Part shown: piece after piece, positions 1 through 11,400 of the stretch
Numbering within the stretch: the first letter of the stretch is position 1
Layout of the letters: the number at the start of each line of letters is the position of its first letter
Source of the DNA: a virus
Taxonomy: Duplodnaviria; Heunggongvirae; Uroviricota; Caudoviricetes
DNA length: 11,400 nucleotides
Virus record (IMG/VR): IMGVR_UViG_2654587571_000016
Strand: one strand, 5' to 3'
Made by a program: the position numbers and the translations under genes
Notes under the pieces: model-generated
Databases searched by the model: none
Told to the model about the DNA's origin: nothing
What the model saw: the letters and a program-made list of their open reading frames with translations, nothing else

Positions 1-696
1 GCCTTCATCAGTGGTAAGGCACCGGAAATCAAACCCTCGCCCGGCGGCAACACGCCATCGGGTCCGTCTGCAGATACGTCCGTTCGCACAATCTCCCTGC
101 TGCCGGCAGCCGGAGAGGCTGCTGCGCAGGGCTGGAGCATTAAGGATGGCGGAATTCAGTTGTCAGATGGTGTATTTAAGATCACCAAGCAGAGCAATAA
201 AACCTGGTCCCTGACGCATCCGGTGGATGACGCAATTACCCTGCTGACACAGGGCGGCAGACTGACCTGTAAGTTCCGCCTGTCAGGCGCACTGACCAAC
301 AATCAGTTCGGTCTGGGAATTTATCTGTATACCGATGTAGCGTTACCTGACGTCGTGGCGATGACCGGGACTGGTAACCCGTTCCTGATGTCGTTCTTCA
401 CCCAGACCACAGACGGCAAACTGAATCTGATGCATCACAAGAAAGCAGGAAACACAAAGTTGGGCGAGTTCGGGAATTACAGTAACGACTGGCAGACGCT
501 GGAGCTGGTGTTCACCGCCAGCAGTGCCACGGTTACTCCGAAACTGAATGGAGTGGCTGGCCCGGCATTCCAGGTCATAAAAGACAGTCTGACACTGGGG
601 CTGAATGCACTGACGCTGACGGATATTACCAAAAATGCAACGTATGGCGTTGAGATAGAAAGTCTGGTGCTGGAAATAAATAGTCCTGCAGCGTAA
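1..696 (+). CDS. Hypothetical protein, 5'-truncated by the window edge (at least 231 aa); predicted beta-rich, function unknown
   Basis: Frame 1 is open from base 1 to the TAA at 694-696 (the listed ORF 160..696 is its distal part); followed 24 nt later by the gpR-like gene with a GGAGA Shine-Dalgarno. I do not recognise the family. Confidence 0.55.
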   Translation, partial: AFISGKAPEIKPSPGGNTPSGPSADTSVRTISLLPAAGEAAAQGWSIKDGGIQLSDGVFKITKQSNKTWSLTHPVDDAITLLTQGGRLTCKFRLSGALTNNQFGLGIYLYTDVALPDVVAMTGTGNPFLMSFFTQTTDGKLNLMHHKKAGNTKLGEFGNYSNDWQTLELVFTASSATVTPKLNGVAGPAFQVIKDSLTLGLNALTLTDITKNATYGVEIESLVLEINSPAA

Positions 697-719
697 GGAA
701 GAACAGGAGAGCAAAACAG

Positions 720-1187
720 ATGCTTAAGACAAACAGCCTCCGGAAGGGCATGATTCATGGGTGTCGCTGGTGTCAGGCCAACCCGGAAAAATTCACCATT
801 TTCGTGGAGAGCGGCAACATTGAAACGACCGGAGAAACGCCCTCGTTTGTTTACCGCTATCAGATGGTGATGTTTGTCATGGATTACGCCGGGGAGCTGG
901 ACGACCTCACGCTGCCGCTACTGGCGTGGTTATCCGAAAATCAGCCGCAATTGTTGCTTAATCCGGAGCGTAATCAGGACATCAAATTCTCCGCCGTTAT
1001 CAATGACGATGACAGCGCCGATCTCCTGTTTACGCTCCCTCTGCGGGAACGCGTTCGCATCACGCGCAGCAGTCAGGGGGCACCGCAGGCAGAACACCTG
1101 CAGGAGCCAAAACCCCGTCTGCCATCTTCCGAAGGCGACTGGTCGCATGTATTCCAGGATGTGACGTGGGGTGAAAGCGATGGATAA
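720..1187 (+). CDS. P2 gpR-like tail completion protein (155 aa)
   Basis: ATG at 720 with GGAGA upstream; same length as P2 R (155 aa); sits immediately upstream of S, V, W, J, I, H, G homologs; stop overlaps the next start (ATGGATAA). Confidence 0.6.
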   Translation: MLKTNSLRKGMIHGCRWCQANPEKFTIFVESGNIETTGETPSFVYRYQMVMFVMDYAGELDDLTLPLLAWLSENQPQLLLNPERNQDIKFSAVINDDDSADLLFTLPLRERVRITRSSQGAPQAEHLQEPKPRLPSSEGDWSHVFQDVTWGESDG

Positions 1188-1815
1188 GGCATTCACCCGC
1201 GTGGATGAAACCTTTGAGGCTATCCGCGACAGCCTGAATCAGCAGGCCATCAATAACATCGCCAGAAAGCTGGCACAGGATTTACGCCGCGCCCAGCAGG
1301 CGCGTATCCGGTCACAGAAAGCGCCGGACGGGACCGCGTGGACACCACGCAGACGCCGCGCAACCCGGATACAGGAGCGCATTCGCTTTATCTGGAATAA
1401 CGAAGCACGCACGCTGAAAAACTGGCATCACGACACGGGGAAATACGGGCGAACCATTACCGGGTGGGATGAGGATAAAAACAATATCCGCACGTTTTAC
1501 CGGGATGACATCGACCGCTTTCTGGAAATACGCACCCGGCGCATCAACCAGGACAGCACAAAGCGCGTCCCCATGTTCGTAAAACTGCGCACCGCCCGCT
1601 ACCTGAAAGCCCGTGCAGATGCTTCCGGTGTGACGGTGGGTTACAGCGGCGTGGCCGCACGTATTGCCCGCGTTCATCAGTTCGGTGAGCGCGATCAGGT
1701 TGCGCCGGGCATTTTCACCGATTACCCGGTACGTGAGCTGTTGGGCATCAGTCAGGCAGATGAACGCCTGATTTATAACACGGTGCTGGGCCGGATTGCG
1801 GAGGCTGTACGGTGA
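1180..1815 (+). CDS. P2 gpS-like tail completion / virion morphogenesis protein
   Basis: ATG at 1180 overlaps the upstream stop (alternative GTG at 1171); its TGA overlaps the GTG start of the gpV homolog (GTGA); position and size fit the P2 S slot, though larger than P2 S. Confidence 0.55.
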   Translation: MDKAFTRVDETFEAIRDSLNQQAINNIARKLAQDLRRAQQARIRSQKAPDGTAWTPRRRRATRIQERIRFIWNNEARTLKNWHHDTGKYGRTITGWDEDKNNIRTFYRDDIDRFLEIRTRRINQDSTKRVPMFVKLRTARYLKARADASGVTVGYSGVAARIARVHQFGERDQVAPGIFTDYPVRELLGISQADERLIYNTVLGRIAEAVR

Positions 1816-2393
1816 GCGCAGAACTCATGCGACTGCTGAGCAACATCATCCGCACTGGGATCATCTCTGAAGTTGATGAGAAGTCCTGGTGCGTGCGCGT
1901 TCGCAGCGGCGAACTGGAAACAGGCTGGTTGCGCTGGAACACCACGCGCGCGGGAGCCTTCAATGTGTGGCTGCCGCCATCACCCGGCGAACAGGTGGTA
2001 ATTGCCTGCATTGGCGGCAACCCGGAAACCGCCATGATAATTGGCAGCCTGTGGAGTGATGCCAATCCGGCCCCCGGCAAAAGCCTGAAAGAAATCGTGG
2101 TCAGCGCGCCGGATGGCGCGGTGTTCCGCTACGACGCGGACGCAGGCGCACTGAGCGCCAGCGGCATGAAAACGGCCACCCTGCAGGCATCCGTCAGTGT
2201 GACACTGGACACGCCCGTCGTGGAATGCACAGACCTTCTGAGAACGGCGACGCTTGACGTCACAAAAGGGGGAAAGATGAGCGGCAATATCACGCACAGC
2301 GGCGGCAATTTCACCTCAAACGGCATCACAGTGCATACGCATAAACACGGTGGCGTTAAAGGTGGCAGCGATTCGACAGGAGGCCCGCAGTGA
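1812..2393 (+). CDS. Baseplate assembly protein V (P2 gpV-like spike/hub)
   Basis: 193 aa; N-terminal ...NIIRTGIISEVD... and the C-terminal ...VTKGGKMSGNITHSGGNFTSNGITVHTHKHGG... block match the gpV family as I recall it; GGAGG 8 nt upstream of GTG 1812; GTGA overlap with the W homolog. Confidence 0.85.
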   Translation: MSAELMRLLSNIIRTGIISEVDEKSWCVRVRSGELETGWLRWNTTRAGAFNVWLPPSPGEQVVIACIGGNPETAMIIGSLWSDANPAPGKSLKEIVVSAPDGAVFRYDADAGALSASGMKTATLQASVSVTLDTPVVECTDLLRTATLDVTKGGKMSGNITHSGGNFTSNGITVHTHKHGGVKGGSDSTGGPQ

Positions 2394-2740
2394 CAACCCG
2401 CTACACAGGAATGAACCCGGACGGAACGGGAAACCTGAACGATATGGAGCATCTGAAACAGTCAGTCAGGGACATCCTGACCACCCCGCTGGCAAGCCGG
2501 GTTATGCGACGGGAATATGGCAGCCTTGTGCCCGATTTAATTGACGAACCCATGAATAACACCACTCGTCTGCAATGCATGAGTGCTGCCGTGATTGCGC
2601 TGACACGATGGGAACCCCGCATTGCCCTGGACGCCATCGACGTTGTCTGGAAGGCAGGAGGCCGCGCCGGGGTGACGCTGTCGGGCACTGTCATGCAGAC
2701 CATGCAGAATGTTGAATTAACCATCACGCTGAGGGAGTAA
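2390..2740 (+). CDS. Baseplate wedge protein W (P2 gpW / T4 gp25-like)
   Basis: 116 aa, the size of P2 W (115 aa); AGGAGG 7 nt upstream of GTG 2390; gp25/GPW-like sequence; directly followed by the gpJ homolog. Confidence 0.8.
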   Translation: MTTRYTGMNPDGTGNLNDMEHLKQSVRDILTTPLASRVMRREYGSLVPDLIDEPMNNTTRLQCMSAAVIALTRWEPRIALDAIDVVWKAGGRAGVTLSGTVMQTMQNVELTITLRE

Positions 2741-2743
2741 ATC

Positions 2744-3640
2744 ATGCCTGCCGTTGACCTTTCCCAGTTACCGGAACCCGCCATCATCGCGGAGCCTGAC
2801 TTTGAGGCAATTCTGGCTGACACAAAGGCCATGATGATTGCGTCCTATCCTGCCGAACAGCGTGAAGCCGTCTCCGCCGCGCTGGAGCTGGAATCGGAAC
2901 CCCTGAACGTTATCGCCCAGACAACAGCGTTTCGTGAAATGCTGTTACGCCAGCGGGTCAATGAGGGGGCACGCGCCTGCATGTTAAGCCACAGCGCCGG
3001 GACAGACCTGGACAACCTCGCGGGCAATATGAACACAAAGCGCCTGACCATCACTCCGGCAACGGATACCACCGACGCAGTGATGGAAAGTGACACCTCG
3101 CTGAGACTGCGGGCGCAGCGGGCGTACGATGGCCTGAGTGTTGCTGGCCCGTCAGGTGCATACGAGTATTTTGCCCGCAGCGCCAGCGGTCTGGTGCGTG
3201 ATGCGCGGGCTATCAGTCCGTCTCCGGCAAATGTGACGGTTTCCATCCTGTCCACTGAAGGCGACGGCACAGCAACGGAGGCGTTGCTTAATACCGTTCG
3301 CGCCGTTCTGAATGCAGAGGATACCCGCCCGGTGGCCGACCGCCTGACGGTACAGAGCGCCAGAATCGTGACATGGCGGCTGAATGCAAAACTGTACTTT
3401 TACCCCGGCCCGGAATCCGAACCTATTCTGGCGGCGGCTGAATCGTCGTTCAGGAAGTGGCTGGCTGAGCAGGGGCTTATCGGTCAGGACGTGGCGTTGT
3501 CCGCCATTGCTGCCGCACTGCATGTGCACGGTGTGCAACGCGTGGAGATAATCGAACCCACACAGAATATGGCCATCAGCGACATACAGGCGGCGCGCTG
3601 TGAGTCGTTCACCATCAGCGAAGGTGGGCGCAATGAGTAA
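2744..3640 (+). CDS. Baseplate assembly protein J (P2 gpJ-like)
   Basis: 298 aa (P2 J is about 302 aa); ATG 2744 with GAGGGAG upstream; stop overlaps the gpI start (ATGAGTAA). Confidence 0.85.
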   Translation: MPAVDLSQLPEPAIIAEPDFEAILADTKAMMIASYPAEQREAVSAALELESEPLNVIAQTTAFREMLLRQRVNEGARACMLSHSAGTDLDNLAGNMNTKRLTITPATDTTDAVMESDTSLRLRAQRAYDGLSVAGPSGAYEYFARSASGLVRDARAISPSPANVTVSILSTEGDGTATEALLNTVRAVLNAEDTRPVADRLTVQSARIVTWRLNAKLYFYPGPESEPILAAAESSFRKWLAEQGLIGQDVALSAIAAALHVHGVQRVEIIEPTQNMAISDIQAARCESFTISEGGRNE

Positions 3641-4163
3641 TTCACTGTTACCACCATCAGCCAGCAGTTTCATGCGTTGTGCCGAAGCTGTCGGAACGCG
3701 CATTACAGACATCCCGGTAGACCTCAACACGCTGTGGTCGCCGGACACCTGCCCGGTGCACCTGCTGCCTTATCTCGCCTGGGCATTTTCCGTTGACCGC
3801 TGGGATCGCAACTGGCCGGAAGAGACAAAACGACAGGTGATTCGTGATGCATGGCTGATACACCGACACAAAGGGACCATCAGCGCACTGCGCAGGGCCA
3901 TTGAGCCGCTGGGATACCTCATTCGCGTGTCTGAGTGGTGGGAGTTCGGCGGAGAACCGGGAACATTTACCGTTGAAGTCGGCACACTGGACAGTGGCGT
4001 GACGGAGGAAATGTATCTGGAAATGGAGCGGTTGATTGCTGATGCCCGTCCGGTCAGCCGCCACATGACAGGGCTGAATATCATTCAGGAAATTCCGGGG
4101 GATATTTTTGCAGCGGCGGCAACTCATGACGGTGAAGTTATTACCATTTATCCGGACGATTAA
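3633..4163 (+). CDS. Tail/baseplate protein I (P2 gpI-like)
   Basis: 176 aa when started at ATG 3633 (the upstream in-frame ATG 3600 lies inside gpJ and is unlikely); AAGGTGG Shine-Dalgarno; same size as P2 I; stop 2 nt before the gpH start. Confidence 0.8.
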
Positions 4164-4165
4164 GC

Positions 4166-6298
4166 ATGAGTACCACAACACGAAAATTTAAAACCGTTAT
4201 CACCGATACAGGTGCCAAAAAATTAGCTCAGGCAGCCGCGCCAGATGGTAAGCCTGTCCGCCTGACTCATATGGCCGTGGGCGACGGTGGCGGCGCGTTG
4301 CCCACACCAGACAGTAAGCAGACCCGTCTGGTGCATGAGGTGTGGCGACACACTGTTAATCGCGTCATCCTGGACGCAACACATCAGAACCGCATTATTG
4401 CGGAGCTGGTTATTCCTCCAGAAACGGGCGGATTCTGGATCCGGGAAATTGGTGTTTTTGATGAGCACGGCGATTTAATCGCGGTGGGCAATACTGCCGA
4501 AAGTTACAAGCCAGCCGTTGCCGAAGGGTCCGGACGTGCACAAACATTTCGCACCATTCTGACCGTATCCAGCACTGCCACTGTGGCGCTTACCGTGGAT
4601 AACACCATGGTGATGGCCACAGTGGATTACGTGGATAACAAACTGAAAGAGCATGAACAGTCACGATGTCACCCGGATGCCTCGCTGACCGCAAAAGGCT
4701 TTGTTCAACTCAGTAGCGCCACTAACAGCGATTCTGAAACGCTGGCTGCAACGCCGAAAGCGGTTAAGGTCGCGTATGATCTTGCTAACGGAAAATATAC
4801 AGCGCAGGATGCCACAACAGCGCGAAAAGGCCTTGTCCAGCTTAGTAGTGCAACCAACAGTACATCTGAAACGCTGGCGGCAACATCAAATGCAGTAAAA
4901 GCTGCCTATGACAATGCTGAAAAACGTCTGCAGAAAGCTAAGAATGGTGAGGATATCTCTGATAAAGACACCTTTACGAAAAATATCGGTGCCTGCCGTG
5001 CATATAGTGCAGAGCTGAATATTGGTGGAGATAGTGAAGCATGGACAACTGCGCAGTTGATTTTTTGGCTAGAGAGTCAGGGGGCATTTAACCATCCTTA
5101 CTGGATGTGCAAAGGCTCATGGGCTTATGCAAATAATAAGGTCATTACAGATACAGGTTGCGGAAGTATTTGTCTTGCAGGTGCTGTTGTGGAAGTTATT
5201 GGCACCCGCGGCGCAATGACCATACGCATTACCACACCGAGTACATCCAGCGGTGAAGGCATCCCTAATGCTCAATTTACTTATATTAATCATGGTGATG
5301 CTTATGCTCCTGGCTGGCGAAGGGACTATAACTCCAGGAATAAGCCAACAGCATCAGAGATCGGGGCGTTACCGTCAGATGGGACAGCAGTATCGTCAGT
5401 TAATCTGGCTTCAAAAGGTCGGCTGACCGCCCTGACAGATAATATGCAGGGGGCCACAGGTCTGGAGTTATACGAGGCGTATAACAACGGATATCCAACA
5501 ACGTATGGAAATATCATTCACCTGAAAGGGATGACAGCCGTTGGCGAAGGCGAATTACTCATCGGCTGGAGTGGTATAAGCGGTGCTCATGCTCCGGCAT
5601 TTATTCGTTCACGACGGGATACGCCCGACGCAAACTGGTCGCCGTGGGCGCAGCTTTACACCTCGGCTCATCCTCCTGAAGAGTTTTATCCAGTCGGTGC
5701 ACCGATTCCGTGGCCATCAGATACCGTTCCGTCTGGTTATGCCCTGATGCAGGGGCAGACTTTTGACAAATCTGCATACCCGAAACTTGCAGTCGCTTAT
5801 CCGTCAGGCGTTATTCCTGATATGCGTGGCTGGACGATTAAGGGCAAGCCCGGCAGTGGTCGTGCCGTATTGTCTCAGGAACAGGACGGCATTAAATCGC
5901 ACACCCACAGCGCCAGCGCATCCAGTACGGATTTGGGGACGAAAACCACATCGTCGTTTGATTACGGTACTAAAACGACCAGTTCATTTGATTACGGCAC
6001 AAAAACTACGAATAGCGCTGGAAATCATTCACACAATATACCTGTTGGTCACACTGGCGCGGGGAATGGTGTATCAGCCGGTTATAACGCTGCGTTAGGT
6101 ACTGGTACCACGTCGAGCGCAGGCGAGCATGCTCACAATGTATATATCGGTGCCCATAACCACACTATCGGCATTGGTGCTCATGCCCATTCTGTCATTA
6201 TTGGTCCCCACGGACACACCATCACCGTTAACGCTACGGGTAACGAAGAAAACACCGTAAAAAACATCGCATTTAACTATATTGTGAGGCTTGCATAA
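4166..6298 (+). CDS. Tail fiber protein (P2 gpH-like N-terminus and repeat region, His-rich receptor-binding C-terminus)
   Basis: 710 aa; the N-terminus (..[45 protein letters not shown]..) and the duplicated ..[21 protein letters not shown].. block match P2 H as I recall it; C-terminus carries repeated HxH motifs (HSHN, EHAHN, AHNH, AHAHS, HGH). Confidence 0.9.
4694..4912 (+). repeat. Diverged internal direct duplication in the tail-fiber gene (two ~87-nt copies, 4694-4780 and 4826-4912)
   Basis: Protein repeats [29 protein letters not shown] / [29 protein letters not shown]; the DNA copies are clearly related but diverged. Confidence 0.7.
5936..6016 (+). repeat. 30-nt tandem repeat, about 2.7 copies, encoding [10 protein letters not shown] units within the tail-fiber gene
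   Basis: Read directly: gggacgaaaaccacatcgtcgtttgattac / ggtactaaaacgaccagttcatttgattac / ggcacaaaaactacgaatagc. Confidence 0.8.
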
Positions 6299-6876
6299 TG
6301 ACATTCAGAATGAGTGAACACTCACGGACCATAAAAATTTATAATCTACTGACCGGAACCAATGAGTTTATTGGTGAAGGTGATGCATACATTCCACCTC
6401 ATACAGGTCTGCCTGCAAACAGTACCGATATTGCCCCGCCAGATATTCCGGCTGGCTTCGTGGCCGTTTTCAACAGTGATGAGGCATCGTGGCATCTCGT
6501 TGAAGACCATCGGGGTAAAACGGTTTATGACGTGGCATCAGGGGACTCGTTATTTATTTCTGAACTCGGTCCATTACCGGAAAATGTTACCTGGTTGTCG
6601 CCGTATGGAGAGTATCAGAAGTGGAACGGCACATCCTGGGTGAAAGATGCAGAAGCAGAAAAACTGTTTCGGATAAGGGAGGCGGAAGAAACAAAAAACA
6701 GCCTGATGCAGGTAGCCAGCGAGCATATTGCGCCACTTCAGGATGCCGTAGATTTGGATATTGCAACGGAGGAAGAGGCATCGTTACTGGCTGCATGGAA
6801 GACATACCGGGTATTGTTGAATCGTGTTAATACAGCGGTAGCAGCGGATGTTGAGTGGCCAGTCGCCCCACAATAA
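6298..6876 (+). CDS. Tail fiber assembly chaperone (Tfa; P2 gpG / lambda Tfa family)
   Basis: 192 aa; C-terminal ..[39 protein letters not shown].. is the Tfa signature as I recall it; start overlaps the gpH stop (TAATG). Confidence 0.85.
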
Positions 6877-6882
6877 AGAGAA

Positions 6883-6912
6883 AAAGCCATCGATTGAAAT
6901 ATAGATGGCTTT
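6883..6912. terminator. Hairpin between convergent genes (possible bidirectional terminator, better for the minus-strand transcript)
   Basis: aaagccatc-N12-gatggcttt, 9-bp stem; on the minus strand it is followed by a TTTTTCTCT run; lies 7-8 nt from both stop codons. Confidence 0.3.
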
Positions 6913-6919
6913 ATGTACT

Positions 6920-7492
6920 CTATTTATACAATACAACACCGCTCTTTTTAGTTATATATGTGCAGTTCGATGGTATATCTTTATTTATAAAAGACATTGC
7001 ACCTATTTTTACATTATCCCCAATTTTACGTGATAATCCAATGATGCAACAATTAGCTCCGATATCAACGTTACTACCAATTTTTACTCTTGAACCAGGC
7101 ATGTCACCATCTATCTGTCCAATGGTAGTATTCTGTCGTAACACCAGATTTTCACCAGCATCAACAGCAAAATGAACAACAATTCCAGCATGATGGGGAA
7201 TTGTTAACCCTTTTCCAATATTTGCGCCCAATCCAATTTCACAACCAAATTTGTTAATTATTTTACTGTTTAACTTTTTGGCTGCTTTCTTATGTAATTT
7301 ATTACCATTAATATACATTTCGTTAGCCAACCGCCACCAGAAAAGGAAATTCCGGTTACGCTGTTTTTTCTCTCTTAAAAGCCTCCAGATATCCATACGT
7401 TTCCGCCGAATTACTTCATATTTCCAGAAGTTTTTTAAATTAGTAGAGTCCCCAAATAAAACAAAGTGAATTGCCATTAAGTAAGACAGCAC
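6920..7492 (-). CDS. Hexapeptide-repeat acetyltransferase (WcaB/CysE/WbbJ-like left-handed beta-helix O-acetyltransferase); low-GC cargo gene
   Basis: Hexapeptide signature ..GCEIGLGANIGKGLTIPHHAGIVVHFAVDAGENLVLRQNTTIG..IGSNVDIGANCCIIG..; by inspection much lower GC than the flanking tail genes. Start uncertain: GTG 7492 has GGAGA 5 nt upstream; alternatives are ATG 7477 and the longest-ORF GTG 7525. Confidence 0.75.
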   Translation of the reverse strand: MLSYLMAIHFVLFGDSTNLKNFWKYEVIRRKRMDIWRLLREKKQRNRNFLFWWRLANEMYINGNKLHKKAAKKLNSKIINKFGCEIGLGANIGKGLTIPHHAGIVVHFAVDAGENLVLRQNTTIGQIDGDMPGSRVKIGSNVDIGANCCIIGLSRKIGDNVKIGAMSFINKDIPSNCTYITKKSGVVLYK

Positions 7493-7648
7493 GATAATCT
7501 CCTTAATTATTATTTCAGACCACACATATTATAAGGTTAAGAGATTATAAAATCCTGTTGTTTGTTATTCAAAAACAATTTTCTGAGAAGGACATACAAC
7601 AGCAAGTCGCCAGTCACCTTCATCAGGAAATTGGCGACATACGTTAAA

Positions 7649-8143
7649 TCAGAGCAGCCCCTTAACTGAGCTGGTCGCGCTATTAAGGGATGATGTCACC
7701 TTATCTTTGAAGCCGGACAACATATCGCTGAACGATGAGGATTGCAGGCGCTCCCGCAAATCCTCATCACAGCGTTCAAGAGTCAGTGAAAATTCTATCT
7801 TTTTCGCCTTACCGTAGCGATCAAACTCGGAGCGGGTCGTATTCGTTTCGGTCAGGACATACATGCCGTAAATCTGCCCGACGCCATCAATCAGAGGCCA
7901 GGGCCGTCCTGTATACGCCTGCGTGGTCAGCAGAGACAGCGACACTTCGCCACCTGTAATTTCAGGATAAAGCACACCAGAAAGAACGATGCGATCATCA
8001 CCTGCACCGATATACTGCCAGCTTGCTGAACGGTTAACGCGTTCATTTTTCACATGCCGCCAGCTTTTGTTTTGCTGTAACTGCTGATGCGGCAGCGTGC
8101 GCAGCTCAAAAACAAACATGCCATAGATCATCATCATGGCCAT
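7649..8143 (-). CDS. P2 gpU-like tail protein, orphan and in inverted orientation relative to the tail operon
   Basis: 164 aa; N-terminal MMMIYGMFVFELRTLP..WRH...RVNR and ..WPLIDGVGQIYGMYVLTE..IEFSLTLER resemble the gpU family from memory; normal GC, flanked by low-GC DNA. Confidence 0.6.
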   Translation of the reverse strand: MAMMMIYGMFVFELRTLPHQQLQQNKSWRHVKNERVNRSASWQYIGAGDDRIVLSGVLYPEITGGEVSLSLLTTQAYTGRPWPLIDGVGQIYGMYVLTETNTTRSEFDRYGKAKKIEFSLTLERCDEDLRERLQSSSFSDMLSGFKDKVTSSLNSATSSVKGLL

Positions 8144-8205
8144 GACTCCTCAATCTTTATCGTAAAAGTTTCAATGCTTTTTCCTGCGGAGGTAAGGGAT
8201 ATGTA

Positions 8206-8508
8206 GTGTTCAGTTGGCTGAGAACTTCAACAATTATCAGACGTTTTATACGGACACTAATTAAGATCCCAGCTAACAGGATGTTCAATACCCTTCTGTA
8301 TTTTTTCTTCACAAAGGCCGAAAATACATATTCATCCCCTGAGTGGTGGGACAGGCTCAGTGATAAACAGCGAGAGAATATCGGCAACATGATTATGTCA
8401 GGGGTTGAATTTTTTGGCAGACCTACATCACAGGTTGATCATTCCGTTGATTATAACGCCGCTGCACTTGAAGAGATAACATGCAGCAACAACGAAATTT
8501 GCAGCTGA
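8206..8508 (+). CDS. Hypothetical small protein (75-100 aa), low GC, unknown function
   Basis: ORF with a GTG start at 8206 (GGAGG about 14 nt upstream) or ATG at 8281; no recognisable family; weak translation signals, so it may not be expressed. Confidence 0.3.
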   Translation: MFSWLRTSTIIRRFIRTLIKIPANRMFNTLLYFFFTKAENTYSSPEWWDRLSDKQRENIGNMIMSGVEFFGRPTSQVDHSVDYNAAALEEITCSNNEICS

Positions 8509-8738
8509 ATGTTTACATGCTGTTAGAAAAAGCGGGCTGAACAATCATTTCGGGATTGTAACAGATAAGATGGCACTGCCCGCTTGCTTCCCGATATGCA
8601 CCTCAGCCAATAAACTTATGTAAGCAACCGATTTCCATTTATGCGGAGGTTATCAAAGTTGTTGGAGTTGCGAACTTCCGCTCTTCGCACAAAGCGTACC
8701 GCTAGGTTTGATTGTATTCTGGCTGCGCAAACTGTCAG

Positions 8739-8767
8739 TTGGAGTCTGAGCTATTACAACTTAGAAT
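8739..8767 (+). promoter_or_regulatory. Candidate sigma70 promoter for the ogr-like gene
   Basis: TTGGAG (8739-8744), 17-nt spacer, TAGAAT (8762-8767); about 30 nt upstream of ATG 8798. Confidence 0.25.
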
Positions 8768-8797
8768 AGCGGCAGCACCACGTTAAGGGAGGTCGCT

Positions 8798-9058
8798 ATG
8801 TTCCGTTGTCCGCTTTGTGGCGCATCTGCCCGAATCCGCACCAGTCGTCCGGAAAACGATTCAAACACTGTGCGGCAAAAGTATTACCAGTGTAACAACC
8901 TGGAATGCGGCGTATGCTTCTCAACACTGGAAGCTTTCCATAAATTCACATCAAAACACGCCTCCGGCGTTCACTCTTCGGAAGGTATCCCGTGGCATGA
9001 GCTGCCAGCTTCACACAGGGGAAACAATCAGATGAGTTTGCCTTTACCTCAGAATTAA
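8798..9058 (+). CDS. ogr: Ogr/Delta-family zinc-finger late transcription activator (P2 Ogr-like, with C-terminal extension)
   Basis: MFRCPLCGASARIRTSR...YYQCNNLEC: the CxxC...CxxxxC zinc-finger layout and MF.CPLC start of Ogr/Delta; strong Shine-Dalgarno (AAGGGAGG); 86 aa against about 72 aa for P2 Ogr. Confidence 0.8.
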   Translation: MFRCPLCGASARIRTSRPENDSNTVRQKYYQCNNLECGVCFSTLEAFHKFTSKHASGVHSSEGIPWHELPASHRGNNQMSLPLPQN

Positions 9059-9067
9059 CAGGCAGAA

Positions 9068-9096
9068 TTGCCGGAGTAACAAAAAAACGATAGATT
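9068..9096 (+). promoter_or_regulatory. Candidate promoter for the hok mRNA (long structured leader expected)
   Basis: TTGCCG (9068-9073), 17-nt spacer, TAGATT (9091-9096), about 150 nt upstream of the hok ATG, in line with the long leaders of hok-family mRNAs. Confidence 0.2.
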
Positions 9097-9248
9097 ACCC
9101 GCGGGTGCCTTTCGGCTGATGGTCGGAGGAATACCCGAAGGCCGGATGTGGAAAGGCCCCGGAAAACATTTCTGTTTAACCGAGGCCCTAACATATCTAC
9201 CTTAAGCAAGTGATAGGTTAGCGCCTCTCCAACAAAGGAGCAAGCGCT

Positions 9249-9389
9249 ATGTCGCAAAAATCGCTTACAGCCATCACGTTCTGCGTGACGGTAATCCTCA
9301 TCATCTGGATGCTACACGGTTCGCTGTGTGAAATACGGATGAGCTTCTGGGGAGCGGAGTTTGCGGCGTTCTTACAGTGTAAGCAGTAA
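9249..9389 (+). CDS. hok: Hok/Gef-family type I toxin (46 aa membrane peptide)
   Basis: MSQKSLTAITFCVTVILIIWMLHGSLCEIRMSFWGAEFAAFLQCKQ: hydrophobic N-terminal helix followed by the conserved SLCEIR...AAF(L/M) motif shared with HokA/HokC as I recall them; AAAGGAG Shine-Dalgarno 8 nt upstream; missed by the 60-aa ORF track. Confidence 0.8.
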   Translation: MSQKSLTAITFCVTVILIIWMLHGSLCEIRMSFWGAEFAAFLQCKQ

Positions 9390-9398
9390 GGAAACCGC

Positions 9399-9420
9399 GA
9401 CGGGGGAGCAATCCCCCGTC
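9399..9420 (+). other. GC-rich perfect hairpin in the hok 3' UTR (possible mRNA stability or fold-back element)
   Basis: gacggggga-gcaa-tcccccgtc: 9-bp perfect stem, 4-nt loop, no U-run after it. Confidence 0.4.
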
Positions 9421-9475
9421 AATCGGTTGCTAAGGTTGGCTGAAGTGGCACCCTATCTCACAGACATGAACAACA

Positions 9476-9509
9476 AACCCGCAGCGTAAGAACTGCGGGT
9501 TTTCTTTTT
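9476..9509 (+). terminator. Intrinsic terminator of the hok transcript (possibly bidirectional)
   Basis: cccgcag-cgtaagaa-ctgcggg followed by TTTTCTTTTT. Confidence 0.6.
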
Positions 9510-9577
9510 GGAACAATCACTAGCTAGTGTACCGTTAACGGCACATAATGCTCGCACAACAAACCTGTTAAAAGAGA

Positions 9578-9859
9578 TTACTCAGCATTCTCCTGCTTCC
9601 ATTGCCGGATCATTTCATCGGTAACATCACCCTCATAACATACCACGTCATACCCTCCATTACGGCTATATGCACTGCGTCCACCACATCTACTACCATT
9701 CCTTGCATGATTATAAGGACACGCACAATTGCCTGGATAAGATTCAATGGATTCTTTAATTATTTCTTTTTTGATCTGAGCATCAGACTTTCCTGTTGCT
9801 GCATATCCACTAAAAGATACTAAACAAAGGCAGATTGCCATTAATAAACCACATCGCAT
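9578..9859 (-). CDS. Small secreted cysteine-rich protein of unknown function (about 93 aa, predicted signal peptide)
   Basis: Taking ATG 9859 gives MRCGLLMAICLCLVSFSGYA|ATG..., a signal-peptide-like N-terminus; mature part holds 5 Cys (..PGNCACPYNHARNGSRCGGRSAYSRNGGYDVVCYEGD..). The longest ORF runs to 9973 (TTG/ATG) but that extension is non-hydrophobic and lacks a Shine-Dalgarno. Confidence 0.5.
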   Translation of the reverse strand: MRCGLLMAICLCLVSFSGYAATGKSDAQIKKEIIKESIESYPGNCACPYNHARNGSRCGGRSAYSRNGGYDVVCYEGDVTDEMIRQWKQENAE

Positions 9860-10140
9860 ACCGATACACTCTATTACTAACCAATCATAGCCCACATCAT
9901 AAAATCGAGATGAGGAGTACAATACCTTTAACAAGAAGGTGTCATAACGATAATATGTCGTGCAATTCATCAAAAAAAAGATCTATATCAAAGAGATAGA
10001 ACTCTTATCAGTGCTTCAGACATCGGCATTCGAGGCAGCAGAAAAACAGTAAATCTGACGAATTTGCCTTTTCCCAAGATGTTGTCAGATTAAAAAGATA
10101 GATTAGCGCAGGTACCTGTTGGTGGATTGCAGGAGGAAAA

Positions 10141-10245
10141 ATGAAGTCGAGTGAAAAAATCCCAGAAAAATTTTTGTTTAACAGAGGTCCTGGTTCACTA
10201 TGCGAAATACGGAGGAGCTGCAGAAGAATTCTGCTTCATCCTTAG
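10141..10245 (+). pseudogene. Decayed hok-like paralog (34-codon ORF retaining the SLCEIR motif but lacking the transmembrane segment)
   Basis: MKSSEKIPEKFLFNRGPGSLCEIRRSCRRILLHP; DNA homology to the intact hok both in the coding region (ggttcactatgcgaaatacgga vs ggttcgctgtgtgaaatacgga) and upstream (gatagattagcgca vs gataggttagcgcc); AGGAGG Shine-Dalgarno retained. Confidence 0.4.
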
Positions 10246-10329
10246 AGTTTAAACAGCACGTGCACTACCATTGTTTCTGCATATCGCCACACCATCGCCA
10301 CTCTACCGCCATTGCACAAAATACAAATA

Positions 10330-10355
10330 CGAAAAAACCACCCGAAGGTGGTTTC
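10330..10355 (-). terminator. Intrinsic terminator of the glyW-cysT-leuZ tRNA operon
   Basis: On the minus strand: aaaccacc-ttcg-ggtggttt hairpin followed by a TTTTTT run, about 40 nt after the leuZ 3' end. Confidence 0.6.
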
Positions 10356-10397
10356 ACGACACTGCTTATTGCTTTGATTTTATTCTTATCTTTCCCA

Positions 10398-10484
10398 TGG
10401 TACCCGGAGCGGGACTTGAACCCGCACAGCGCGAACGCCGAGGGATTTTAAATCCCTTGTGTCTACCGATTCCACCATCCGGGC
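10398..10484 (-). tRNA. leuZ: tRNA-Leu (anticodon UAA)
   Basis: The reverse complement matches E. coli tRNA-Leu(UAA) as I recall it (GCCCGGATGGTGGAATCGGTAGACACAAGGGATTTAAAATCCC...GGGTACCA), 87 nt including CCA. Confidence 0.95.
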
Positions 10485-10496
10485 TCGGGAAGAAAG

Positions 10497-10570
10497 TGGA
10501 GGCGCGTTCCGGAGTCGAACCGGACTAGACGGATTTGCAATCCGCTACATAACCGCTTTGTTAACGCGCC
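10497..10570 (-). tRNA. cysT: tRNA-Cys (anticodon GCA)
   Basis: The reverse complement matches E. coli tRNA-Cys as I recall it (GGCGCGTTAACAAAGCGGTTATGTAGCGGATTGCAAATCCG...CTCCA), 74 nt. Confidence 0.95.
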
Positions 10571-10624
10571 AAATTCTTCAGGCCTTTCAGCCAGACATCC
10601 GCTTGACGCCGATGTCTTTTAAAC

Positions 10625-10700
<76 letters not shown>

Positions 10701-10773
10701 ATTCATCAAGCAATCAGTTAATCACTTGATTTTATTATCGTCTGGCAATCAGTGCCGCCGTTCGATGCGTTGC

Positions 10774-10801
10774 ATTCTACTTACCTGGCGCGATGAGTCA
10801 A
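10774..10801 (-). promoter_or_regulatory. Candidate sigma70 promoter of the tRNA operon
   Basis: On the minus strand: TTGACT (10796-10801), 16-nt spacer, TAGAAT (10774-10779), with an AT-rich UP-like stretch further upstream; about 70 nt upstream of the glyW 5' end. Confidence 0.35.
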
Positions 10802-10851
10802 CGATATTTTTCACCACTTTTGATCGTTTGCTGAAAATTACGCCGAAACGA

Positions 10852-11400
10852 TCACTGATCAAGCAAATCTGCACGCGCAGCGCTCAAATATTGCAACATT
10901 GACCACAGAGTCAGTACCGCAGCCACAAAGAAAAGTGCAATACCGGCGTACTCAACCCAAATGTTCGGACGCCACAGCAGCCATGCCAACGCCACCATCT
11001 GGGCAGTGGTTTTCACTTTCCCAATCCAGGAGACGGCCACGCTACTGCGTTTACCCAACTCCGCCATCCATTCGCGTAGCGCAGAAATAATAATTTCACG
11101 GGCGATCATCGTTGCCGCCGGTAATGTCACCCACCAGCTGTGATAATGCTCGGTTACCAGCACCATGGCGATAGCCACGAGAACTTTATCTGCCACAGGG
11201 TCAAGGAAAGCACCAAACCGGGTACTCTGGTTCCAGCGGCGTGCCAGAAAACCATCGAACCAGTCAGTCACCGCCGCGACGCAGAAAATGAGCGCGGCGG
11301 CAAACGGCGACCAGGTGACAGGCAGATAAAAGACCAATACAAAGAATGGGATAAGGATGACACGGAACAGTGTAAGCAACGTAGGGATATTAAATTGCAT
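10852..11400 (-). CDS. pgsA: CDP-diacylglycerol--glycerol-3-phosphate 3-phosphatidyltransferase (phosphatidylglycerophosphate synthase)
   Basis: 182-aa [33 protein letters not shown]... with the CDP-alcohol phosphotransferase motif (DGFLAR..G..LDPVADK); the start codon is the last three bases of the window. Confidence 0.95.

Follow-up and report, generated by a model that had tools for sequence, protein, structure and literature searches.

A NanS-p-type sialate O-acetylesterase gene as probable cargo between lysC and R in P2/P88-like prophages of Escherichia coli

Proteins that join a DUF1737 domain, a SASA esterase domain and a C-terminal domain constitute NanS-p, the prophage-encoded sialate O-acetylesterase family of EHEC (PMC10462455, PMC8065619). 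NanS-p helps pathogenic E. coli feed on gut mucus, and both the activity and a growth advantage have been published for the NanS-p of lambdoid prophages (PMC8065619, PMC10462455). The position between stx/Q and holin gene S is typical of these genes and not defining, and non-Stx prophages carry nanS-p too (PMC10462455). The related enzyme NanS works through Ser19 and His301, places Gln18 in the oxyanion hole and lacks a catalytic Asp (PMC9063846). A preprint on phage phi24B described hexamers of the gp84 DUF1737 domain that sit on the central hexons of a T=9 capsid with Tyr42 as anchor, and reported that the esterase and lectin parts are cleaved off (10.64898/2026.04.10.717836).

In this study, we analysed a window of 11,400 nucleotides from a tailed-phage record (IMG/VR IMGVR_UViG_2654587571_000016). 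On the + strand, frame 1 reads without interruption for 231 codons from window base 1 up to a TAA stop at 694-696. It has no upstream stop in the window, confirming that this is a long frame cut by the window edge, with its 5' end outside. We compared it with the same region from strain 2013C-4225 (hereafter L001; window position equals L001 position minus 20000), in which the gene is an intact frame of 625 codons annotated as 'DUF6645 domain-containing protein' (WP_000202144.1). The window holds the last 231 codons of this gene (its 3' 37%), and window residue 1 corresponds to protein residue 395. Based on sequence comparison and structural modelling, we consider it probable (about 0.88) that positions 1-696 encode the linker and the C-terminal carbohydrate-binding domain (lectin-like jelly-roll, DUF6645) of a prophage NanS-p. 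The 625-aa protein would consist of DUF1737, a SASA/SGNH esterase and DUF6645, and its gene would be a cargo of ~1.9 kb between lysC and R in a P88/P2-like prophage at tRNA-Leu (leuZ).

The Pfam domains of the 625-aa protein were DUF1737 at residues 4-53 (PF08410, 28.8 bits against a cut-off of 24), SASA at 75-271 (PF03629, E=2e-11), which sits upstream of the window in L001, and DUF6645 at 476-586 (PF20350, 69.9 bits against a gathering cut-off of 27). Residues 69-388 matched PDB 3pt5, the E. coli 9-O-acetyl-N-acetylneuraminic acid esterase NanS/YjhS (E=2.3e-124), and residues 430-622 matched PDB 6yp6, the C-terminal domain of NanS-p (E=3.1e-31), whose lectin-like jelly-roll fold is shared here. 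The alignment also showed that the oxyanion residue Gln81, the nucleophile Ser82 and the base His368 correspond to Gln18, Ser19 and His301 of NanS. The GQSN and RxxH motifs of the active site are both present; Block IV reads RQTH, compared with the RSSH, RASH and RPTH variants described in PMC10462455, and its His is retained. As expected of nanS-p, the gene lies in the late region of a prophage, here the P2/P88-like late block between lysC and R; the typical lambdoid position, between stx/Q and holin S, is not the one occupied. The product had been called an unknown protein in the preliminary description. These results instead place it, with the confidence given above, in a family with solved structures and published enzymology. 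That the frame is a real gene and not a chance one was upheld by the Pfam DUF6645 match (E=2.5e-19), the structural match to 6yp6 (E=3e-31) and a dN/dS between alleles of 0.17-0.46 for the C-terminal domain. Together with the values of 0.1-0.16 for SASA, this dN/dS indicates that selection is purifying throughout the gene.

Within the window, the inter-domain linker occupies positions 1-81 of the + strand (window residues 1-27, protein residues 395-421). It is rich in Pro, Ser and Gly (AFISGKAPEIKPSPGGNTPSGPSADTS) and is 97% identical to the linker of the phage 434 and Stx1a-phage NanS-p. The C-terminal domain (protein residues 422-625) follows at 82-693 (+), with the Pfam DUF6645 core at nt 244-576, and ends at the TAA stop of nanS-p on the same strand. 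We modelled the 231 window residues with AlphaFold2 from an alignment of 16 sequences (mean pLDDT 89.4). The model showed a disordered linker at residues 1-27 (pLDDT ~50) and an all-beta sandwich at residues 28-228, in line with the earlier impression of a beta-rich protein, and fold searches agreed with the model-based assignment of the C-terminal domain. The closest fold outside the family was the sialic-acid-binding lectin domain of Vibrio cholerae sialidase (PDB 2w68/1w0o), which we take to be of the CBM40 type in CAZy. Sequence identity between the two is only ~13%, and at best the C-terminal domain works like a CBM40-type sialic-acid-binding module. Of the four aromatic residues proposed for the sugar site of the phi24B protein (Y510, Y515, Y540 and F611; PMC10462455), three stay aromatic here (F497, Y502 and F527), and the fourth, F611, is replaced by L593.

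DUF6645 proved to be a very small family (58 representatives at E<=1e-3 in a search of 1.84 billion proteins), in which the domain is accompanied by SASA, by DUF1737 and SASA, or by DUF1737 alone. Two proteins of the last kind, P0055 (294 aa) and P0078 (440 aa), have DUF6645 fused straight to DUF1737 without an esterase domain. By analogy, they may each pair a putative capsid-binding head with a lectin-like domain, reminiscent of carbohydrate-binding capsid decoration proteins. A scan of genome contigs for a wider taxonomic range gave only five loci, in E. albertii, an Escherichia sp. and, as NanS-like single-domain genes, Proteus and a Bacillota MAG.

The frame had been thought to stand in the slot where P2 has its lysis genes. 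This placement did not survive comparison with L001, which is annotated as a complete P2/P88-like prophage at tRNA-Leu, between yecA and pgsA. Its late genes run in the order X, holin, M15 endolysin, DUF2570 (LysB-like), LysC, the 625-aa protein, R, S, V, W, J, I, H and G. The gene order thus indicates that the lysis cassette is present and intact directly upstream of the frame, outside the window. The window itself is identical from 1 to 8167 to P2-like prophages in many complete E. coli genomes of the O103, O111 and O26 types. The reading of the product as a P2-family lysis accessory or as a tail or structural protein, standing in for K, lysA, lysB or lysC, is almost certainly wrong. It draws on the position beside the lysis and tail-completion genes, and it is refuted by the homology results: family and structure searches found no homology to the P2 Y holin, K endolysin, LysA, LysB, LysC or tail proteins, which agrees with the earlier remark that nothing in the frame looked lysis-related.

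The stop codon is followed by a 23-nt spacer at 697-719 (+), which contains the ribosome-binding site AGGAGA for gpR at 706-711 and no terminator. The P2-type tail completion gene R then begins at ATG 720 and extends to 1187 (+; PF06891, E=1e-37), confirming the previous identification of the downstream gene. The tight spacing to R was likewise confirmed, with a gap of 23 nt rather than the 24 nt given before. At the other end, the esterase ATG overlaps the lysC stop as ATGA, and no terminator-like site was found on the + strand between lysC, nanS-p and R. The sequence therefore fits the view that these genes are co-transcribed. Simple scans for a promoter of its own and for the P2 late-promoter motif TGT-N12-ACA identified no promoter and gave nothing informative.

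The suggestion that the gene is cargo inserted between modules of a P2-like late operon was supported by Xuanwuvirus P88_4B11. This phage is 97% identical, lacks nanS-p and has an empty site at which lysC leads straight into R over a segment of ~94 nt. Against this phage, homology of the occupied site breaks off within ~55 nt of the lysC end and returns ~40 nt after the start of R (L001:20762, window 762). R is accordingly the right-hand boundary of the insertion, and its first ~40 nt are unlike those of the empty-site phage. The GC content is slightly lower in the insertion than in the flanks (0.50-0.56 vs 0.57-0.62).

We then counted the locus in 5,426 complete E. coli genomes. The P88-like lysis-R region was found in 1,051 of them, and the lysC-R site was empty in 687 and occupied as in the window in about 375. 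The site is therefore variable among P2-like prophages, and about one third of the P88-like E. coli prophages carry the esterase gene. The nanS-p sequence of the window is 100% identical across many O103, O111 and O26 genomes, and the O104:H4 outbreak strains C227-11 and 2011C-3493 have a 626-aa allele at the same lysC-R site (NZ_CP011331.1 1681594-1683474 in C227-11). Five NanS-p enzymes of O104:H4 C227-11 are described as active in PMC8065619, and the copy in the P2 slot would presumably be one of them. Counted in all positions, nanS-p homologues occurred in 1,722 of the 5,426 genomes, where the number of places per genome had a median of 3 and a maximum of 10; this repeat family is big enough to fragment short-read assemblies. 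Many database entries for NanS-p are contig-end fragments.

The window differs from the otherwise identical 2013C-4225 prophage in one respect: 7,513 bp (L001 28168-35680) are missing at a junction between 8167 and 8168. The missing stretch comprises the tape measure gene T, E/E+E', the tail tube gene FII, the sheath gene FI, D and the 5' part of a YecA-family gene, with the result that gpU abuts the truncated YecA-family gene. No obvious microhomology was found at the junction, and the junction occurred in none of the 5,426 complete E. coli genomes, which indicates either a defective prophage in the window or a collapse of the source assembly at this point. That nanS-p itself is a decaying, non-functional remnant is nonetheless highly improbable. 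Such a reading can appeal to the defective state of the window's prophage, with its 7.5-kb tail-gene deletion, and to the many fragments among the database entries of the family; it is contradicted by the intact 625-codon frame, the conserved catalytic residues, a dN/dS well below 1 and the identical sequence in many O103, O111 and O26 genomes, and most of the fragments in the databases result from contigs that end at a multi-copy repeat.

A direct repeat of 124 bp (99% identical) was present at window 10329-10452 and L001 508-631. It spans the 3' 55 nt of tRNA-Leu(taa) (window 10398-10484, - strand) and 69 nt downstream of it. The repeat is the attL/attR duplication, and the prophage is located at the tRNA-Leu gene of the Leu-Cys-Gly tRNA cluster beside pgsA. 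Two further small genes lie at this end of the prophage, between ogr and the tRNA cluster. One is a Hok/Gef-family toxin gene annotated in L001 at the equivalent of window 9249-9389. The other is an ORF of 131 aa at 9578-9973 (- strand), with a hydrophobic N-terminal segment, a Cys-rich C-terminal part and no match in Pfam or NCBIfam; the L001 annotation covers just the C-terminal 93 codons, as a hypothetical protein.

A second cargo gene was found at 6920-7492 (- strand), after the tail-fibre assembly gene, in the slot of P2 Z/fun. It encodes a hexapeptide-repeat acetyltransferase of 190 aa (GC 0.36-0.39) that is closest to polysaccharide or serine O-acetyltransferases of the EpsC/CysE/WcaB type and scores below every NCBIfam cut-off. 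The same prophage thus has genes for both an O-acetylesterase and an O-acetyltransferase.

This pairing bears on a further reading, in which the enzyme would serve the phage by de-O-acetylating O-antigen, capsule or colanic acid, and not mucin, in adsorption or release. We judge it very unlikely. A role on surface polysaccharides has been raised as a possibility for NanS-p (PMC8065619), and the WcaB/EpsC-like O-acetyltransferase gene suggests that surface-sugar acetylation chemistry is a theme of this element. However, the catalytic domain is very near to the sialate-specific NanS, outside its own family the C-terminal domain comes closest in fold to a sialic-acid-binding lectin domain, and a tail-associated domain is absent. 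In addition, the O103, O111, O26 and O104 hosts differ in O-antigen, whereas their alleles are near-identical.

To compare the gene with its lambdoid counterparts, we measured identity domain by domain. Relative to the NanS-p of phage 434 and the Stx1a phage YYZ-2008, identity was 28-31% for DUF1737, 84-85% for SASA, 97% for the second linker and 91-92% for the C-terminal domain; relative to that of phi24B, the respective values were 20%, 67%, 30% and 39%. The window's C-terminal domain reached up to 98.5% identity in DNA to the phage 434, H-19B and Stx1a-phage alleles, with 91-92% in protein. Homology to lambdoid copies begins precisely where DUF1737 gives way to SASA, and dS against phage 434 was 0.71 for SASA and 0.21 for the C-terminal domain, with saturation in the head. 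The P2-type DUF1737 is thus only 20-31% identical to the lambdoid ones, while the esterase and lectin parts are common to both. A tblastn search with the 69 N-terminal residues returned only three phage records, all of them P2/P88-like. Among 80 IMG/VR loci, all 11 with a P2-type head had a P2-like holin, endolysin and LysB upstream, and a lambdoid-type head never did. At loci with a lambdoid head and the downstream flank present, the lysis gene there was always a lambdoid holin.

Behind the head, by contrast, sequence is exchanged between the P2-like and the lambdoid types. The linker and C-terminal-domain DNA of the window is 98.5% identical to an allele in lambdoid context. In the SASA part of this gene, no lambdoid allele exceeds 86% identity; SASA parts 97-98% identical to lambdoid ones do occur in other alleles in P2 context. 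When alleles in P2 context were compared with one another in 100-nt windows (L001 19200-20300 against L091, L016 and L013, a span that reaches window position ~300 from upstream), patches of 81-90% identity, with a single 100-nt window at 69%, appeared inside flanks of 99-100%. These divergent patches are 94-98% identical to copies in lambdoid prophages, a pattern suggestive of gene conversion, within one cell, between nanS-p paralogues that belong to unrelated prophages.

Two IMG/VR contigs, L015 and L018 (nanS-p at 6001-7878), combine a P2-like holin, endolysin and LysB, a nanS-p with P2-type head and a lambdoid holin S, and have no R or S genes. This junction of P2 lysis genes and lambdoid holin was found in no complete E. 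coli genome. On that account we take the contigs as probably assembly chimeras across the multi-copy nanS-p; they may also be rare inter-prophage recombinants.

The backbone-bound head raises the question of capsid display, and the phi24B preprint makes the earlier suggestion of a structural component conceivable. By analogy with phi24B, the protein might be a virion component whose P2-lineage-specific DUF1737 docks on the hexons of a P2-type capsid, with the esterase and lectin displayed, or released by self-cleavage, for mucus adherence or receptor modification. We regard this as possible but unlikely; it is compatible with the enzymatic assignment and would alter who benefits and how. The DUF1737 hexamers on phi24B hexons (10.64898/2026.04.10.717836) are in keeping with such a role, as are the occurrence among the 80 IMG/VR loci of P2-type heads only with P2-like lysis genes and of lambdoid heads only with lambdoid holins, the DUF1737-DUF6645 proteins without esterase (P0055 and P0078) and the Ser-Pro motifs in both linkers. 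Several results argue against it. The heads of phage 434, which has a lambda gpE/gpD capsid, and YYZ-2008, which has a 645-aa fused capsid protein, are ~86% identical, whereas their major capsid proteins have no detectable similarity, indicating that head type does not track capsid type among lambdoid phages and weakening a strict capsid-adaptation idea. Backbone specificity can also be explained by simple linkage to the upstream flank, which suffices for the head pattern because lambdoid homology begins exactly at the domain boundary behind the head. Moreover, the phi24B anchor Tyr42 aligns with Thr43 here, and P2 capsids are T=7, not T=9. The fuller version of this idea holds that P2/P88-like phages put the NanS-p esterase-lectin cassette on a DUF1737 docking head of their own, so that virions would be decorated with the esterase or would shed it, the cassette being renewed by gene conversion with lambdoid copies that share the cell and the head staying fixed to the backbone. 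This version is doubtful and less likely again. If true, it would extend the capsid-decoration finding in phi24B to an unrelated T=7 myovirus and make DUF1737 a general cargo adaptor for HK97-fold capsids.

Returning to NanS-p as an enzyme for mucin sugars that would be set free by lysis, we propose the following sequence of events. Since the ATG overlaps the lysC stop and no terminator precedes R, nanS-p would belong to the late morphogenesis/lysis transcription unit, and its product would appear late, once the prophage is induced, along with the lysis and tail-completion proteins. An export signal is not evident in NanS-p, and the enzyme would therefore be set free when the neighbouring holin, endolysin and spanin genes lyse the cell. 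Outside, the esterase would strip 9-O-acetyl groups from Neu5,9Ac2 on mucin glycans, and the C-terminal lectin domain would keep it on sialoglycans. The sialic acid would then become usable by surviving lysogenic siblings, to whom the benefit would fall, in line with what has been published for the lambdoid NanS-p. Activity of this allele on Neu5,9Ac2 or mucin is predicted from its conserved active site, and sialoglycan targeting from the lectin-like C-terminal domain. Because the window's prophage cannot make tails, any benefit from it would come through lysis-mediated release only, with no virions.

The main value of this analysis is a correction: what looked like an unknown replacement for lysis genes is, in our reading, a member of an enzyme family associated with fitness and virulence, beside an intact lysis cassette. 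The family, fold and architecture of NanS-p are already known, and the same gene is present in much-studied outbreak genomes. Our literature search found no paper placing nanS-p in a P2-like phage, so that the location in such a phage and the head specific to this backbone add a little to what is known. The gene is not limited to lambdoid and Stx phages: a copy in a P2-like prophage is present in ~7% of complete E. coli genomes, among them the O104:H4 outbreak lineage and O103, O111 and O26 EHEC. The P2-slot copy should thus be counted when nanS-p dosage is related to growth on mucin sialic acids, and the mosaic with its backbone-bound DUF1737 head bears on the claim that DUF1737 is a capsid-binding domain.

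Among the systems compared, the NanS-p of EHEC/STEC (for example 933W L0105/z1466, phi24B vb_24B_21, which is gp84, and the 434, H-19B and Stx1a alleles) have the same three domains and the same catalytic residues. They are late-expressed, as is predicted here, and likewise lie beside a lysis cassette and are present in several copies per genome. They lie between stx/Q and holin S, whereas the present gene is found between lysC and the tail gene R of a P2/P88-like myovirus prophage. It further differs in its DUF1737 head, 20-31% identical to theirs and found in P2-like contexts only, and in the RQTH of Block IV. Chromosomal NanS (YjhS, 3pt5) shares the SGNH type II esterase (E=2e-124, residues 69-388) with Gln-Ser and His and without a catalytic Asp, but is a single-domain protein that lacks both the DUF1737 head and the lectin-like C-terminal domain, the latter being the part encoded in the window. 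The morons of P2 occupy fixed slots, such as Z/fun and tin/old. Like them, nanS-p is cargo in the form of one discrete gene, found at a defined junction in a late operon that is conserved apart from it, and present or absent among near-identical phages; unlike them, it uses the lysC-R slot and is translationally abutted to lysC, with no promoter or terminator of its own found there.

Follow-up and report, generated by a model that had tools for sequence, protein, structure and literature searches.

An 11,400-nt stretch of DNA (the window throughout) carries P2-type genes for the spike, wedges and fibres of a contractile tail, and raises the question of why those for the sheath, tube and tape measure should be missing. 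An original prediction, made from the sequence alone, had proposed either a recently truncated prophage or a module retained in the service of a co-resident phage or satellite. We found that the element in the window is of an ordinary and already known kind, a freshly crippled P2-like prophage rather than a specially retained module. Judging from sequence comparison, it is very probably the right-hand part of a P88-type P2-like prophage (Xuanwuvirus, Peduoviridae) in E. coli which has recently lost 7,513 bp in a single deletion.

Tail and fibre genes of the window

Eight consecutive, uninterrupted P2-type genes, R to G, had been predicted at 720-6876. We observed all eight on the + strand, each ORF scoring well above the curated cut-off of its Pfam family; the families of U and of the Ogr/Delta activator also exceed their cut-offs. 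The first gene encodes a homologue of gpR, the tail terminator or tail completion protein (720-1187; P2_Phage_GpR, PF06891, E = 1e-37), and is identical in nucleotide sequence to that of L001, the locus holding the intact prophage of the O103 strain RM8385. It is followed by homologues of gpS, for virion morphogenesis or tail completion (1180-1815, alternative start 1171; Phage_tail_S, PF05069, E = 8e-28), of the baseplate spike gpV (1812-2393 from a GTG, or from an ATG at 1827; Phage_base_V, PF04717, with Phage_spike, PF18715, and Apex, PF18946) and of the gp25-like sheath initiator gpW (2390-2740; GPW_gp25, PF04965). Next are homologues of the baseplate wedge protein gpJ (2744-3640; Baseplate_J, PF04865) and of gpI, for the wedge and fibre attachment (3633-4163; Tail_P2_I, PF09684, E = 1e-50). 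The run ends with homologues of the tail fibre gpH (4166-6298; Phage_tail_fib, PF12571, fibre repeats, PF03406, and Collar, PF07484) and of the tail-fibre assembly chaperone gpG (6298-6876; Caudo_TAP, PF02413, E = 1e-39). On the opposite strand lies an intact homologue of the tube initiator gpU (7649-8137, - strand; PF06995, E = 6e-39), 100% identical to that of the relative. In the P2 virion a gpD trimer is the hub, gpU the tube initiator and gpJ2-gpI the wedges, with gpH attached to gpI, gpV as spike, gpW as sheath initiator and gpR as terminator (preprint 10.64898/2026.09.14.750843).

The overlapping stop and start codons that had been noted are all present in the sequence. The S start overlaps the R stop codon within ATGGATAA at 1180-1187 (RefSeq places the S start at L001 21180), V and W overlap by GTGA at 2390-2393, J and I by ATGAGTAA at 3633-3640, and H and G by TAATG at 6296-6300. 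The GTGA shared by S and V at 1812-1815 is valid only if V starts at its GTG; both starts occur in public annotations, and for some strains RefSeq gives the ATG at 1827. Since none of the eight proteins differs from its counterpart in intact prophages, the open frames are no chance pattern. The stretch 4703-6860, from the C-terminal part of H onward, shares about 87% identity with the lambdoid genes for side tail fibre and tfa. A hairpin followed by a short run of T was seen at about 6887-6911, just 3' of G.

A probable 7,513-bp deletion

The reported lack of sheath, tube and tape-measure genes nearby was confirmed by tblastn: T, E, E', FII, FI and D of the intact relative gave nothing better than E = 0.2 against the window. 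The window does not hold the complete contractile tail set (sheath, tube, tape measure, chaperones, hub) of a functional plaque-forming myophage. Alignment with L001 located the loss. Window 1-8167 corresponds to L001 20001-28167 at 99.99% identity (one mismatch), and window 8168-11400 to L001 35681-38913 at 99.85% (five mismatches, all in pgsA). Annotated in the interval between, L001 28168-35680, are T and GpE, genes for a tail protein, tube and sheath, late control D, and a gene of the YecA family. The lost block comprises T save its last 18 nt, E/E', FII and FI, the intergenic stretch that separates FI from D, D itself, and codons 1-267 of the yecA-family gene.

The alignment breaks at window 8167 (L001 28167), and the junction at 8167-8168 reads CGTAAAA on its left and GTTTCAATG on its right. 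To the left remain the last 18 nt of T (8150-8167, - strand; five codons and the stop), the sole remainder of a gene that spans L001 28150-30957. To the right is the 3' remnant of the yecA-family/SEC-C cargo gene (8168-8508, + strand), which encodes residues 268-379 of 379 and matches by tblastn at 100% over these residues; the full gene lies at L001 34882-36021. The proposal of a recently truncated prophage is thus borne out, as one internal deletion with its limits at the 3' end of T and halfway into the cargo gene that precedes ogr. We envisage a single non-homologous event, very recent, which would have started just inside the 3' end of T, ended midway through the yecA-family gene and left U, ogr and all eight genes from R to G untouched.

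We observed no shared sequence of at least 6 nt, direct or inverted, within 40 nt of both breakpoints, and a repeat- or microhomology-mediated deletion was rejected on this ground. The absence of microhomology is compatible with illegitimate recombination and carries no mechanistic signature. A deletion mediated by an insertion sequence (IS) was likewise rejected: the IS in the yecA-like gene of an O111:H11 relative lies 148-156 bp from the breakpoint, and the junction has no IS sequence.

The evidence for the deletion is one assembly, and the junction was seen in no other sequence searched. A 240-bp query across it found no place covering both halves in 5,426 complete E. coli genomes, and the exact 40-mer of the junction was present in neither GTDB species representatives nor JGI metagenome contigs. 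For three junction-adjacent ORFs, exact-protein look-ups gave either no record or unrelated loci: one has the full tail and a yecA-like gene that is split, and the other is a contig of 595 bp. The look-up of U gave ten places, each of which has the complete tail cluster. Such privacy, together with a blunt junction free of microhomology and flanking repeats and with no gene call recorded across or beside it, is what might be expected if the junction were not biological and had come instead from faulty assembly, a mis-join or editing of the sequence, the real strain having a complete tail cluster. We nevertheless consider an artefact improbable. Assembler mis-joins happen at repeats, and neither breakpoint has one. 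Moreover, pgsA in the window differs at five synonymous sites from the allele of the enterohaemorrhagic (EHEC) strains carrying the closest, intact prophages; the best complete genomes are 99.9% identical to it and none matches exactly. The window's genome is therefore one that the collections do not include, and a private deletion in such a genome would be nothing unusual; comparable private deletions are found among the relatives.

Integration site and orientation of U

The prophage sits in tRNA-Leu(taa) (10398-10484, - strand), upstream of cysT-glyW-pgsA. Its attR (10329-10452) is a 124-bp repeat of the other prophage end that overlaps the 3' part of the tRNA gene; it matches L001 508-631, which adjoins yecA, at 99.2%. 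The element is thus integrated at a tRNA gene with a duplicated att sequence.

In P2, FI-FII-E-T-U-D come after G on one strand, and against this order U had been described as orphaned and inverted. The first half of the description stands, since the upstream operon partners of U and the region upstream of FI have been deleted. The inversion is no anomaly. In the isolated phage P88 and all ten relatives with an identical U, R to G run forward, U-T-E'-E-FII-FI in reverse and D forward, and all relatives have T, E', E, FII and FI directly upstream of U on its strand. With this block opposite to R-G in every intact relative examined, an inverted U is normal for the lineage, and the earlier reading was misled by comparison with P2 rather than with a lineage whose FI-U block is inverted. 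Gene order and strand match P88 for each gene present in the window; the full arrangement is visible only in near-identical relatives. The possibility that FI, FII or T might be found upstream of base 1 did not hold either: the relatives have lysis and head genes there, and the missing genes were never upstream of that base.

Cargo genes and regulatory elements

The window opens with the 3' end of a 625-aa cargo gene with DUF1737, SASA and DUF6645 regions (1-696, + strand; PF20350, DUF6645, E = 3e-20). In this prophage subgroup the gene, complete at L001 18819-20696, separates the lysis cassette from R; it is missing from P88 and from the loci L002, L005, L008 and L011. Between G and U is a hexapeptide acetyltransferase cargo gene (6920-7492, - strand) which is not a tail gene; RefSeq calls a serine O-acetyltransferase at L001 26920-27492, and the Hexapep match is weak. 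Its GC content is 35%, and it occupies the site of the invertible fibre segment and invertase of P88.

The Ogr-type activator that had been placed 2 kb away was found at 8798-9058 (+ strand), 1.9 kb past the end of G; it is a zinc-finger late-gene activator of the Ogr/Delta type (PF04606, E = 5e-14) and is 100% identical to that of the relative. A Hok/Gef-family toxin gene (9249-9389, + strand; PF01848, E = 4e-7), annotated also in the relatives and P88, lies near the prophage end. In a search for the Ogr-type late promoter dyad TGT-N12-ACA before R or V, position 9528 was the one place in the window to match exactly; it lies outside the late genes, and chance alone would account for it. The intergenic regions of the intact relative showed no clear late-promoter consensus, and a generic scan for sigma-70 promoters and terminators returned no more sites than shuffled sequence.

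Recency and selection

Intact frames with overlapping stop and start codons had been taken as an argument for purifying selection. Comparison with intact prophages does not bear this out: within the prophage part of the window a single position, 4456 in H (T versus G), departs from the O103 copy, and the change is synonymous. One such substitution is too few to measure selection by dN/dS. At a distance of one synonymous base there has been no time for decay, so the open frames reflect recency. As far as the alignment can tell, the retained genes would be intact because the deletion is recent, and not through purifying selection.

It could still be argued that the baseplate and fibre genes, with Ogr, are kept by selection, either as a source of fibres or baseplate components for a P2-like phage or satellite in the same cell, or with the element's heads borrowing the tails of a helper. 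Every retained gene and ogr is intact, head and lysis genes lie just upstream in the relatives, and about one in five E. coli genomes has related P2-like tail genes which might complement it. The population data speak against it. The R-I block is held to at least 80% in 991 of the 5,426 complete genomes and the E-FII-FI-D block in 1,112, so that sheath-less, baseplate-only loci are not in excess. The junction is unique and non-recurrent, and one breakpoint cuts an unrelated cargo gene, as a random event would. In another strain (L004) a 10,591-bp deletion of L001 15838-26428 removes R to H and keeps U-T-E-FII-FI-D, the mirror image of the window. With recency fully accounting for the intact frames, we regard a retained module as very unlikely. 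Other copies are damaged in yet other ways, with a truncated H call in L005, an IS in the yecA-like gene in L006 and a split T in L007; decay in this prophage lineage is haphazard.

That the deletion was selected as a disarming event, favouring the host through loss of virion production, is the least probable explanation: only essential tail genes and one cargo gene were removed and inactivating changes are frequent in this lineage, but the host-killing lysis genes lie upstream of the window in the relatives, outside the deletion, an induced tail-less prophage would still lyse the cell, and a single event cannot separate selection from drift.

For a recently deleted prophage, the consequences can be drawn from the biology of P2. 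If the late genes were switched on, the cell could still produce spike, wedge and fibre parts; with the hub (gpD), tube, sheath and tape measure gone, there would be nothing to assemble them on. By analogy with P2, the prophage would be unable to make tails or infectious particles unaided, and we infer that it is defective and at the start of its decay. There is only a slender chance that, lacking a tail shaft, it may persist as a helper-dependent element, its DNA packed into heads that are completed by the tails of a co-resident P2-like phage, or its distinct H/G fibre mixed into helper particles and changing their host range; the head and lysis genes that such a course involves are known from relatives only.

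Comparison with known systems

Neither of two other classes of element fits the window. An R-type tailocin, or domesticated contractile tail module, is ruled out by the missing sheath, tube and tape measure and by the head and lysis genes directly upstream of base 1 in all near-identical relatives. A phage satellite or helper-dependent element of the P4-like or PICI kind would have an integrase and replication module of its own, a function for hijacking a helper, and few structural genes if any; against it stand nine full-length structural and assembly genes that are collinear and nearly identical with those of a complete prophage; no satellite-type genes were seen in the window. The label that suits the locus is that of a defective P88-like prophage from which 7.5 kb have been deleted internally; neither orphan baseplate operon, nor candidate tailocin, nor candidate satellite module is appropriate. 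Beyond correct annotation its importance is slight. It does caution that translationally coupled, intact frames are not a sign of purifying selection where near-identical intact copies exist, and that the proper standard for gene order is the nearest phage lineage, here P88 with its inverted FI-U block, and not P2 itself.

P2 has late gene families and Ogr-type activation in common with the window, and the virion roles of these families are taken from work on P2 (preprint 10.64898/2026.09.14.750843); it differs from the window lineage, in which the FI-to-U block is inverted. Closer are P88, which was induced out of E. coli K88 (PMC5285337), and its relatives, including the Citrobacter phage Shae_phiSM (Xuanwuvirus), which are 96.5-96.8% identical to the window in nucleotide sequence across U and the late genes in common, a match that covers only 41% of the window. 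In P88 the genes R S V W J I H G and U have the order and strands seen in the window, and hok/gef lies near the genome end in both. T, E', E, FII, FI and D of P88 are missing from the window; a different cassette supplies the fibre tip, tfa and the gene downstream, with the acetyltransferase in place of the invertible segment and invertase; and the window has additional cargo, the DUF6645 gene before R and the yecA-family gene before ogr.

Closest of all are the intact leuZ-integrated P2-like prophages of EHEC O103, O111 and O26 strains (for example RM8385, NZ_CP028112, 1,200,956-1,238,215). They have the attachment site and cargo genes of the window and differ from it by one nucleotide across the 10.4 kb of shared prophage, whereas they retain the 7,513 bp. 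From the defective or cryptic prophages that arise in E. coli by internal deletion, with an essential morphogenesis block lost and the neighbouring genes still intact, the window does not differ in kind; it is an example of very recent origin whose junction is private.

Deletion relative to the intact prophage

The window was compared by megablast with 5,426 complete E. coli genomes, none of which carried at least 80% of it in one place. Positions 1-8167 were matched at 99.9-100% by many O103, O111 and O26 strains. Alignment with L001, a locus of E. coli O103 RM8385 (NZ_CP028112), paired window 1-8167 with L001 20001-28167 and window 8168-11400 with L001 35681-38913. Between yecA and tRNA-Leu, L001 holds a complete P2-like prophage whose ends are marked by a 124-bp repeat; it has genes for an integrase, regulators, a replication endonuclease, portal, terminase, scaffold and capsid, together with lysis and tail genes. 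The interval absent from the window, L001 28168-35680 (7,513 bp), is annotated with a tape-measure protein, a GpE-family protein, a tail protein, the major tube protein, the sheath protein, the late control D protein and the 5' part of a YecA-family protein. This single gap, with both flanks collinear, bears out the proposal of a recently truncated prophage, and the window element is a defective prophage made by internal deletion.

The gene map was drawn from the ORFs, from Pfam scans and from annotated genomes used for comparison. The final 18 nt of T, the tape-measure gene (8150-8167, minus strand), abut the terminal 112 codons of a SEC-C gene of the yecA family (8168-8508, plus strand), the junction reading CGTAAAA followed by GTTTCAATG. 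No microhomology was found there, nor any direct or inverted repeat of at least 6 nt within 40 nt of either breakpoint, and the junction was absent from complete E. coli genomes, GTDB species representatives and JGI metagenome contigs. Look-ups with ORFs next to the junction did not lead to the source either. These observations fit a private illegitimate deletion. The junction may instead be an artefact of assembly or editing, but a repeat able to cause such a mis-join is not present at the breakpoints. The IS of an O111:H11 relative, at a distance of 148-156 bp, played no part.

Baseplate and fibre operon

The P2-type genes R, S, V, W, J, I, H and G (720-6876, plus strand) all eight scored above the curated cut-off for the Pfam family expected of each. 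The overlaps were located at R/S (ATGGATAA, 1180-1187), V/W (GTGA, 2390-2393), J/I (ATGAGTAA, 3633-3640) and H/G (TAATG, 6296-6300); that at S/V (GTGA, 1812-1815) is conditional on V starting at GTG 1812, since some public annotations choose ATG 1827. With tblastn, U and Ogr (8798-9058, plus strand) of the intact relative were found in the window at 100% identity, and the best match for its T, E, E', FII, FI and D had E = 0.2. The original prediction had thus correctly described an eight-gene operon with its overlaps and without sheath, tube or tape measure; its interpretation stands as regards truncation, and not as regards a retained module, selection or an anomalous U.

The prophage part differs from the O103 copy at one position, 4456 in H. 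As this difference is synonymous, all eight R-G proteins are identical to their intact-prophage counterparts. Intact frames, taken earlier as a sign of purifying selection, are to be expected after a very recent deletion and are uninformative on selection. The remaining five differences from the O103, O111 and O26 strains, also synonymous, all fall within 211 bp (10984-11194) of pgsA (10852-11400, minus strand), in contrast to the single base in the neighbouring 10.4 kb of prophage. The exact pgsA allele was in no complete E. coli genome. The host backbone is thus unlike that of the strains with the closest prophage, and the source genome lies outside the collections; either this prophage has moved into another host background, or recombination was local.

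Functional consequence

In the P2 virion, a gpD trimer forms the hub, six gpU atop it initiate the tube, and six gpJ2-gpI wedges, with gpH fibres hanging from gpI, are glued around it by gpX; gpV is the spike, gpW begins the sheath and gpR terminates the tail (preprint 10.64898/2026.09.14.750843). The window element is without chaperones, tape measure, sheath, tube and hub, and the region upstream of FI is gone as well; in relatives no other non-coding stretch is available from which U could be transcribed. At most, spike, wedge and fibre sub-assemblies would be made, with nothing present to build them on, and we infer that alone the element would yield neither tails nor infectious particles. 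A dyad search of the window and of the intact relative's intergenic regions located no late promoters. As in P2, R and S would lie on the upstream head/lysis transcript and V-G would form a separate unit.

The alternative that the baseplate genes are a retained module fares poorly. The near-identical prophage of L004 (CP182019.1; 99.94% identity to that of O103) has a 10,591-bp deletion (L001 15838-26428; breakpoint at locus 11708-11709) that removed the capsid 3' end, M, L, X, the lysis genes, R, S, V, W, J, I, H and the 5' end of G and kept U-T-E-FII-FI-D, the mirror image of the window's loss. Elsewhere among the relatives, T is split, the H call is truncated or the cargo gene carries an IS. 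At a threshold of at least 80%, the R-I block occurs in 991 of the 5,426 genomes and the E-FII-FI-D block in 1,112, so baseplate-only loci are not over-represented. Taken together, damage across the lineage looks haphazard in these sequences. By the defining tests the element is neither a tailocin, sheath and tube being absent, nor a satellite. It is very improbable that it persists as a helper-dependent prophage borrowing tails, or that a co-resident P2-like phage receives its distinct fibre.

Cargo genes

The window opens with the end (1-696, plus strand) of a 625-aa DUF1737/SASA (sialate O-acetylesterase-like)/DUF6645 gene (L001 18819-20696), which in this prophage subgroup lies between lysC of the lysis cassette and R. 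Missing from P88 and from several relatives that are otherwise close (L002, L005, L008 and L011), it is cargo inserted within the late operon. The D-ogr interval (window 8168-8797; about 500-3650 in L002, L005, L006, L008 and L011) is a variable cargo site in this phage lineage, occupied by the yecA-family SEC-C gene in the window and O103/O26, a 500-aa PIN_4 protein in L005 and L008, HxsD and two radical-SAM genes in L011 and a yecA-like gene with an IS in L006, and empty in L002, which gives it the look of an accessory- or defence-gene hotspot. Between ogr and attR (10329-10452) lie a hok/gef-family toxin gene (9249-9389, plus strand) and a low-GC (38%) hypothetical gene (9578-9859, minus strand; longest ORF 9578-9973); in 9249-9973 Rfam gave no Sok-type antisense RNA at or above its gathering score. 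The tRNA-Leu(taa), tRNA-Cys and tRNA-Gly genes follow (10398-10700, minus strand).

The fibre cassette (5685-7484) comprises the H tip, the tfa gene G and a hexapeptide acetyltransferase (6920-7492, minus strand; 35% GC). It is 94-96% identical to sequence in the unrelated large myophages JL22 (99.6 kb) and vB_EcoM-Ro157c2YLVW (80.7 kb), and its fibre part shares ~87% identity with side tail fibre genes of lambdoid phages. An Rfam IS009 match in the 3' half of G (6641-6839, plus strand; 192 bits against a gathering score of 117) probably reflects a family built from tfa-derived sequence.

Comparison with P88

Among isolated phages, P88, Xuanwuvirus P884B11 and Citrobacter phage Shae_phiSM come closest, with 96.5-96.8% identity across the late genes. 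P88, which is P2-like, was obtained by induction from E. coli K88 (PMC5285337). Its R S V W J I H G are followed by an invertible fibre segment and invertase, where the window has the acetyltransferase, and then by U, T, E', E, FII and FI on the opposite strand, with D on the forward strand. The inverted gpU gene (7649-8137, minus strand) had seemed anomalous because the comparison was with P2 itself, in which the F operon is co-oriented with G; U has the window's orientation in P88 and in all ten public loci with an identical U, where T-E-FII-FI-D adjoin it in the P88 arrangement. Judged against this true lineage, the deletion alone is unusual and the inverted U is normal. The lineage and the defective state are both well known, and the exact junction is the sole new element.

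Follow-up and report, generated by a model that had tools for sequence, protein, structure and literature searches.

The window, which is the whole 11,400-nt stretch of viral DNA analysed, carries tail genes in the P2-like order R-S-V-W-J-I-H-G. Pfam domains Baseplate_J and Tail_P2_I are encoded upstream of a tail fibre gene in the gpH position. RefSeq WP_000108516.1 has the same sequence as the fibre protein and is annotated 'phage tail protein', as it is in E. coli O103 RM8385; the index of the assembly collection lists this exact sequence in 601 blocks. The fibre stop codon and the start codon of the following gene, tfa, overlap as TAATG (6296–6300), an arrangement that points to translational coupling of tfa to the fibre gene. 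NCBIfam has no named family for the fibre or for Tfa. Beyond tfa lies a reverse-strand gene for a hexapeptide-repeat acetyltransferase. RefSeq places its start at 7492, giving a protein of 190 aa, and a promoter scan found a promoter-like site at 7572–7544. The acetyltransferase matches EpsC/CysE/WcaB-like families of NCBIfam, but below their cut-offs, and falls in phrog_2154, a family whose function is not known.

Table 1. Features of the fibre locus, in window positions.
Feature	Position	Strand	Basis
Tail fibre gene (gpH equivalent), 710 aa	4166..6298	+	ORF list; Pfam Phage_tail_fib, Phage_fiber_2, Collar; RefSeq annotation
P2 gpH-type N-terminal domain, aa 6-153	4181..4624	+	Pfam PF12571 6.9e-54
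Two Phage_fiber_2 repeats, aa 173-251	4682..4918	+	Pfam PF03406 2.7e-39
Shaft/knob module, aa 249-408, Mu S'-like variable part	4910..5389	+	PDB 8ju3 residues 177-333, domain score 276 bits
Shaft segment, aa 409-506, common to P1/P7 S proteins and lambdoid side fibres	5390..5683	+	tblastn vs P7, Vibrio phages, P1-like Ro157c2YLVW
gp37/Stf-type receptor-binding tip, aa 507-710	5684..6298	+	2xgf E=7e-78; Pfam Collar 3.1e-11
HxH motif HTH	aa 579 / nt 5900	+	
HxH motif HSH	aa 621 / nt 6026	+	
HxH motif HAH	aa 655 / nt 6128	+	
HxH motif HNH	aa 664 / nt 6155	+	
HxH motif HAH	aa 673 / nt 6182	+	
HxH motif HGH	aa 682 / nt 6209	+	
Tail fibre assembly protein Tfa, 192 aa	6298..6876	+	Pfam Caudo_TAP PF02413 1.2e-39, aa 72-192
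Tfa N-terminal ~119 aa, specific to lambda Tfa / T4 gp38 class	6298-6654	+	Spread of phage matches
Tfa C-terminal ~73 aa, generic Tfa helical domain	6655-6873	+	P2 G / Mu U matches
Hexapeptide-repeat acetyltransferase, GC 32-38%	6920..7525	-	Pfam Hexapep
Segment differing from closest backbone relative, phage 520873	4919..7642	.	blastn breakpoints 4918 and 7643

The fibre is built from at least four modules: a P2 gpH-type N-terminus, two fibre-repeat linkers, a shaft resembling Mu S' and P1 S, and a gp37/Stf tip. By family assignment the N-terminal domain is the putative baseplate-attaching part. Residues 33–275 share 54% identity with a P2 H protein, and residues 1–254 share 94% with the Xuanwuvirus phage 520873 fibre. 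The Phage_fiber_2 repeats are visible in the DNA as 94-nt direct repeats (4693–4786 and 4825–4918). Their motif is common to P2 H, lambda Stf, P1/Mu S and Stx-phage fibres, with matches in lambda orf-401 and in Stx phages. The shaft/knob module is 81% identical to a protein of Yersinia phage vB_YpM_39, and P7 S matches residues 171–500 at 71%. The PDB sequence search gave no solved homologue for residues 409–506. The first-pass annotation had described a mosaic fibre in which a P2 gpH-like N-terminus is joined to a His-rich distal tip. The gpH-like N-terminus is confirmed by the Phage_tail_fib match, the identity to P2 H and the gene order, and the patchwork is real; the division into two parts has to be revised, since there are at least four modules.

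The last of these modules aligns from end to end with the T4 gp37 tip of known structure (2xgf, chain residues 28–242, E=7e-78). It is 66% identical to gp37 by blastp, including an identical C-terminal stretch of 11 residues, and 65% identical to lambda orf-314 over residues 508–710. Using the domain limits and iron sites of PMC6957217 and PMC11705849, the tip was divided into a collar (508–577 and 694–710), a needle (578–693) and a head (621–657, nt 6026–6136). The Pfam phage tail collar domain (PF07484, 3.1e-11, residues 511–558) precedes the needle, and in the residue map the collar is 87% identical to gp37 811–881. Thus the homology to T4 gp37 and lambda Stf proposed at first pass holds, and the C-terminus aligns readily to known fibre tips. 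Repeated HxH motifs do occupy the last ~90 residues, where 5/6 of them lie. The limits given to the segment do not stand, since the sixth motif (residue 579) lies upstream of the flagged start at 6010 and the homologous tip comprises ~204 residues from nt 5684.

All six motifs map one to one onto gp37 H883, H929, H966, H980, H989 and H998. Hence 6/7 gp37 motifs are kept, and the layer formed by H915/H917 is missing. In the T4 tip seven irons are bound by such histidines and are essential (PMC6957217; PMC11705849). Conservation was assessed in an alignment of 123 sequences that took in 120 database homologues together with T4 gp37 and lambda Stf. As the first-pass annotation had expected, the motif is conserved among homologues: 12/12 HxH histidines are invariant or nearly so (122–123/123 sequences). 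An AlphaFold2 monomer model of residues 500–710, made with a 31-sequence alignment, is uninformative (pLDDT 48.9, pTM 0.19); a trimer whose chains intertwine and are stapled by metal is beyond the reach of a monomer prediction. From its homology the fibre is predicted to be a homotrimer, with the gpH-type N-terminus on the baseplate and the C-terminal ~204 residues forming collar, needle and head. In the gp37 fold each chain would descend to the head and then return upward. The stacked HxH motifs of the three chains would bind metal ions along the needle axis (Fe2+ in T4), with six sites expected in this fibre versus seven in T4.

The head would be the receptor-contacting part. It is only 38% identical to T4 gp37, and 4/10 residues critical for binding in T4 differ in the residue map. 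The receptor is not assignable from homology because the head is too divergent, and such an assignment was rejected. OmpC is the receptor used by both lambda Stf and T4 gp37 (PMC12617516). By analogy with T4 and lambda, the receptor class is probably an outer membrane porin and/or LPS.

The first-pass annotation had also placed a lambda/T4-class Tfa with a conserved C-terminus downstream of the fibre, and this identification is correct. Tfa shares 88% identity with lambda Tfa and 28.6% with T4 gp38 (E 5e-18), in both cases over the full length, and it matches phrog_105 'tail fiber assembly' (1.5e-95) as well as Caudo_TAP. Full-length matches were found only to these two proteins. Residues 120–192 alone match P2 G, P1 U and Mu U, with residues 127–191 matching the Mu U chain 5yvq_B. 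This pattern fits the modular Tfa model of North et al. 2019, summarised in PMC9608196, in which fibre binding is assigned to a variable N-domain and trimerisation to a conserved C-domain. Tfa may therefore be expected, on that model, to act as a chaperone that folds and trimerises the tip, the class-specific N-domain holding the fibre and the conserved C-terminal helices trimerising. An Rfam IS009 match lies inside tfa. It was rejected as an embedded sRNA, since the substitutions relative to lambda tfa cluster at third codon positions (19/32) and coding explains the conservation.

Blastn comparison places breakpoints at 4918, about 5687 and 7643. Nucleotide identity to phage 520873 is 96% up to 4918, the end of the Phage_fiber_2 repeats, and backbone homology returns at 7643. 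Between them a lambdoid Stf matches at 86% over 4703–5974, and a P1-like phage matches continuously at 94.8% over 5687–7484, through tip, tfa and acetyltransferase. The GC profile drops from about 0.58–0.60 to 0.45–0.52 and then to 0.32–0.38. These sharp breakpoints against three phage types, with the drop in GC, bear out the horizontal exchange suggested at first pass. The distal fibre, tfa and acetyltransferase would have been gained by recombination at conserved fibre-repeat sequences, and the acquired block would have replaced an invertible fibre cassette and its invertase.

The tip-tfa-acetyltransferase block is found in both P2-like chromosomal prophages and P1-like plasmid prophages. 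The acetyltransferase is co-inherited with tip and tfa and belongs to the exchanged unit. A functional tie to the fibre is a more speculative matter. The enzyme might acetylate a surface polysaccharide or LPS that is recognised by the tip or that masks its receptor, and lysogens would then be shielded from adsorption by phages with the same tip. We consider this pair of proposals improbable. If true, the unit would be a linked 'key plus lock-changer', and the acetyltransferase gene would not be a random passenger of a fibre cassette.

Because the mid-fibre resembles Mu S' and the P1/P7 S proteins of invertible segments, we wondered whether the fibre gene might be half of a Gin/Cin/Pin-type host-range switch whose remainder had been overlooked. 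Such a switch is present in phage 520873, the nearest backbone relative, where the same slot holds fibre-Tfa-Tfa'-Sv'-invertase, with a serine invertase (Pfam Resolvase 4e-50) in its record, L005, and gix-like inverted repeats at 5258–5290 and 7979–8011 of that record served as a positive control for the site search. No gix site was found in the window with up to 3 mismatches, nor the AAACCNNGGTTT core with up to 2 mismatches, although 5 occurrences of the core are expected by chance. There are no inverted repeats longer than 21 nt in the window, and no resolvase-family ORF among the window candidate genes scanned against Pfam. The sequence equivalent in position to the Mu gix (FIQNLGLQE; window 4970–4993) was read directly as a possible relic and is unlike gix. 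Nor is there another copy, in inverted orientation, of the genes for a fibre C-terminus and Tfa (Sv'/Tfa'), the space 3' of tfa being filled by the minus-strand acetyltransferase and gpU. The crossover-site, repeat and ORF searches thus leave the switch unsupported and very hard to credit, and they agree with the first-pass statement that no invertase or invertible segment accompanies the fibre. This absence is informative because the closest backbone relative has an invertase in the very same slot. Still less credible, to the point of being negligible, is the idea that the HxH cluster arose by chance from the composition of a low-complexity tail rich in His and Gly, and has no structural role. 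Nothing but the local abundance of His, Gly, Thr and Ser speaks for it. Only 163/100,000 shuffles that kept the composition of the last 95 residues (11 His) gave five or more HxH motifs. Conservation of the 12 histidines through T4 and lambda, and their mapping onto the iron-binding histidines of the 2xgf crystal structure, refute it.

Two further readings concern how the cassette is used rather than what it encodes. Tfa may be more than a folding chaperone, staying on the mature tip and helping receptor recognition as reported for Mu and Ur-lambda. PMC9608196 reports the Ur-lambda and Mu chaperones in mature virions, unlike T4 gp38, and Tfa here is close to lambda Tfa. Furthermore, Tfa is ~88–89% conserved even where the fibre head diverges completely, and therefore probably touches conserved needle or collar surfaces. 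Against this, the proposal works by analogy, and gp38, the homologue serving the structurally closest solved tip, is absent from virions according to the same paper. On balance we consider a retained Tfa rather unlikely. A stronger contender, in our estimate only a little short of an even chance, is that the cassette is a non-functional remnant, its fibre and Tfa intact only since a deletion is recent, and serving at most as a store of sequence with which co-resident prophages can recombine. The prophage in the window lacks the tape-measure (T), gpE/E', tube, sheath and D genes. Window positions 1–8167 and 8168 to the end are each 100% identical to O103 RM8385, where the 7.5 kb between them carry T, E', E, FII, FI, D and part of a YecA-family gene. 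The O157:H7 copy of the same prophage has decayed differently: it contains an IS3 insertion, its tfa is truncated and its T is frameshifted. Recombination partners exist, as the number of tip/tfa homologues per E. coli genome has a median of 2 and reaches 7. Conversely, the fibre and tfa ORFs are intact and identical to those of prophages with a full tail module. The junction at 8167/8168 shows no microhomology. The deletion was seen in 0/5,426 complete genomes and in none of the eight contexts listed, so it may be an artefact of the source assembly. In any case the remnant reading bears on current use, not on what the module is. Because the tail genes named above are missing, this prophage probably cannot deploy the cassette on its own.

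Taken as a whole, these results make it very probable that a P2-like (Xuanwuvirus-type) E. coli prophage has its host-range module at 4166–6876. The module is of an ordinary, well understood and already known kind, which the first-pass annotation read correctly. It indicates what determines adsorption specificity in a P2-like prophage that is common among O26/O103/O111 Shiga-toxin-producing E. coli, and its importance beyond correct annotation is small. It is also a clean natural example of fibre modules moving among P2-like, P1-like and lambdoid phages, with breakpoints at conserved fibre repeats and a fixed cassette in place of an invertible one. Designers of chimeric fibres for retargeting phages or particles could take the natural junctions at residues ~251 and ~507, and the Tfa paired with them, as a guide; such work has already been done with lambda-P2 and P2-S16 chimeras.

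Compared with T4 gp37, the tip shares the entire collar-needle-head arrangement, and 16/17 of its C-terminal residues are identical. Its needle is ~4–5 residues shorter per strand, without the H915/H917 layer, and outside the tip the fibre has no relation to gp37. The downstream Tfa is homologous to gp38 and is far nearer lambda Tfa. In lambda (Ur-lambda), where the side tail fibre and its chaperone are encoded by orf-401, orf-314 and orf-194, orf-314 ends and orf-194 starts at 21973 in a TAATG-type overlap like the one here. Outside the head the lambda Stf tip DNA is 84–89% identical, and the FDYGTK repeat is duplicated in both. The lambda tip differs in having eight HxH motifs and a head insertion longer by ~75 residues, DNA homology being lost over the head (6035–6173). 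The lambda fibre is attached to a siphovirus tail by its N-terminus, whereas the N-terminus here is of the P2 gpH type.

P2 shares the N-terminal gpH Pfam domain, the J-I-H-G order and the moron slot after G. The fibre from about residue 276 has no detectable similarity to the compared P2 H protein, and the FI-U tail genes of this prophage family are encoded on the opposite strand. Tfa shares 47% identity with P2 gpG in its C-terminus, whereas its N-terminal ~119 residues have no similarity to that protein. The likeness to Mu (G segment, S/S'/U/U', Gin) lies in fibre residues 249–408, which closely match S' (8ju3), that to P1/P7 (C segment, Cin) in the P7 S match, and that to phage 520873 in the backbone up to residue 251. 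The Mu, P1/P7 and 520873 cassettes differ from the window, which has no invertase, crossover sites or inverted alternative fibre/Tfa genes; phage 520873 has all of these. The P1-like phages vB_EcoM-Ro157c2YLVW and JL22 and the O26 plasmid pO26_10153_1 have a wholly different backbone, that of a P1-type plasmid prophage, and a different proximal fibre. A truncated U' remnant lies beyond the acetyltransferase in Ro157c2YLVW and pO26_10153_1. All three nevertheless carry the same tip, tfa and acetyltransferase block, with amino acid identities of 91% for the tip, 95% for Tfa and 90.5% for the acetyltransferase.

The 710-residue tail-fibre protein has HxH (histidine-any-histidine) motifs at residues 579, 621, 655, 664, 673 and 682. 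Five of them lie inside nt 6010-6298, where the first-pass annotation had noted HxH repeats near the C-terminus, and five arose by chance in 163 of 100,000 composition-preserving shuffles of the final 95 residues. To known fibre tips the segment aligns well: a sequence search of the PDB matched residues 507-710 to the T4 gp37 tip crystal structure (2xgf, E=7e-78), with 66% identity by blastp. Conservation was examined in a 123-sequence alignment containing the best 120 of 1,330 database homologues, T4 gp37 and lambda Stf. All 12 motif histidines are invariant or nearly so (122-123/123 sequences). The tip is thus present and its motif is kept among homologues, but the flagged interval was too narrow, as the homologous module starts at nt 5684 rather than 6010.

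Regional identities to gp37 were calculated with the domain limits of PMC6957217 (table). The six motifs correspond to gp37 H883, H929, H966, H980, H989 and H998. Nothing in the window fibre corresponds to the H915/H917 motif of gp37, and lambda Stf has eight motifs. In T4 gp37 the HxH histidines hold seven irons, and H929 and H931 are essential together with eight tip surface residues (PMC6957217; PMC11705849). The window fibre keeps 6/10 of these essential residues. We infer that its needle is one metal layer shorter than that of T4, with six sites, and its receptor surface would differ from T4's. Because both T4 gp37 and lambda Stf bind OmpC (PMC12617516), a porin or LPS would be the best, unproven guess for the receptor.

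The fibre had been described as a P2 gpH-like N-terminus joined to the tip. It is indeed mosaic, and the N-terminus is of the P2 type (Pfam 6.9e-54, 54% identity to a P2 H protein), but two parts are too few: by sequence comparison the fibre is composed of at least four modules. Horizontal exchange of the cassette is borne out by sharp breakpoints in DNA comparisons. Homology to phage 520873 (Xuanwuvirus), the closest backbone relative, picks up again at nt 7643. The block common to P1-like phage vB_EcoM-Ro157c2YLVW comprises tip, tfa and a reverse-strand acetyltransferase (91%, 95% and 90.5% amino acid identity, respectively), and an O26 strain carries it too, on the P1-like plasmid pO26_10153_1. 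GC content is ~0.58-0.60 across the baseplate genes, drops to 0.45-0.52 over the distal fibre and tfa, and reaches 0.32-0.38 within the acetyltransferase. Coordinates and module count aside, both the initial observation and its interpretation were right.

Features of the window and fibre comparisons (nt of the window unless stated; aa, fibre residues)
Feature	Coordinates	Strand	Match
DUF6645 gene, 3' end	160-696	+	
gpR	720-1187	+	
gpS	1171-1815	+	
gpV	1812-2393	+	
gpW	2390-2740	+	
gpJ	2744-3640	+	
gpI	3600-4163	+	
Fibre	4166-6298	+	
tfa	6298-6876	+	
Acetyltransferase, low GC	6920-7525	-	
gpU	7649-8143	-	
ogr/delta gene	8798-9058	+	
Module 1, P2 gpH type	aa 1-~170		Pfam; P2 H identity
Module 2, two Phage_fiber_2 repeats	aa 173-251		common to many phage fibres
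Module 3, shaft	aa 249-506		first part close to Mu S' (8ju3); overall 71% to P7 S
Module 4, gp37/Stf tip	aa 507-710		
Collar	gp37 811-881		87%
Needle arms	gp37 882-928, 969-1009		64-67%
Head (tip)	gp37 929-968		38%
C-terminal collar strand	gp37 1010-1026		16/17 identical
DNA block	3001-4918		96%, phage 520873
DNA block	4703-5974		86%, lambdoid Stf (PhiR26_1)
DNA block	6161-6860		88%, lambdoid Stf/tfa (PhiR26_1)
DNA block	5687-7484		94.8%, vB_EcoM-Ro157c2YLVW

The final base of the fibre stop codon doubles as the first of the tfa start (TAATG), the same overlap as in lambda. The assignment of the tfa product to the lambda/T4 class of Tfa holds (Pfam Caudo_TAP 1.2e-39; 88% identity to lambda Tfa over the whole length), and T4 gp38 is 28.6% identical over 95% of the length (E 5e-18). 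Matches to P2 G, P1 U and Mu U (5yvq_B) are limited to residues ~120-192. As PMC9608196 summarises North et al. 2019, Tfa proteins pair a variable N-terminal domain, which binds the cognate fibre, with a conserved helical C-terminal domain for trimerisation; the alignments of the window Tfa follow this modular pattern. Rfam RF02111 'IS009' matches over its full length at nt 6641-6839 (+; 192 bits, gathering score 117), wholly within the conserved C-terminal half of tfa. There, 19/32 differences from lambda tfa are at third codon positions, and the family may capture conserved tfa coding sequence only.

The hexapeptide-repeat acetyltransferase (GC 32-38%; RefSeq start 7492) accompanies tip and tfa in their movement between P2-like prophages on the one hand and P1-like phages and plasmids on the other. 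It resembles EpsC/CysE/WcaB yet scores under every NCBIfam cut-off, and falls in phrog_2154 (unknown function); a promoter-like site for it lies at 7572-7544. Several P2-like phages have more distant homologues (35-44%), and in the vB_EcoM-613R2 record the match overlaps a tfa annotation. The tip-tfa-acetyltransferase block was found at ≥80% coverage in 265 of 5,426 complete E. coli genomes, and partial tip/tfa homologues (including annotated stfR/tfaR and tfaQ) in 4,441. The index of public assemblies lists this exact fibre protein in 601 blocks, with the full tail module in 8/8 contexts among the matches listed.

The window is DNA of E. coli and covers the late-gene and tail region of a P2-like prophage, next to pgsA and tRNA genes for Leu, Cys and Gly. 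Its two parts, 1-8167 and 8168-end, each match Shiga-toxin-producing O103, O111 and O26 strains with 100% identity. Relative to O103 RM8385, 7.5 kb is missing at 8167/8168. Absent are the tape-measure gene except for its final 17 nt, the gpE/E', tube, sheath and D genes, and the 5' portion of a gene of the YecA family. No microhomology was found at the junction. Since the junction occurs in 0/5,426 complete genomes, either the deletion is natural but rare or the source is mis-joined there. From its gene content, this prophage copy probably cannot build tails. O157:H7 6535WT has another copy of this prophage, decayed in a different way, with an IS3-family element in the fibre's place, a 531-nt tfa, the same acetyltransferase and a frameshifted tape-measure gene.

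The gene cut by the left window end encodes 625 aa with DUF1737, SASA (sialate O-acetylesterase-like) and DUF6645 domains, by which it would be carbohydrate O-acetylesterase-like; some copies of the prophage carry it, inserted between gpR and the lysis genes, and others lack it. Between ogr and the tRNA genes lies a 46-aa Hok/Gef-family toxin gene (9249-9389, +; by the RM8385 annotation), and an Rfam scan of the window gave no Sok RNA at or above the gathering score. A low-GC (~37%) ORF at 9578-9973 (-) encodes a cysteine-rich product with a hydrophobic N-terminal stretch, its C-terminal part being a 93-aa hypothetical protein in RefSeq; it has no Pfam or NCBIfam match.

No invertase or invertible segment accompanies the fibre, as had been noted: the window contains no crossover site, long inverted repeat or recombinase. 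In contrast, the equivalent slot of phage 520873 holds a fibre and Tfa, Tfa' and an alternative fibre end in inverted orientation, a serine invertase (8041-8658 of that record; Pfam Resolvase 4e-50) and gix-like inverted repeats TTATCGAATACCTCGGTTTACGAGAA and TTCCTGCAAACCGAGGTTTTAAATAA (5258-5290 and 7979-8011). This complete invertible system spans 4001-8658 of a record without annotation. The window lineage therefore has a fixed cassette where its relative has a switchable one. In vB_EcoM-Ro157c2YLVW (760-5528 of its record) and pO26_10153_1, S, tfa and the opposite-strand acetyltransferase are followed by a truncated U' remnant, with neither cin nor Sv' in the annotated stretch, suggesting that the P1 C-segment switch was lost when the cassette arrived. 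The gp37/Stf/Tfa homology and the HxH iron sites have long been documented, and so has the exchange of fibre genes between P2, P1, Mu, lambda and T-even phages.

Follow-up and report, generated by a model that had tools for sequence, protein, structure and literature searches.

The window analysed here is an 11,400-nt stretch of DNA from the IMG/VR record IMGVR_UViG_2654587571_000016 (Caudoviricetes), and the element that carries it is an Escherichia coli P2-like prophage. The segment under study, positions 6877-7648, lies between a tail-fibre chaperone gene and a tail gene and is occupied by a gene for a small acetyltransferase. The features of the locus are as follows:

5685-6298, plus strand: C-terminal (receptor-binding) ~200 codons of the tail fibre H, the left end of a shared mobile block (blastn)
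6298-6876, plus strand: tail-fibre assembly chaperone gene G/Tfa (Caudo_TAP, E=1e-39)
6873-6912, minus strand: intrinsic terminator of the acetyltransferase gene, with a 9-bp stem at 6883-6912 and a U-run reaching the G stop codon
6920-7492, minus strand: coding sequence of a 190-aa SAT-like left-handed beta-helix acetyltransferase (ORF, RefSeq start, homologue N-termini, family matches, AlphaFold model)
7499-7504, minus strand: Shine-Dalgarno AAGGAG, 6 nt upstream of the GTG start (read from the sequence)
7544-7572, minus strand: sigma-70 promoter-like site, TTGAAT-17 nt-TATAAT (consensus scan, 10/12 matches)
7600-7645, minus strand: stable hairpin just past the U stop codon (dG -22.3, z = -3.5, equally stable shuffles 0/200)
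7649-8143, minus strand: tail gene U, which is conserved and bounds the variable slot on its right (Phage_P2_GpU, E=6e-39)

The segment had been singled out as sharply AT-rich, which is borne out by a GC content of 0.341 as against 0.542 for the upstream positions 1-6876. The acetyltransferase coding sequence has a GC content of 0.346 and a GC3 of 0.30, and gene U has a GC content of 0.505. The segment holds one minus-strand open reading frame, which spans 6920-7525 when read from its first GTG. This upstream GTG at 7525, corresponding to a 201-aa protein, was rejected as the start because both RefSeq and the homologues place it at the GTG downstream of AAGGAG. The start is the GTG at 7492-7490, backed by homologue N-termini and by the RefSeq annotation, and gives a protein of 190 aa. 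Its RefSeq entry, WP_000954196.1, is labelled 'serine O-acetyltransferase', while the corresponding family, PHROG 2154, is annotated as being of unknown function. The acetyltransferase gene converges on G/Tfa, their stop codons lying 43 bp apart. This is the same topology as that of P2 fun(Z) and agrees with the original prediction of a low-GC cargo gene that follows G and converges on the chaperone gene.

A Shine-Dalgarno sequence and a hairpin/T-run terminator of its own had also been attributed to the gene, and both are present. The AAGGAG motif reads from 7504 to 7499, and the hairpin at 6883-6912 has a dG of -15.8 and z = -5.3, with none of 200 shuffles being equally stable. The minus strand after this hairpin reads UUUUUCUCUUU. 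A simple terminator scan missed the hairpin because of its 12-nt loop. The terminator is probably bidirectional and would also end the V-G late operon. Upstream of the gene, TTGAAT-17-TATAAT at 7572-7544 is a good match to the consensus and a plausible candidate promoter, and a second TATAAT lies at 7533-7528 on the minus strand; chance alone would be expected to give 4.1 ± 2.3 promoter-like sites in a stretch this rich in AT, and the 5 found do not exceed this. The hairpin at 7600-7645 may insulate the cargo gene from the tail operon or terminate transcription between them. It is part of the cassette, the similarity to sister prophages stopping at 7642-7644.

In the prophage lineage of the window, the FI-FII-E-T-U operon is inverted, and in the window itself it is mostly deleted; the gene beyond the slot is U, in minus orientation, instead of FI. 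The assignment of the gene to the G-FI (Z/fun) locus is correct for homologues at 65% identity, which in P2-like phages of canonical gene order (L147-150) lie in the true G-FI slot, but in the window the inverted operon makes the slot G-U. The slot between G and FI has been defined as 'moron position 2' (PMC3573123), and the segment is cargo of this position, after G and on the opposite strand, with U as its right flank. The suggested survey of homologous P2-like prophages shows that the occupant of the slot varies. A matching U gene is found in ~1,400 E. coli genomes, in 495 of which the acetyltransferase gene adjoins it, and in ~900 further genomes something else flanks the same U gene. In each of the four sister loci that were inspected, this slot holds an invertase and an alternative fibre cassette that can invert; the inverted repeats that mark such a segment were not found in the window but are present in the P1-like JL22. 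By its composition, its patchy presence with a sharp edge at the point where sister homology stops, its own terminator and its candidate promoter, the segment can be classed as a moron. It would constitute a self-contained, horizontally acquired transcription unit made up of a possible promoter, a Shine-Dalgarno sequence, one gene and a terminator.

The protein had been described as a left-handed beta-helix enzyme of the WcaB/CysE type, a description that sequence profiles and structure prediction both uphold. It matches the EpsC, cysE and WcaB models of NCBIfam, and a Pfam search returned Hexapep (E=4e-5) and Hexapep_2 (E=3e-3), both under the gathering score. A profile built from 43 homologues and compared with the PDB recovered CysE structures at E=5e-24 over residues 53-180, in alignments that begin at CysE residue ~139. 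The AlphaFold model (pLDDT 85.6) consists of five helices and a beta-helix, with ~82 helical residues ahead of short strands that run across residues 85-180. The best Foldseek matches to this model are all serine acetyltransferases at a TM of 0.6-0.7, the N-domain and the left-handed beta-helix superposing on CysE; no match below E=1 was found among viral predicted structures (BFVD). By repeats and fold, the 190-aa protein belongs to the hexapeptide/left-handed beta-helix superfamily. PF01757 (Acyl_transf_3) is absent from the Pfam results and the model is that of a soluble helical and beta-helical protein, which does not belong with the phage O-antigen acetyltransferases of the integral-membrane Oac/OafA/NeaT type.

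His100 is kept in 42 of the 43 homologues, and position 85 (Glu85) is Asp or Glu in all 43. His100 aligns with the CysE His and position 85 with the Asp of the CysE motif ...VDIHP..., and the SAT-type catalytic histidine and its orienting acidic residue are in place. The homologues are 179-210 aa long and share an invariant motif, R-Q-N-T-T-I-G, that is private to the family; the 190-aa protein itself stops ~10 residues past the last coil.

The likeness to CysE extends from the overall fold, a helical N-domain followed by a left-handed beta-helix, to the aligned catalytic residues and CoA-binding C-terminal coils. Whether judged by sequence or by fold, the solved structures closest to the protein are without exception CysE, and RefSeq and several phage records use the name serine (O-)acetyltransferase. 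These features would suit a minimal but genuine serine O-acetyltransferase, an auxiliary metabolic gene that raises the supply of O-acetylserine and cysteine, or induces the CysB regulon, in the lysogen. The C-terminal tail of CysE binds CysK and confers cysteine feedback, and its loss here would fit a raised supply of O-acetylserine; some distant relatives also adjoin cysK and cysS. The original prediction had named homology to a housekeeping CysE with conserved serine-binding residues as the outcome that would count against it. The nearest solved relatives are indeed CysE, but the residues that hold serine are conserved nowhere in the family: position 99, equivalent to the Asp of the CysE Asp-His pair, is Pro, Ala, Ser or others and never Asp or Glu, and positions 134/135, equivalent to the Arg-His of ...GDRHPKIG..., are variable. 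The full N-domain is missing as well as the tail, the helical part comprising ~80 residues as compared with ~140 in CysE, and SATase_N was not found in the Pfam search. The TIGR01172 (CysE) score of 61.5 bits falls short of the cut-off of 210.65 and below the EpsC score, that of PRK11132 is 36.7 against 397, and none of the family members examined has a cysteine-pathway context. The protein is not a CysE by any of these measures, a serine-acetylating role is distinctly unlikely, and the database name 'serine O-acetyltransferase' is very likely wrong.

The best-scoring curated family is EpsC (NF041874), with 75.2 bits and a cut-off of 150, and the WcaB models (TIGR04016 and PRK10191) score 53-54 bits against cut-offs of 195-196. 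The protein resembles WcaB (colanic acid) and EpsC (exopolysaccharide) in its short SAT-like size and architecture. It differs from them in its own invariant RQNTTIG motif and in the location of its gene, which lies between prophage tail genes and outside any polysaccharide cluster, the wca cluster included; it is a member of neither family. The profile search and structure prediction advised at the outset support a place in the CysE/WcaB/EpsC clade of hexapeptide acetyltransferases, with scores that fall short of all the curated family cut-offs.

The gene is under purifying selection, with a dN/dS of 0.19-0.20 against P1-like copies and of 0.16-0.18 for the neighbouring Tfa. This bears on whether it is a functionless hitch-hiker or a decaying gene riding a recombination-prone tail-fibre cassette. 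The 3' regions of tail-fibre genes are recombination hotspots, and a truncated Tfa remnant accompanies the gene in L183-185, both of which are in keeping with such a passenger; however, the reading frame is intact in hundreds of genomes, 14 alignment columns are invariant, R119, Q120, N121 and K183 being among the invariant residues, and the catalytic histidine is retained down to 41% identity. Together with the dN/dS of ~0.2, this makes a passenger role extremely improbable.

The acetyltransferase gene is present in ~10% of the 5,426 complete E. coli genomes (530 genomes), in strains labelled O26, O103, O111 and O157 that include Shiga-toxin-producing ones. The family also occurs in P2-like, P1-like, phiNP, Hafnia and N15-like phages, and on plasmids and islands. 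In 12 of the 15 assessable phage sequence classes the gene is convergent to a Tfa gene at a distance of 3-53 bp. A 1.8-kb block comprising the fibre tip, Tfa and the acetyltransferase gene is shared at 94% identity with P1-like phage-plasmids, JL22 among them; by blastn, window 5685-7484 matches L002 7808-6009 at 94.2%. In the P1-like JL22 the gene lies mid-way in an invertible fibre segment. The left boundary of the block at 5685 recurs in L129 and L174. The identities of Tfa and of the acetyltransferase to the window copies drop broadly in parallel across phages, with exceptions. From one phage family to another, the acetyltransferase gene moves in company with the fibre tip and the chaperone gene.

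Its close convergence on Tfa, its passage in one block between P2-like and P1-like phages and its position within the JL22 fibre segment would also be expected if the enzyme served the tail-fibre biology of the phage itself during the lytic cycle, with, for instance, the fibre, its chaperone or a cofactor as the substrate. However, about two thirds of the sister prophages are without the gene, the window-type Tfa is found in 4,376 genomes as compared with 530 for the acetyltransferase gene, in canonical P2-like phages it runs antisense to the late operons, and homologues reside on plasmids and islands that have no tail genes. We know of no description of tail-fibre acetylation, and a role of this kind is very improbable.

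The original prediction left room for a defence function and described the slot as a hotspot, according to the literature, for lysogenic-conversion and anti-phage genes. The anti-phage part is not upheld, since it is at the A-Q (old/tin) locus that experiments have shown P2 to carry a hotspot of antiviral systems (PMC9122126); the P2 hotspot of Rousset et al. is a locus other than G-FI, and no acetyltransferase is mentioned there. The enzyme might still act inside the cell in phage defence or counter-defence, or in detoxification, by acetylating a small molecule, nucleotide or protein, as hexapeptide acetyltransferases active on xenobiotics and antibiotics do. Its AT-rich gene stands alone in a slot whose P2 occupant, the lysogenic-conversion gene fun(Z), blocks T5; homologues on islands lie beside IS elements, JetD, toxin-antitoxin pairs and integrases, and an Abi gene adjoins the homologue in ESSI2_ev040. 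Against this, the protein and two small neighbouring ORFs match no defence family of PADLOC-DB 2.0 at E<=1, in a full-text literature search no hexapeptide acetyltransferase was presented as a defence system, and the family scores favour the SAT/EpsC/WcaB clade over the xenobiotic acetyltransferases. We consider a defensive or detoxifying role unlikely.

The reading we put forward, at about even chances, is that the segment is a lysogenic-conversion moron encoding a soluble SAT-fold enzyme that probably acetylates a surface-glycan precursor. The product, a short helical N-domain followed by a left-handed beta-helix, would by analogy be a trimer in which His100, oriented by Glu85, moves an acetyl group from acetyl-CoA onto a hydroxyl. 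On this reading, the acceptor is not L-serine. A sugar on a cytoplasmic surface-glycan precursor appears the likeliest acceptor, the precursor being either a nucleotide-sugar or a lipid-linked intermediate in the synthesis of LPS, O-antigen, colanic acid or ECA. Expression from the prophage would then change the cell surface, that is, bring about lysogenic conversion, and the outcome may be an altered receptor or serotype, exclusion of phages that use the glycan, or effects on host fitness.

Several observations hint at a glycan. The best family score is that of the exopolysaccharide enzyme EpsC, with WcaB also matched, and a YibB/HtrL equivalog adjoins the acetyltransferase gene in L151/L153; the E. 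coli K-12 YibB/HtrL counterpart sits by the LPS-core waa cluster. Among distant cellular relatives, glycosyltransferases are the commonest neighbours, but CysK, CysS and IspF, marking genuine cysE loci, are also seen, and these neighbourhoods give a mixed signal that is a weak hint to the acceptor. Most of the closest chromosomal relatives (40-50% identity) are orphans that lack a polysaccharide context, and the enzyme of the window stands alone, no glycosyltransferase or flippase partner being encoded there. Since strains labelled O26, O103, O111 and O157 are among the carriers of the gene, a serotype-specific O-unit is an unlikely target. The literature search for a characterised function of homologues gave annotation-level mentions only, in which they are called unknown function or simply 'fitness' (PMC9603915; PMC6456863).

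A more specific form of the glycan reading takes the acetyltransferase as a 'receptor editor' that acetylates the very glycan recognised by the linked fibre, the tip, chaperone and enzyme forming one mobile host-range module. We offer it tentatively and think it somewhat unlikely. Such a module would be exchanged among P2-like, P1-like and other myoviruses. With the receptor edited, phages bearing the same fibre might fail to superinfect the lysogen, and released progeny might avoid adsorbing to debris; in the lineage of the window the enzyme would replace the strategy of an alternative fibre and invertase at the slot. If a surface glycan is acetylated, important pathogens would owe part of their variation in antigenicity and phage susceptibility to a widespread gene that has been overlooked, and its tight co-transfer with fibre tips would clearly exemplify the joint movement of a receptor-binding determinant and an enzyme that may modify the receptor. 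If the function is another, the gene is still an abundant single-gene prophage cargo that is easy to test.

Among known systems, the clearest precedent for a soluble enzyme of this class in lysogenic conversion is NeuO of prophage CUS-3, a hexapeptide-family O-acetyltransferase of polysialic acid, a surface polysaccharide, that is phase-variable through heptanucleotide repeats. NeuO is missing from the 60 best PDB sequence matches of the window family and would be at most a distant relative, and phase-variation repeats of the NeuO type were not found in the region of the window gene. The closest precedents are fun(Z) and neaT. P2 fun(Z) is likewise non-essential cargo placed straight after gene G, on the opposite strand and convergent with it, and homologues of the window gene occupy the same G-FI slot in canonical-order P2-like phages. 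The proteins themselves differ, Fun(Z) being 528 aa long, not a hexapeptide transferase and without sequence similarity to the 190-aa protein (BLASTP E=15), and in the lineage of the window the right flank is U owing to the inverted F operon. The neaT gene of a P2-like prophage in E. coli CFT073 is an acyltransferase moron of ~30% GC that lies between G and FI, runs against the tail genes and has a patchy distribution (PMC3573123). NeaT affects interaction with phagocytes and aggregation, possibly via surface structures, as well as fitness in bacteraemia (PMC3573123). The window gene shares with it the character of a single AT-rich acyltransferase gene at moron position 2, the direction opposite to the tail genes and the patchy distribution, but it is far commoner than neaT, which is rare. 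NeaT is an integral-membrane Acyl_transf_3 protein, whereas the window protein is a soluble left-handed beta-helix and must therefore act on the cytoplasmic side, on intermediates other than those of NeaT.

The acetyltransferase gene lies in an E. coli P2-like prophage whose integration site adjoins the leuZ-cysT-glyW tRNA genes and pgsA. It occupies a cassette (6877-7648) bounded exactly by the stop codons of the tail-fibre chaperone gene G/Tfa and of the minus-strand tail gene U, with which it is co-directional. The features of the region are as follows.

Left of H, plus strand: a DUF6645 gene fragment, then R, S, V, W, J and I
4166-6298, plus strand: tail-fibre gene H
6298-6876, plus strand: fibre chaperone gene G/Tfa
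6883-6912: terminator hairpin with a 9-bp stem, followed on the minus strand by the tract UUUUUCUCUUU
6920-7492, minus strand: acetyltransferase (cargo) gene, 190 aa
6 nt upstream of GTG 7492, minus strand: AAGGAG
7572-7544: promoter-like TTGAAT-17-TATAAT (10/12 consensus matches), downstream of the 7600-7645 hairpin
7600-7645: stable hairpin just past the U stop codon (z = -3.5)
7649-8143, minus strand: tail gene U (gpU; Phage_P2_GpU, E=6e-39)

In complete genomes of this prophage lineage, the FI-FII-E-E'-T-U operon lies on the strand opposite to H-G, so the cargo gene falls between convergent G and U. The original prediction had placed it at the Z/fun (G-FI) position of P2-family phages, which is correct in substance although not literally, since the inversion makes U the neighbor. 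Canonical-order P2-like phages (L147-150) carry a 65%-identical homologue between G and FI on the opposite strand, exactly where P2 has fun(Z). In L001, the complete-genome match to the window, the whole operon, at 12773-19606 (window 7649 onward), is inverted relative to V-W-J-I-H-G; D and ogr are still on the plus strand in this lineage, unlike canonical P2 (L179).

Several other features of the prophage are recorded here. The window begins inside the gene for a 625-aa DUF6645 protein (window 160-696; L001 3943-5820), a large uncharacterised late-region insert between the lysis genes and tail gene R. The part of H at 5900-6100 encodes short tandem peptide repeats (a 10-letter repeat, twice) and then TTNSAGNH, followed near the C-terminus by multiple HxH motifs, upstream of the portion common to P1-like phages. 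The stretch from ogr to the tRNA genes holds a Hok/Gef toxin gene (L001 annotation; 9246-9386, plus strand) and a small Cys-rich ORF whose N-terminus is hydrophobic (9578-9973, minus strand; phrog_27544, with no function assigned there); both add to the cargo at the edge of the prophage. About 7.5 kb between U and ogr, present in every matching complete genome, is missing from the window: positions 1-8167 correspond to L001 5125-13291 and 8168-11400 to L001 20805-24034, with the loss of most of T, all of E, E', FII, FI and D, and the 5' part of a YecA/SEC-C family gene. The 8167|8168 junction shows no microhomology and occurs in 0 of 5,426 complete genomes, which points either to a tail-defective prophage in the source or to a join made in assembly.

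The descriptive claims of the original prediction all hold. The segment is sharply AT-rich (GC 0.341 against 0.542 for everything upstream, with U at 0.505 and a GC3 of 0.30 in the cargo gene), and its single minus-strand ORF is convergent with plus-strand G/Tfa. The ORF listing begins at GTG 7525 (201 aa), while GTG 7492 is the RefSeq start of the identical gene (WP_000954196.1, 190 aa), coincides with the homologue N-termini, and is preceded by the predicted Shine-Dalgarno, AAGGAG. The expected hairpin and T-run terminator lies 8 bases past the stop codon and is stable (dG -15.8 kcal/mol, z = -5.3; 0/200 shuffles equally stable). Because its U-run extends as far as the stop codon of G, the element probably terminates transcription arriving from either side. 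Promoter-like matches number 5, against 4.1 +/- 2.3 expected from shuffling, which is no excess, and TTGAAT-17-TATAAT is therefore graded as only a plausible candidate promoter.

The protein had been described as a WcaB/CysE-type enzyme, and the CysE fold and profile matches bear this out, but family membership does not follow. NCBIfam ranks EpsC (75 bits, cut-off 150), cysE (61.5, cut-off 210.65) and WcaB (54, cut-off 196), all far under their cut-offs; Pfam gives hexapeptide matches only, below threshold; and PHROGs assigns the protein firmly to phrog_2154 (E=1e-87), which has no assigned function. Of 350 relatives retrieved from a database, most are Enterobacterales proteins of 180-200 aa labelled 'serine acetyltransferase'. 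When 43 of these (41-86% identity) are aligned, 14 columns are invariant, and the family shows a FLFWWRLANEMY helix specific to it together with an RQNTTIG motif. The best match of the family profile is to CysE crystal structures (6wye, E=5e-24, residues 53-180), and in the AlphaFold model (pLDDT 85.6) five helices at the N-terminus lead into a beta-helix; every Foldseek match of the model in the PDB is a serine acetyltransferase (TM 0.6-0.7).

The suggested check of sugar against serine enzymes thus finds CysE as the nearest structure, yet the serine-site residues are not conserved. His100, the counterpart of the CysE catalytic histidine, is kept in 42/43 homologues, and position 85, aligned to the acidic residue of CysE ...VDIHP..., is Asp or Glu in 43/43. 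The counterpart of the CysE Asp before the catalytic His is acidic in no homologue, and the counterparts of Arg-His in ...GDRHPKIG... are variable. The N-domain has about 80 residues against about 140 in CysE, the cargo protein has no SATase_N match, and about 10 residues follow its last coil, which leaves no CysK-binding tail. With the serine site missing, a minimal true serine acetyltransferase is improbable. We conclude from sequence and model that the protein is very probably a SAT-fold, acetyl-CoA-type O-acetyltransferase other than serine acetyltransferase, and that the database name is an over-extension. Conserved residues and fold suggest that the beta-helix enzyme, presumably trimeric, would transfer acetyl from acetyl-CoA with His as base.

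The cassette segment is present in 530 of 5,426 complete E. coli genomes, including O26, O103, O111 and O157:H7 strains, with 66 places on plasmids. A U gene of the window type occurs in about 1,400 genomes and adjoins the cargo gene in only 495; homology ends abruptly 5-7 bp beyond the stop codon of U (window 7642-7644). A survey of P2-like prophages, as had been proposed, finds the slot variable: beyond the homologue in L147-150, the four sister prophages inspected that lack the cargo gene (L175-L178, ~2000-4480) all have an alternative Tfa' there as a second chaperone gene in opposite orientation, along with a fibre C-terminal fragment and a DNA invertase of Cin/Gin-like type, which is a Mu/P1-style invertible host-range cassette. 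In the version of this prophage in E. coli O157:H7 493/89 (L173 3509-4411), a gene for a 300-aa macro-domain protein (ADP-ribose-binding type) lies between H and Tfa, an unusual position for this domain.

The cargo gene travels with the fibre module. Window 5685-7484 matches the P1-like phage-plasmid JL22 at 94.2% identity (blastn), a block comprising the last ~200 codons of H, Tfa, the spacer and the cargo gene up to its start codon; similarity ends there, so the region upstream of the gene is not shared. In JL22 the gene sits midway in the invertible C-segment, between two convergent chaperone genes, and 602-nt inverted repeats flank the segment. Among 80 viral contigs plus phage database matches, classed by acetyltransferase similarity to the window copy, a Caudo_TAP gene is convergent 3-53 bp from the acetyltransferase stop in 12 of 15 assessable classes (100% to 38% identity), including Citrobacter phiNP and Hafnia phage yong2. 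In two other classes, fibre genes lie at most 1.5 kb away and are arranged differently; in one, an N15-like element, none are nearby. Tfa and acetyltransferase identities to the window copies fall roughly in step across classes, not monotonically, and a truncated Tfa remnant accompanies the gene in L183-L185. In that 70%-identical locus variant (5617-6605), the order is the acetyltransferase gene, the 87-aa remnant, a class I SAM methyltransferase gene and then the intact Tfa, so that the slot contains a second moron (independent cargo transcription unit).

Family members without nearby tail genes occur in the following places.

Pseudomonas: a contig bearing a relaxase
Pantoea: an island with IS21 and JetD
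E. coli: plasmid and draft-genome contigs, by type IV pilus-like genes, amid IS elements
Salmonella: an island next to an integrase

The E. coli case is a 50%-identical member (L180-L182, 5001-5594) downstream of pilus-like genes (A24 prepilin peptidase, SLT) amid IS66, in one complete 113-kb record, probably a plasmid (L180), and two draft contigs; the family is therefore not phage-restricted. Since window-type Tfa occurs in 4,376 genomes and family members stand away from tail genes, the linkage is strong but one-sided, not reciprocal. It could reflect function, or repeated co-transfer, since the 3' end of fibre operons tolerates morons and is also a hotspot of recombination. A fibre-coupled 'receptor editor' module is unlikely, and a function in the fibre biology of the phage itself is very improbable. 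A functionless hitch-hiker is the least credible reading, contradicted by conservation and by selection: dN/dS against P1-like copies is 0.19-0.20 (0.16-0.18 for adjacent Tfa), and the gene is under purifying selection.

The enzyme may acetylate a sugar on the precursor of a surface glycan. Among curated families, acetyltransferases for exopolysaccharide and colanic acid score best, and the commonest neighbors of distant cellular relatives are glycosyltransferases, with true cysE contexts also present. In L151 (1591-2445) and L153 (3753-4610) a YibB/HtrL equivalog (360 bits, cut-off 342) is convergent with a 62%-identical homologue, between it and the tail-fibre genes, and this two-gene cargo hints at an LPS-related function; the E. 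coli K-12 counterpart lies by the LPS-core cluster. Prophage acetyltransferases are reported to be associated with capsule type in Klebsiella (PMC13123978), and the slot holds other lysogenic-conversion genes. Against a glycan acceptor, no partner enzymes lie beside the cargo gene, and it is spread over several O-serogroups, which makes a conserved structure a likelier target than the O-unit. An intracellular defence or detoxifying acetyltransferase would fit the mobile-element contexts, but it has no PADLOC match and no precedent was found in the literature, and we consider it quite unlikely. That the gene is a functional moron encoding a non-CysE acetyltransferase is highly probable; a surface-glycan target is tentative, at an even chance or slightly under, and the full statement joining the two is evenly balanced.

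Published accounts touch on this gene only briefly: the JL22 paper gives the reason for its presence as unknown (PMC9603915), and in the phiNP paper the homologue counts simply as 'fitness' cargo (PMC6456863). P2-like prophages are already known to carry a lone AT-rich acyl- or acetyltransferase moron next to gene G, on its downstream side. P2 fun(Z), in the same slot, blocks T5, and neaT of CFT073, an AT-rich, opposite-strand acyltransferase moron also in this slot, alters phagocyte interaction, aggregation (possibly via surface structures) and bacteraemia fitness (PMC3573123). The cargo enzyme family differs from neaT, is uncharacterised and is much commoner. Mildly new are its mis-annotation as serine acetyltransferase and its conserved movement across phage families together with the fibre tip and chaperone, which extends to a position within the P1 invertible segment and, in the window's P2 lineage, to taking the place of the invertible cassette.

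Follow-up and report, generated by a model that had tools for sequence, protein, structure and literature searches.

Results

The window, which is the whole analysed stretch of 11,400 nucleotides, contains an intact gene for gpU, the tail tube initiator, at 7649..8143 on the minus strand. The gene, hereafter U, was recognised through PF06995, phrog_76, P2 gpU, P88 gp44 and WP_000979948.1. Directly upstream of it, the final 18 nt of the tape-measure gene T are left at 8150..8167 (minus strand). They encode F-Y-D-K-D-stop and equal positions 20150-20167 of L003, a stretch of E. coli O103 RM8385, where they form the 3' end of an annotated CDS. A blunt deletion junction lies at 8167..8168, and the 7,513 bp at L003 20168-27680 are missing there. 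On its other side, a promoterless 3' remnant of a cargo gene for a SEC-C-motif 'YecA family' protein occupies 8168..8508 on the plus strand, as identified from the RM8385 annotation and tblastn. In the tblastn alignment, 8170-8505 corresponded to residues 268-379 of 379 with 100% identity; the 112 final codons are kept. Downstream of U, a low-GC moron at 6920-7492 (minus strand; alternative start 7525), which encodes a hexapeptide O-acetyltransferase, stands between G and the F operon. Its assignment was obtained from Hexapep matches, phrog_2154 and the RM8385 annotation as a serine O-acetyltransferase, and sub-threshold matches of the EpsC/CysE/WcaB-like type were also seen. U and the acetyltransferase gene are on the same strand and are separated by a spacer of 156 bp, in which a consensus scan alone found a sigma-70-like match, TTGAAT-17-TATAAT, at 7544..7572 (minus strand).

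The genes for tail fibre H (4166-6298) and tail fibre assembly protein G (6298-6876), both on the plus strand and supported by the ORF list, profile matches and the RM8385 annotation, are the end of the V-W-J-I-H-G operon and are convergent with U. On the opposite side of U, a zinc-finger late activator of the ogr/delta type is encoded at 8798..9058 (plus strand; PF04606, E 5.1e-14; RM8385 annotation). A hok/gef toxin gene at 9249..9389 (plus strand), placed by mapping the RM8385 annotation onto the window and MokW-like in P88, lies at the right end of the prophage. The prophage/host boundary is at tRNA-Leu(taa) (10398..10484, minus strand), which is followed by tRNA-Cys, tRNA-Gly and pgsA. 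Because the window ends with these host genes, it was taken to contain the right-hand end of a prophage located at leuZ. By its sequence, the prophage is assigned to the P88-like group (Xuanwuvirus, Peduoviridae) beside leuZ-cysT-glyW-pgsA. Its ogr-hok region is 94-97.5% identical in nucleotides to P88-group genomes, and the remaining V..G, U, ogr and hok keep the order and strands expected of Xuanwuvirus, while T to D are deleted. The coordinates and strands agree with the original prediction that U is co-directional with the acetyltransferase gene and divergent from ogr. The proposed position between low-GC segments also reflects a real contrast, as the GC content is 0.505 in U vs 0.346 in the acetyltransferase gene, 0.327 in the spacer and 0.416 in the right-hand neighbour.

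Other parts of the window carry features of their own. Positions 1-696 are the 3' end of a gene for a 625-aa DUF1737/SASA/DUF6645 protein. This gene sits between the lysis cassette and R in the present prophage, and P88 has none there; it is another cargo gene and possibly encodes a sialate-O-acetylesterase-like enzyme. At 5950-6290, the C-terminus of tail fibre H consists of tandem 10-residue repeats and then a His-X-His run (HSHN, HAHN, HNHT, HAHS, HGHT), similar to the metal-binding tips of P2 and T4-type fibres. Between hok and tRNA-Leu, a small low-GC ORF at 9578-9973 (minus strand; 9578-9859 according to PGAP) has a product with hydrophobic N-terminal residues and several cysteines. Its PHROG match is phrog_27544 (E 1.5e-57), a family without assigned function, and the gene resembles a moron for a secreted or membrane protein, placed at the end of the prophage.

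The ORF list of the window gave 7649-8143 (minus strand) as a genuine ORF of 164 aa. The check proposed for its identity and intactness, a search with the gpU-family HMM, was carried out with Pfam profiles. PF06995 (Phage_P2_GpU) covered the ORF end to end (profile 1-120/120) with 133 bits and an E value of 5.5e-39, against a curated cut-off of 27.5 bits. PHROG 76, a 'tail protein' family, was matched as well (E 4.5e-75). The alignment with P2 gpU (NP_046783.1) extended over 127 aa without a gap and showed 46% identity and 69% positives (E 8e-45). The amino acid identity was 98.2% with gp44 of phage P88 (YP_009113087.1), 96-99% across P88, 503458, P884B11, Shae_phiSM and Chuche, and 100% with WP_000979948.1 of RM8385, a RefSeq protein already annotated. 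The claim that a complete U-like ORF is present was thus borne out, and U is identified by profile and alignment as a full-length member of the gpU family, that is, a tube-initiator gene. NCBIfam has no model for U. Nothing at this locus is new in kind; the tail protein and the prophage group are both known. In relatives, the identical gene is given 162 aa by PGAP, which places its start on the ATG at 8137. The spacing from a GAGGAG Shine-Dalgarno sequence at 8147-8152 is better for this ATG, and 8137 is likely to be the true start of U (162 aa).

U was originally described as inverted because P2 had been taken as the reference. For P2 itself the description holds: gene U is in the same orientation as G and between T and D, and the order is G, fun(Z) leftward, and then FI-FII-E-T-U-D and ogr, all rightward. 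In P88, the type species of Xuanwuvirus, the layout is different: the plus strand carries V-W-J-I-H-G and, beyond a minus-strand U-T-E'-E-FII-FI, also D and hok. P88 is inducible by mitomycin and forms plaques with a burst size of ~65 (PMC5285337). Therefore, its layout is functional. Klebsiella phage 3LV2017 (Reginaelenavirus), whose U is 62% identical, has the same layout with D divergent from FI and U convergent with the fibre genes. Enterobacter phage phiT5282H (Novemvirus; U 73% identical) likewise has the P88-type layout. The exact 164-aa protein was also followed through its genomic contexts. In all nine contexts shown, T is directly upstream of U, the acetyltransferase gene is downstream, and FI-U is convergent with V-G. 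D is present in the relatives and is divergent from FI. Since P88, 3LV2017, phiT5282H and the nine identical-protein contexts share this layout, the minus-strand position of U is read as ancestral. The observed orientation of U is the normal one for its lineage and, judged by synteny, is no scar.

The sole support for a local inversion, in which U was flipped in this genome from a T-U-D order of the P2 type, comes from P2 itself, in which U, G and ogr all point one way. However, the nearest relatives (98-100% identity) and two more genera share the orientation of U, which is the final gene of an operon convergent with G, and U has kept the 18-nt remnant of T directly upstream, in the same orientation. 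The synteny in P88, 3LV2017, phiT5282H and nine contigs with the identical protein led to the rejection of this reading, and its probability is practically negligible. An assembly inversion, which had been named as an alternative, is inapplicable because the synteny check revealed relatives with U in this very orientation. The arrangement D(-) / FI-FII-E-E'-T-U(+) / fibre genes(-) is common to Xuanwuvirus, Reginaelenavirus and Novemvirus within Peduoviridae, whereas in P2 the F operon, D included, and V-G run in one direction. A term search found no mention of an inverted F operon in the P88 paper (PMC5285337) or in the P2 cryo-EM preprint (bioRxiv 10.64898/2026.09.14.750843).

The window was compared by megablast with 5,426 complete E. 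coli genomes. Positions 1-8167 and 8168-11400 were each ~100% identical and collinear to E. coli O103 RM8385, and the same two collinear blocks were found in many O103, O111 and O26 strains. The relatives have 7,513 bp between the two blocks, which are missing from the window. The interval measures exactly 7,513 bp in the two copies of the RM8385 stretch as well as in five contigs from other assemblies that contain both flanks. The deleted segment comprises T except its final 18 nt, E', E, the tube gene FII, the sheath gene FI, the FI-D intergenic region of 157 bp (L003 25225-25381) and the hub gene D. Besides, the first 267 codons (801 nt, the 5' 70%) of the 379-aa SEC-C cargo gene are deleted. 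When the nearest relative's T, E, E', FII, FI and D proteins served as tblastn queries, no trace of them, relocated remnants included, was detected in the window. This result bears out the earlier statement that U stands without T or D, as just 18 nt of T are left. With sheath, tube, E/E', tape measure and hub missing, the prophage does not have the complete set of essential tail genes of a functional temperate phage. In every relative with the identical protein, U lies directly downstream of T in a sheath-tube-chaperone-TMP operon. It does not in the window, where a co-occurring hub gene of the gpD type is also missing and no gpD similarity was found. Since the relatives with the identical protein keep the operon, the family assignment of U stands and its context was lost secondarily. 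Of the inversion/deletion scar that had been proposed, the deletion part is supported by the comparison of the junction between 8167 and 8168 with RM8385. The inversion part is not, as the orientation is ancestral in P88, 3LV2017 and phiT5282H.

In the base-by-base comparison with RM8385, the prophage part showed a single mismatch (position 4456) in ~10.4 kb. This near-identity dates the deletion as recent, and U is still intact because the deletion is young, with one base different from the intact copies in ~10.4 kb. The remaining five mismatches are in the host gene pgsA, where they are clustered in 210 bp (10984-11194). The much stronger conservation of the prophage than of the adjoining pgsA is the pattern that recent horizontal spread, or a different host background, should give.

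At the blunt junction the two ends share 0 bp of microhomology, and neither match can be extended by one base. Repeats, IS elements and microhomology were sought at the breakpoints and none was found; the longest common word within 60 bp is 5 bp and is out of register. The junction is absent from the 5,426 complete E. coli genomes, in none of which the whole window or a 240-bp junction probe reached a coverage of at least 80%. The probe splits 120/120 in every genome. Exact junction strings are absent from the GTDB representative genomes and the JGI metagenome contigs, and exact look-ups of the two junction-adjacent ORFs in a gene-position index returned no record. A junction-adjacent 75-aa sub-ORF is known only from a contig whose T-D block is intact and from a 595-bp fragment. 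Because the junction was found nowhere else in the complete E. coli genomes, GTDB representatives and JGI metagenomes, the deletion rests on one sequence. Such uniqueness would also be produced by an assembly mis-join, a collapsed contig or a sequence edit, in which case the true genome keeps the T-E-FII-FI-D block. The essentially complete identity of both flanks to intact prophages and the perfectly blunt break point in the same direction, and a blunt junction without microhomology is compatible with a natural event and equally with a mis-join or an edited sequence. However, there are no Ns, and the breakpoints have no repeat, IS element or common word longer than 5 bp nearby that an assembler could have collapsed. 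Resident prophages often suffer deletions. A non-biological junction is unlikely, and the deletion was presumably a real event in vivo.

The activator-like motif TGTTGT-N12-AGA is present in exactly two copies in the 32-kb intact relative, one in the P-O (L003 5853-6006) and one in the FI-D divergent intergenic region. The two regions resemble each other: in each the single copy is central, with about 70-89 bp to either of the divergent start codons. The motif core, TTTTTGTTGT, is invariant in P88, 3LV2017 and phiT5282H, which represent three genera. The 3LV2017 version of the motif is a perfect TGT-N12-ACA. The motif resembles the annotated activator site of P2 pF, which shares the TGT-N12-NCA spacing and is at a similar distance from FI. 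The pattern suggests that a single Ogr-type site may serve bidirectional late promoters in the P88-like/Reginaelenavirus/Novemvirus clade and express D too. If true, this would explain how D is expressed after its separation from the F operon. No copy of TGTTGT-N12-AGA was observed in the window.

Upstream of U, a consensus scan alone gave two weak sigma-70-like matches on the minus strand, at 8420-8392 and 8738-8711, which could allow read-through into U. A sequence scan found a terminator-like hairpin that overlaps the U stop codon. The TTGAAT-17-TATAAT match at 7572-7544 is a candidate for the acetyltransferase moron's own promoter. Since the spacer has this promoter-like match and the hairpin overlaps the U stop, the acetyltransferase gene is considered to be independent of U. 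U itself is probably untranscribed or only spuriously transcribed.

The original prediction had offered, as a second choice, that U was retained for a non-structural role. In this case U would be kept, for example, as lysogenic-conversion cargo co-expressed with the acetyltransferase or as a poison subunit against the tube initiation of superinfecting P2-like phages. The intact ORF with its good Shine-Dalgarno sequence, its co-directional position 156 bp upstream of the acetyltransferase gene and the promoter-like matches upstream of U are consistent with such a role. However, the U protein and the structural copy in intact prophages are 100% identical, and beyond recency nothing points to divergence or selection. 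No second genome with an orphan U was found among the complete E. coli genomes and the identical-protein contexts. Also, the operon promoter region with the late-activator motif is deleted, and the acetyltransferase gene has its own promoter-like site, with the terminator-like hairpin over the U stop in between. The retained role is thus unsupported and regarded as very unlikely. A more special form of it is that antisense promoters in the ogr/SEC-C remnant region drive U by read-through, so that its product acts as a dominant-negative tube initiator or decoy and U is an exapted defence gene. If true, the stranded U would interfere with the tail assembly of superinfecting or co-resident P2-like phages, beside the acetyltransferase moron. 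We consider this to be extremely improbable.

Discussion

The overall result makes it highly probable that U is the last gene of a normally oriented P88-like tail operon, stranded by a deletion of 7,513 bp in an ordinary decaying prophage. In the cryo-EM study of P2, gpU is described as the tube initiator; six copies are bound on the trimeric gpD hub, nucleate the inner tube of gpFII and join the hub to it, and the gpU hexamer is located between hub and inner tube (bioRxiv 10.64898/2026.09.14.750843). In the P88-like lineage, the usual direction of FI-FII-E-E'-T-U is towards the end of V-W-J-I-H-G, with D divergent from FI. In the proposed course of events, one illegitimate deletion would have extended from 18 nt before the T stop to codon 267 of the SEC-C gene downstream of D. 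It would have taken the tape measure, E/E', tube, sheath and hub genes, together with the FI-D region and its late-activator motif. U would be alone because this 7.5-kb deletion took the sheath, tube, tape-measure and hub genes beside it, and it would be intact only owing to the recency of the event. Left without its cognate promoter and without hub, tube, tape-measure and sheath partners, U would be a silent or spuriously transcribed relic, presumably without function now. The prophage would no longer be able to build tails. Because tail genes are missing and the prophage is defective, the host strain should release no infectious particles from this prophage copy. One internal deletion is an ordinary stage of prophage decay.

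The significance of the result is mostly one of correct annotation. U looked odd because P2 was used as the reference for a lineage with another standard gene order. An orientation unlike that of P2 in P88-like, Reginaelenavirus and Novemvirus prophages is not to be taken for a rearrangement.

Between D and ogr, otherwise near-identical prophages carry different cargo genes, namely for a 379-aa SEC-C, a 389-aa DUF3800 or a 500-aa PIN_4 protein. The cargo loci are at 8168-8508 of the window, 1-1427 of L004, 382-1551 of L005 and 123-1262 of L006. Across the nine contexts of the exact 164-aa protein, three different cargo genes are downstream of D, and the slot looks like a variable accessory or defence hotspot. 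When the SEC-C protein, the acetyltransferase, the DUF3800 variant and the small secreted ORF were searched with defence-system models (PADLOC), only weak SEC-C zinc-motif matches were obtained, none of them usable. Positions 6200-7485 of the window, with the fibre tip, the assembly gene and the acetyltransferase gene, are 93-95% identical in nucleotides to modules in JL22 and vB_EcoM-Ro157c2YLVW. Both are unrelated Escherichia phages of 80-100 kb, and the JL22 counterpart is annotated sacF. The G gene is ~89-90% identical to lambdoid tfa. These similarities identify 6200-7485 as a product of mosaic exchange of a cassette for host range and surface modification.

The nearest known counterparts of U are P88 gp44 and WP_000979948.1, which are at the end of the tail operon and on the same strand relative to V-G, ogr and hok. 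In P88 and RM8385, T, E', E, FII and FI lie ahead of U, with D facing it from the far side of the FI promoter region, whereas all of this is deleted here. P88 also has an invertase and an alternative fibre segment where the present prophage has the acetyltransferase gene. P2 gpU belongs to the same Pfam family at 46% identity, and by analogy its structural role is presumably shared. On the other hand, the P2 F operon, with U and D among its genes, runs in the direction of V-G and ogr, whereas the P88-like lineage has FI-U inverted and D separate. The only PDB match found by sequence is a distant one to the pyocin R2 'ripcord' protein PA0626 (PDB 6u5b chain h), with an alignment between its C-terminal 130 residues and U residues 10-131 (E 5.6e-5). 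PA0626 is alike in its tube-initiator position in a P2-related contractile machine, but has an extra N-terminal ripcord domain that is missing from U and P2 gpU (bioRxiv 10.64898/2026.09.14.750843). Pyocins are tailocins, unlike the prophage that carries U. Defective or cryptic prophages of E. coli have likewise lost essential morphogenesis genes by internal deletion while the flanking genes stayed intact. Most of the described cryptic prophages are old and heavily decayed. In contrast, one deletion and one base are all that separate the present prophage from its intact copies.

Follow-up and report, generated by a model that had tools for sequence, protein, structure and literature searches.

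A probable deletion scar beside ogr in a P88-like prophage retains the 3' end of a SEC-C gene homologous to Rugutis

We analysed positions 8144–8797 of an 11,400-nt stretch of viral DNA (the whole stretch is called the window below), a segment that lies between the tail gene gpU and the late-gene activator gene ogr. The segment is best explained as the scar of a deletion in a P88-like (P2-type) prophage, now defective, that is integrated beside tRNA-Leu/pgsA, and the open reading frame within it as a promoterless, 5'-truncated, non-functional pseudogene fragment of a Rugutis-type gene; we give this explanation as a whole a probability of about 90%. The evidence consists of sequence identities on both sides of a junction, a reading frame continuous with the end of a longer gene, the loss of that gene's N-terminal motif, and homology between the intact parent gene and Rugutis. 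The working part of the segment is likely to be only about 8739–8797, which holds the promoter and leader of ogr. The segment is thus an ordinary pseudogene and deletion scar, together with a promoter of a known kind.

Make-up of the segment and its inverted repeat

Both flanking genes named in the first-pass annotation, gpU and ogr, were confirmed by Pfam (Table 1), and gpU was 97.5% identical to that of phage P88. A megablast search with the region, covering 5,426 complete E. coli genomes, divided the sequence in two. From position 8168 onward, identity was 100% in many E. coli genomes, under a gene annotated as 'YecA family protein' or 'SEC-C domain-containing protein'; in P88-like phages (Xuanwuvirus), the match stopped at 8167, under 'tail protein' or 'tail tape measure protein'. 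As a reference we used the 40 kb around the match in E. coli O103 RM8385 (L003), which contains a complete P2-type prophage adjoining tRNA-Leu/Cys/Gly and pgsA. The left part of this prophage carries tail fibre genes (+), a serine O-acetyltransferase gene (a moron, -), and then U, the tape measure, GpE, a tail protein, tube and sheath (-); the right part carries the late control gene D (+), the YecA-family gene (+, 1140 nt), ogr (+, annotated 'ogr/Delta-like zinc finger family protein') and hok/gef (+). The gpU gene of the window corresponds to L003 11969–12457/12463.

Table 1. Features in and around the segment, in window coordinates
Feature	Positions	Strand	Basis
gpU tail gene, intact	7649..8143	-	Pfam Phage_P2_GpU, 5.5e-39
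End of tape-measure gene T, last 18 nt (F-Y-D-K-D-stop)	8150..8167	-	Alignment with L003
Proposed deletion junction	8167..8168		blastn of window against L003
3' stump of Rugutis-like SEC-C cargo gene, probable pseudogene fragment	8168..8508	+	Identity to end of WP_001317900.1 gene
Cargo-module 3' flank	8509..8757	+	Homology to copies in other islands
Inverted repeat, arms 8530-8537 / 8578-8585	8530..8585	+	Within cargo 3' flank
Probable ogr promoter	8739..8767	+	Alignment with P2 NC_001895 signals
Phage-backbone ogr leader with Shine-Dalgarno	8758..8797	+	Identity to phage P88
ogr late-gene activator gene, intact	8798..9058	+	Pfam Ogr_Delta, 5.1e-14

The low GC content reported for the segment was borne out, with 43.3% across 8144–8797 compared with 54.2% in the structural genes (1–6876) and 50.5% in gpU. 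In the reference prophage, the YecA-family gene has 41.3% GC and the whole interval between D and ogr 42.5%, compared with 53.4% for D itself. The segment is low in GC because the gene stump and its 3' flank are horizontally acquired cargo (41–45% GC) set in a backbone of 53–54% GC. The cargo gene recurs, together with about 330 bp upstream and 70–250 bp downstream, at 83–85% nucleotide identity in Salmonella, Citrobacter, Pantoea and another E. coli island. Homology of the flank crosses the stop codon and reaches window positions 8574–8655, extending to 8757 in the E. coli island (L015). By these alignments, the 3' flank accompanies the SEC-C gene from one genomic island to another, unrelated one, as part of a transferable DNA module.

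The inverted repeat that had been noted in this flank is present (left arm AAGCGGGC, right arm GCCCGCTT). We regard it as unlikely that the repeat works as an RNA element at the 3' end of the cargo gene, whether as a stem that stabilises the transcript or as a weak terminator that shields ogr from read-through. In favour of such an element, the repeat begins 22 nt past the stop codon, its flank has stayed with the gene in four further genomic settings, and in the Citrobacter copy, inspected by eye, a different perfect 8-bp pair (AGGGGGGC/GCCCCCCT) occurs with its register moved slightly. In an alignment of five diverged copies, 79.5% of cells were paired, compared with 46–56% when the partner was slid, but the same level was matched by 191 of 500 shuffles in a set of only five sequences, with the structure derived from one of them. 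The RNAalifold consensus of the five copies favours other pairs and is weak (-9.5 kcal/mol), and the minimum-free-energy fold of 8505–8610 (z = -1.8) likewise leaves the reported pairing unused. In the window sequence itself the repeat does not exceed chance: among 1000 dinucleotide-preserving shuffles, 40% gave one or more perfect 8-mer inverted repeats with a 3–60 nt loop, and 11 inverted-repeat pairs of at least 8 nt occur within the region. The arms are separated by a 40-nt 'loop' and followed by GCTTCCCGAT, with no T-run; a terminator scan called nothing here, and the repeat does not have the make-up of a Rho-independent terminator. Rfam searches of the whole window (gathering thresholds) and of 8000–9600 (E ≤ 1) gave no match within 8144–8797, sok being the sole match in 8000–9600. 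The repeat accompanies cargo copies that have no ogr nearby and is missing from P88-like phages that have ogr without the cargo, which argues against a role in ogr control. At most, it forms a weak stem in the 3' untranslated region of the cargo gene.

The junction and the deleted interval

Alignment of the window with the reference prophage by blastn gave two collinear blocks: window 1–8167 matched L003 4321–12487 with one mismatch, and window 8168–11400 matched L003 20001–23233 with five mismatches, all in pgsA. The intervening L003 12488–20000 (7,513 bp) is missing from the window. The join is blunt, with 0 bp of microhomology, and neither alignment extends one base further. The missing interval contains the tape-measure gene (gene T, L003 12470–15277(-), 2808 nt) apart from the 18 nt that remain, GpE/E', a tail protein, the tube, the sheath, all of D, and the first 799 nt of the cargo gene. 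Since each breakpoint falls in a gene of which the window has only a truncated form, the arrangement containing the 7.5 kb must be the ancestral one. A single 7,513-bp deletion would then have joined codon 268 of the cargo gene to the 18 nt that survive from the end of the tape-measure gene. The first-pass annotation had described a divergent region between the gpU-like and ogr-like genes; the two genes are indeed neighbours in the window, but their juxtaposition would itself be a product of the 7.5-kb deletion, which the word 'divergent' hides.

None of the 5,426 complete E. coli genomes contained the junction as one piece, and a junction-spanning 38-mer had no match in GTDB representative genomes, in IMG/VR or in the JGI metagenomes. 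The deletion is therefore known from a single sequence. Absence of the 38-mer from every collection searched would also be expected if the join were an assembly error or an artificial one, and the real genome carried an intact tail module and cargo gene. The blunt join without microhomology fits that possibility as well, as do flanks that are 99.8–99.99% identical to an intact prophage. We nevertheless judge an artefact to be quite improbable. Mis-assemblies normally occur at repeats, and neither breakpoint has one; both flanks come from one prophage, with order and orientation kept, as a simple deletion predicts; deletions of this kind are a common route of prophage decay; and the cargo gene has been independently broken in other strains too. 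With flanks from the same prophage in order, almost no divergence and no repeat at the breakpoints, the simplest reading of the alignments is a recent, strain-private deletion. A deletion mediated by an insertion sequence (IS) was considered and rejected: the window contains no IS, and the ISVsa5 insertion of O111 lies at another position. The identity of each piece is the same whether the deletion is real or an artefact.

Because the tape measure, tube, sheath and D are all missing, the prophage is probably defective and unable to make tails. The gpU gene has been cut off from the sheath-operon genes that precede it, and its promoter has presumably been lost with them. The ogr and hok/sok genes are still intact.

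The truncated open reading frame and its parent gene

The open reading frame reported in the segment is present, running from GTG 8206 or ATG 8281 to 8508 (100 or 75 aa). The stump to which it belongs shows 100% identity with the 3' end of a 1140-nt gene that is annotated in 80 complete E. coli genomes, and the frame is therefore a real coding sequence and not a chance one. Window 8170–8505 corresponds, in frame, to the last 112 of the gene's 379 codons, followed by the stop codon at 8506–8508. Both proposed starts are internal codons of the parent gene, GTG 8206 for Val and ATG 8281 for Met. The frame is open back to 8146, with no start codon before 8206, and the sequence upstream of the junction is antisense to gpU. 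A promoter scan found no sigma-70-like site on the plus strand upstream of the frame, the sole plus-strand site lying inside it. The stump gave no hits in Pfam, NCBIfam, PADLOC or PHROGs, and an antisense frame at 8157–8390 gave no family hit either. The stump is, on this sequence evidence, probably unexpressed.

It is highly improbable that the frame is an independent, expressed small gene, either a regulator or a neo-functionalised C-terminal fragment. The frame is open for 100 aa with a Shine-Dalgarno-like AAGGGA 7 nt upstream of GTG 8206, so a read-through transcript could give a translated fragment of that length. An exact-protein look-up of the 100-aa form returned no record. Two public assemblies do list a gene for the identical 75-aa form (8281–8508), but both calls are gene-caller artefacts of a broken gene: one is in a full-length gene with a Q194* nonsense mutation, and the other is on a 595-bp contig. 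In the listed homologues, the segment is almost always the end of a protein of 366–400 aa, the few shorter ones being partial. With antisense gpU sequence before 8168, no promoter-like site upstream on the plus strand, no start codon of its own, and neither a family match nor a DNA-binding domain in the four libraries, the proposal of a small regulatory protein is not supported. The other suggestion, a remnant of gene D, is dismissed outright: D lies immediately upstream of ogr in P2 proper, but D of the intact relative (L003 17702–18802) falls wholly inside the deleted interval, the stump belongs to the next gene downstream and is 100% identical to that different gene, and it gives no Phage_GPD hit. 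Nor does the frame come from an unrecognised family, as had been stated, since the parent gene encodes an annotated SEC-C/'YecA family' protein that is a Rugutis homologue.

The parent is a 379-aa protein (WP_001317900.1, 'YecA family protein') with a SEC-C motif at aa 10–27 (Pfam PF02810, 2e-08). No other known domain was found in Pfam, NCBIfam, PADLOC or PHROGs, and the PADLOC 'E2' and PDC-S12 hits cover the SEC-C motif only. We detected 296 homologues, mostly gammaproteobacterial and nearly all of 366–400 aa. Residues that are invariant in the family include C53, C63, H71, H88, C123, H126 and D127, which lie N-terminal of the break; S282, W283, E318, N319, P324, W326 and W327 lie in the retained part. 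An AlphaFold2 model of the parent was confident (mean pLDDT 88.3, pTM 0.87). Foldseek searches with this model against PDB and BFVD returned no match at E ≤ 0.001, and a profile search of PDB sequences returned SEC-C peptides only.

About 80 of the 5,426 complete E. coli genomes, mostly of O26/O103/O111-type strains, carry the intact gene. Inactivation of this gene is seen by three routes, namely the deletion in the window, an ISVsa5 insertion (O111:H11), and the Q194* nonsense mutation in another strain. Outside these prophages, the gene has an AAA_15 and DUF4435 (PARIS-like) pair as its neighbour in Salmonella, within an integrase/AlpA/DUF927 island; in Citrobacter it is placed among RES/HEPN genes, and other copies are in small islands or phage-like DNA. 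These contexts are consistent with a role in defence.

Relationship of the parent gene to Rugutis

Rugutis is a single-gene Abi-like antiphage system of lactococcal plasmids (NAR 2024, PMC11381338). It consists of pUCCL633_059, a 359-aa protein with an N-terminal SEC-C motif and a confident AF2 model that has no PDB match (PMC11381338). In phage c2, the mutations that allow escape from Rugutis map to the large terminase (PNAS 2025, PMC12184496), apparently the trigger of the system, and expression of the large terminase is toxic in Rugutis-carrying cells, a behaviour resembling abortive infection (PMC12184496). A tblastn search of plasmids with the parent protein matched Lactococcus plasmids, including pUCCL633A of strain UCCL633, which encodes a 359-aa SEC-C protein (WP_137016746.1). 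The parent aligned with this protein by BLASTP at E = 2e-37, with 26% identity over 358 aa, and the parent profile aligned with it by hhalign at a probability of 99.95% (E = 1e-38, 329 columns). We equated WP_137016746.1 with pUCCL633_059 by strain and plasmid name, length and motif rather than by a published accession, and the comparison rests on that match. The alignments identify the parent as a full-length homologue of Rugutis.

The two proteins are alike in several respects. Homology runs end to end, from the N-terminal SEC-C motif through a fold of about 340 aa without a PDB neighbour, and includes the shared blocks AH(T/S)I, TFTGFCxxHD, (F/A)WL and EN..(S/N)P..W. The parent, too, is found on mobile DNA next to defence or toxin genes (the PARIS-like pair in Salmonella, RES/HEPN in Citrobacter). 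They differ in that the parent is gammaproteobacterial and prophage-borne, not plasmid-borne, and antiphage activity is known only for the lactococcal Rugutis. We infer from this comparison that the intact E. coli gene is a candidate antiphage defence gene.

The window itself keeps only the last 112 of 379 codons. Looked at for the marks of a Rugutis-type protein, the stump has no SEC-C motif (PF02810), falls short of the full length of about 360–380 aa, and has none of the N-terminal invariant Cys, His and Asp residues; the upstream region of the gene is gone as well. With these parts lost, the stump cannot be a working Rugutis member. Aligned alone, it matches Rugutis residues 257–336 (E = 5e-4), and as this is the only part left, it is a fragment of a member and not a member.

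A broader proposal can be made, tentatively and at somewhat short of even odds. The intact WP_001317900.1 gene may be a working Rugutis-type abortive-infection gene carried in a cargo slot between D and ogr of P88-like prophages. Its repeated independent inactivation would then reflect a fitness cost, and the stump in the window would be what is left of a defence gene that disappeared along with the tail genes.

The ogr promoter and the D–ogr cargo slot

The last part of the segment has the features of an ogr control region. A -35 element, TTGGAG (8739–8744), is separated by a 17-nt spacer from a -10 element, TAGAAT (8762–8767), and the annotated ogr minus_35_signal (TTG) and minus_10_signal (TAAAATG) of P2 (NC_001895) align column for column with these hexamers. 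TAGAAT is kept in P88 and 500465-2, and TTGGAG or TTGGAA is found in the cargo-bearing phages 520873 and 500465-2. The candidate has 8/12 consensus matches, under the 9/12 cut-off of the promoter scanner. A strong Shine-Dalgarno sequence (AAGGGAGG, 8785–8792) ends 5 nt before ATG 8798. The interval 8758–8797 aligns over 40/40 nt, at 97.5% identity, with the sequence directly after the D stop codon in phage P88. About 330 further E. coli genomes share just the last 40–63 nt of the region, which mark these nucleotides as the conserved ogr leader. Position and conservation of the -35, -10 and Shine-Dalgarno elements thus agree with those of an ogr promoter and leader, and TTGGAG-17-TAGAAT, assigned by positional homology, is probably the active ogr promoter. 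The suggestion that the segment is a control region for ogr therefore holds for the last 60 bp or so, with the P2-aligned -35/-10 and the Shine-Dalgarno sequence, and not for the inverted repeat. The fold of the leader (8670–8840) was unremarkable (z = +0.13). A long-range pairing of 8688–8699 with 8808–8819, proposed by a repeat finder, was dropped, no unusual structure being seen in that fold.

Compared with the P2 ogr promoter, the -35 TTG, the -10 (TAAAAT in P2, TAGAAT here), the Shine-Dalgarno sequence and the ATG are in register, and the -10 lies 31–36 nt before the ATG in the window and 34–40 nt before it in P2. The arrangement differs in that the promoter region of P2 and P88 abuts or overlaps the end of D, whereas in the window the -35 half lies at the right end of the inserted cargo module and D has been deleted.

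Comparison of related phages shows that the D–ogr interval is a variable cargo slot, with 8168–8757 as low-GC cargo and 8758–8797 as phage backbone. P88 has no cargo, its D stop codon lying 2 nt before the equivalent of 8758, and it is 97.5% identical to the window from that point through ogr; in phages 520873 and 500465-2 the interval is occupied by other genes. A comparable remnant is the cryptic P2 prophage of E. coli K-12, which carries ogrK with a gpD fragment, yegZ. There, too, an ogr homologue has been kept beside a truncated neighbour gene after prophage decay; the stump in K-12 is of D, whereas the window has a cargo stump and no D, and the integration site is another one.

P2-like prophages have accessory and defence hotspots at Z/fun, at tin/old near cos, and at others (Rousset et al. 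2022, PMC9122126; NAR 2026, PMC13586616). The D–ogr slot resembles these in being a fixed position between backbone genes that holds different low-GC cargo in each relative, the SEC-C gene in the RM8385 lineage. It differs in its location, between D and ogr of P88-like (Xuanwuvirus/Gemsvirus) phages, a position not named in the hotspot paper (PMC13586616), where 'ogr' and 'gpD' have 0 occurrences each.

For annotation, these results mean that the open reading frame should be recorded as part of a pseudogene and not as a gene for a small protein. The segment provides an example of how a deletion can produce a false 'divergent intergenic region' with a plausible-looking small open reading frame. 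Demonstration of a variable D–ogr cargo slot in P88-like phages is of modest value, as is the tie between an E. coli 'YecA family/SEC-C' prophage gene and the experimentally validated Rugutis. That tie places a homologue in E. coli, a genetically tractable host for a Rugutis-type system.

Sequence elements between the cargo gene and ogr

The 8-bp direct repeat GTTGGAGT occurs twice ahead of ogr (see the table below). One copy is part of the cargo module's conserved 3' end (GTTGGAGTTGCGAAC, which also occurs in the module copies of Citrobacter and of the E. coli island), and the second sits in pre-ogr sequence common to the cargo-bearing phages (CAGTTGGAGTCTGAG). The repeat may mark a point at which cargo is exchanged by recombination, or may have arisen by chance. 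The best sigma-70 promoter-like match in the area is located on the minus strand, within a 33-nt stretch that is absent from 520873 and 500465-2, two P88-like phages with other genes between D and ogr. This site faces away from ogr, and is directed antisense into the stump of the Rugutis-like (SEC-C) cargo gene and towards gpU, which has presumably lost its own promoter.

Features of the window and inactivated copies of the Rugutis-like gene
Feature	Location	Strand	Details
IS009 (RF02111) match	window 6641-6839	+	strong; 192 bits vs gathering score 117
Hexapeptide-repeat acetyltransferase gene	window 6920-7525	-	34% GC (very low)
Direct repeat GTTGGAGT	window 8661-8668, 8738-8745
Promoter-like site	window 8738-8711	-	CTGACA-16-TACAAT; 10/12 consensus
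sok (RF01794) match	window 9103-9259		46.7 bits, below gathering score 59; E = 6.7e-09
Hok/Gef toxin ORF	window 9249-9389		PF01848, 3.7e-07
Low-GC ORF	window 9578-9973	-	35-40% GC; between hok and tRNA-Leu
Inactivation 1	window 8168		7.5-kb deletion
Inactivation 2	L002 (E. coli O111:H11 88.0502) 3864-6341		ISVsa5 (IS4-like) insertion, in O111:H11 strains
Inactivation 3	L008 (GCA_054597135.1) 5089-6228		single C580T, giving Q194*

Other low-GC genes and RNA-family matches

The acetyltransferase gene, annotated as "serine O-acetyltransferase" in E. coli O103 RM8385, which carries the intact prophage, has gpU on one side and the tail-fibre assembly gene on the other. It appears to be a second cargo gene, or moron, and its location resembles that of the Z/fun slot in P2. 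The low-GC ORF beyond hok corresponds to a 93-aa hypothetical protein in the RM8385 annotation (L003 21411-21692); its product, signal-peptide-like at the N-terminus, contains several cysteines and gave no significant match in a Pfam search. Immediately 3' of ogr, window positions 9103-9389 hold a hok/sok-type toxin-antitoxin module, annotated in P88-like phages as "MokW-like host killing". Because the Rfam IS009 match falls within the tail-fibre assembly gene (6298-6876), the "sRNA" family coincides at this locus with coding sequence of the prophage.

Copies of the Rugutis-like gene in other genomes

A copy of the SEC-C gene with 86% identity was present in Salmonella Typhimurium (GCA_008101965.1; L011 13548-15694), on a small island with integrase, AlpA and DUF927 genes. 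A pair of AAA_15/AAA_21 and DUF4435 genes, the same domain pair as in the PARIS defence system, is located about 4.4 kb away from this copy.

The Rugutis-like gene has been inactivated by three independent routes in different strains: deletion, insertion of an IS element and a point mutation. Such repeated loss could reflect a cost of carriage, or merely relaxed selection.

Follow-up and report, generated by a model that had tools for sequence, protein, structure and literature searches.

An intact ogr gene in a tail-deleted P88-like prophage of Escherichia coli, probably an orphan late-gene activator

Among the described relatives of the gene analysed here are the 72-aa proteins Ogr of phage P2, B of phage 186 and Pag of phage PSP3, which share one Pfam family, are encoded downstream of D near attP and have dyad targets near -55. 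P4 delta (166 aa) belongs to the same Pfam family but is a covalent tandem duplication of Ogr-like domains carried on a satellite; it acts on the same class of late promoters as Ogr (PMC8628076). E. coli K-12 retains an ogr gene in the cryptic prophage PR-X, which measures 629 bp and consists of intact ogrK and a D fragment (yegZ), the remainder of the P2-like prophage having been lost. Both the protein studied here and the phenomenon of an orphan ogr are already known. The closest systems are P88 (NC_026014), PhiR44_2 (PV340564) and 500465-2, of which P88 is a plaque-forming, mitomycin-inducible phage (PMC5285337) assigned in its record to Xuanwuvirus, Peduoviridae (ICTV).

We analysed a window of 11,400 nucleotides (the whole stretch of DNA), which is E. 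coli chromosome and comprises the right half of a P2-family prophage followed by the pgsA, glyW, cysT, leuZ region. Its ogr ORF is very probably the late-gene activator native to a leuZ prophage of the P88-like type (Xuanwuvirus, P2 family), left as an intact orphan by a recent deletion private to this copy. The encoded protein shows 100% identity to those of 500465-2 and PhiR44_2 (translated ORFs); with the P88 protein the value is 98.8%, and with the one from 520873 it is 94%. With the first three (98.8–100% identity) the locus shares the length of 86 aa, the leader, the Shine-Dalgarno sequence and a downstream hok/sok locus; unlike in the window, D (or D and a YecA-family gene) and the FI/D late promoter are present upstream of ogr in these phages. 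Common to the window's protein and the 72-aa proteins are the four zinc cysteines, the RTSR and YxQC motifs and a hydrophobic C-terminal end of the Q-x-L/M-x-L type. However, identity amounts to only ~38–41% over the first 50–53 aa, the protein differs by 2 more aa in the zinc loop, an insertion of ~10 aa and 3 terminal aa, and in its lineage the tail operon FI-U has the opposite orientation to D-ogr. We count the value for P2 Ogr itself, ~41% over residues 1–53 only, as a point against the above assignment, along with the low NF007241 score, the altered spacing of the zinc loop and the chance-level proximal promoter described below. In comparison with K-12, where an intact ogr also lies in a prophage remnant, ogrK is of the 72-aa P2 type and occupies another chromosomal site, and the window still carries R-G and U. 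Identity to P4 delta is ~30%, although the delta C-terminus aligns with the tail motif of the long form.

The 86-aa Ogr protein and its tail

The ORF, its ribosome binding site and the regions of its product are located as follows:

8785..8792, + strand: Shine-Dalgarno sequence AAGGGAGG, its GGAGG core ending 5 nt ahead of the ATG; kept in P88, PhiR44_2 and RM8385
8798..9058, + strand: ogr ORF from the ORF list, 86 aa plus stop
8807-8809, 8816-8818, 8891-8893 and 8906-8908, + strand: zinc cysteine codons, from the alignment
8948..9055, + strand: low-confidence tail, residues 51-86 (AlphaFold pLDDT 45-62), holding the motif IPWHELPASHRGNNQMSLPL at 8987-9046

The protein matches the Pfam family Ogr_Delta (PF04606) over residues 3–49 with 52.4 bits against a cutoff of 26.3 (E 5e-14), and all close homologues also bear PF04606 according to precomputed annotation. 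Cysteines C4, C7, C32 and C37 are kept in 11 of 11 aligned sequences (P2 Ogr, 186 B, PSP3 Pag, P4 delta and seven long-form relatives) and are likewise invariant in a second alignment. The earlier note had described an intact zinc-finger activator of the Ogr/Delta type with a strong Shine-Dalgarno sequence; the Pfam match, the complete ORF and the GGAGG core agree with this, and alignment with Ogr, Delta and their relatives revealed no loss of zinc-coordinating cysteines. By analogy to the family, the protein would function as a zinc-binding, DNA-binding late activator that depends on RNA polymerase's alpha subunit. The NCBIfam model NF007241 (PRK09678, the OgrK/P2 Ogr equivalog) aligned to residues 1–61 only and scored 44.5 bits against a cutoff of 116. 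Judged by these scores, the 86-aa protein is a member of the Ogr family and not an equivalog of the 72-aa P2/K-12 protein.

Nucleotide substitutions within ogr fell on codon position 3 in 5 of 5 cases when compared with PhiR44_2, in 9 of 9 with P88 and in 15 of 20 with 520873. This bias indicates that the ogr frame is truly coding and under purifying selection in the lineage. Two overlapping ORFs at 8817-9035 (+) and 8946-9257 (-) were set aside, since the third-position bias backs the ogr frame alone.

A PDB sequence search with the 86-aa protein returned generic C2H2 finger matches only and no solved structure of a family member. The AlphaFold model, built on a 15-sequence alignment, predicts residues 1–50 as a three-stranded zinc ribbon with a pLDDT of ~90. 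This predicted part superposes on the N-terminal zinc ribbon of NrdR (PDB 7p37, 9fxk, 9gex) with 1.2–1.9 Å over 46–49 residues at 26–30% identity; Foldseek E-values are only 5e-3 to 4e-2 and the Zn_ribbon_NrdR match in Pfam is marginal. NrdR differs in being a repressor with an ATP-cone domain, and the modelled likeness is a resemblance of fold, not family membership.

P2 Ogr as read from NC_001895 has 72 aa, so that the difference of about 14 aa given in the earlier note is exact. The same note had taken the additional residues for a C-terminal extension. In the alignment they are instead spread over three places: 2 aa in the zinc loop, an internal insertion of ~10 aa and 3 terminal aa. The zinc loop reads CX2CX24CX4C and retains all four cysteines; the 2-aa insertion is specific to the P88-like group, the canonical spacing being quoted as CX2CX22CX4C (PMC3931495). 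Most of the extra length is accounted for by the tail motif. The ~10-aa insertion precedes the C-terminal end and is part of the conserved pattern IPxxx(L/F)PxSH(R/Y)GxxQ(L/M)xLx(L/I), which is common to the 80–94-aa relatives found in Klebsiella, Enterobacter and Salmonella phages. The hydrophobic end QMSLPL aligns with QIMWM in Ogr, RPLWL in B and QQLWL in Pag, and the P4 delta tail (ELPP...SLRL) aligns with the long form.

Ogr proteins of Novemvirus, Senquatrovirus and Klebsiella phages have 80–83 aa and align over 97–99% of the query, and a large protein search added relatives of 83–94 aa from E. albertii, Salmonella and Symbiopectobacterium. On the basis of these alignments, 86 aa is the normal form of the lineage, with counterparts in related Peduoviridae genera. 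The length is the standard one in P88-like phages and does not set the remnant apart. We know of no experiment on the 86-aa form and found none in the literature searched.

The ogr gene is present in 1,200 of 5,426 complete E. coli genomes (~22%) at ~90% or higher nucleotide identity. Carriers uniformly annotate it as "ogr/Delta-like zinc finger family protein" (RefSeq WP_000488107.1). In the P88 RefSeq entry NC_026014 (L002) the ogr ORF at 34476-34736 is unannotated, and in SEN5 (L008, 2504-2746) the note "late control protein ogr" has been placed on a short opposite-strand ORF instead.

The deletion and the late-promoter dyads

The prophage part of the window and its right-hand border contain the following features:

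720..6876, + strand: intact R-S-V-W-J-I-H-G genes for tail completion, baseplate and fibres (ORFs, RM8385 annotation)
7649..8143, - strand: gpU tail gene (Phage_P2_GpU in Pfam, 5.5e-39), now cut off from the operon promoter
8167..8168, no strand: deletion junction by comparison with RM8385, blunt and free of microhomology; 7,513 bp (L001 12056-19568) lost
8168..8508, + strand: 3' remnant of a YecA-family (SEC-C) cargo gene, 341 bp, in frame; the gene sits between D and ogr in the RM8385-type variant
9103..9389, + strand: hok/sok-type type I toxin-antitoxin locus; Hok CDS 9249-9389 (Pfam HOK_GEF, 3.7e-7)
10398..10484, - strand: tRNA-Leu gene leuZ, its 3' end facing the prophage, right-hand attachment side (ARAGORN, synteny)

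In the BLAST comparison with the intact prophage of E. coli O103 RM8385 (locus L001), window positions 1-8167 align to 3889-12055 with 99.99% identity and positions 8168-11400 to 19569-22801 with 99.85% identity. We count the near-identity of both flanks in favour of the assignment given above. The truncation of the tail cluster noted earlier is thereby real and could be mapped exactly. According to the RM8385 annotation the lost segment comprises T except for its last 5 codons, which survive at 8150-8167, as well as E, E', the tube gene FII, the sheath gene FI and D. It further includes the 157-bp FI/D intergenic region with its bidirectional late promoter and the first 799 of 1,140 bp of the YecA-family cargo gene, whose remnant is separated from ogr by a spacer of 290 bp. 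With the tape-measure, sheath, tube, E, E' and D genes gone, this prophage copy, as judged from its gene content, cannot build tails.

None of 5,426 complete E. coli genomes contains the junction 8167|8168, nor did it turn up among GTDB representatives or in JGI metagenomes, and an exact-product look-up of the truncated YecA ORF gave no match. On this evidence the deletion is private, and its near-identical flanks indicate that it is recent; it might still be an assembly artefact.

Over R-H, U and ogr-hok the window shares 94.8–97.5% nucleotide identity with P88 and PhiR44_2, which places it among the P88-like prophages with an architecture interrupted by the deletion. In RM8385, P88, PhiR44_2 and ST131 the genes FI-FII-E-T-U occupy one strand and D-ogr-hok the opposite one. 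The order FI(-)/D(+)-ogr-hok occurs in P88, PhiR44_2, ST131, phiT5282H and SEN5; its FI(-)/D(+)-ogr core is seen in Novemvirus and Senquatrovirus phages. A position of ogr downstream of D near the attachment site was found in P88, PhiR44_2, ST131 and RM8385; the window has lost D and kept the synteny to leuZ/attR.

Further cargo was seen in this prophage half. A hexapeptide-repeat acetyltransferase gene of low GC (34%) at 6920-7525 (-) occupies, between G and U, the place of the Z/fun cargo hotspot of P2; its product resembles serine O-acetyltransferase and WcaB and stays below all NCBIfam cutoffs. Window positions 1-700 lie inside a cargo gene for a 626-aa DUF6645 protein; RM8385-type prophages carry this gene as an insertion that separates the lysis genes from R, and P88 and PhiR44_2 lack it. 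The Rfam family IS009 (RF02111) matched over its full length with 192 bits at 6641-6839 (+) inside the tail-fibre-assembly gene G, and this "sRNA" family may merely be a conserved piece of such phage genes.

Potential target sites were located with a dyad scan for GTTGT-N(11-13)-ACAAC scored by mismatches, for which the three activator sites annotated in P2 served as positive control. The best regional hits in P2 were the annotated sites pP/pO (3061-3082), pV (10241-10261) and pF (17559-17580). In the relatives of the window's prophage, each P/O and FI/D intergenic region yielded a single site with no more than 2 mismatches:

P88, P/O region: GTTCTGGCCGTTTTCTTACAAC
P88, PhiR44_2 and RM8385, FI/D region: GTTCTCCCGCCACGGCGACAAC (in RM8385 at L001 17190-17211, inside the segment deleted from the window)
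SEN5, FI/D region: GTTGTCAGCAACCTGCAACAAT
phiT5282H, FI/D region: GGTCTGGCCGGACGGCGACAAC

By chance, a 157-bp region would hold a dyad with no more than 1 mismatch at a probability of the order of 0.005. These sites lie 70–88 nt from both flanking start codons, like the shared pP/pO site of P2. From this we infer that the P88-like lineage probably uses activation of the P2 type from two bidirectional regions, P/O and FI/D.

By analogy to the family, the N-terminal zinc ribbon (~50 aa) would bind an imperfect dyad of the GTTGT-N12-ACAAC type near -55 of the late promoters, for which the two divergent intergenic regions P/O and FI/D offer candidate sites, and the bound Ogr would recruit RNA polymerase. 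Since ogr lies just downstream of D in intact phages, both genes probably share a transcript from the late D promoter there, to which a weak proximal promoter of ogr is possibly added. The D-ogr pair would then form a late, self-reinforcing transcription unit. The deletion of 7.5 kb has left ogr without a target site in the window and with a weak proximal candidate as its only possible promoter.

The earlier note had proposed a search for Ogr-dependent dyads in front of the tail operon. At a spacing of 12 nt and with at most 1 mismatch, the sole match in the window lies inside gene H (5467-5488), which corresponds to chance frequency, so that the window retains no credible late-promoter dyad of the P2 type. 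The tail region's only such dyad, the FI/D site GTTCTCCCGCCACGGCGACAAC, was removed by the deletion. A relaxed scan of the window (2 mismatches, or spacers of 11 or 13 nt) gave 27 hits, where ~14 were expected (4.7 for each spacer); spacers of 11 and 13 nt yielded about twice the expected number, and none of the hits occupies a plausible promoter position. These hits, among them 8738-8760 (N13, 1 mismatch, overlapping the candidate -35) and 8658-8678 (N11, 2 mismatches), are probably due to chance. A simpler TGT-N12-ACA pattern, with 1 hit in the window (9528-9545) against 3.2 expected, was dropped as a detector because it misses all three annotated P2 sites. In RM8385 (L001 18744-18761) an exact dyad of this simpler pattern, TGTTTTTGTTATAGAACA, is located 9–26 nt upstream of the YecA-family cargo gene and is deleted in the window; being too near to the start codon for a -55 activator site, it may be an operator.

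As S and V overlap and R-G leave no gap for a pV-like promoter, the surviving R-G genes must depend on pO, which lies ~10 kb to the left, outside the window, and from which they would be transcribed. Action of this Ogr on the remnant tail operon cannot be shown from the window, the survival of pP/pO being a matter of the sequence outside it. It is plausible that this Ogr could trans-activate P2-like phages or P4-like satellites resident in the same host, because the sites of its own lineage are P2-type.

Upstream region and the ogr-hok end

Two elements were delimited in front of the ORF:

8739..8767, + strand: candidate sigma-70 promoter, TTGGAG (8739-8744), 17-nt spacer, TAGAAT (8762-8767), 8 of 12 positions matching the consensus
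8758..8797, + strand: leader block of 40 nt that every P88-like phage shares (in BLAST, 8757/8758 is where homology to P88 and PhiR44_2 sets in)

In cargo-free phages the D stop codon is located directly upstream of the leader block. The TAGAAT -10 and the Shine-Dalgarno sequence lie within this block and are kept in every relative examined, including the 91%-diverged orphan copy in KMi006. The -35, by contrast, falls in sequence that only the YecA-cargo variant has; at the corresponding position P88, PhiR44_2 and ST131 have a poor TAGCGG instead of TTGGAG. In position and quality the promoter called plausible in the earlier note matches the P2 ogr promoter annotated in NC_001895 (TTGTTT-17-TAAAAT), which also scores 8 of 12 and lies at nearly the same distance from the ATG, but the window holds 0.44 matches of this quality per 100 nt, i.e. 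the candidate is at chance density, and a promoter scan called no + strand promoter in 8100-8797, the candidate included. The deletion took both upstream promoters, those of D and of the cargo gene, so that expression of the window's ogr, if any, would rest on the weak proximal element. A scan of 8500-9100 at Rfam gathering thresholds gave no match. The best sigma-70-like match of the region is found on the minus strand at 8711-8738 (CTGACA-16-TACAAT, 10 of 12), back to back with the candidate ogr promoter, and since the deletion it has pointed toward the orphaned gpU.

Directly downstream of ogr lies the hok/sok locus, which travels with ogr in P88, PhiR44_2, ST131, O157:H7 and KMi006. The hok leader scores 46.7 bits against Rfam sok, below the gathering score of 59. 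Further downstream, a bidirectional terminator-like hairpin (9475-9502) is followed by the near-perfect 18-bp palindrome TGTACCGTTAACGGCACA (9528-9545), where P88 homology ends. Between hok and leuZ a Cys-rich ORF with a signal-peptide-like N-terminus (9578-9973, -) is annotated as hypothetical (93 aa) in RM8385, O157:H7 and KMi006; it had no significant Pfam match (sub-threshold Sclerostin, E 0.004) and no NCBIfam match.

Two further degraded prophages at leuZ carry the same end. In the O157:H7 strain PV15-279 (L014 7010-12212), IS1203 and IS30 replace E', E, FII, FI and parts of T and D, and the YecA gene, an identical ogr and hok are kept. In KMi006 (L016 1-7301) only ogr-hok-orf is left, with the full 86-aa ORF, the Shine-Dalgarno sequence and the TAGAAT -10; its neighbours are fragments of IS3, a group II intron and an island with genes for TIR-domain proteins and type I restriction.

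Explanations for the retained gene

The presence of an intact ogr in a prophage without tails is most likely explained by position and not by selection for this copy: the gene lies at the far right end beside hok/sok and attR, and the deletion appears to be young. It could also be that ogr is intact but transcriptionally silent here, a functionless passenger bound to decay after the loss of the D and YecA-gene promoters, which we consider a possible though rather unlikely state of affairs. Both upstream promoters lie inside the deletion, the only candidate left is the uncalled 8/12 element at background density, and the poor -35 TAGCGG of the cargo-free phages suggests that the lineage relies mainly on read-through from D. 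Set against this, the annotated P2 ogr promoter is no better and equally far from the ATG, the -10 is conserved even in the diverged orphan of KMi006, and the phage needs some Ogr-independent source of its first Ogr molecules. Active retention of the ogr-hok end seems to us distinctly less probable than silence and on the whole improbable. It would mean that ogr-hok/sok is preferentially preserved in the decay of P88-like prophages, either because hok/sok addiction penalises deletions and ogr, 190 bp away, hitch-hikes, or because the host or P4-like satellites benefit from an orphan Ogr that is expressed constitutively and acts on satellite or incoming P2-like late promoters, which a standing supply of the long form could switch on. 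Intact ogr-hok has survived three independent degradations at leuZ (the window, O157:H7 PV15-279 and KMi006), in KMi006 despite the loss of every structural gene, and K-12 keeps ogrK within its short PR-X remnant. Slettan et al. (1992, J Bacteriol) reportedly found the cryptic ogr genes of K-12 and B to be functional, which we count on the same side, as well as the finding that Delta and Ogr each activate P2 and P4 late genes (PMC8628076). However, three degradations permit no statistics, and most internal deletions would, for purely geometrical reasons, spare a gene that sits at the very end beside att and tRNA genes. In addition, the window's deletion is too recent for decay, 5 of the 17 changed codons in KMi006 are non-synonymous and their divergence could pre-date its decay, and the window's sok match stays below the Rfam gathering score.

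A separate question concerns the tail, which could serve a "long Ogr" subfamily as a functional module in its own right and lend it properties unlike those of P2 Ogr, for instance by docking RNA polymerase or a regulator. Retention of the motif (IPxxxLPxSHxGxxQxxLxL) at 44–69% overall identity in proteins of Escherichia, Klebsiella, Enterobacter, Salmonella and Symbiopectobacterium, as well as its alignment with the P4 delta C-terminus, would fit such a role. Nevertheless we regard it as doubtful, if slightly less so than active retention: the region is modelled at low confidence, the close relatives P0025, P0030 and P0033 do without the motif, short motifs in such tails are often weakly constrained, and P2 Ogr with C-terminal truncations is said to stay active (Gebhardt et al. 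1993).

The "long" form of Ogr characterises the lineage, and its conserved tail motif has apparently not been dissected so far. Beyond correct annotation the importance of this gene is small, as it is a common, already named prophage gene and an orphan ogr has textbook precedent. The tail-defective prophage copy itself cannot be a helper on its own. If the ogr-hok end were actively retained, the long-form Ogr could prematurely or permissively activate the late promoters of incoming P2-like phages and resident P4-like satellites. If expressed, an orphan Ogr of this kind could sway the dynamics of P4-like satellites or P2-like phages wherever E. coli carries this gene, which is the case in about one genome in five.

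Follow-up and report, generated by a model that had tools for sequence, protein, structure and literature searches.

What occupies the roughly 440-bp "empty" stretch at the right end of an E. coli prophage, and, if it holds a toxin gene of the hok type, how would that toxin be made when the mok leader frame of plasmid R1 is missing? The window, by which we mean the whole 11,400-nucleotide stretch of DNA that was analyzed, is E. coli chromosome throughout and covers the right end of a P2-like (P88/Xuanwuvirus-type) prophage. Tail genes of the P2 type lie upstream of an ORF (8798–9058) whose profile match identifies it as an Ogr/Delta zinc-finger protein, and the right end of the window carries genes for tRNA-Gly, tRNA-Cys, and tRNA-Leu (10401–10700, minus strand) followed by pgsA, which corresponds to the glyW-cysT-leuZ region of annotated complete genomes. 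Compared with complete genomes, the prophage in the window is missing 7.5 kb of tail and late genes; it is a defective P2-like element. A hok locus accounts for the empty stretch. With ogr on one side and the leuZ-cysT-glyW tRNA genes on the other, it occupies a typical cargo site, the one that separates ogr from the attachment end of the prophage. Our main reading, to which we give a probability of about 0.88, is that this locus is a hok/sok-type type I toxin–antitoxin cargo of a P2-like E. coli prophage, with a Hok toxin that is not coupled to mok and a likely role in stabilization of the prophage remnant and/or phage exclusion.

The toxin gene is a single short reading frame:

9249–9389, plus strand: hok coding sequence, 46 codons and a stop codon; matches the Pfam family and is annotated as WP_000078920.1.

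The 46-aa product, MSQKSLTAITFCVTVILIIWMLHGSLCEIRMSFWGAEFAAFLQCKQ, matched Pfam PF01848 (HOK_GEF) over residues 7–44 with 30.1 bits (E = 3.7e-7), which exceeds the curated gathering cut-off of 22 bits for this family. Escalera-Maurer et al., whose preprint catalogue sorts 32,532 hok loci into 61 clusters and describes them as enriched in prophages, find M1, C16, T18, L30, C31, E32, and E41 conserved in more than 80% of 1264 Hok peptides (bioRxiv 10.1101/2025.08.07.668861). All seven are present here, as M1, C12, T14, L26, C27, E28, and E37, those after M1 standing at a constant offset of 4 relative to the Hok logo numbering. Size (46 aa), an N-terminal hydrophobic helix, and the conserved residues are the features by which Hok/Gef membership is judged, and the peptide has each of them. 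The reading frame is intact, at 46–47 codons, in every one of 21 sequences, with peptide identity falling as low as 48–61%, and the strong Shine–Dalgarno (SD) sequence AAGGAG (9235–9240), with its 8-nt spacing, is retained in homologues.

Table S2 of the catalogue lists two representatives of Hok cluster 72, designated 72_1621 and 72_1589 (bioRxiv 10.1101/2025.08.07.668861). These proteins (WP_000078920.1 / WP_000078916.1) are likewise found in prophages; 72_1621 differs from the peptide in the window by a single residue, V15A, and 72_1589 is identical to a copy beside lom in Stx2 phages. Judged by its sequence, the peptide belongs to cluster 72, and the locus is a member of that cluster from which nothing of substance sets it apart. 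In the catalogue's toxicity assays, which expressed the coding sequence alone from a foreign promoter and SD, 42 of 45 constructs were toxic, the three non-toxic ones belong to other clusters, and both cluster 72 representatives were assayed with neither among those three (bioRxiv 10.1101/2025.08.07.668861). Because 72_1621 lies outside the non-toxic set, a peptide nearly identical to the one encoded here is taken to be toxic when overexpressed.

DNA of this kind is common. Many complete E. coli genomes (O103, O111, O26, and others) carry the segment 9040–9560 with 100% identity, and RefSeq/PGAP labels the gene in them as WP_000078920.1, "Hok/Gef family protein"; phage P88, of the genus Xuanwuvirus in the family Peduoviridae, matches the segment with 98% identity. 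Homologous DNA is present in 1755 of 5426 complete E. coli genomes at up to nine copies per genome, and some plasmids and about 200 phage records carry it as well; the copies recur at prophage ends and are spread, often in multiple copies, over different phage types. The 68 protein relatives all come from Escherichia, Shigella, Salmonella, or Klebsiella, and all are named Hok/Gef.

Around the reading frame lie the elements expected of a hok transcription unit:

9068–9096, plus strand: putative hok promoter, with a −35 box TTGCCG (9068–9073), a 17-nt spacer, and a −10 box TAGATT (9091–9096).
9103 to about 9508 (to 9510), plus strand: predicted full-length hok mRNA of about 406 nt, with ends taken from RF01794 and the terminator.
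9475–9510, plus strand: intrinsic terminator, a stem (9475–9502) followed by a T run, which reads as a terminator on the minus strand too.

Transcription would start at about 9103, giving a leader of 146 nt from +1 to the hok AUG. This position agrees with that of K-12 hokC, in which TATAAT lies 6 nt before GGGUGC, where the Rfam model has its first base, and the −10 pattern TA.A.T is kept in nearly all homologues. The Rfam family RF01794, although named "sok", models the hok leader in sense orientation; its hits in K-12 hokC, hokB, and an R1-type plasmid lie on the strand that encodes hok, from the 5′ GGGUGC onward, and it aligned over its full length to 9103–9259 of the window (plus strand) with model position 1 at 9103 (46.7 bits, E = 2.8e-9). 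This score does not reach the gathering score of 59, and relatives score 42–50 bits. The leader is best regarded as a divergent member of the family, and its sub-threshold score leaves the RNA unannotated by pipelines.

Folding of the 408-nt segment 9103–9510 gave a minimum free energy of −175 kcal/mol and a z-score of −7.2 relative to shuffled sequences. The fold contains the following elements in addition to the terminator:

9103–9117, plus strand: tac-like 5′ element, GGGUGCCUUUCGGCU, which pairs with either 9438–9453 or 9148–9160.
9148–9160, plus strand: local, ucb-like partner of tac, GUGGAAAGGCCCC, from the RNAalifold consensus.
9155–9187, plus strand: predicted Sok-target hairpin, GGCCCCGG...CCGAGGCC, which folds and aligns to the hairpin of RF01794.
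9199–9214, plus strand: 5′ strand of a second long-range helix, pairing with 9422–9436 and covering part of the target of the Sok 5′ tail.
9219–9249, plus strand: hok SD hairpin, sequestering the SD (9235–9240) and the A of the AUG.
9353–9367, plus strand: dcb-like box in the 3′ part of the hok coding region, pairing with codons 2–6 (9251–9265) in the full-length fold.
9399–9420, plus strand: GC-rich 3′ hairpin.
9422–9436, plus strand: 3′ half of the second long-range helix, paired with 9199–9214 in the full-length fold.
9438–9453, plus strand: fbi-like 3′ element, GGCUGAAGUGGCACCC, partner of 9103–9117 in the full-length fold.

An alignment of 18 loci (11 from E. coli and phages at 74–100% identity, six from Salmonella, and one from K. 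oxytoca) was used to ask whether these pairings are maintained. Across the whole fold, 85.2% of alignment cells were paired compared with 38–45% when the partners were slid, 36 pairs were changed on both sides, and no shuffle attained the observed covariation score. The tac/fbi helix comprises 15 pairs, with 85.7% of cells paired and four pairs changed on both sides among the 18 homologues; the alternative local tac stem (9103–9116/9148–9160) comprises 12 pairs, with about 92% of cells paired (91.9–92.8%) and four compensatory pairs. Columns 61 and 62 at the 5′ end covary with the fbi partner and with the local partner alike, and UUUC/GAAA in E. coli, for example, becomes UUCG/CGAA in Salmonella. 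This pattern is the "coupled covariation" reportedly put forward by Gultyaev, Franch and Gerdes in 1997 as a signature of the hok folding pathway. The local partner of tac overlaps the 5′ arm of the hairpin at 9155–9187, and the two conformations are therefore mutually exclusive, as in R1. The hok folding pathway is summarized elsewhere (PMC9841398).

The remaining helices are conserved as well. The second long-range helix (helix 6; 9199–9214/9422–9436) has 14 pairs, six of them changed on both sides in alignment A3. The SD hairpin (helix 7) is 93.9% paired, with a stability of −14.2 kcal/mol here and −10.5 to −15.0 kcal/mol across the 18 homologues, a range that also takes in the SD hairpins of the R1-type plasmid and hokC (−13.8 and −15.0 kcal/mol). 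Helix 8, between codons 2–6 and the dcb-like box (9251–9265/9353–9367), has 13 pairs and is 93.6% paired, its DNA being invariant across genera. The GC-rich hairpin (helix 15) has nine pairs, is 98.8% paired, and carries five pairs changed on both sides; by analogy with the truncated R1 hok mRNA, which ends in a stem-loop (PMC9841398), it is probably the 3′-end protector of the processed, active mRNA. Four compensatory pairs are found in the terminator stem (helix 16). The hairpin at 9155–9187 holds a GAGG (9182–9185) and mirrors the terminator hairpin of Sok; its stem ends are conserved among homologues and its loop is variable. In canonical loci, the equivalent hairpin sequesters the SD of mok.

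These results bear on the most skeptical reading of the locus, namely that a chance small ORF happens to carry an SLCEIR...AAFL motif and that there is no toxin gene. The frame is indeed short and its Pfam E-value (3.7e-7) is modest, but the Pfam score lies above the curated cut-off, the entire mRNA architecture is conserved and covaries, the leader matches RF01794, the gene is annotated in thousands of records, and 72_1621, a one-residue variant of the peptide, falls outside the published non-toxic set. Together these points already refute this reading, and we regard it as scarcely credible. The earlier note, written from the letters of the window, had proposed a 46-aa hok-family ORF with a toxin signature, and a frame of that description is what we find at 9249–9389 (plus strand), with its 30.1-bit Pfam match and seven of seven conserved residues. 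It had also described a hok-mRNA architecture within 9068–9510; the 146-nt leader, tac/fbi pairing, 3′ hairpin at 9399–9420, and terminator (9475–9502 plus the T run) bear this description out, and the limits that it gave coincide with the putative −35 box (9068–9073) and the end of the terminator. Folding recovered the tac/fbi-type long-range pairing that it had envisaged, as a covarying helix of 9103–9117 with 9438–9453 in the fold with z = −7.2, and its concern that the motif might be coincidental is answered by this z-score, by retention of the fold in 18 homologues from three genera, and by the annotation of 100%-identical DNA. That the ORF track missed the gene can be due only to a length threshold; NCBI's pipeline does call it.

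A hok/sok system also requires an antisense RNA. The candidate elements lie on the opposite strand of the leader:

about 9207 to about 9146, minus strand: predicted Sok antisense RNA, about 60 nt, mapped from K-12 sokC through RF01794.
9243–9215, minus strand: putative Sok promoter, with a −35 box TTGCTC (9243–9238), 17 nt, and a −10 box TAACCT (9220–9215).

We infer the placement of Sok from its homology to the annotated sokC and sokB of K-12 and from the conservation of its promoter. The ends of sokC fall at model positions of about 106 and about 44, which translate to 9207 and 9146 in the window. An RNA with these ends would consist of a single-stranded 5′ tail of about 18 nt, a hairpin, GGGCCUCGG...CCGGGGCC, and then UUUCCACAU (the UUUCC tail), and its predicted fold has a free energy of −22.9 kcal/mol (z = −3.4). 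The −10 box reads TAACCT in 16 of the 18 homologues and TATCCT in two Salmonella copies, and the −35 box reads TTGCTC or TTTACT at the same position. The Sok promoter of the R1 type, which occupies the equivalent position, consists of TTGCGC, 17 nt, and TATCCT, and the two Salmonella copies thus share its −10 box. Among homologues, the leader varies most in the Sok/target region, which is what cognate specificity would demand where one genome holds several copies. A generic promoter scan of 8950–9650 called neither the hok nor the Sok promoter; both were placed by homology, and both are weak by consensus, the hok promoter going uncalled because it matches 8 of 12 consensus positions.

The element that sets this subfamily apart is the one it lacks. 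In R1, mok must be translated as far as the hok SD, and toxicity is lost when stop codons interrupt mok ahead of hok (PMC9841398). The mok frames of hokC, hokB, and the R1-type plasmid open with an AUG 7–8 nt after GAGG and run into hok, whereas cluster 72 has no such AUG; likewise, mokW is annotated for hokW of phage 933W, whereas the subfamily here has no mok. Counts of mok starts and hok frames used a set of 21 sequences; a wider contig scan for loci gave five, of which three were usable. None of the 21 subfamily sequences has ATG, GTG, or TTG within 0–13 nt after GAGG. In the window, no open frame enters the hok SD, since each of the three closes somewhere from 9203 to 9221. Homologues show no conserved upstream ORF: start, frame, and length vary, and half of the sequences have no upstream ORF of any kind that reaches the hok SD. 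The leader does contain one frame that might be mistaken for mok:

9119–9205, plus strand: leader ORF of 28 codons with an internal ATG at 9146; not a mok equivalent.

This frame was rejected as mok, as it stops 30 nt before the hok SD. Its internal ATG occurs without exception in the 11 sequences from E. coli and phages and is absent from the Salmonella and Klebsiella copies, and the frame that opens at its equivalent ends anywhere from 1 to 78 codons later in homologues; conservation of this ATG within E. coli is explained by its location in the tac-partner strand. Two further candidates were also rejected, a three-codon GUG mini-ORF (9210–9221), which is not conserved and falls short of the hok SD, and non-canonical AUA/AUC codons at the canonical mok site, which are not conserved.

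Either translation is activated differently in this subfamily or the subfamily is translationally silent. If silent, the locus would be a transcribed but translationally dead relic that has lost mok, never makes Hok in its native setting, and survives only as a passenger of prophages or a supplier of Sok-like RNA. Such a fate would fit the absence of a canonical mok AUG in 21 of 21 sequences and of any conserved upstream ORF, an SD hairpin that at −10.5 to −15 kcal/mol is as stable as those of R1 and hokC, the loss of R1 toxicity caused by mok stop codons upstream of hok (PMC9841398), and the view that several chromosomal hok loci of K-12 are inactive. It sits poorly, however, with a 46–47-codon frame that none of the 21 sequences has lost even though peptide identities fall to 48–61%, with the presence of all conserved Hok residues, with retention of the AAGGAG SD at 8-nt spacing, with a family that is abundant and often multi-copy in different phage types, and above all with compensatory changes in the RNA switch that only make sense if regulated expression matters. 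We consider a dead relic decidedly unlikely, and favor a functional locus on three grounds: none of the 21 sequences has a broken frame, the strong SD persists, and the RNA switch covaries.

How a functional locus of this kind would work is harder to say. One proposal, which we hold tentatively and at rather less than even odds, is that cluster 72 loci are functional mok-less hok/sok systems in which translation of Hok needs no coupling to a leader ORF, ribosomes loading directly or from a standby site, for instance, on the refolded, processed mRNA, and in which Sok acts purely through RNase III decay or by blocking standby binding or refolding. As part of this proposal, Sok, whose predicted binding site is separated from the downstream hok SD by more than 25 nt, would resemble istR-1/tisB more than R1 Sok. 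Translation of Hok in its native context would have to start from an mRNA that is mok-less and has an SD hairpin as stable as those of R1 and hokC, and both points count against the main reading, as do the weak promoters and the sub-threshold RF01794 score.

With a functional hok/sok locus as the preferred reading, the R1 paradigm (PMC9841398) and homology to sokC and sokB suggest the following course of events. The full-length mRNA would be locked by tac/fbi pairing in a stable but inert form, with the hok SD and AUG buried in the hairpin at 9219–9249 and in the long-range helix 9251–9265/9353–9367. Slow trimming from the 3′ end to the hairpin at 9399–9420 would remove fbi and the 9422–9436 strand, after which the 5′ end could refold and expose 9186–9207. 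Sok, constitutively made but unstable, would pair at 9186–9207 (as an RNA of about 60 nt, 9207–9146, minus strand) and direct the mRNA to RNase III decay. Should the supply of Sok stop, through loss of the element or shut-off of transcription, Hok would be made and the inner membrane depolarized. Because no mok leader ORF is conserved in cluster 72, initiation of Hok synthesis would be expected to occur directly, or with standby assistance, at its own strong SD and not by mok coupling. For 3′ processing and RNase III decay, the fold supplies structural prerequisites only, in the form of a stable, covarying hairpin (9399–9420) upstream of fbi. When the truncated RNA was folded alone, the hok SD hairpin stayed closed, and this fold therefore yields no activation mechanism.

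The earlier note had remarked that neither a mok frame nor a Sok RNA was obvious. It was right on both counts: no mok frame exists, given the closure of three frames between 9203 and 9221 and the lack of a start in 21 of 21 relatives, and a putative Sok could be placed through sokC/sokB homology and promoter conservation. Its description of the locus as intact applies to the hok frame, both putative promoters, and the RNA switch, but cannot be asserted for translational activation because that step in R1 needs mok (PMC9841398).

What such a locus does for its carrier is likely to be stabilization of the prophage remnant and/or phage exclusion of the abortive-infection type. The roles put forward in the earlier note, stabilizing the island and contributing to persistence, are candidates too, as is addiction to the element. 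The same molecular system could instead assist lysis and phage release, as hokW-sokW does in the Stx2 prophage Sp5, where SOS induction lowers Sok and Hok helps the cell to lyse and the phage to be released (Takada et al., 2021; PMC8621323). That work demonstrates the role for a prophage-borne hok/sok (PMC8621323), and loci like the one here are carried by active phages such as P88. Against this, hokW is a different, 51-aa locus that bears mok, and a prophage without 7.5 kb of tail and late genes cannot have phage release as its selected function in this strain. We judge a lysis-helper role to be improbable, if less so than translational death.

The possibility that the locus is itself the hokW-sokW of Stx phages was rejected. 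The hokW of 933W lies at a locus of its own and encodes 51 aa, with mokW in frame; hokW-mokW-sokW of 933W/Sp5 (PMC8621323) is gef-like, and with its in-frame mokW extension occupies 58460–58734 of 933W. Stx2 phages carry, next to lom, a further hok gene that is an 83%-identical homologue of the locus described here. The name "MokW-like host killing" given to the P88 copy in RefSeq phage records is only a transferred one.

Comparison with hok/mok/sok (parB) of plasmid R1 places the locus within the established design. Shared features include a Hok/Gef peptide with the C..T...LCE...E pattern; an mRNA of about 400 nt with tac/fbi pairing of its 5′ and 3′ ends and an alternative local tac stem; a hairpin that bears GAGG, a sequestered hok SD, and a 3′ protective hairpin (PMC9841398); and, as predicted here, a Sok promoter that overlaps the region of the hok SD. 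By contrast, R1 has mok, encodes a toxin of 52 aa rather than 46 aa, and is a plasmid rather than a prophage, and the leader here is about 27 nt shorter. The K-12 loci hokC(gef)/mokC/sokC and hokB/mokB/sokB share the leader family (RF01794 scores of 118 and 110 bits) but both have mok, and no DNA-level similarity of the locus to hokC or hokB was detected.

Being already annotated in RefSeq and catalogued, this ordinary element is no new discovery. It contributes little as a finding, since the Hok cluster has been sampled and the enrichment of hok genes in prophages is known. Its practical value lies in annotation, as the predicted Sok RNA and the mRNA elements are unannotated by current pipelines. 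The sole feature worth follow-up is the mok-less architecture. The Hok catalogue contains no analysis of mok, Sok, or mRNA structure (bioRxiv 10.1101/2025.08.07.668861). In these loci a complete tac/fbi switch and an equally stable SD hairpin coexist with the lack of a conserved mok, so nature offers here a way to ask whether hok regulation can do without mok coupling. On the downstream side, a minus-strand gene (9578–9859) converges on hok and shares the terminator region at 9475–9510.

The Sok-target loops of homologous hok loci, located at the equivalents of window 9160-9210 and inferred to be recognized by the antisense RNA Sok, fell into a few discrete classes (e.g., GGAAAACAUUUCUGUUUAACC vs GAGUCAACUUUAACGUUAACCC) in two alignments, A1 and A3, the latter of 18 homologues. 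In these alignments, the loop classes were scrambled across the Hok peptide clades: S19-651 and 10671, for instance, had one peptide clade in common but different Sok-target loops. These patterns hint at recombination that swaps Sok recognition modules. In Salmonella (L022 2501-3131; L023 2501-3135), two complete cluster-72 hok loci were arranged in tandem, ~490 bp apart, and the unlike Sok-target regions of the paired loci suggest that a locus was duplicated and that antitoxin specificity then diverged. Another Salmonella copy, L017, had neither the conserved promoter nor the GGGUGCC sequence of tac, the 5'-end element of hok mRNA, upstream of hok, as its alignment is lost ahead of the GAAGGCC block. 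This copy is probably 5'-truncated and inactive. A 100% identical Hok protein was also encoded on contigs L024 and L025, whose labels are Planococcaceae MAG UBA3378 and Vagococcus sp. WN89Y; most likely these assemblies were contaminated with, or mis-binned from, Enterobacteriaceae.

Despite its name ('sok antitoxin'), Rfam model RF01794 represents the hok mRNA leader in its sense orientation, and its matches in K-12 lie on the hok strand, opposite to the annotated sokC and sokB RNAs. The strand that this model reports is thus not to be taken as that of the Sok gene.

Beside hok lies one convergent gene.

Gene neighboring hok
Window 9578-9859, minus strand: convergent gene, with a bidirectional terminator common to it and hok

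RefSeq names its ~93-residue product a hypothetical protein, and no Pfam family scored above threshold for this product, which may carry a signal peptide and be cysteine-rich.

At 8167/8168, the window is missing 7,513 bp that complete genomes such as NZ_CP027577 have.

Segments around the junction, with L001 as the intact relative
Window 6553-8167: left flank, equivalent to L001 1-1615
Window 8168-11400: right flank, equivalent to L001 9129-12361
L001 8330-9469: full YecA-family gene
Window 8206-8508, plus strand: remainder of the YecA-family gene, 3' end only

The absent stretch contains genes for the tape measure, gpE, tail tube, sheath, and gpD, together with the 5' part of the YecA-family gene, which in intact relatives encodes a 379-residue 'YecA family protein' and lies, as cargo, in the P2-like prophage between gpD and ogr. 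As no complete E. coli genome among 5,426 has this junction, the source of the window carries either the remnant of a defective prophage or a join made during assembly. Left of the junction, window 6641-6839 (plus strand) gave a full-length, 192-bit match to the Rfam 'sRNA family' IS009. Since this match is contained wholly within ORF 6298-6876, which we take to be a prophage tail-fibre assembly gene, it probably represents just conserved phage coding sequence.

What the first reader, a model, noticed from the sequence alone, without database searches (positions are those of the whole stretch)
9578..9973. Small secreted cysteine-rich protein encoded convergently to hok
A roughly 93-aa product with a signal-peptide-like N-terminus and a CxC...C..C...C cysteine pattern (..NCACPYNHARNGSRCGGRSAYSRNGGYDVVCYEGD..) that I cannot assign to a family. 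Small periplasmic disulfide-rich proteins on prophage islands are often inhibitors, immunity proteins or exclusion factors.
Basis: inference. Interest (0 to 1): 0.5.

Follow-up and report, generated by a model that had tools for sequence, protein, structure and literature searches.

The report
Prophage-borne small secreted cysteine-knot protein
This is a real, conserved gene for a small exported, disulfide-stabilised protein carried as cargo at the end of a P2-like prophage in E. coli; it belongs to a large, widespread family that nobody has characterised, so it is a modest lead, not a surprise.

Summary
A 93-aa protein is encoded on the minus strand at 9578-9859. The gene is convergent with hok and shares a bidirectional terminator with it. 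It is ECs2649 of the Sakai prophage Sp13, annotated only as hypothetical.

The precursor has a Sec-type signal peptide with no lipobox. The mature part is about 73 aa with four near-invariant cysteines. It lies inside the att-bounded P2-like prophage at leuZ, between ogr/hok and attR.

Elsewhere the same ~70-aa module is fused to peptidoglycan-binding domains (SH3_3, PG_binding_1, TonB_C) and to secreted nucleases (SNase, GmrSD_C). Its Cys-loop core is net positive in 98% of copies.

Best reading: a periplasmic, two-disulfide binding module for an anionic envelope or extracellular polymer, carried as a prophage moron. The ligand and phenotype are unknown. Linkage to hok is local to enteric P2-like prophages and is not a property of the family.

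The parts
9578..9859 (-). CDS of the 93-aa precursor (stop codon included). It is ECs2649 / WP_001303543.1, annotated 'hypothetical protein'.
   Evidence: ORF and sequence. RefSeq annotation. 235 word-index homologues and 2,303 representative clusters. dN/dS about 0.2.
9800..9859 (-). Signal peptide, residues 1-20 (MRCGLLMAICLCLVSFSGYA). Signal peptidase I cleavage is predicted after A20. There is no lipobox.
   Evidence: Hydropathy, charge and (-3,-1) analysis of 182 family members: 96% have a hydrophobic core, 93% a basic n-region, and 2 of 182 a lipobox. SignalP was not available, so the cleavage site is inferred.
9581..9799 (-). Mature domain, residues 21-93: an N-terminal helix, a Cys-stabilised basic loop region and a C-terminal helix.
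   Evidence: AlphaFold2 models with pLDDT 81.6 (full length) and 84.5 with pTM 0.72 (mature part). No PDB or BFVD structural neighbour.
9635..9739 (-). Conserved core, residues 41-75: Y-P-G-N-C-x-C-P-Y-N-x3-N-G-x2-C-G-x-R-S-A-Y-S-R-x-G-G-x4-C-Y. It holds the four cysteines.
   Evidence: Invariant columns. Column frequencies, and net charge +3.8 on average and positive in 98% of 271 copies. Cysteines conserved in 271 of 277 copies. Residues 37-70 also match phrog_14503 and phrog_3117.
9860..10062 (-). AT-rich upstream region that travels with the gene. It presumably holds the gene's own promoter, but no strong sigma-70 consensus was found.
   Evidence: Homology with the copA-site copy in strain 58-3 covers window 9570-10062. 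GC is 34-40%. The consensus scan found no minus-strand promoter. A weak TTGTAC-15 nt-TATGAT at 9922-9896 was read by eye.
9475..9502 (.). Bidirectional intrinsic terminator shared by hok (+) and the target gene (-).
   Evidence: The terminator scan reports it on both strands.
9082..9503 (+). Intact hok locus (hok CDS 9249-9389) with a sok-like leader. It is a neighbour, not a functional partner.
   Evidence: Pfam HOK_GEF. Rfam sok at 46.7 bits, below the gathering score. Homology with P2-like prophages at other sites ends at 9511.
10085..10250 (+). Degenerate second hok locus. The 5' leader is conserved, there is an internal deletion, and a ...GSLCEIR... fragment remains. It lies upstream of the target gene.
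   Evidence: Alignment A3. ORF 10141-10245 contains GSLCEIR. A blastn match to the hok leader covers 10102-10191.
10329..10453 (-). attR core: the phage-borne copy of the 3'ETS-leuZ terminator region plus the 3' half of tRNA-Leu(UAA). It marks the right end of the prophage.
   Evidence: K-12 homology starts at 10329. The same 124 bp is repeated next to the integrase in O26 11368. There is no third copy in the window. tRNAs are located.
8798..9058 (+). ogr (P2 late-gene activator), the last core phage gene before the cargo segment.
   Evidence: Pfam Ogr_Delta, E = 5e-14. RefSeq annotation.

Best explanation
The gene encodes a precursor that the Sec pathway exports and signal peptidase I cleaves. 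The mature periplasmic protein is about 73 aa. Two helices flank a basic loop held by two disulfides, inferred as C45-C58 and C47-C74. The protein is one free-standing copy of a widespread, uncharacterised extracytoplasmic module. In other bacteria that module is attached to peptidoglycan-binding domains or to secreted nucleases. I therefore think it is non-catalytic and binds an anionic envelope or extracellular polymer, such as peptidoglycan stem peptides, LPS or capsule phosphates, or DNA. In E. coli and Salmonella the module has been captured as accessory cargo (a moron) at the att-proximal right end of P2-like prophages, next to hok. There it would be expressed from the lysogen and alter an envelope-level property. 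Shown: the gene is real, the signal-peptide character is conserved, the cysteines are conserved, the gene lies inside the prophage, the family is large, the fusions exist, and no homologue or fold neighbour is known. Inferred: the cleavage site, the disulfide pairing, the binding function, the ligand, and expression in the lysogen.
For: Export: signal-peptide features are conserved in 96% of 182 members with unrelated sequences, and almost none has a lipobox. Disulfides: all four cysteines are kept in 271 of 277 domain copies. Phage mini-proteins (TL-2011b AEW24557, Klebsiella phage QBQ71877) keep only C45 and C58. They have His at position 47 and end before position 74, a paired loss consistent with C45-C58 and C47-C74. 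Module behaviour: of 50 longer relatives, 15 carry SH3_3, 3 PG_binding_1, 2 SNase, 1 TonB_C and 1 GmrSD_C. The module sits on either side of its partner, and tandem copies occur. Anion binding: the core (residues 41-75) is net positive in 98% of 271 copies, mean +3.8. R61 is 98% conserved and position 66 is always R or K, while the flanking helices are neutral or acidic. Prophage cargo: att repeats bound the element, and the gene lies between ogr and attR. The layout is the same in Salmonella at 59% identity. A second E. coli copy lies at a hok-bearing element end next to copA. GC is 34-41% against about 50% for its neighbours. Selection: dN/dS is about 0.2. The gene is present in 598 of 5,426 complete E. 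coli genomes, full-length in at least 579 of them. It is retained where the prophage is heavily degraded.
Against: No ligand, phenotype or expression datum exists. No paper mentions ECs2649 or the protein accession. No strong sigma-70 promoter was found upstream. The binding-module idea rests on domain co-occurrence and charge, which would also fit an oligomerisation or purely structural module. No isolated phage genome among 50,697 records carries the full gene, so its packaging and transfer with virions is inferred from att mapping only. A 48%-identical relative lies next to hiuH, just beyond where homology to isolated (mostly Klebsiella) phages ends. This shows that family members near prophages can be host genes.
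Confidence: 0.5

Rival explanations
1. It is a dedicated periplasmic inhibitor, immunity protein or superinfection-exclusion factor. It would block an incoming phage's ejection machinery, a peptidoglycan hydrolase, or a toxin delivered to the periplasm.
For: It has a prophage-end moron location and is exported to the compartment where such factors act. It is retained in degraded prophages. Short relatives occur in temperate podophages as morons; phrog_14503 is classed 'moron, auxiliary metabolic gene and host takeover'.
Against: There is no PADLOC match. The ogr-attR end is not among the P2 defence hotspots listed in PMC13586616. The same module is fused in cis to nucleases and peptidoglycan-binding domains. 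It is a syntenic chromosomal gene in Acinetobacter. Neither fact is expected of a specific immunity or inhibitor protein. No cognate toxin or effector gene is a conserved neighbour across genera.
Confidence: 0.2
2. It is a small periplasmic metal-binding protein. The four cysteines (CxC plus two single Cys) would coordinate Zn, Cu or another metal instead of forming disulfides, or the module would act as a cation-binding accessory in the way proposed for Excalibur.
For: Four invariant cysteines. Fusion to SNase, a Ca-dependent nuclease family (the Ca dependence is from my own knowledge). P0172 carries an Excalibur-like segment plus this module. Three members give weak hits to a zinc-finger model, RIM2a_ZnF, best E 0.01.
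Against: The compartment is oxidising, which favours disulfides. The phage mini-proteins keep exactly two cysteines. There are no conserved His, Glu or Asp ligands in the core; the conserved polar residues are Arg, Ser, Tyr and Asn. There is no similarity to Excalibur (hhalign probability below 1%).
Confidence: 0.12
3. It is a functionless hitch-hiker in E. coli: a gene captured from another bacterium that persists only because it sits beside the addictive hok locus and the leuZ att site.
For: It is AT-rich foreign DNA. No strong promoter or Shine-Dalgarno sequence was seen. It sits amid hok copies and remnants. Many carriers are clonal STEC lineages with 100% identical copies.
Against: dN/dS is about 0.2 among diverged E. 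coli alleles, and the core is unchanged. The reading frame is kept between E. coli and Salmonella at 59% identity in the same position. It is full-length in at least 579 of the 598 genomes that have it. O157:H7 keeps it although the adjacent hok was deleted.
Confidence: 0.13
4. It is a functional partner of hok, for example a modulator or second component of the toxin-antitoxin locus.
For: It is convergent with hok, shares its terminator, and has a hok remnant on the other side. Salmonella has two hok copies plus a leader remnant next to its orthologue.
Against: None of 80 loci from other species has hok within 6 kb. P2-like prophages at ihfA have ogr-hok without this gene. O157:H7 has the gene without hok. 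Hok acts in the inner membrane under antisense RNA control and needs no protein partner (established knowledge of hok/sok).
Confidence: 0.03

Closest known systems
Excalibur domain (Pfam PF05901), a predicted extracellular Ca-binding module
   Same: It is small, cysteine-containing and extracytoplasmic. It occurs free-standing behind a signal peptide or fused to SNase and GmrSD_C/DUF1524 nucleases and to SH3 domains. The Excalibur architectures are from my own knowledge of Pfam. P0172 has an Excalibur-like segment and this module in one protein.
   Different: There is no detectable sequence relationship (no Pfam hit at E <= 5 in 37 members; hhalign probability below 1%). It lacks the DxDxDGxxCE motif. 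It has four cysteines rather than two. It is about 70 aa with flanking helices. The usage is analogous, but it is not a member.
phrog_27544, phrog_14503 ('membrane associated protein') and phrog_3117 in PHROGs v4
   Same: phrog_27544 matches over its full length (E = 7e-58), so the family is already clustered from prophage data. phrog_14503 and phrog_3117 share the core at residues 37-70 (E about 1e-6). Examples are the 53-54-aa 'transmembrane anchored protein' of phage TL-2011b and of Klebsiella phage ST512-KPC3phi13.3.
   Different: These entries have no assigned function. The mini-proteins have only the first half of the core, two cysteines and no flanking helices.
Prophage morons that encode exported envelope proteins (lambda Bor and Lom, Cor, T5 Llp, P22 SieA)
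   Same: It is a single gene with foreign base composition at a prophage periphery, and its product is exported to the envelope.
   Different: There is no sequence or fold similarity to any of them. Most of those are lipoproteins or membrane proteins, whereas this one is soluble with no lipobox. No exclusion or serum-resistance phenotype is known.
Periplasmic lysozyme inhibitors (Ivy, MliC/PliC, PliI, PliG)
   Same: They are small periplasmic proteins, and some are disulfide-bonded.

Membership tests
Excalibur (PF05901) | A match to the Pfam model, or profile similarity to Excalibur segments | tested here: not met
   There was no hit in hmmscan of the protein (E <= 1) or of 37 family members (E <= 5). 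hhalign of the family profile against two Excalibur-bearing sequences gave probabilities of 0.6% and 0.2%. Only single Excalibur sequences were available, so the test has limited power.
Excalibur (PF05901) | The DxDxDGxxCE calcium-binding loop | tested here: not met
   The motif is absent from the protein and from the family consensus.
Hok/Gef toxin-antitoxin locus (as a component) | Consistent co-occurrence with hok across the family | tested here: not met
   0 of 80 loci from other species have hok within 6 kb. The gene occurs without hok in O157:H7, and hok occurs without the gene at ihfA.
Known anti-phage defence proteins (PADLOC-DB v2) | A match to any defence-system model | tested here: not met
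   No family matched at E <= 1.
Sclerostin (PF05463), the only Pfam hit | A score above the Pfam gathering threshold | tested here: not met
   The score was 18 bits against a cut-off of 27. Only 2 of 37 family members hit it. This is a chance match driven by cysteine composition.
Sec/SPI-exported soluble periplasmic protein | An N-terminal signal peptide (basic n-region, hydrophobic core, small residues at -3/-1) and no lipobox | tested here: met
   The heuristic analysis fits the protein and 96% of 182 homologues; a lipobox occurs in 2 of 182. SignalP and experiment are not available here.
Prophage moron / accessory cargo of a P2-like prophage | The gene lies between attL and attR of the element, outside the core gene set, with deviant base composition | tested here: met
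   The att core at 10329-10453 is repeated beside the integrase. The gene lies between ogr and attR. GC is 34-41%. The gene is absent from P2-like prophages at ihfA.
Prophage moron / accessory cargo of a P2-like prophage | Autonomous expression from the repressed prophage (own promoter and terminator) | tested here: inconclusive
   A terminator is present. No consensus promoter was found. 200 bp of upstream sequence travels with the gene. No transcript data were found.
phrog_27544 (PHROGs v4, unknown function) | A full-length match to the profile | tested here: met
   E = 7.2e-58, covering profile positions 1-81 of 81.

The most novel reading that the evidence does not exclude
The ~70-aa two-disulfide module would be a new, widespread extracytoplasmic domain with a new fold that binds nucleic acid or another anionic polymer. 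Bacteria would use it to tether nucleases and cell-wall proteins. P2-like prophages would deploy a free copy in the periplasm as a new kind of envelope-level conversion or exclusion factor, for example by intercepting incoming phage DNA or masking a receptor.
Probability: 0.08. Interest if true: 0.65.

Novelty: new member of a known kind. Interest (0 to 1): 0.33.

Why it matters
The gene is in about 11% of complete E. coli genomes (598 of 5,426), including the O157:H7, O26, O103 and O111 STEC lineages. It survives where the surrounding prophage has decayed. Its domain family spans thousands of sequence clusters in many phyla, yet it has no curated model, no solved structure and no literature. 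Defining the ligand would annotate all of these at once. It would also explain the family's recurrent fusion to secreted nucleases and cell-wall-binding domains. As it stands, this is a well-delimited domain of unknown function, not a new mechanism.

Tried and rejected
1. Curated family libraries gave nothing. Pfam returned only a sub-threshold Sclerostin hit, and NCBIfam and PADLOC returned nothing.
2. A PDB sequence search with the family profile returned nothing at E <= 10.
4. A tblastn search of 50,697 phage genomes found no full-length homologue. Only the mini-protein core was found.
5. Clustering the neighbours of 80 loci showed only within-genus synteny, in Acinetobacter (cysD/cysN, a thioredoxin) and in Kosakonia. 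One small secreted 'NWSTKGNVNPYTG' protein recurred in 5 loci across genera but has no Pfam match.
6. Remote homology to Excalibur was rejected.
7. A tandem-element explanation, with the gene in an older islet outside the prophage, was rejected. There is no third att copy, and a copA-site element also carries the gene.
8. I considered whether the sok promoter of the hok remnant could drive the gene. The remnant's deletion appears to remove the region where the sok promoter lies in the intact copy. This was read by eye and was not tested.
9. A search for the Ogr-type TGT-N12-ACA site gave one hit (9528-9545), fewer than expected by chance, so it is uninformative.
10. Literature searches for WP_001303543, ECs2649 and guessed EDL933 tags found nothing.
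11. An alignment of the E. coli and Salmonella upstream regions showed no conserved promoter.

Full report
**1. What is in the sequence**

The minus strand carries a 131-aa mechanical ORF at 9578-9973, starting at TTG. The real gene is shorter: ATG at 9859-9857 to TAA at 9580-9578, 93 aa. RefSeq uses this start in O26:H11 11368 (WP_001303543.1) and in O157:H7 Sakai, where the gene is ECs_2649 inside 'prophage Sp13, P2-like phage'.

Homologues are 89-106 aa and begin directly with a signal peptide. The Salmonella orthologue has an unrelated upstream extension. The extra 38 codons are therefore not coding.

The gene is convergent with hok (9249-9389, Pfam HOK_GEF). The two share a bidirectional intrinsic terminator at 9475-9502.

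**2. The protein**

- **Signal peptide.** Residues 1-20 (MRCGLLMAICLCLVSFSGYA) have a basic n-region, a hydrophobic core and small residues at -3/-1. Across 182 homologues the N-terminal sequences are unrelated, but 96% have a strongly hydrophobic 10-residue window and 93% have a K or R before it. Only 2 have a lipobox. This is the signature of Sec export with signal peptidase I cleavage. The exact site is inferred.
- **Conserved core.** The mature ~73 aa contain S37, Y41, G43, C45, C47, P48, Y49, G55, C58, G59, R61, S62, A63, S65, G68, G69, C74, Y75 and D78, all invariant or nearly so.
- **Cysteines.** All four are present in 271 of 277 domain copies. Short phage proteins that share only the first half of the core keep C45 and C58, have His at position 47, and stop before position 74. 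That paired loss suggests C45-C58 and C47-C74 disulfides. This is an inference.
- **Structure.** AlphaFold2 gives a confident model (pLDDT 84.5, pTM 0.72 for the mature part). An N-terminal and a C-terminal helix flank the Cys-loop region.
- **Charge.** The loop core (residues 41-75) is net positive in 98% of 271 copies, mean +3.8. R61 is 98% conserved and position 66 is always R or K. The two helices are neutral to acidic.

**3. Where it sits**

The window is E. coli, 100% identical to several STEC genomes. Homology to K-12 begins at window 10329, the terminator of the 3'ETS-leuZ region.

In O26 11368 the same 124 bp is repeated beside the prophage integrase next to yecA. This repeat is the 3'ETS plus the 3' half of tRNA-Leu(UAA) up to the anticodon loop. 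Those are attL and attR, so the phage integrated into leuZ and restores it.

The window holds no third copy of the core. So ogr (8798-9058), hok, the target gene and a degenerate second hok locus (about 10085-10250) all lie inside one att-bounded P2-like prophage, at its right end.

Other arrangements:
- P2-like prophages integrated at ihfA share ogr-hok, but their homology stops at window 9511 and they lack the gene.
- A diverged copy (91% nt identity) sits next to copA in strain 58-3 as hok-acetyltransferase-gene. Homology there covers window 9570-10062, so about 200 bp of upstream sequence travels with the gene.
- Salmonella has the same layout at leuZ with a 59%-identical protein.

The segment is AT-rich (34-41% GC) compared with about 50% for ogr and hok. 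The P2 defence hotspots described so far are GpA-GpQ, int-att, int-primase and within the tail genes (PMC13586616). The ogr-attR end is not among them.

**4. Distribution and selection**

The CDS is in 598 of 5,426 complete E. coli genomes, almost always once. It is mostly in STEC lineages.

O157:H7 keeps it at 100% identity although an IS30 event removed gpD, ogr and hok. Strains EcPF16 and NDM5 keep ogr-hok-gene although the rest of the prophage is replaced by IS elements or a group II intron. Among diverged E. coli alleles dN/dS is 0.17-0.22, and the core is untouched.

Beyond enterics the family is large: 235 word-index hits and 2,303 clusters at 50% identity with E <= 1e-3, of which 1,475 have E <= 1e-10. 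A strict-motif scan of one genome per species found 268 species. These include Acinetobacter, Aeromonas, Pseudomonas, Kosakonia, Geobacter relatives, alpha- and betaproteobacteria, Cyanobacteria/Melainabacteria, Acidobacteria and Omnitrophota.

Conserved neighbours exist only within genera, for example Acinetobacter next to cysD/cysN and a thioredoxin. None of these 80 loci has hok within 6 kb, and one has an ogr homologue. The hok linkage is therefore a feature of enteric P2-like prophages, not of the family.

IMG/VR holds 171 viral contigs with a relative. The E. coli type lies 1-1.5 kb from contig ends. A 48%-identical group lies next to the host gene hiuH, about 300 bp beyond where homology to isolated (mostly Klebsiella) phages ends. 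It may be a host gene swept into prophage predictions.

**5. What it is not**

- No Pfam, NCBIfam or PADLOC family matches. The only Pfam hit, Sclerostin, scores 18 bits against a cut-off of 27 and is a cysteine-composition artefact.
- PHROGs has the family as phrog_27544, 'unknown function' (E = 7e-58). The core also matches phrog_14503 and phrog_3117.
- All source names are 'hypothetical' or 'uncharacterized'.
- A PDB sequence search with the profile returns nothing.
- No isolated phage genome carries the full gene.
- No paper mentions the accession or locus tag.

**6. Clues to function**

Of the top 150 representative hits, I scanned the 50 that were at least 150 aa. Fifteen carry SH3_3, 7 SH3_4, 3 PG_binding_1, 1 PG_binding_2, 2 SNase, 1 TonB_C, 1 GmrSD_C and 1 CBS.

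Domain order varies: SH3_3-X, X-PG_binding_1, X-TonB_C, SNase-X, X-SNase and X-GmrSD_C. Tandem X-X proteins exist, and one protein has an Excalibur-like segment followed by X.

This is how a promiscuous extracytoplasmic accessory module behaves. Its partner spectrum (secreted nucleases, cell-wall binders, or free-standing behind a signal peptide) parallels what I recall for the Excalibur domain. No sequence relationship to Excalibur is detectable.

With about 70 residues, two disulfides and no conserved catalytic-type residues, an enzyme is unlikely. The uniformly basic, Arg/Ser/Tyr-rich loop suggests binding of an anionic polymer.

**7. Best explanation and rivals**

I think the product is a soluble periplasmic, disulfide-stabilised binding module captured as a moron by P2-like prophages (overall confidence 0.5). 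Export, the module character and the prophage-cargo status are well supported. The ligand and the benefit to the lysogen are not established.

- **Dedicated inhibitor, immunity or exclusion factor (0.2).** It is compatible with the location, but the cis fusions and the chromosomal syntenic copies fit it poorly.
- **Metal binding through the four cysteines (0.12).** This is disfavoured by the oxidising compartment, the two-cysteine mini-proteins and the lack of other ligand residues.
- **Functionless hitch-hiker (0.13).** This is disfavoured by dN/dS of about 0.2 and by retention after loss of hok.
- **Component of the hok system (0.03).** This is contradicted by the distribution.

**8. Expression**

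Expression is untested. No consensus sigma-70 promoter was found upstream on the minus strand. A weak TTGTAC-15 nt-TATGAT can be read at 9922-9896.

The gene is co-oriented with, and about 470 bp downstream of, the glyW-cysT-leuZ operon terminator at 10355-10334. Read-through is therefore conceivable at leuZ, but not at the copA site, where copA is divergent.

**9. Verdict**

The gene is a genuine member of a large, uncharacterised family of exported domains, carried here as prophage cargo. It is a reasonable target for a domain-of-unknown-function study. It does not challenge current understanding. Interest 0.33.

Noticed in passing
window 10085-10250 (+): This is a second, degenerate hok locus. 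Its 5' leader is homologous to 9088-9195, it has an internal deletion, and a residual ...GSLCEIR... coding fragment remains. It lies between the target gene and attR. Salmonella has two intact hok copies plus a leader-only remnant beside its orthologue.
   Followed up: partly
window 8167|8168: Relative to the O26:H11 11368 prophage, the window lacks about 7.5 kb. The missing genes are most of the tape measure, gpE, the tail tube, the sheath, gpD and most of a 379-aa 'YecA family' cargo gene. The prophage in this window is therefore a defective deletion derivative.
   Followed up: yes
window 10329-10453 and L093 4180-4303: The phage carries its own copy of the 3'ETS-leuZ sRNA-sponge region plus the 3' half of leuZ. 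After integration the expressed leuZ/3'ETS is phage-derived. It is identical over the stretch I compared by eye. The original copy is left promoterless beside the integrase.
   Followed up: partly
window 6920-7525 (-): A hexapeptide-repeat acetyltransferase, annotated 'serine O-acetyltransferase' in RefSeq, is inserted between the tail-fibre assembly gene and gpU. This is the P2 tail-gene cargo hotspot. In strain 58-3 a similarly annotated 'serine acetyltransferase' sits between hok and the target gene; it shares about 65% nt identity with this gene over about 390 bp.
   Followed up: partly
window 9528-9545: There is a near-perfect palindrome, TGTACCGTTAACGGCACA, between the hok terminator and the 3' end of the target gene. 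It is the only TGT-N12-ACA site in the window, which is not more than chance would give. The IS30-associated deletion in O157:H7 ends at about 9527, right beside it.
   Followed up: partly
L094 2953-3114 (phage TL-2011b) and L095 2956-3114 (Klebsiella phage ST512-KPC3phi13.3): These are 53-54-aa 'transmembrane anchored proteins': a signal peptide plus about 30 aa (G-R/N-C-Q-H-x-DTAADGSRCGGRSADSRPGG). They share only the first half of the core and have two cysteines. They lie near anti-repressor genes of temperate phages. They look like a minimal version of the module.
   Followed up: partly
L016 5283-5609, L019 5684-5965, L052 5505-5756, L073 6078-6395, L078 1814-2137: In 5 of 80 loci from different genera, a small secreted Gly/Asn/Tyr-rich protein lies immediately next to the family member. 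It has the motif ...GY.R.(D/N)GTYV...N(W/Y)ST.GN.NPYTG..GT and no Pfam match.
   Followed up: no
L027 6001-6252 and 9347-9518 (Acinetobacter bohemicus): The Acinetobacter homologue lies about 3 kb from a tRNA-Leu(UAA)-tRNA-Cys(GCA) pair. This is the same tRNA pair that flanks the E. coli prophage copy. It is probably coincidence, and it was not seen in another syntenic Acinetobacter locus I checked (L088).
   Followed up: no
L144 7974-8267: A 48%-identical homologue appears in more than 30 IMG/VR prophage predictions. It lies next to a periplasmic transthyretin-like hiuH gene, about 300 bp beyond the end of homology to isolated (mostly Klebsiella) phages. It is probably a host gene included through over-extended prophage boundaries.
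   Followed up: partly
L002 6001-8826 (Pseudomonas sp. EpS/L25): The Pseudomonas homologue sits in an island with a P4 cII-like gene, a Beta_protein gene and an SNase gene with a weak Excalibur match two genes away. This echoes the SNase fusions seen elsewhere.
   Followed up: no

What the first reader, a model, noticed from the sequence alone, without database searches (positions are those of the whole stretch)
10095..10245. Second, decayed hok-like copy between the island cargo and the tRNA terminator
About 150 bp here is homologous to the intact hok locus both upstream and in the coding region, and keeps a strong AGGAGG Shine-Dalgarno and a 34-codon ORF with SLCEIR but no transmembrane helix. 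It looks like a paralog caught in the process of decay (or a truncated peptide with changed function), and indicates a duplication or two successive insertions at this site. The ORF also contains adjacent PstI and EcoRI sites, most likely by coincidence.
Basis: seen in the sequence. Interest (0 to 1): 0.45.

Follow-up and report, generated by a model that had tools for sequence, protein, structure and literature searches.

The report
Dead hok toxin remnant beside attP
This stretch is a real but dead leftover of a second hok/sok toxin-antitoxin module, sitting at the edge of a P2-like prophage next to its leuZ integration site. It lost its toxin start, membrane helix and antitoxin gene long ago and now drifts like junk DNA, so it is an ordinary pseudogene.

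Summary
Window 10092-10256 is homologous to the intact hok locus at 9084-9389 in two collinear blocks (z = 22 and 13.5; 0 of 2000 shuffles). A further 28 bp (10052-10079) resembles the 3' end of ogr.

Between the blocks, 128 bp of the intact locus has no counterpart. That stretch holds the inferred sok promoter and Sok 5' end, the hok Shine-Dalgarno and start, and codons 1-23 (the membrane helix). The whole hok 3' UTR is also missing.

The 34-codon ORF is a chimera of an out-of-frame leader and the hok C-terminal frame. It has no start codon in O157:H7, is cut to 13 codons in one clade and is frameshifted in another. The segment varies about 14 times more than the intact hok coding sequence and shows no RNA structure signal.

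All 26 distinct variants from IMG/VR and four genomes, plus 21 metagenome hits, carry the same deletion junction. The decay therefore predates the divergence of this phage lineage.

Both copies lie inside one excisable prophage (the counterpart of Sakai Sp13 at leuZ), between ogr and the attP arm. They are not two insertions into the chromosome. Verdict: a fossil type I toxin-antitoxin locus, unannotated, of low interest.

The parts
8798..9058 (+). ogr (late-gene activator) of the P2-like prophage. Its last ~30 nt are the model for the ogr-like stub upstream of the relic.
   Evidence: Pfam Ogr_Delta, E = 5e-14. Annotated ogr/Delta-like in O26 11368.
9084..9510 (+). Intact hokW-like hok/sok locus (copy 1): leader, hok CDS 9249-9389, 3' UTR with 5'-3' fold-back pairing, and terminator at 9475-9502.
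   Evidence: Pfam HOK_GEF, E = 3.7e-7. phrog_251 'MokW-like host killing', E = 2.5e-23. Rfam sok RF01794 at 9103-9259, 46.7 bits, below the gathering score of 59. mRNA fold -175 kcal/mol, z = -7.2, with the 5' end paired to the 3' region. Terminator. 98% identical to phage P88.
9190..9317 (+). The 128 bp of copy 1 with no counterpart in the relic: the inferred sok promoter (-35 at 9243-9238, -10 at 9220-9215, minus strand) and Sok 5' end, the hok SD at 9236-9241, the hok ATG at 9249, and codons 1-23 (membrane helix).
   Evidence: Alignment junction 9189|9318 against 10191|10192. The sok promoter was placed by eye on the minus strand, by analogy with R1 from my own knowledge, so it is inferred.
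9578..9859 (-). orf93, a small Cys-rich protein with an N-terminal hydrophobic segment; phage cargo lying between the two hok copies.
   Evidence: phrog_27544, E = 7e-58. RefSeq hypothetical protein WP_001303543.1. Low diversity, 0.026.
10052..10079 (+). Remnant resembling the ogr 3' end, upstream of the relic.
   Evidence: 22 of 28 identical to 9026-9053 and collinear with block A; 6 of 2000 shuffles scored as high.
10092..10191 (+). Relic block A: homolog of the hok mRNA 5' leader up to the GAGG just before the deletion.
   Evidence: z = 22, 0 of 2000 shuffles. 77 of 100 identical to copy 1, P88 and Stx-phage hok loci; background-level scores against K-12 hokA/B/C.
10192..10256 (+). Relic block B: homolog of hok codons 24-46 (GSLCEIR...), with an internal 4-nt gap that breaks the frame.
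   Evidence: z = 13.5, 0 of 2000 shuffles; gap shown in the alignment.
10141..10245 (+). Not conserved.
   Evidence: Start is ATA in O157; 13 codons in clade 4; frameshifted in clade 3. No family match.
10151..10252 (+). 33-codon GTG ORF. Its start corresponds to the leader ORF of copy 1 (ATG 9146, MWKGPGKHFCLTEAL against VKKSQKNFCLTEVL). Also not conserved.
10283..10301 (+). Two direct ATCGCCAC repeats 11 bp apart; putative arm-type integrase binding sites of the attP P arm.
   Evidence: A matching pair, ATTGTCAC and ATCGCCAC, lies in the P' arm beside int at attL of O26 11368 (L006 8386-8406). Near-invariant in the variants: the first repeat never changes, the second reads ACCGCCAC in three. 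Function is inferred.
10329..10452 (.). att identity block (124 bp): 3'ETS-leuZ (10331-10397, minus strand) plus the 3' part of leuZ. It is duplicated at attL beside int.
   Evidence: Homology to K-12 starts at 10329. attL carries the same block. K-12 annotation of 3'ETS-leuZ.
10398..10484 (-). tRNA-Leu(UAA), leuZ; the integration target.
   Evidence: ARAGORN and Rfam.

Best explanation
[quoted passage not shown] It lies at the far right end of a P2-like (Peduoviridae) prophage integrated in leuZ, about 25 bp from the putative integrase arm sites of attP.

An ancestral phage probably had the order ogr - hok/sok - attP. A duplication or recombination event with a breakpoint in the end of ogr then placed a second ogr - hok/sok - orf93 module upstream (inferred). 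The att-proximal copy became redundant and lost four things:
- 128 bp holding the sok promoter and Sok 5' end, the hok ribosome site and start, and the membrane helix;
- its reading frame after SLCEIR;
- its whole 3' UTR, including the fold-back element and terminator;
- apparently its -35 promoter region.

It therefore makes neither toxin nor antitoxin. I infer that it has no activity, and that it persists because it is short, harmless and tightly linked to attP. The 34-codon ORF is an accidental fusion created by the deletion.
For: Shown:
- Homology to hok in two collinear blocks, highly significant, plus an ogr-end stub.
- Closest relatives are phage hokW/P88-type loci, not K-12 hokA/B/C.
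- Copy 1 is a bona fide Hok (Pfam and PHROG) with a strongly structured mRNA (z = -7.2). The relic folds no better than shuffles (z = -0.15). Its consensus structure is weak: -11 kcal/mol, with 3 covarying pairs out of 35.
- Rfam sok hits copy 1 only.
- All 26 distinct variants from 31 IMG/VR loci and 4 genomes, and 21 metagenome hits anchored in block B, share the same deletion junction.
- Extra small deletions occur in single contigs, L158 and L174.
- The ORF is not conserved.
- Mean pairwise diversity among 21 phage haplotypes: hok1 CDS 0.007, orf93 0.026, ogr 0.038, relic 0.096-0.098, intergenic 0.11-0.16.
- The relic is the least conserved segment in nearly every locus.
- The order ogr - hok1 - orf93 - relic - P arm - core is kept in every locus that extends far enough and is not interrupted by other DNA.
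- The relic lies between the att repeats.
- It is present in 643 of 5426 complete E. coli genomes and is never annotated.

Inferred: the origin by module duplication or recombination, the position of the sok promoter, and the loss of the hok promoter.
Against: - The AGGAGG-ATG and the first ~10 codons (MK[S/L]SGKIPEK) are kept in most variants. They were also kept in the metagenome set, which was selected through block B and so was unbiased for this part. With overall diversity near 0.1, an invariant 16-mer is not remarkable.
- The ratio of non-synonymous to synonymous changes in the hok-frame tail between clades 1 and 4 is 6:4 by my own count. That count is too small to prove neutrality.
- No expression data were available, so a transcript or micro-peptide cannot be formally excluded.
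- No intact ancestor of this copy was found, so the deletion is inferred from a paralog.
Confidence: 0.85

Rival explanations
1. The 34-codon ORF encodes a functional truncated peptide, a soluble Hok C-terminal derivative with a new role.
For: Strong AGGAGG four bases before the ATG. The ORF is intact in clades 1 and 2.
Against: Start codon lost in O157:H7. Stop after 13 codons in clade 4. Frameshift to a different C-terminus in clade 3. No Pfam or PHROG match. Diversity is at the intergenic level. The hok-derived part is only about 17 residues and is frame-broken after SLCEIR.
Confidence: 0.03
2. The segment is kept because it works as DNA or RNA. It could be part of the attP P arm (binding sites for IHF, excisionase or Cox). 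It could also give a residual leader transcript running antisense into 3'ETS-leuZ and leuZ.
For: It lies about 25 bp from the conserved ATCGCCAC repeats. It is strictly linked to this P arm in IMG/VR: the P-arm pattern found 30 of the 31 loci found by the relic pattern. Diversity is somewhat lower at 10080-10104 and 10130-10154.
Against: It is the most variable segment of the region, while the P arm and core are conserved. No promoter-like site was found at the relic. There is no structure signal. Small indels are tolerated. Linkage to attP is expected for any neutral DNA that close.
Confidence: 0.08
3. The two copies reflect two successive integrations at leuZ: tandem prophages followed by deletion, so that the relic is the right end of an older prophage.
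For: The relic carries an ogr-end stub, as the right end of another P2-like phage would. Tandem lysogeny at one att site is known for P2-like phages (own knowledge).
Against: No att core copy or int remnant lies between orf93 and the relic; homology to K-12 starts only at 10329. The same arrangement, including the spacer, is found in all four diverged clades and in different hosts. It therefore travels as one phage genome. If the arrangement did arise this way, it was long ago and the product has been a single excisable unit since.
Confidence: 0.1
4. The similarity is a chance match confined to a short motif.
For: None beyond the low (~77%) identity.
Against: Two collinear blocks of 100 and 65 nt with z = 22 and 13.5. 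The same match is seen to P88 and Stx-phage hok loci, and to about 88 of 136 IMG/VR loci by blastn.
Confidence: 0.01

Closest known systems
hokW-sokW of Stx prophage Sp5 (E. coli O157:H7 Sakai) and the 'MokW-like' hok of P2-like phage P88 (Xuanwuvirus)
   Same: Closest sequence relatives. Block A is 77 of 100 identical to the leaders of these loci, and block B matches the hok C-terminal coding part of P88. Same setting: prophage cargo, and in P88 next to the right end. hokW-sokW is an experimentally shown type I TA (PMC8621323).
   Different: The relic lacks the sok promoter and Sok 5' part, the hok start and membrane helix, and the 3' UTR. It cannot encode toxin or antitoxin.
hok/sok (parB) of plasmid R1, the paradigm type I toxin-antitoxin
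   Same: Same family by descent: leader, Hok C-terminal SLCEIR motif, and in copy 1 the 5'-3' fold-back pairing (family features from my own knowledge and from preprint 10.1101/2025.08.07.668861).
   Different: The relic meets none of the functional requirements. See the membership test.
Inactivated chromosomal hok loci of E. coli K-12 (hokA/mokA cut by IS150, hokC next to IS186)
   Same: Same kind of thing: hok loci disabled after becoming redundant. The K-12 annotation shows mokA as a pseudogene abutting IS150, and IS186 beside hokC.
   Different: Those loci are disabled by IS insertion and keep an intact hok ORF. Here an internal 128-bp deletion and a 3' truncation destroyed the ORF, and the locus is phage-borne and unannotated.
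Sakai prophage Sp13 at leuZ
   Same: Same prophage family and integration site. The relic is 99.3% identical in O157:H7 genomes, including EDL933. Sp13 is reported at leuZ (PMC8190617).
   Different: In EDL933 the prophage is further degraded: an IS30 replaces ogr and hok copy 1, and the relic's ATG is ATA.

Membership tests
[quoted passage not shown] | Hok ORF of about 50 aa with an N-terminal transmembrane helix (Pfam HOK_GEF) | tested here: not met
   Codons 1-23 of the homologous hok, and its start and SD, have no counterpart. Neither relic ORF hits Pfam or PHROGs. Copy 1 does hit both.
[quoted passage not shown] | Antisense Sok RNA gene with its own promoter overlapping the hok leader and start | tested here: not met
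   The region corresponding to 9190-9317, which holds the inferred sok promoter and Sok 5' end, is absent. Rfam sok RF01794 matches copy 1 only, even at E <= 1.
[quoted passage not shown] | Highly structured mRNA with 5'-3' fold-back (tac/fbi) pairing and a 3' terminator | tested here: not met
   No similarity to the hok 3' UTR after 10256. Fold z = -0.15 against -7.2 for copy 1. Weak consensus structure.
[quoted passage not shown] | Leader ORF (mok) translationally coupled to hok | tested here: inconclusive
   A leader ORF homolog starts at GTG 10151, but its frame and length change between clades. With no hok start there is nothing to couple to. Copy 1 itself has no ORF of 25 aa or more overlapping the hok start.
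hok/sok family by descent (homology) | Significant nucleotide similarity to hok loci in both the leader and the coding region, in the same order | tested here: met
Pseudogene / genomic relic | Disabling lesions relative to an intact homolog | tested here: met
   128-bp internal deletion, frame-breaking 4-nt gap, missing 3' UTR.
Pseudogene / genomic relic | No purifying selection: intergenic-level diversity, ORF not conserved, further indels tolerated | tested here: met
   Diversity 0.096-0.098 against 0.007 for the hok1 CDS. ORF states. Additional deletions in L158 and L174.
Pseudogene / genomic relic | Not expressed as a functional product | not testable with these tools
   No transcriptome or proteome data were available. 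The promoter scan found nothing at the relic.
attP arm of a tyrosine-integrase temperate phage | Lies inside the element, between the direct repeats of the att core | tested here: met
   A 124-bp identity block occurs at window 10329-10452 and at attL beside int in O26 11368.
attP arm of a tyrosine-integrase temperate phage | Contains arm-type integrase sites or accessory-factor sites needed for recombination | tested here: inconclusive
   Paired ATYGYCAC repeats sit at 10283-10301 and in the P' arm. They lie outside the relic. Nothing comparable was identified within 10052-10256.

The most novel reading that the evidence does not exclude
The relic is not inert. Its conserved AGGAGG-ATG mini-ORF and leader could still be transcribed towards leuZ, giving an RNA antisense to the phage-supplied 3'ETS-leuZ sponge and to the leuZ 3' end. 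A P2-like prophage could then tune the host's RyhB/RybB sponge or tRNA-Leu(UAA) maturation. Alternatively the segment could be an accessory-protein binding platform of attP.
Probability: 0.05. Interest if true: 0.6.

Novelty: new member of a known kind. Interest (0 to 1): 0.15.

Why it matters
The practical value is mostly for annotation. About 12% of complete E. coli genomes (643 of 5426, including O157:H7, O26, O111, O103 and O145) carry this unannotated hok fossil next to leuZ. Its 34-codon ORF with a strong ribosome site could easily be miscalled as a small protein or a second toxin.

It is also a dated example of how a redundant type I toxin-antitoxin module dies inside a phage. One deletion removed toxin start and antitoxin promoter together, which avoids a lethal intermediate, and neutral drift followed.

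It shows too that P2-like phages of this lineage once had, or acquired, two hok modules. A recent survey found only about 4% of hok-carrying phages with more than one (10.1101/2025.08.07.668861). The finding does not open a new biological question.

Tried and rejected
- Rfam scan of the whole window at E <= 1: nothing at the relic.
- Pfam and PHROG scans of both relic ORFs: nothing.
- Promoter and terminator scan: no promoter-like site at the relic or at copy 1 under the tool's criteria. The only nearby terminator is that of 3'ETS-leuZ on the minus strand.
- blastn of 9520-10330 against 50,697 phage records: no match. The relic and orf93 are therefore absent from deposited phage genomes, although copy 1 is in P88 and relatives.
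- Search for an intact ancestor of the relic, using relic-specific patterns. One genome per species gave 0 hits, then only 2 chance hits. IMG/VR gave 31 loci. Metagenomes gave 21 real hits. A P-arm pattern in IMG/VR returned 30 of the same 31 loci. Every real hit has the same deletion, so no intact version was found.
- Recent tandem duplication of copy 1: rejected because identity is only about 77%, the same as to Stx-phage hok loci.
- A sib-like retroregulation idea, in which the int transcript reads into the relic only in the circular form: rejected. The phage carries its own 3'ETS-leuZ terminator between int and the relic, so int transcripts should stop at the same place in both forms. This is reasoning.
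- Literature searches for hok with leuZ returned only irrelevant papers.

Full report
**Context**

The window is the right end of a P2-like prophage in an EHEC-type E. coli, followed by the chromosomal genes leuZ-cysT-glyW-pgsA. ARAGORN and Rfam find the three tRNAs at 10398-10700 on the minus strand.

The 9980-10400 stretch is 100% identical to O26:H11 11368 and many O26, O111 and O103 genomes. The RefSeq annotation of 11368 gives the local order as tail genes, gpD, ogr, 'Hok/Gef family protein', a hypothetical protein, tRNA-Leu. Sakai prophage Sp13 is reported at leuZ (PMC8190617), and O157:H7 genomes carry the relic at 99.3% identity next to leuZ.

**Where the phage ends**

Homology to K-12 begins at window 10329. 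That is the end of the annotated 3'ETS-leuZ small RNA.

In O26 11368 the other prophage junction, beside the integrase, carries a second copy of 3'ETS-leuZ plus the 3' part of leuZ. The att identity block is therefore 124 bp, window 10329-10452. Everything to its left, including both hok copies, is phage DNA that would excise with the prophage.

Two ATCGCCAC repeats lie at 10283-10301. A matching pair lies in the other arm next to int. They are near-invariant among variants: the first repeat never changes, and the second reads ACCGCCAC in three variants. I read them as arm-type integrase sites, which is an inference.

**The observation**

Local alignment gives two collinear blocks.
- Block A: 10092-10191 against 9084-9189.
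- Block B: 10192-10256 against 9318-9386.

Scores were 37 and 25. Dinucleotide shuffles gave 9.0 +/- 1.3 and 8.4 +/- 1.2, and none of 2000 reached the observed value.

The blocks abut in the relic, but 128 bp separates them in copy 1 (9190-9317). Upstream, 10052-10079 matches the last codons of ogr (9026-9053) at 22 of 28 positions, and 6 of 2000 shuffles scored as high. Downstream of 10256 nothing resembles the hok 3' UTR. The SD, the 34-codon ORF and the PstI/EcoRI sites are as described.

**What copy 1 is**

Its 46-aa product matches Pfam HOK_GEF and PHROG 'MokW-like host killing'. The locus is 98% identical to that of P2-like phage P88 and about 83% identical to the hok loci of Stx phages. 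The Stx-phage relative hokW-sokW is an experimentally validated type I TA (PMC8621323).

The predicted hok mRNA (9100-9505) folds far better than shuffles: -175 kcal/mol, z = -7.2. Its 5' end pairs with a 3' element, as expected for the family. Rfam's sok model hits 9103-9259 at 46.7 bits, below the gathering score.

**What the relic lacks**

The missing 128 bp removes several elements.
- The inferred sok promoter and the Sok 5' recognition part. I placed these by eye on the minus strand, by analogy with R1 from my own knowledge.
- The hok SD (9236-9241) and the ATG (9249).
- Codons 1-23, MSQKSLTAITFCVTVILIIWMLH, which is the whole membrane helix. This follows directly from the coordinates.

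After SLCEIR the alignment needs a 4-nt gap, so the rest of the hok frame is broken. The 3' UTR with its fold-back element and terminator is gone. The region matching copy 1's candidate -35 is not conserved (my reading). The promoter scan found nothing there.

**The ORFs**

The start of the 33-codon ORF at GTG 10151 aligns with the ATG at 9146 of a short leader ORF in copy 1 (MWKGPGKHFCLTEAL against VKKSQKNFCLTEVL).

Among 26 distinct variants:
- clades 1 and 2 keep a 34-codon ORF;
- O157:H7 has ATA instead of ATG;
- clade 3 has a 1-nt deletion giving a different 36-aa product;
- clade 4 has a 1-nt insertion giving a stop after 13 codons.

No family matches either ORF.

**Population evidence**

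The relic is present in 643 of 5426 complete E. coli genomes and is never annotated. Identity to the window clusters in two main bands: 99% or more in 360 genomes and 80-90% (about 86%) in 236 genomes.

All 31 IMG/VR loci, four genomes, and 21 metagenome contigs found through a block-B pattern have the same deletion junction. Single contigs show additional small deletions.

The order ogr - hok1 - orf93 - spacer - relic - P arm - core is kept in every locus that extends far enough and is not interrupted by other DNA. The relic is the least conserved segment in nearly all of them.

Mean pairwise diversity among 21 haplotypes:

| Segment | Diversity |
|---|---|
| hok1 CDS | 0.007 |
| orf93 | 0.026 |
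| ogr | 0.038 |
| relic block A / block B | 0.096 / 0.098 |
| unconstrained intergenic stretches | 0.11-0.16 |

The relic RNA folds no better than shuffles (z = -0.15). Its consensus structure is weak, with 3 of 35 pairs covarying.

**Origin**

The relic is as far from copy 1 as from P88 and Stx-phage hok loci (77 of 100 in block A). It is unrelated at this level to K-12 hokA/B/C. It belongs to the phage hokW-like lineage and is not a recent copy of hok1.

The ogr-end stub suggests the ancestral right end read ogr - hok - attP. It also suggests that a duplication or inter-phage recombination with a breakpoint in the end of ogr added the ogr - hok1 - orf93 module. This step is inferred.

I found no intact version of the relic copy in one-genome-per-species contigs, IMG/VR or metagenomes. 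Tandem integration followed by deletion is less likely. No att core or int remnant lies between orf93 and the relic.

**Comparison with known systems**

By descent this is a hok/sok locus. It fails every functional criterion of the family that could be tested: toxin ORF, Sok gene, and mRNA fold-back and terminator.

It is the same kind of object as the disabled chromosomal hok loci of K-12. There, mokA is a pseudogene abutting IS150, and hokC lies next to IS186. The lesion differs here: an internal deletion plus a 3' truncation, not an IS insertion.

A recent survey reports hok enrichment in prophages, with 96.3% of hok-carrying phages having a single copy (10.1101/2025.08.07.668861). That survey focused on predicted Hok peptide sequences, so I infer it would not have catalogued this relic.

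**Verdict**

The 'new peptide' and 'two insertions at this site' readings are not supported. The feature is an ordinary, old, unannotated pseudogene of a type I TA module. Interest is low.

Noticed in passing
window 10329-10452; L006 about 8180-8303: The phage att identity block is 124 bp and includes the whole 3'ETS-leuZ small RNA (per my own knowledge, the RyhB/RybB sponge) plus the 3' part of leuZ. The lysogen therefore has two copies of 3'ETS-leuZ, and the one attached to the intact leuZ may be phage-derived. The only difference from K-12 is G for A at 10331, the last base of the annotated sRNA.
   Followed up: partly
window 10283-10301; L006 8386-8406: Paired direct repeats ATYGYCAC, 11-13 bp apart, lie in both att arms and are near-invariant among variants. 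They are probably arm-type integrase binding sites.
   Followed up: partly
window 8167|8168: Relative to O26:H11 11368, this prophage lacks about 7.5 kb: tape measure, gpE, tail tube, sheath, gpD and most of a 'YecA family protein' gene. ORF 8206-8508 is the leftover C-terminal fragment. The prophage in this strain should be tail-defective.
   Followed up: partly
window 6641-6839 (+): Full-length Rfam hit to IS009 (RF02111, 192 bits, E = 5e-47), lying inside the tail fibre assembly gene 6298-6876.
   Followed up: no
window 9578-9859 (-): orf93 is a small Cys-rich protein with an N-terminal hydrophobic segment, of unknown function (phrog_27544, E = 7e-58; weak hit to a 'membrane associated protein' moron PHROG). 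It is well conserved (diversity 0.026) but absent from all 50,697 deposited phage records by blastn.
   Followed up: partly
window 9119-9249: The intact hok locus has no ORF of 25 aa or more overlapping the hok start. The only leader ORF (9119 or 9146 to 9205) stops 44 nt before the hok ATG. An R1-type overlapping mok is therefore not evident, and translational control of this hokW-like locus may differ (by-eye comparison with R1 from memory).
   Followed up: no
L003 (E. coli EC-129) 1-4340: In some lineages carrying the ~86% relic variant, the prophage is reduced to a remnant of about 4.4 kb between a leuZ fragment and leuZ. It holds a restriction endonuclease gene, a PD-(D/E)XK nuclease gene, IS1, the spacer and the relic. 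The relic therefore outlives the phage itself.
   Followed up: partly
window 6920-7525 (-): A minus-strand cargo gene between the tail fibre assembly gene and the tail genes. It is annotated as serine O-acetyltransferase in O26 11368 and matches phrog_2154 (E = 2e-87). It may be a moron that modifies a surface structure.
   Followed up: no

Follow-up and report, generated by a model that had tools for sequence, protein, structure and literature searches.

The leuZ-proximal island edge in an Escherichia coli prophage fragment is very probably the attR junction of a P2-like prophage with an HP1-type integrase

The window analysed here, an 11,400-nucleotide stretch of DNA from the IMG/VR virus record IMGVR_UViG_2654587571_000016, carries at its right-hand end a block of genes that all lie on the minus strand: pgsA (10852–11400) and the tRNA genes glyW (10625–10700), cysT (10497–10570) and leuZ (10398–10484). 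The tRNA genes were located with ARAGORN, in agreement with a sequence-only reading of the same DNA, which had placed them beside the edge of an island. The leuZ gene, encoding tRNA-Leu(UAA), is further defined by an Rfam tRNA match of 57.7 bits and by the repeat structure described below. A terminator scan placed the intrinsic terminator of the glyW-cysT-leuZ operon at 10334–10355 on the same strand, with its T-tract ending at 10332.

The left part of the window is P2-like. Positions 1–8167 carry, on the plus strand, a P2-type lysis-moron segment (the C-terminus of a DUF6645 protein) and the tail and baseplate genes R, S, V, W, J, I, H and G, as identified by the match to strain RM8385 and by Pfam; an acetyltransferase moron and U, recognized by their Pfam families, lie within the same segment on the minus strand. 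The ogr/delta late-gene activator (8798–9058, plus strand; Pfam Ogr_Delta, E=5e-14, and annotation) marks the ogr end of the phage. The families GpR, Tail_S, base_V, GPW_gp25, Baseplate_J, Tail_P2_I, GpU and Ogr_Delta together assign the element to the P2-like phages, and related phage records are classified as Xuanwuvirus. The FI-FII-E-E'-T-U operon, together with the acetyltransferase moron, is inverted relative to H-G and D-ogr (window 6920–8143; locus L001, 10011–16315). In P2, this tail operon is co-directional with its flanking genes.

Between ogr and the att arm lies a hok/sok-type toxin–antitoxin locus (9103–9389, plus strand; hok coding sequence 9249–9389; Pfam HOK_GEF, E=3.7e-7), where the match to the Rfam sok family RF01794 reaches 46.7 bits, below the gathering score of 59. 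It is followed on the minus strand by a gene for a 93-aa hypothetical protein (9578–9859; WP_001303543.1), annotated in strains E2865 and RM8385 and in O157:H7. This protein has a signal-peptide-like N-terminus and belongs to phrog_27544 (E=7e-58), a family of no assigned function; a Pfam search gave no match. The gene is a moron. Similarity to P88-like Xuanwuvirus phages stops at about 9509–9511, and the DNA from 9511 to 10331, between the phage backbone and the att block, is not matched in other free-phage records and is absent from K-12. This non-backbone segment, which contains all of 9974–10331, comprises the 93-aa ORF, the candidate arm sites discussed below and, inside the P arm, a degenerate hok-like pseudogene (10085–10260, plus strand). 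Alignment of the pseudogene to the intact hok locus (9090–9400) shows that it keeps the ribosome-binding site/start and C-terminal 'LCEIR' regions and has an internal deletion.

Certain phages whose gpU is identical and whose tail modules are nearly so terminate at hok beside ihfA-pheT rather than leuZ (loci L006, L007 and L012, approximately 1–1700), and these ihfA-integrated relatives are without the 93-aa gene. Phages that are otherwise almost the same have thus exchanged their att/int module.

The window contains a deletion junction at 8167|8168. Relative to near-identical prophages, 7,513 bp are missing, including most of the tape-measure gene, E, E', the tube, sheath and D genes, and two-thirds of a SEC-C/'YecA family' gene. 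No microhomology is present at the junction. The junction occurs in 0 of 5,426 complete E. coli genomes and in none of the gpU gene contexts, a 38-mer across it was not found in the GTDB representatives, and an exact look-up of the ORF that crosses it returned no record. Either the prophage of the window is defective through this 7.5-kb deletion, as a case of strain-specific decay, or the window is spliced.

On the other side, similarity to K-12 begins at window position 10332, the final T of the leuZ terminator. This start was obtained from a three-way alignment with W3110 and by exact string matching, and again by megablast of window 9400–11400 against the 5,426 complete E. coli genomes. The block to the right of 10331/10332 is 100% host-like, and since K-12 similarity starts only at 10332, all of 9974–10331 is non-K-12 DNA. 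The proposal that foreign DNA lies to the left of about 10.3 kb was thus borne out, with the breakpoint now fixed at 10331/10332. That yecA directly follows leuZ is also correct for the K-12 sequence, and the empty, K-12-like yecA-leuZ junction was found in 3,792 of the 5,426 complete genomes (70%); the sequence left of about 10.33 kb is consequently inserted DNA. About 30% of complete E. coli genomes are without an uninterrupted yecA-leuZ junction.

It had also been remarked that neither an integrase gene nor a duplicated tRNA 3' end is visible in the window, and both remarks hold. With four leuZ-associated or HP1 integrases as queries, tblastn detected no integrase in the window (best E=0.26), and the annotation of the corresponding region in near-identical genomes lists tail, baseplate, ogr, hok and the 93-aa ORF and no integrase. 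A 30-mer search allowing up to three mismatches matched only leuZ itself, so that no second leuZ 3' end lies in the window, and no relevant direct repeat was found within it. Nor is this the edge of a P4-type island, in which an integrase gene would lie directly downstream of the intact tRNA gene; here the 93-aa ORF, hok and ogr follow leuZ.

The missing parts are found in near-identical genomes. Window segments 1–8167 and 8168–11400 are each about 100% identical to Shiga toxin-producing E. coli (STEC) genomes, among them O103 strain RM8385, O111, O26 and E2865. RM8385 differs from the window by one mismatch in 1–8167, none in 8168–10983 and five in pgsA. These five substitutions, at window 10984–11194, adjoin 2.8 kb of identical prophage and tRNA DNA, so that the host background is not that of the closest prophage match.

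In RM8385 and E2865, the yecA-leuZ interval is occupied by a complete P2-like prophage of 37.3 kb. From yecA its order is attL, int, immunity and early genes, a replication gene and parM; then portal, terminase, capsid and lysis genes, followed by R, S, V, W, J, I, H and G; and finally the inverted U-T-E-FII-FI block, D, the SEC-C gene, ogr, hok, the 93-aa gene, attR and leuZ. In P2-type phages, attP is flanked by int and ogr, so that the integrated prophage has one of these genes at each end. This accounts for the absence of both the integrase and the second repeat from the window, which shows the ogr-side end. Measured leftward from window position 1 in RM8385, the start of int is at 18.3 kb and the end of the attL repeat at 19.4 kb. 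An integrase and an att repeat outside the window, the finding that the sequence-only reading had named as speaking against its own interpretation, thus do exist in near-identical genomes, although at this distance and not just outside the window. We conclude, with a probability of about 0.9, that window 9974–10452 is attR, the right-hand junction of a P2-like (Peduoviridae, Xuanwuvirus-type) prophage at leuZ.

The junction is a known feature, the ordinary and previously described attR of a P2-like prophage with an HP1-type integrase. The defective P2-like prophage Sp13 of O157:H7 Sakai, which is CP-933T of EDL933 (PMC3338595), is an element of the same type at the same yecA-leuZ site. It shares with the prophage described here the integrase (99% nucleotide identity over the attL-int junction), the 121-bp att block and the 93-aa gene beside leuZ. 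In the O157 element, the first three genes at the int end match ECs2617–2619 of Sp13 in size and spacing (compared with PMC3338595). The two copies have decayed differently: that of O157, 21 kb in length, no longer has its head genes or the D-ogr-hok segment, which were lost to IS elements, and has kept int, attL and the 93-aa gene, whereas that of the window keeps ogr-hok and the baseplate and fibre genes and has its own 7.5-kb deletion of sheath, tube, tape-measure and D genes. Sp13, the single P2-like prophage of Sakai, is Int+ and att+, is induced by mitomycin C, and excises and circularizes, as demonstrated by PCR and qPCR (PMC2669165). The leuZ locus is listed among the standard prophage sites in STEC (PMC8767318); a literature search on leuZ in combination with P2-like phages yielded nothing useful.

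One might still suppose, as the sequence-only reading did, that the element has lost its integration module, in the sense that the int/attL end is gone from the window's own genome and the leuZ junction is a fixed scar. Such remnants do exist. In strain 167 the ogr-hok-93aa-attR end is retained and no integrase is present, and the excess of genomes carrying the attR arm and junction of the window (593 of the 5,426) over those carrying the attL-int junction (525, about 68 fewer) points to further int-less remnants. The prophage of the window is, moreover, already defective through its tail deletion, so that further decay is possible. However, RM8385 and E2865, both at least 99.9% identical to the window, have int and attL intact, about 89% of the genomes with the attR arm have both, and even the IS-eroded O157:H7 version still has int and attL and still excises (PMC2669165). 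With the integrase and the 121-bp repeat in place in the closest relatives, loss of the module is not supported; we consider it unlikely, and int is presumably present in the window's own genome as well.

Strain 167 itself (locus L018, 4760–19400) carries a defence island in place of the prophage except for that right-hand end. The island encodes a type I restriction R subunit, a DUF262 protein, a PD-(D/E)XK nuclease, a TIR protein and a restriction endonuclease, and also contains a group II intron and IS elements; at the other end, the attL block is kept and is followed by different DNA.

The att site itself is a 121-bp identity block. Its attR copy, at window 10332–10452, takes in the terminator, the 66-bp 3' trailer and the final 55 nt of leuZ, through to the end of the anticodon loop. 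In E2865 (locus L003, 16400–16520) and RM8385, the block recurs without a mismatch beside int, at the end of the prophage that faces yecA, 37,334 bp away; in K-12 it is single-copy (locus L002, 4004–4124). Prophages of this type are thus bounded at both ends by a direct repeat that includes the 3' part of a tRNA gene, the window holding the attR copy, and the unoccupied, single-copy site is found in the strains with an empty junction. A target-site duplication of the transposon type was considered and rejected, as the perfect 121-bp repeat ends in the anticodon loop and lies beside an HP1-type integrase gene.

Divergence of the occupied site from K-12 sets in at the terminator when the site is approached from leuZ, and at the anticodon loop when it is approached from yecA. 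Among the occupied genomes listed in a spread sample (nine rows), the match from the yecA side stops at query position 425/426, which corresponds to the end of the loop. This yecA-side break argues that the phage inserted in leuZ and not in the spacer, and the true insertion point would be the leuZ anticodon loop (window 10446–10452, gene on the minus strand, TTTTAAA on the plus strand), the putative strand-exchange or overlap region. On this assignment, leuZ in the window probably consists of a host 5' part (10453–10484) and a phage-supplied 3' part (10398–10452), and the phage is the most likely source of both the 3' half and the terminator. Since E2865, RM8385 and strain 167 show no difference between their attL and attR copies, the crossover and the phage origin of the window's copy are assigned from the homology to HP1, the position of the break and the other elements that use the site. 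In O157:H7, a single SNP separates the attR copy from the attL copy, which is weakly consistent with a phage origin of the attR block and is not decisive. An allele shared by O157 and strain XD35 was suspected and was dropped after the positions were checked.

A contiguous attP form (P arm, 121-bp block and P' arm) was found neither in phage records nor in IMG/VR nor in metagenome contigs. Host sequence is present in the phage-collection records with this int (520873) or with the attL block (vB_EcoM-569R10 and similar); these records therefore appear to be prophage cut-outs.

The integrase is a 333-aa protein whose gene, in E2865, RM8385 and O157:H7, is separated from the attL repeat by 106 bp, placing a tyrosine integrase next to the att site. 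It contains the Pfam domains Int_N (PF24624) and Phage_integrase (PF00589), matches the sequence of the HP1 integrase catalytic-domain structure 1AIH (E=1.7e-74) and is 58% identical to the integrases of HP1, HP2 and S2 over its full length (331 aa). It is therefore a homologue of HP1 Int, and the att layout is shared with HP1 too. The HP1 attP (U24159, 251–694) contains tRNA-Lys and the 3' part of a tRNA-Leu(UAA) ending at GCGAGGGATTTTAAA. The tRNA-Leu fragment ends at GAGGGATTTTAAA in the anticodon loop, the same point at which the leuZ block ends, and beyond it lie a P' arm, about 160 bp long, and then the 3' end of int. By its sequence layout, the leuZ phage likewise would have its attP core at a tRNA anticodon loop, with the identity block extending through the tRNA 3' end and beyond. 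The two systems differ in their hosts, in the position of the P-arm repeats, which in HP1 lie about 40 bp further out, and in the extent of the identity block, which in HP1 includes the whole tRNA-Lys gene and in E. coli stops at the operon terminator.

The P arm contains three direct repeats, ATCGCCAC, ATCGCCACT and ACCGCCAT (10283–10313, plus strand), that are helically phased at 11–12 bp and are candidate arm-type Int sites. The motif recurs as TATCGCCACT on the int-side P' arm, +95 from the loop (locus L003, 16616–16624). Pairs of GCCA(C/G)T repeats lie at -210/-199 and +94/+105 in the HP1 attP, the P' distance being close to the +95 of the leuZ phage. The hexamer TCGCCA is enriched relative to shuffled sequences (P<=0.0005). 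Candidate GCCAC-type direct repeats, recognized as a sequence motif, are thus present on both arms, and they match the arm-binding consensus tgccGCCActt of 186/HP1-type integrases (PMC3448106). Integrases of the 186 type target tRNA genes, their long cores keep the tRNA intact, and HP1 uses a tRNA-Leu gene (PMC3448106). The class of integrase, the tRNA-restoring long core and the arm consensus are common to the leuZ phage, coliphage 186 and the 186-type Peduoviridae (PMC3448106), while 186 differs in having tRNA-Ile targets and another core length. By analogy with related integrases, integration is probably helped by IHF; when the reconstructed attP was scanned with a strict IHF consensus, no exact match was found.

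Other elements use the same site. The lambdoid phage mEp390 has an annotated attP of 121 bp that is homologous to the leuZ block and has the same boundaries. Its block is 88.5% identical to that of the host, with compensatory changes, while its integrase is essentially unrelated to that of the P2-like phage (21% identity) and is encoded on the other side of attP. In XD35, leuZ is occupied by an island of the P4 type that shares the target gene and the block with the leuZ phage; its integrase gene adjoins the tRNA gene, the layout which had been expected for the window and which the window does not have. The island (locus L016, 17808–20160) carries type I restriction–modification genes along with the P4-type integrase gene.

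In the mEp390 and XD35 copies of the block, the T stem is kept by a compensatory change of C:G to U:A, and the terminator has a variable loop on a conserved stem. The diverged, element-borne block of XD35 forms the 3' half of the annotated leuZ gene, which indicates that element-borne copies do become part of the working gene. No host-type second copy of the block was detected in the XD35 genome. The last element-specific difference in XD35 lies in the T stem, at approximately 10426 in window coordinates, so that the exchange would have taken place to its right, by 10452. The leuZ anticodon loop is used by at least four unrelated lineages, namely the HP1-type P2-like phage, the mEp390-type lambdoid phage, the P4-type island and the defence island.

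These observations also bear on the second possibility that had been raised, that the foreign DNA was inserted or recombined between the terminator and yecA, at 10331/10332, with leuZ and its terminator being original host DNA. The start of the divergence from K-12 exactly at the terminator end, together with the fully host-like block to its right, is what such an event would leave. Yet the far junction repeats 121 bp, reaching 55 nt into leuZ as far as the anticodon loop, and a simple insertion would not duplicate these; the listed occupied genomes break at the loop when approached from yecA; the integrase is a homologue of that of HP1, whose attP core is a tRNA-Leu anticodon loop; and in XD35 a diverged, element-borne block serves as the 3' half of the working leuZ. 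We regard an intergenic insertion as very improbable. Of the overall earlier interpretation, then, the insertion relative to K-12 stands, and neither of the two explanations offered for the edge is supported. The remaining possibility, that the prophage layout is the ancestral, conserved state of the species and K-12 lost the prophage, could appeal to the occurrence of the junction in 593 genomes of several lineages but is to all intents refuted by the uninterrupted site with a single copy of the block in 70% of complete genomes, by the variety of its occupants (P2-like phage, elements with mEp390-like integrases, P4-like island and defence island) and by the flanking direct repeats, which are a signature of insertion.

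The reading of the junction as attR of a P2-like prophage suggests the following course of integration. The phage attP would carry a 121-bp copy of host sequence that starts at the leuZ anticodon loop, takes in the tRNA 3' end and the trailer, and stops at the final T of the operon terminator. Int, bound to the GCCAC-type arm repeats and probably acting with IHF, would exchange strands in the anticodon loop of leuZ. At attR, the host 5' half of leuZ would thereby gain its 3' half, trailer and terminator from the phage, and the tRNA operon would be left functional. At attL, the original host 3' half of leuZ and its terminator would become an orphan fragment beside int and yecA; judged from its position in the near-identical genomes, attL would lie about 19 kb beyond the left edge of the window.

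The three readable element-borne copies of the block (P2-like phage, mEp390 and XD35) all stop no more than about 7 bp from the final T of the terminator. These attP copies therefore span the whole of the remaining transcript. It is tempting to speculate that attP identity blocks are in general delimited by the transcript end, since lysogens must restore 3' processing and termination, and that gene conversion between attL and attR keeps the phage copy identical to that of the host. We found no earlier statement of such a transcript-end rule in the literature and put it forward tentatively, as a doubtful generalization.

Two points follow, mainly for annotation. Where the phage is of the P2 type, the lack of an integrase at an island edge beside a tRNA gene does not show the element to be decayed or unusual, because int in such phages sits at the opposite end of the prophage. 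Likewise, divergence from a reference does not mark the insertion point of an occupied site: here the divergence begins at the terminator end, and insertion was most plausibly at the anticodon loop. The working leuZ gene and the terminator of its operon in these lysogens would then be in part phage-derived. The locus is an integration hotspot in heavy use, about 30% of complete E. coli genomes having it occupied.
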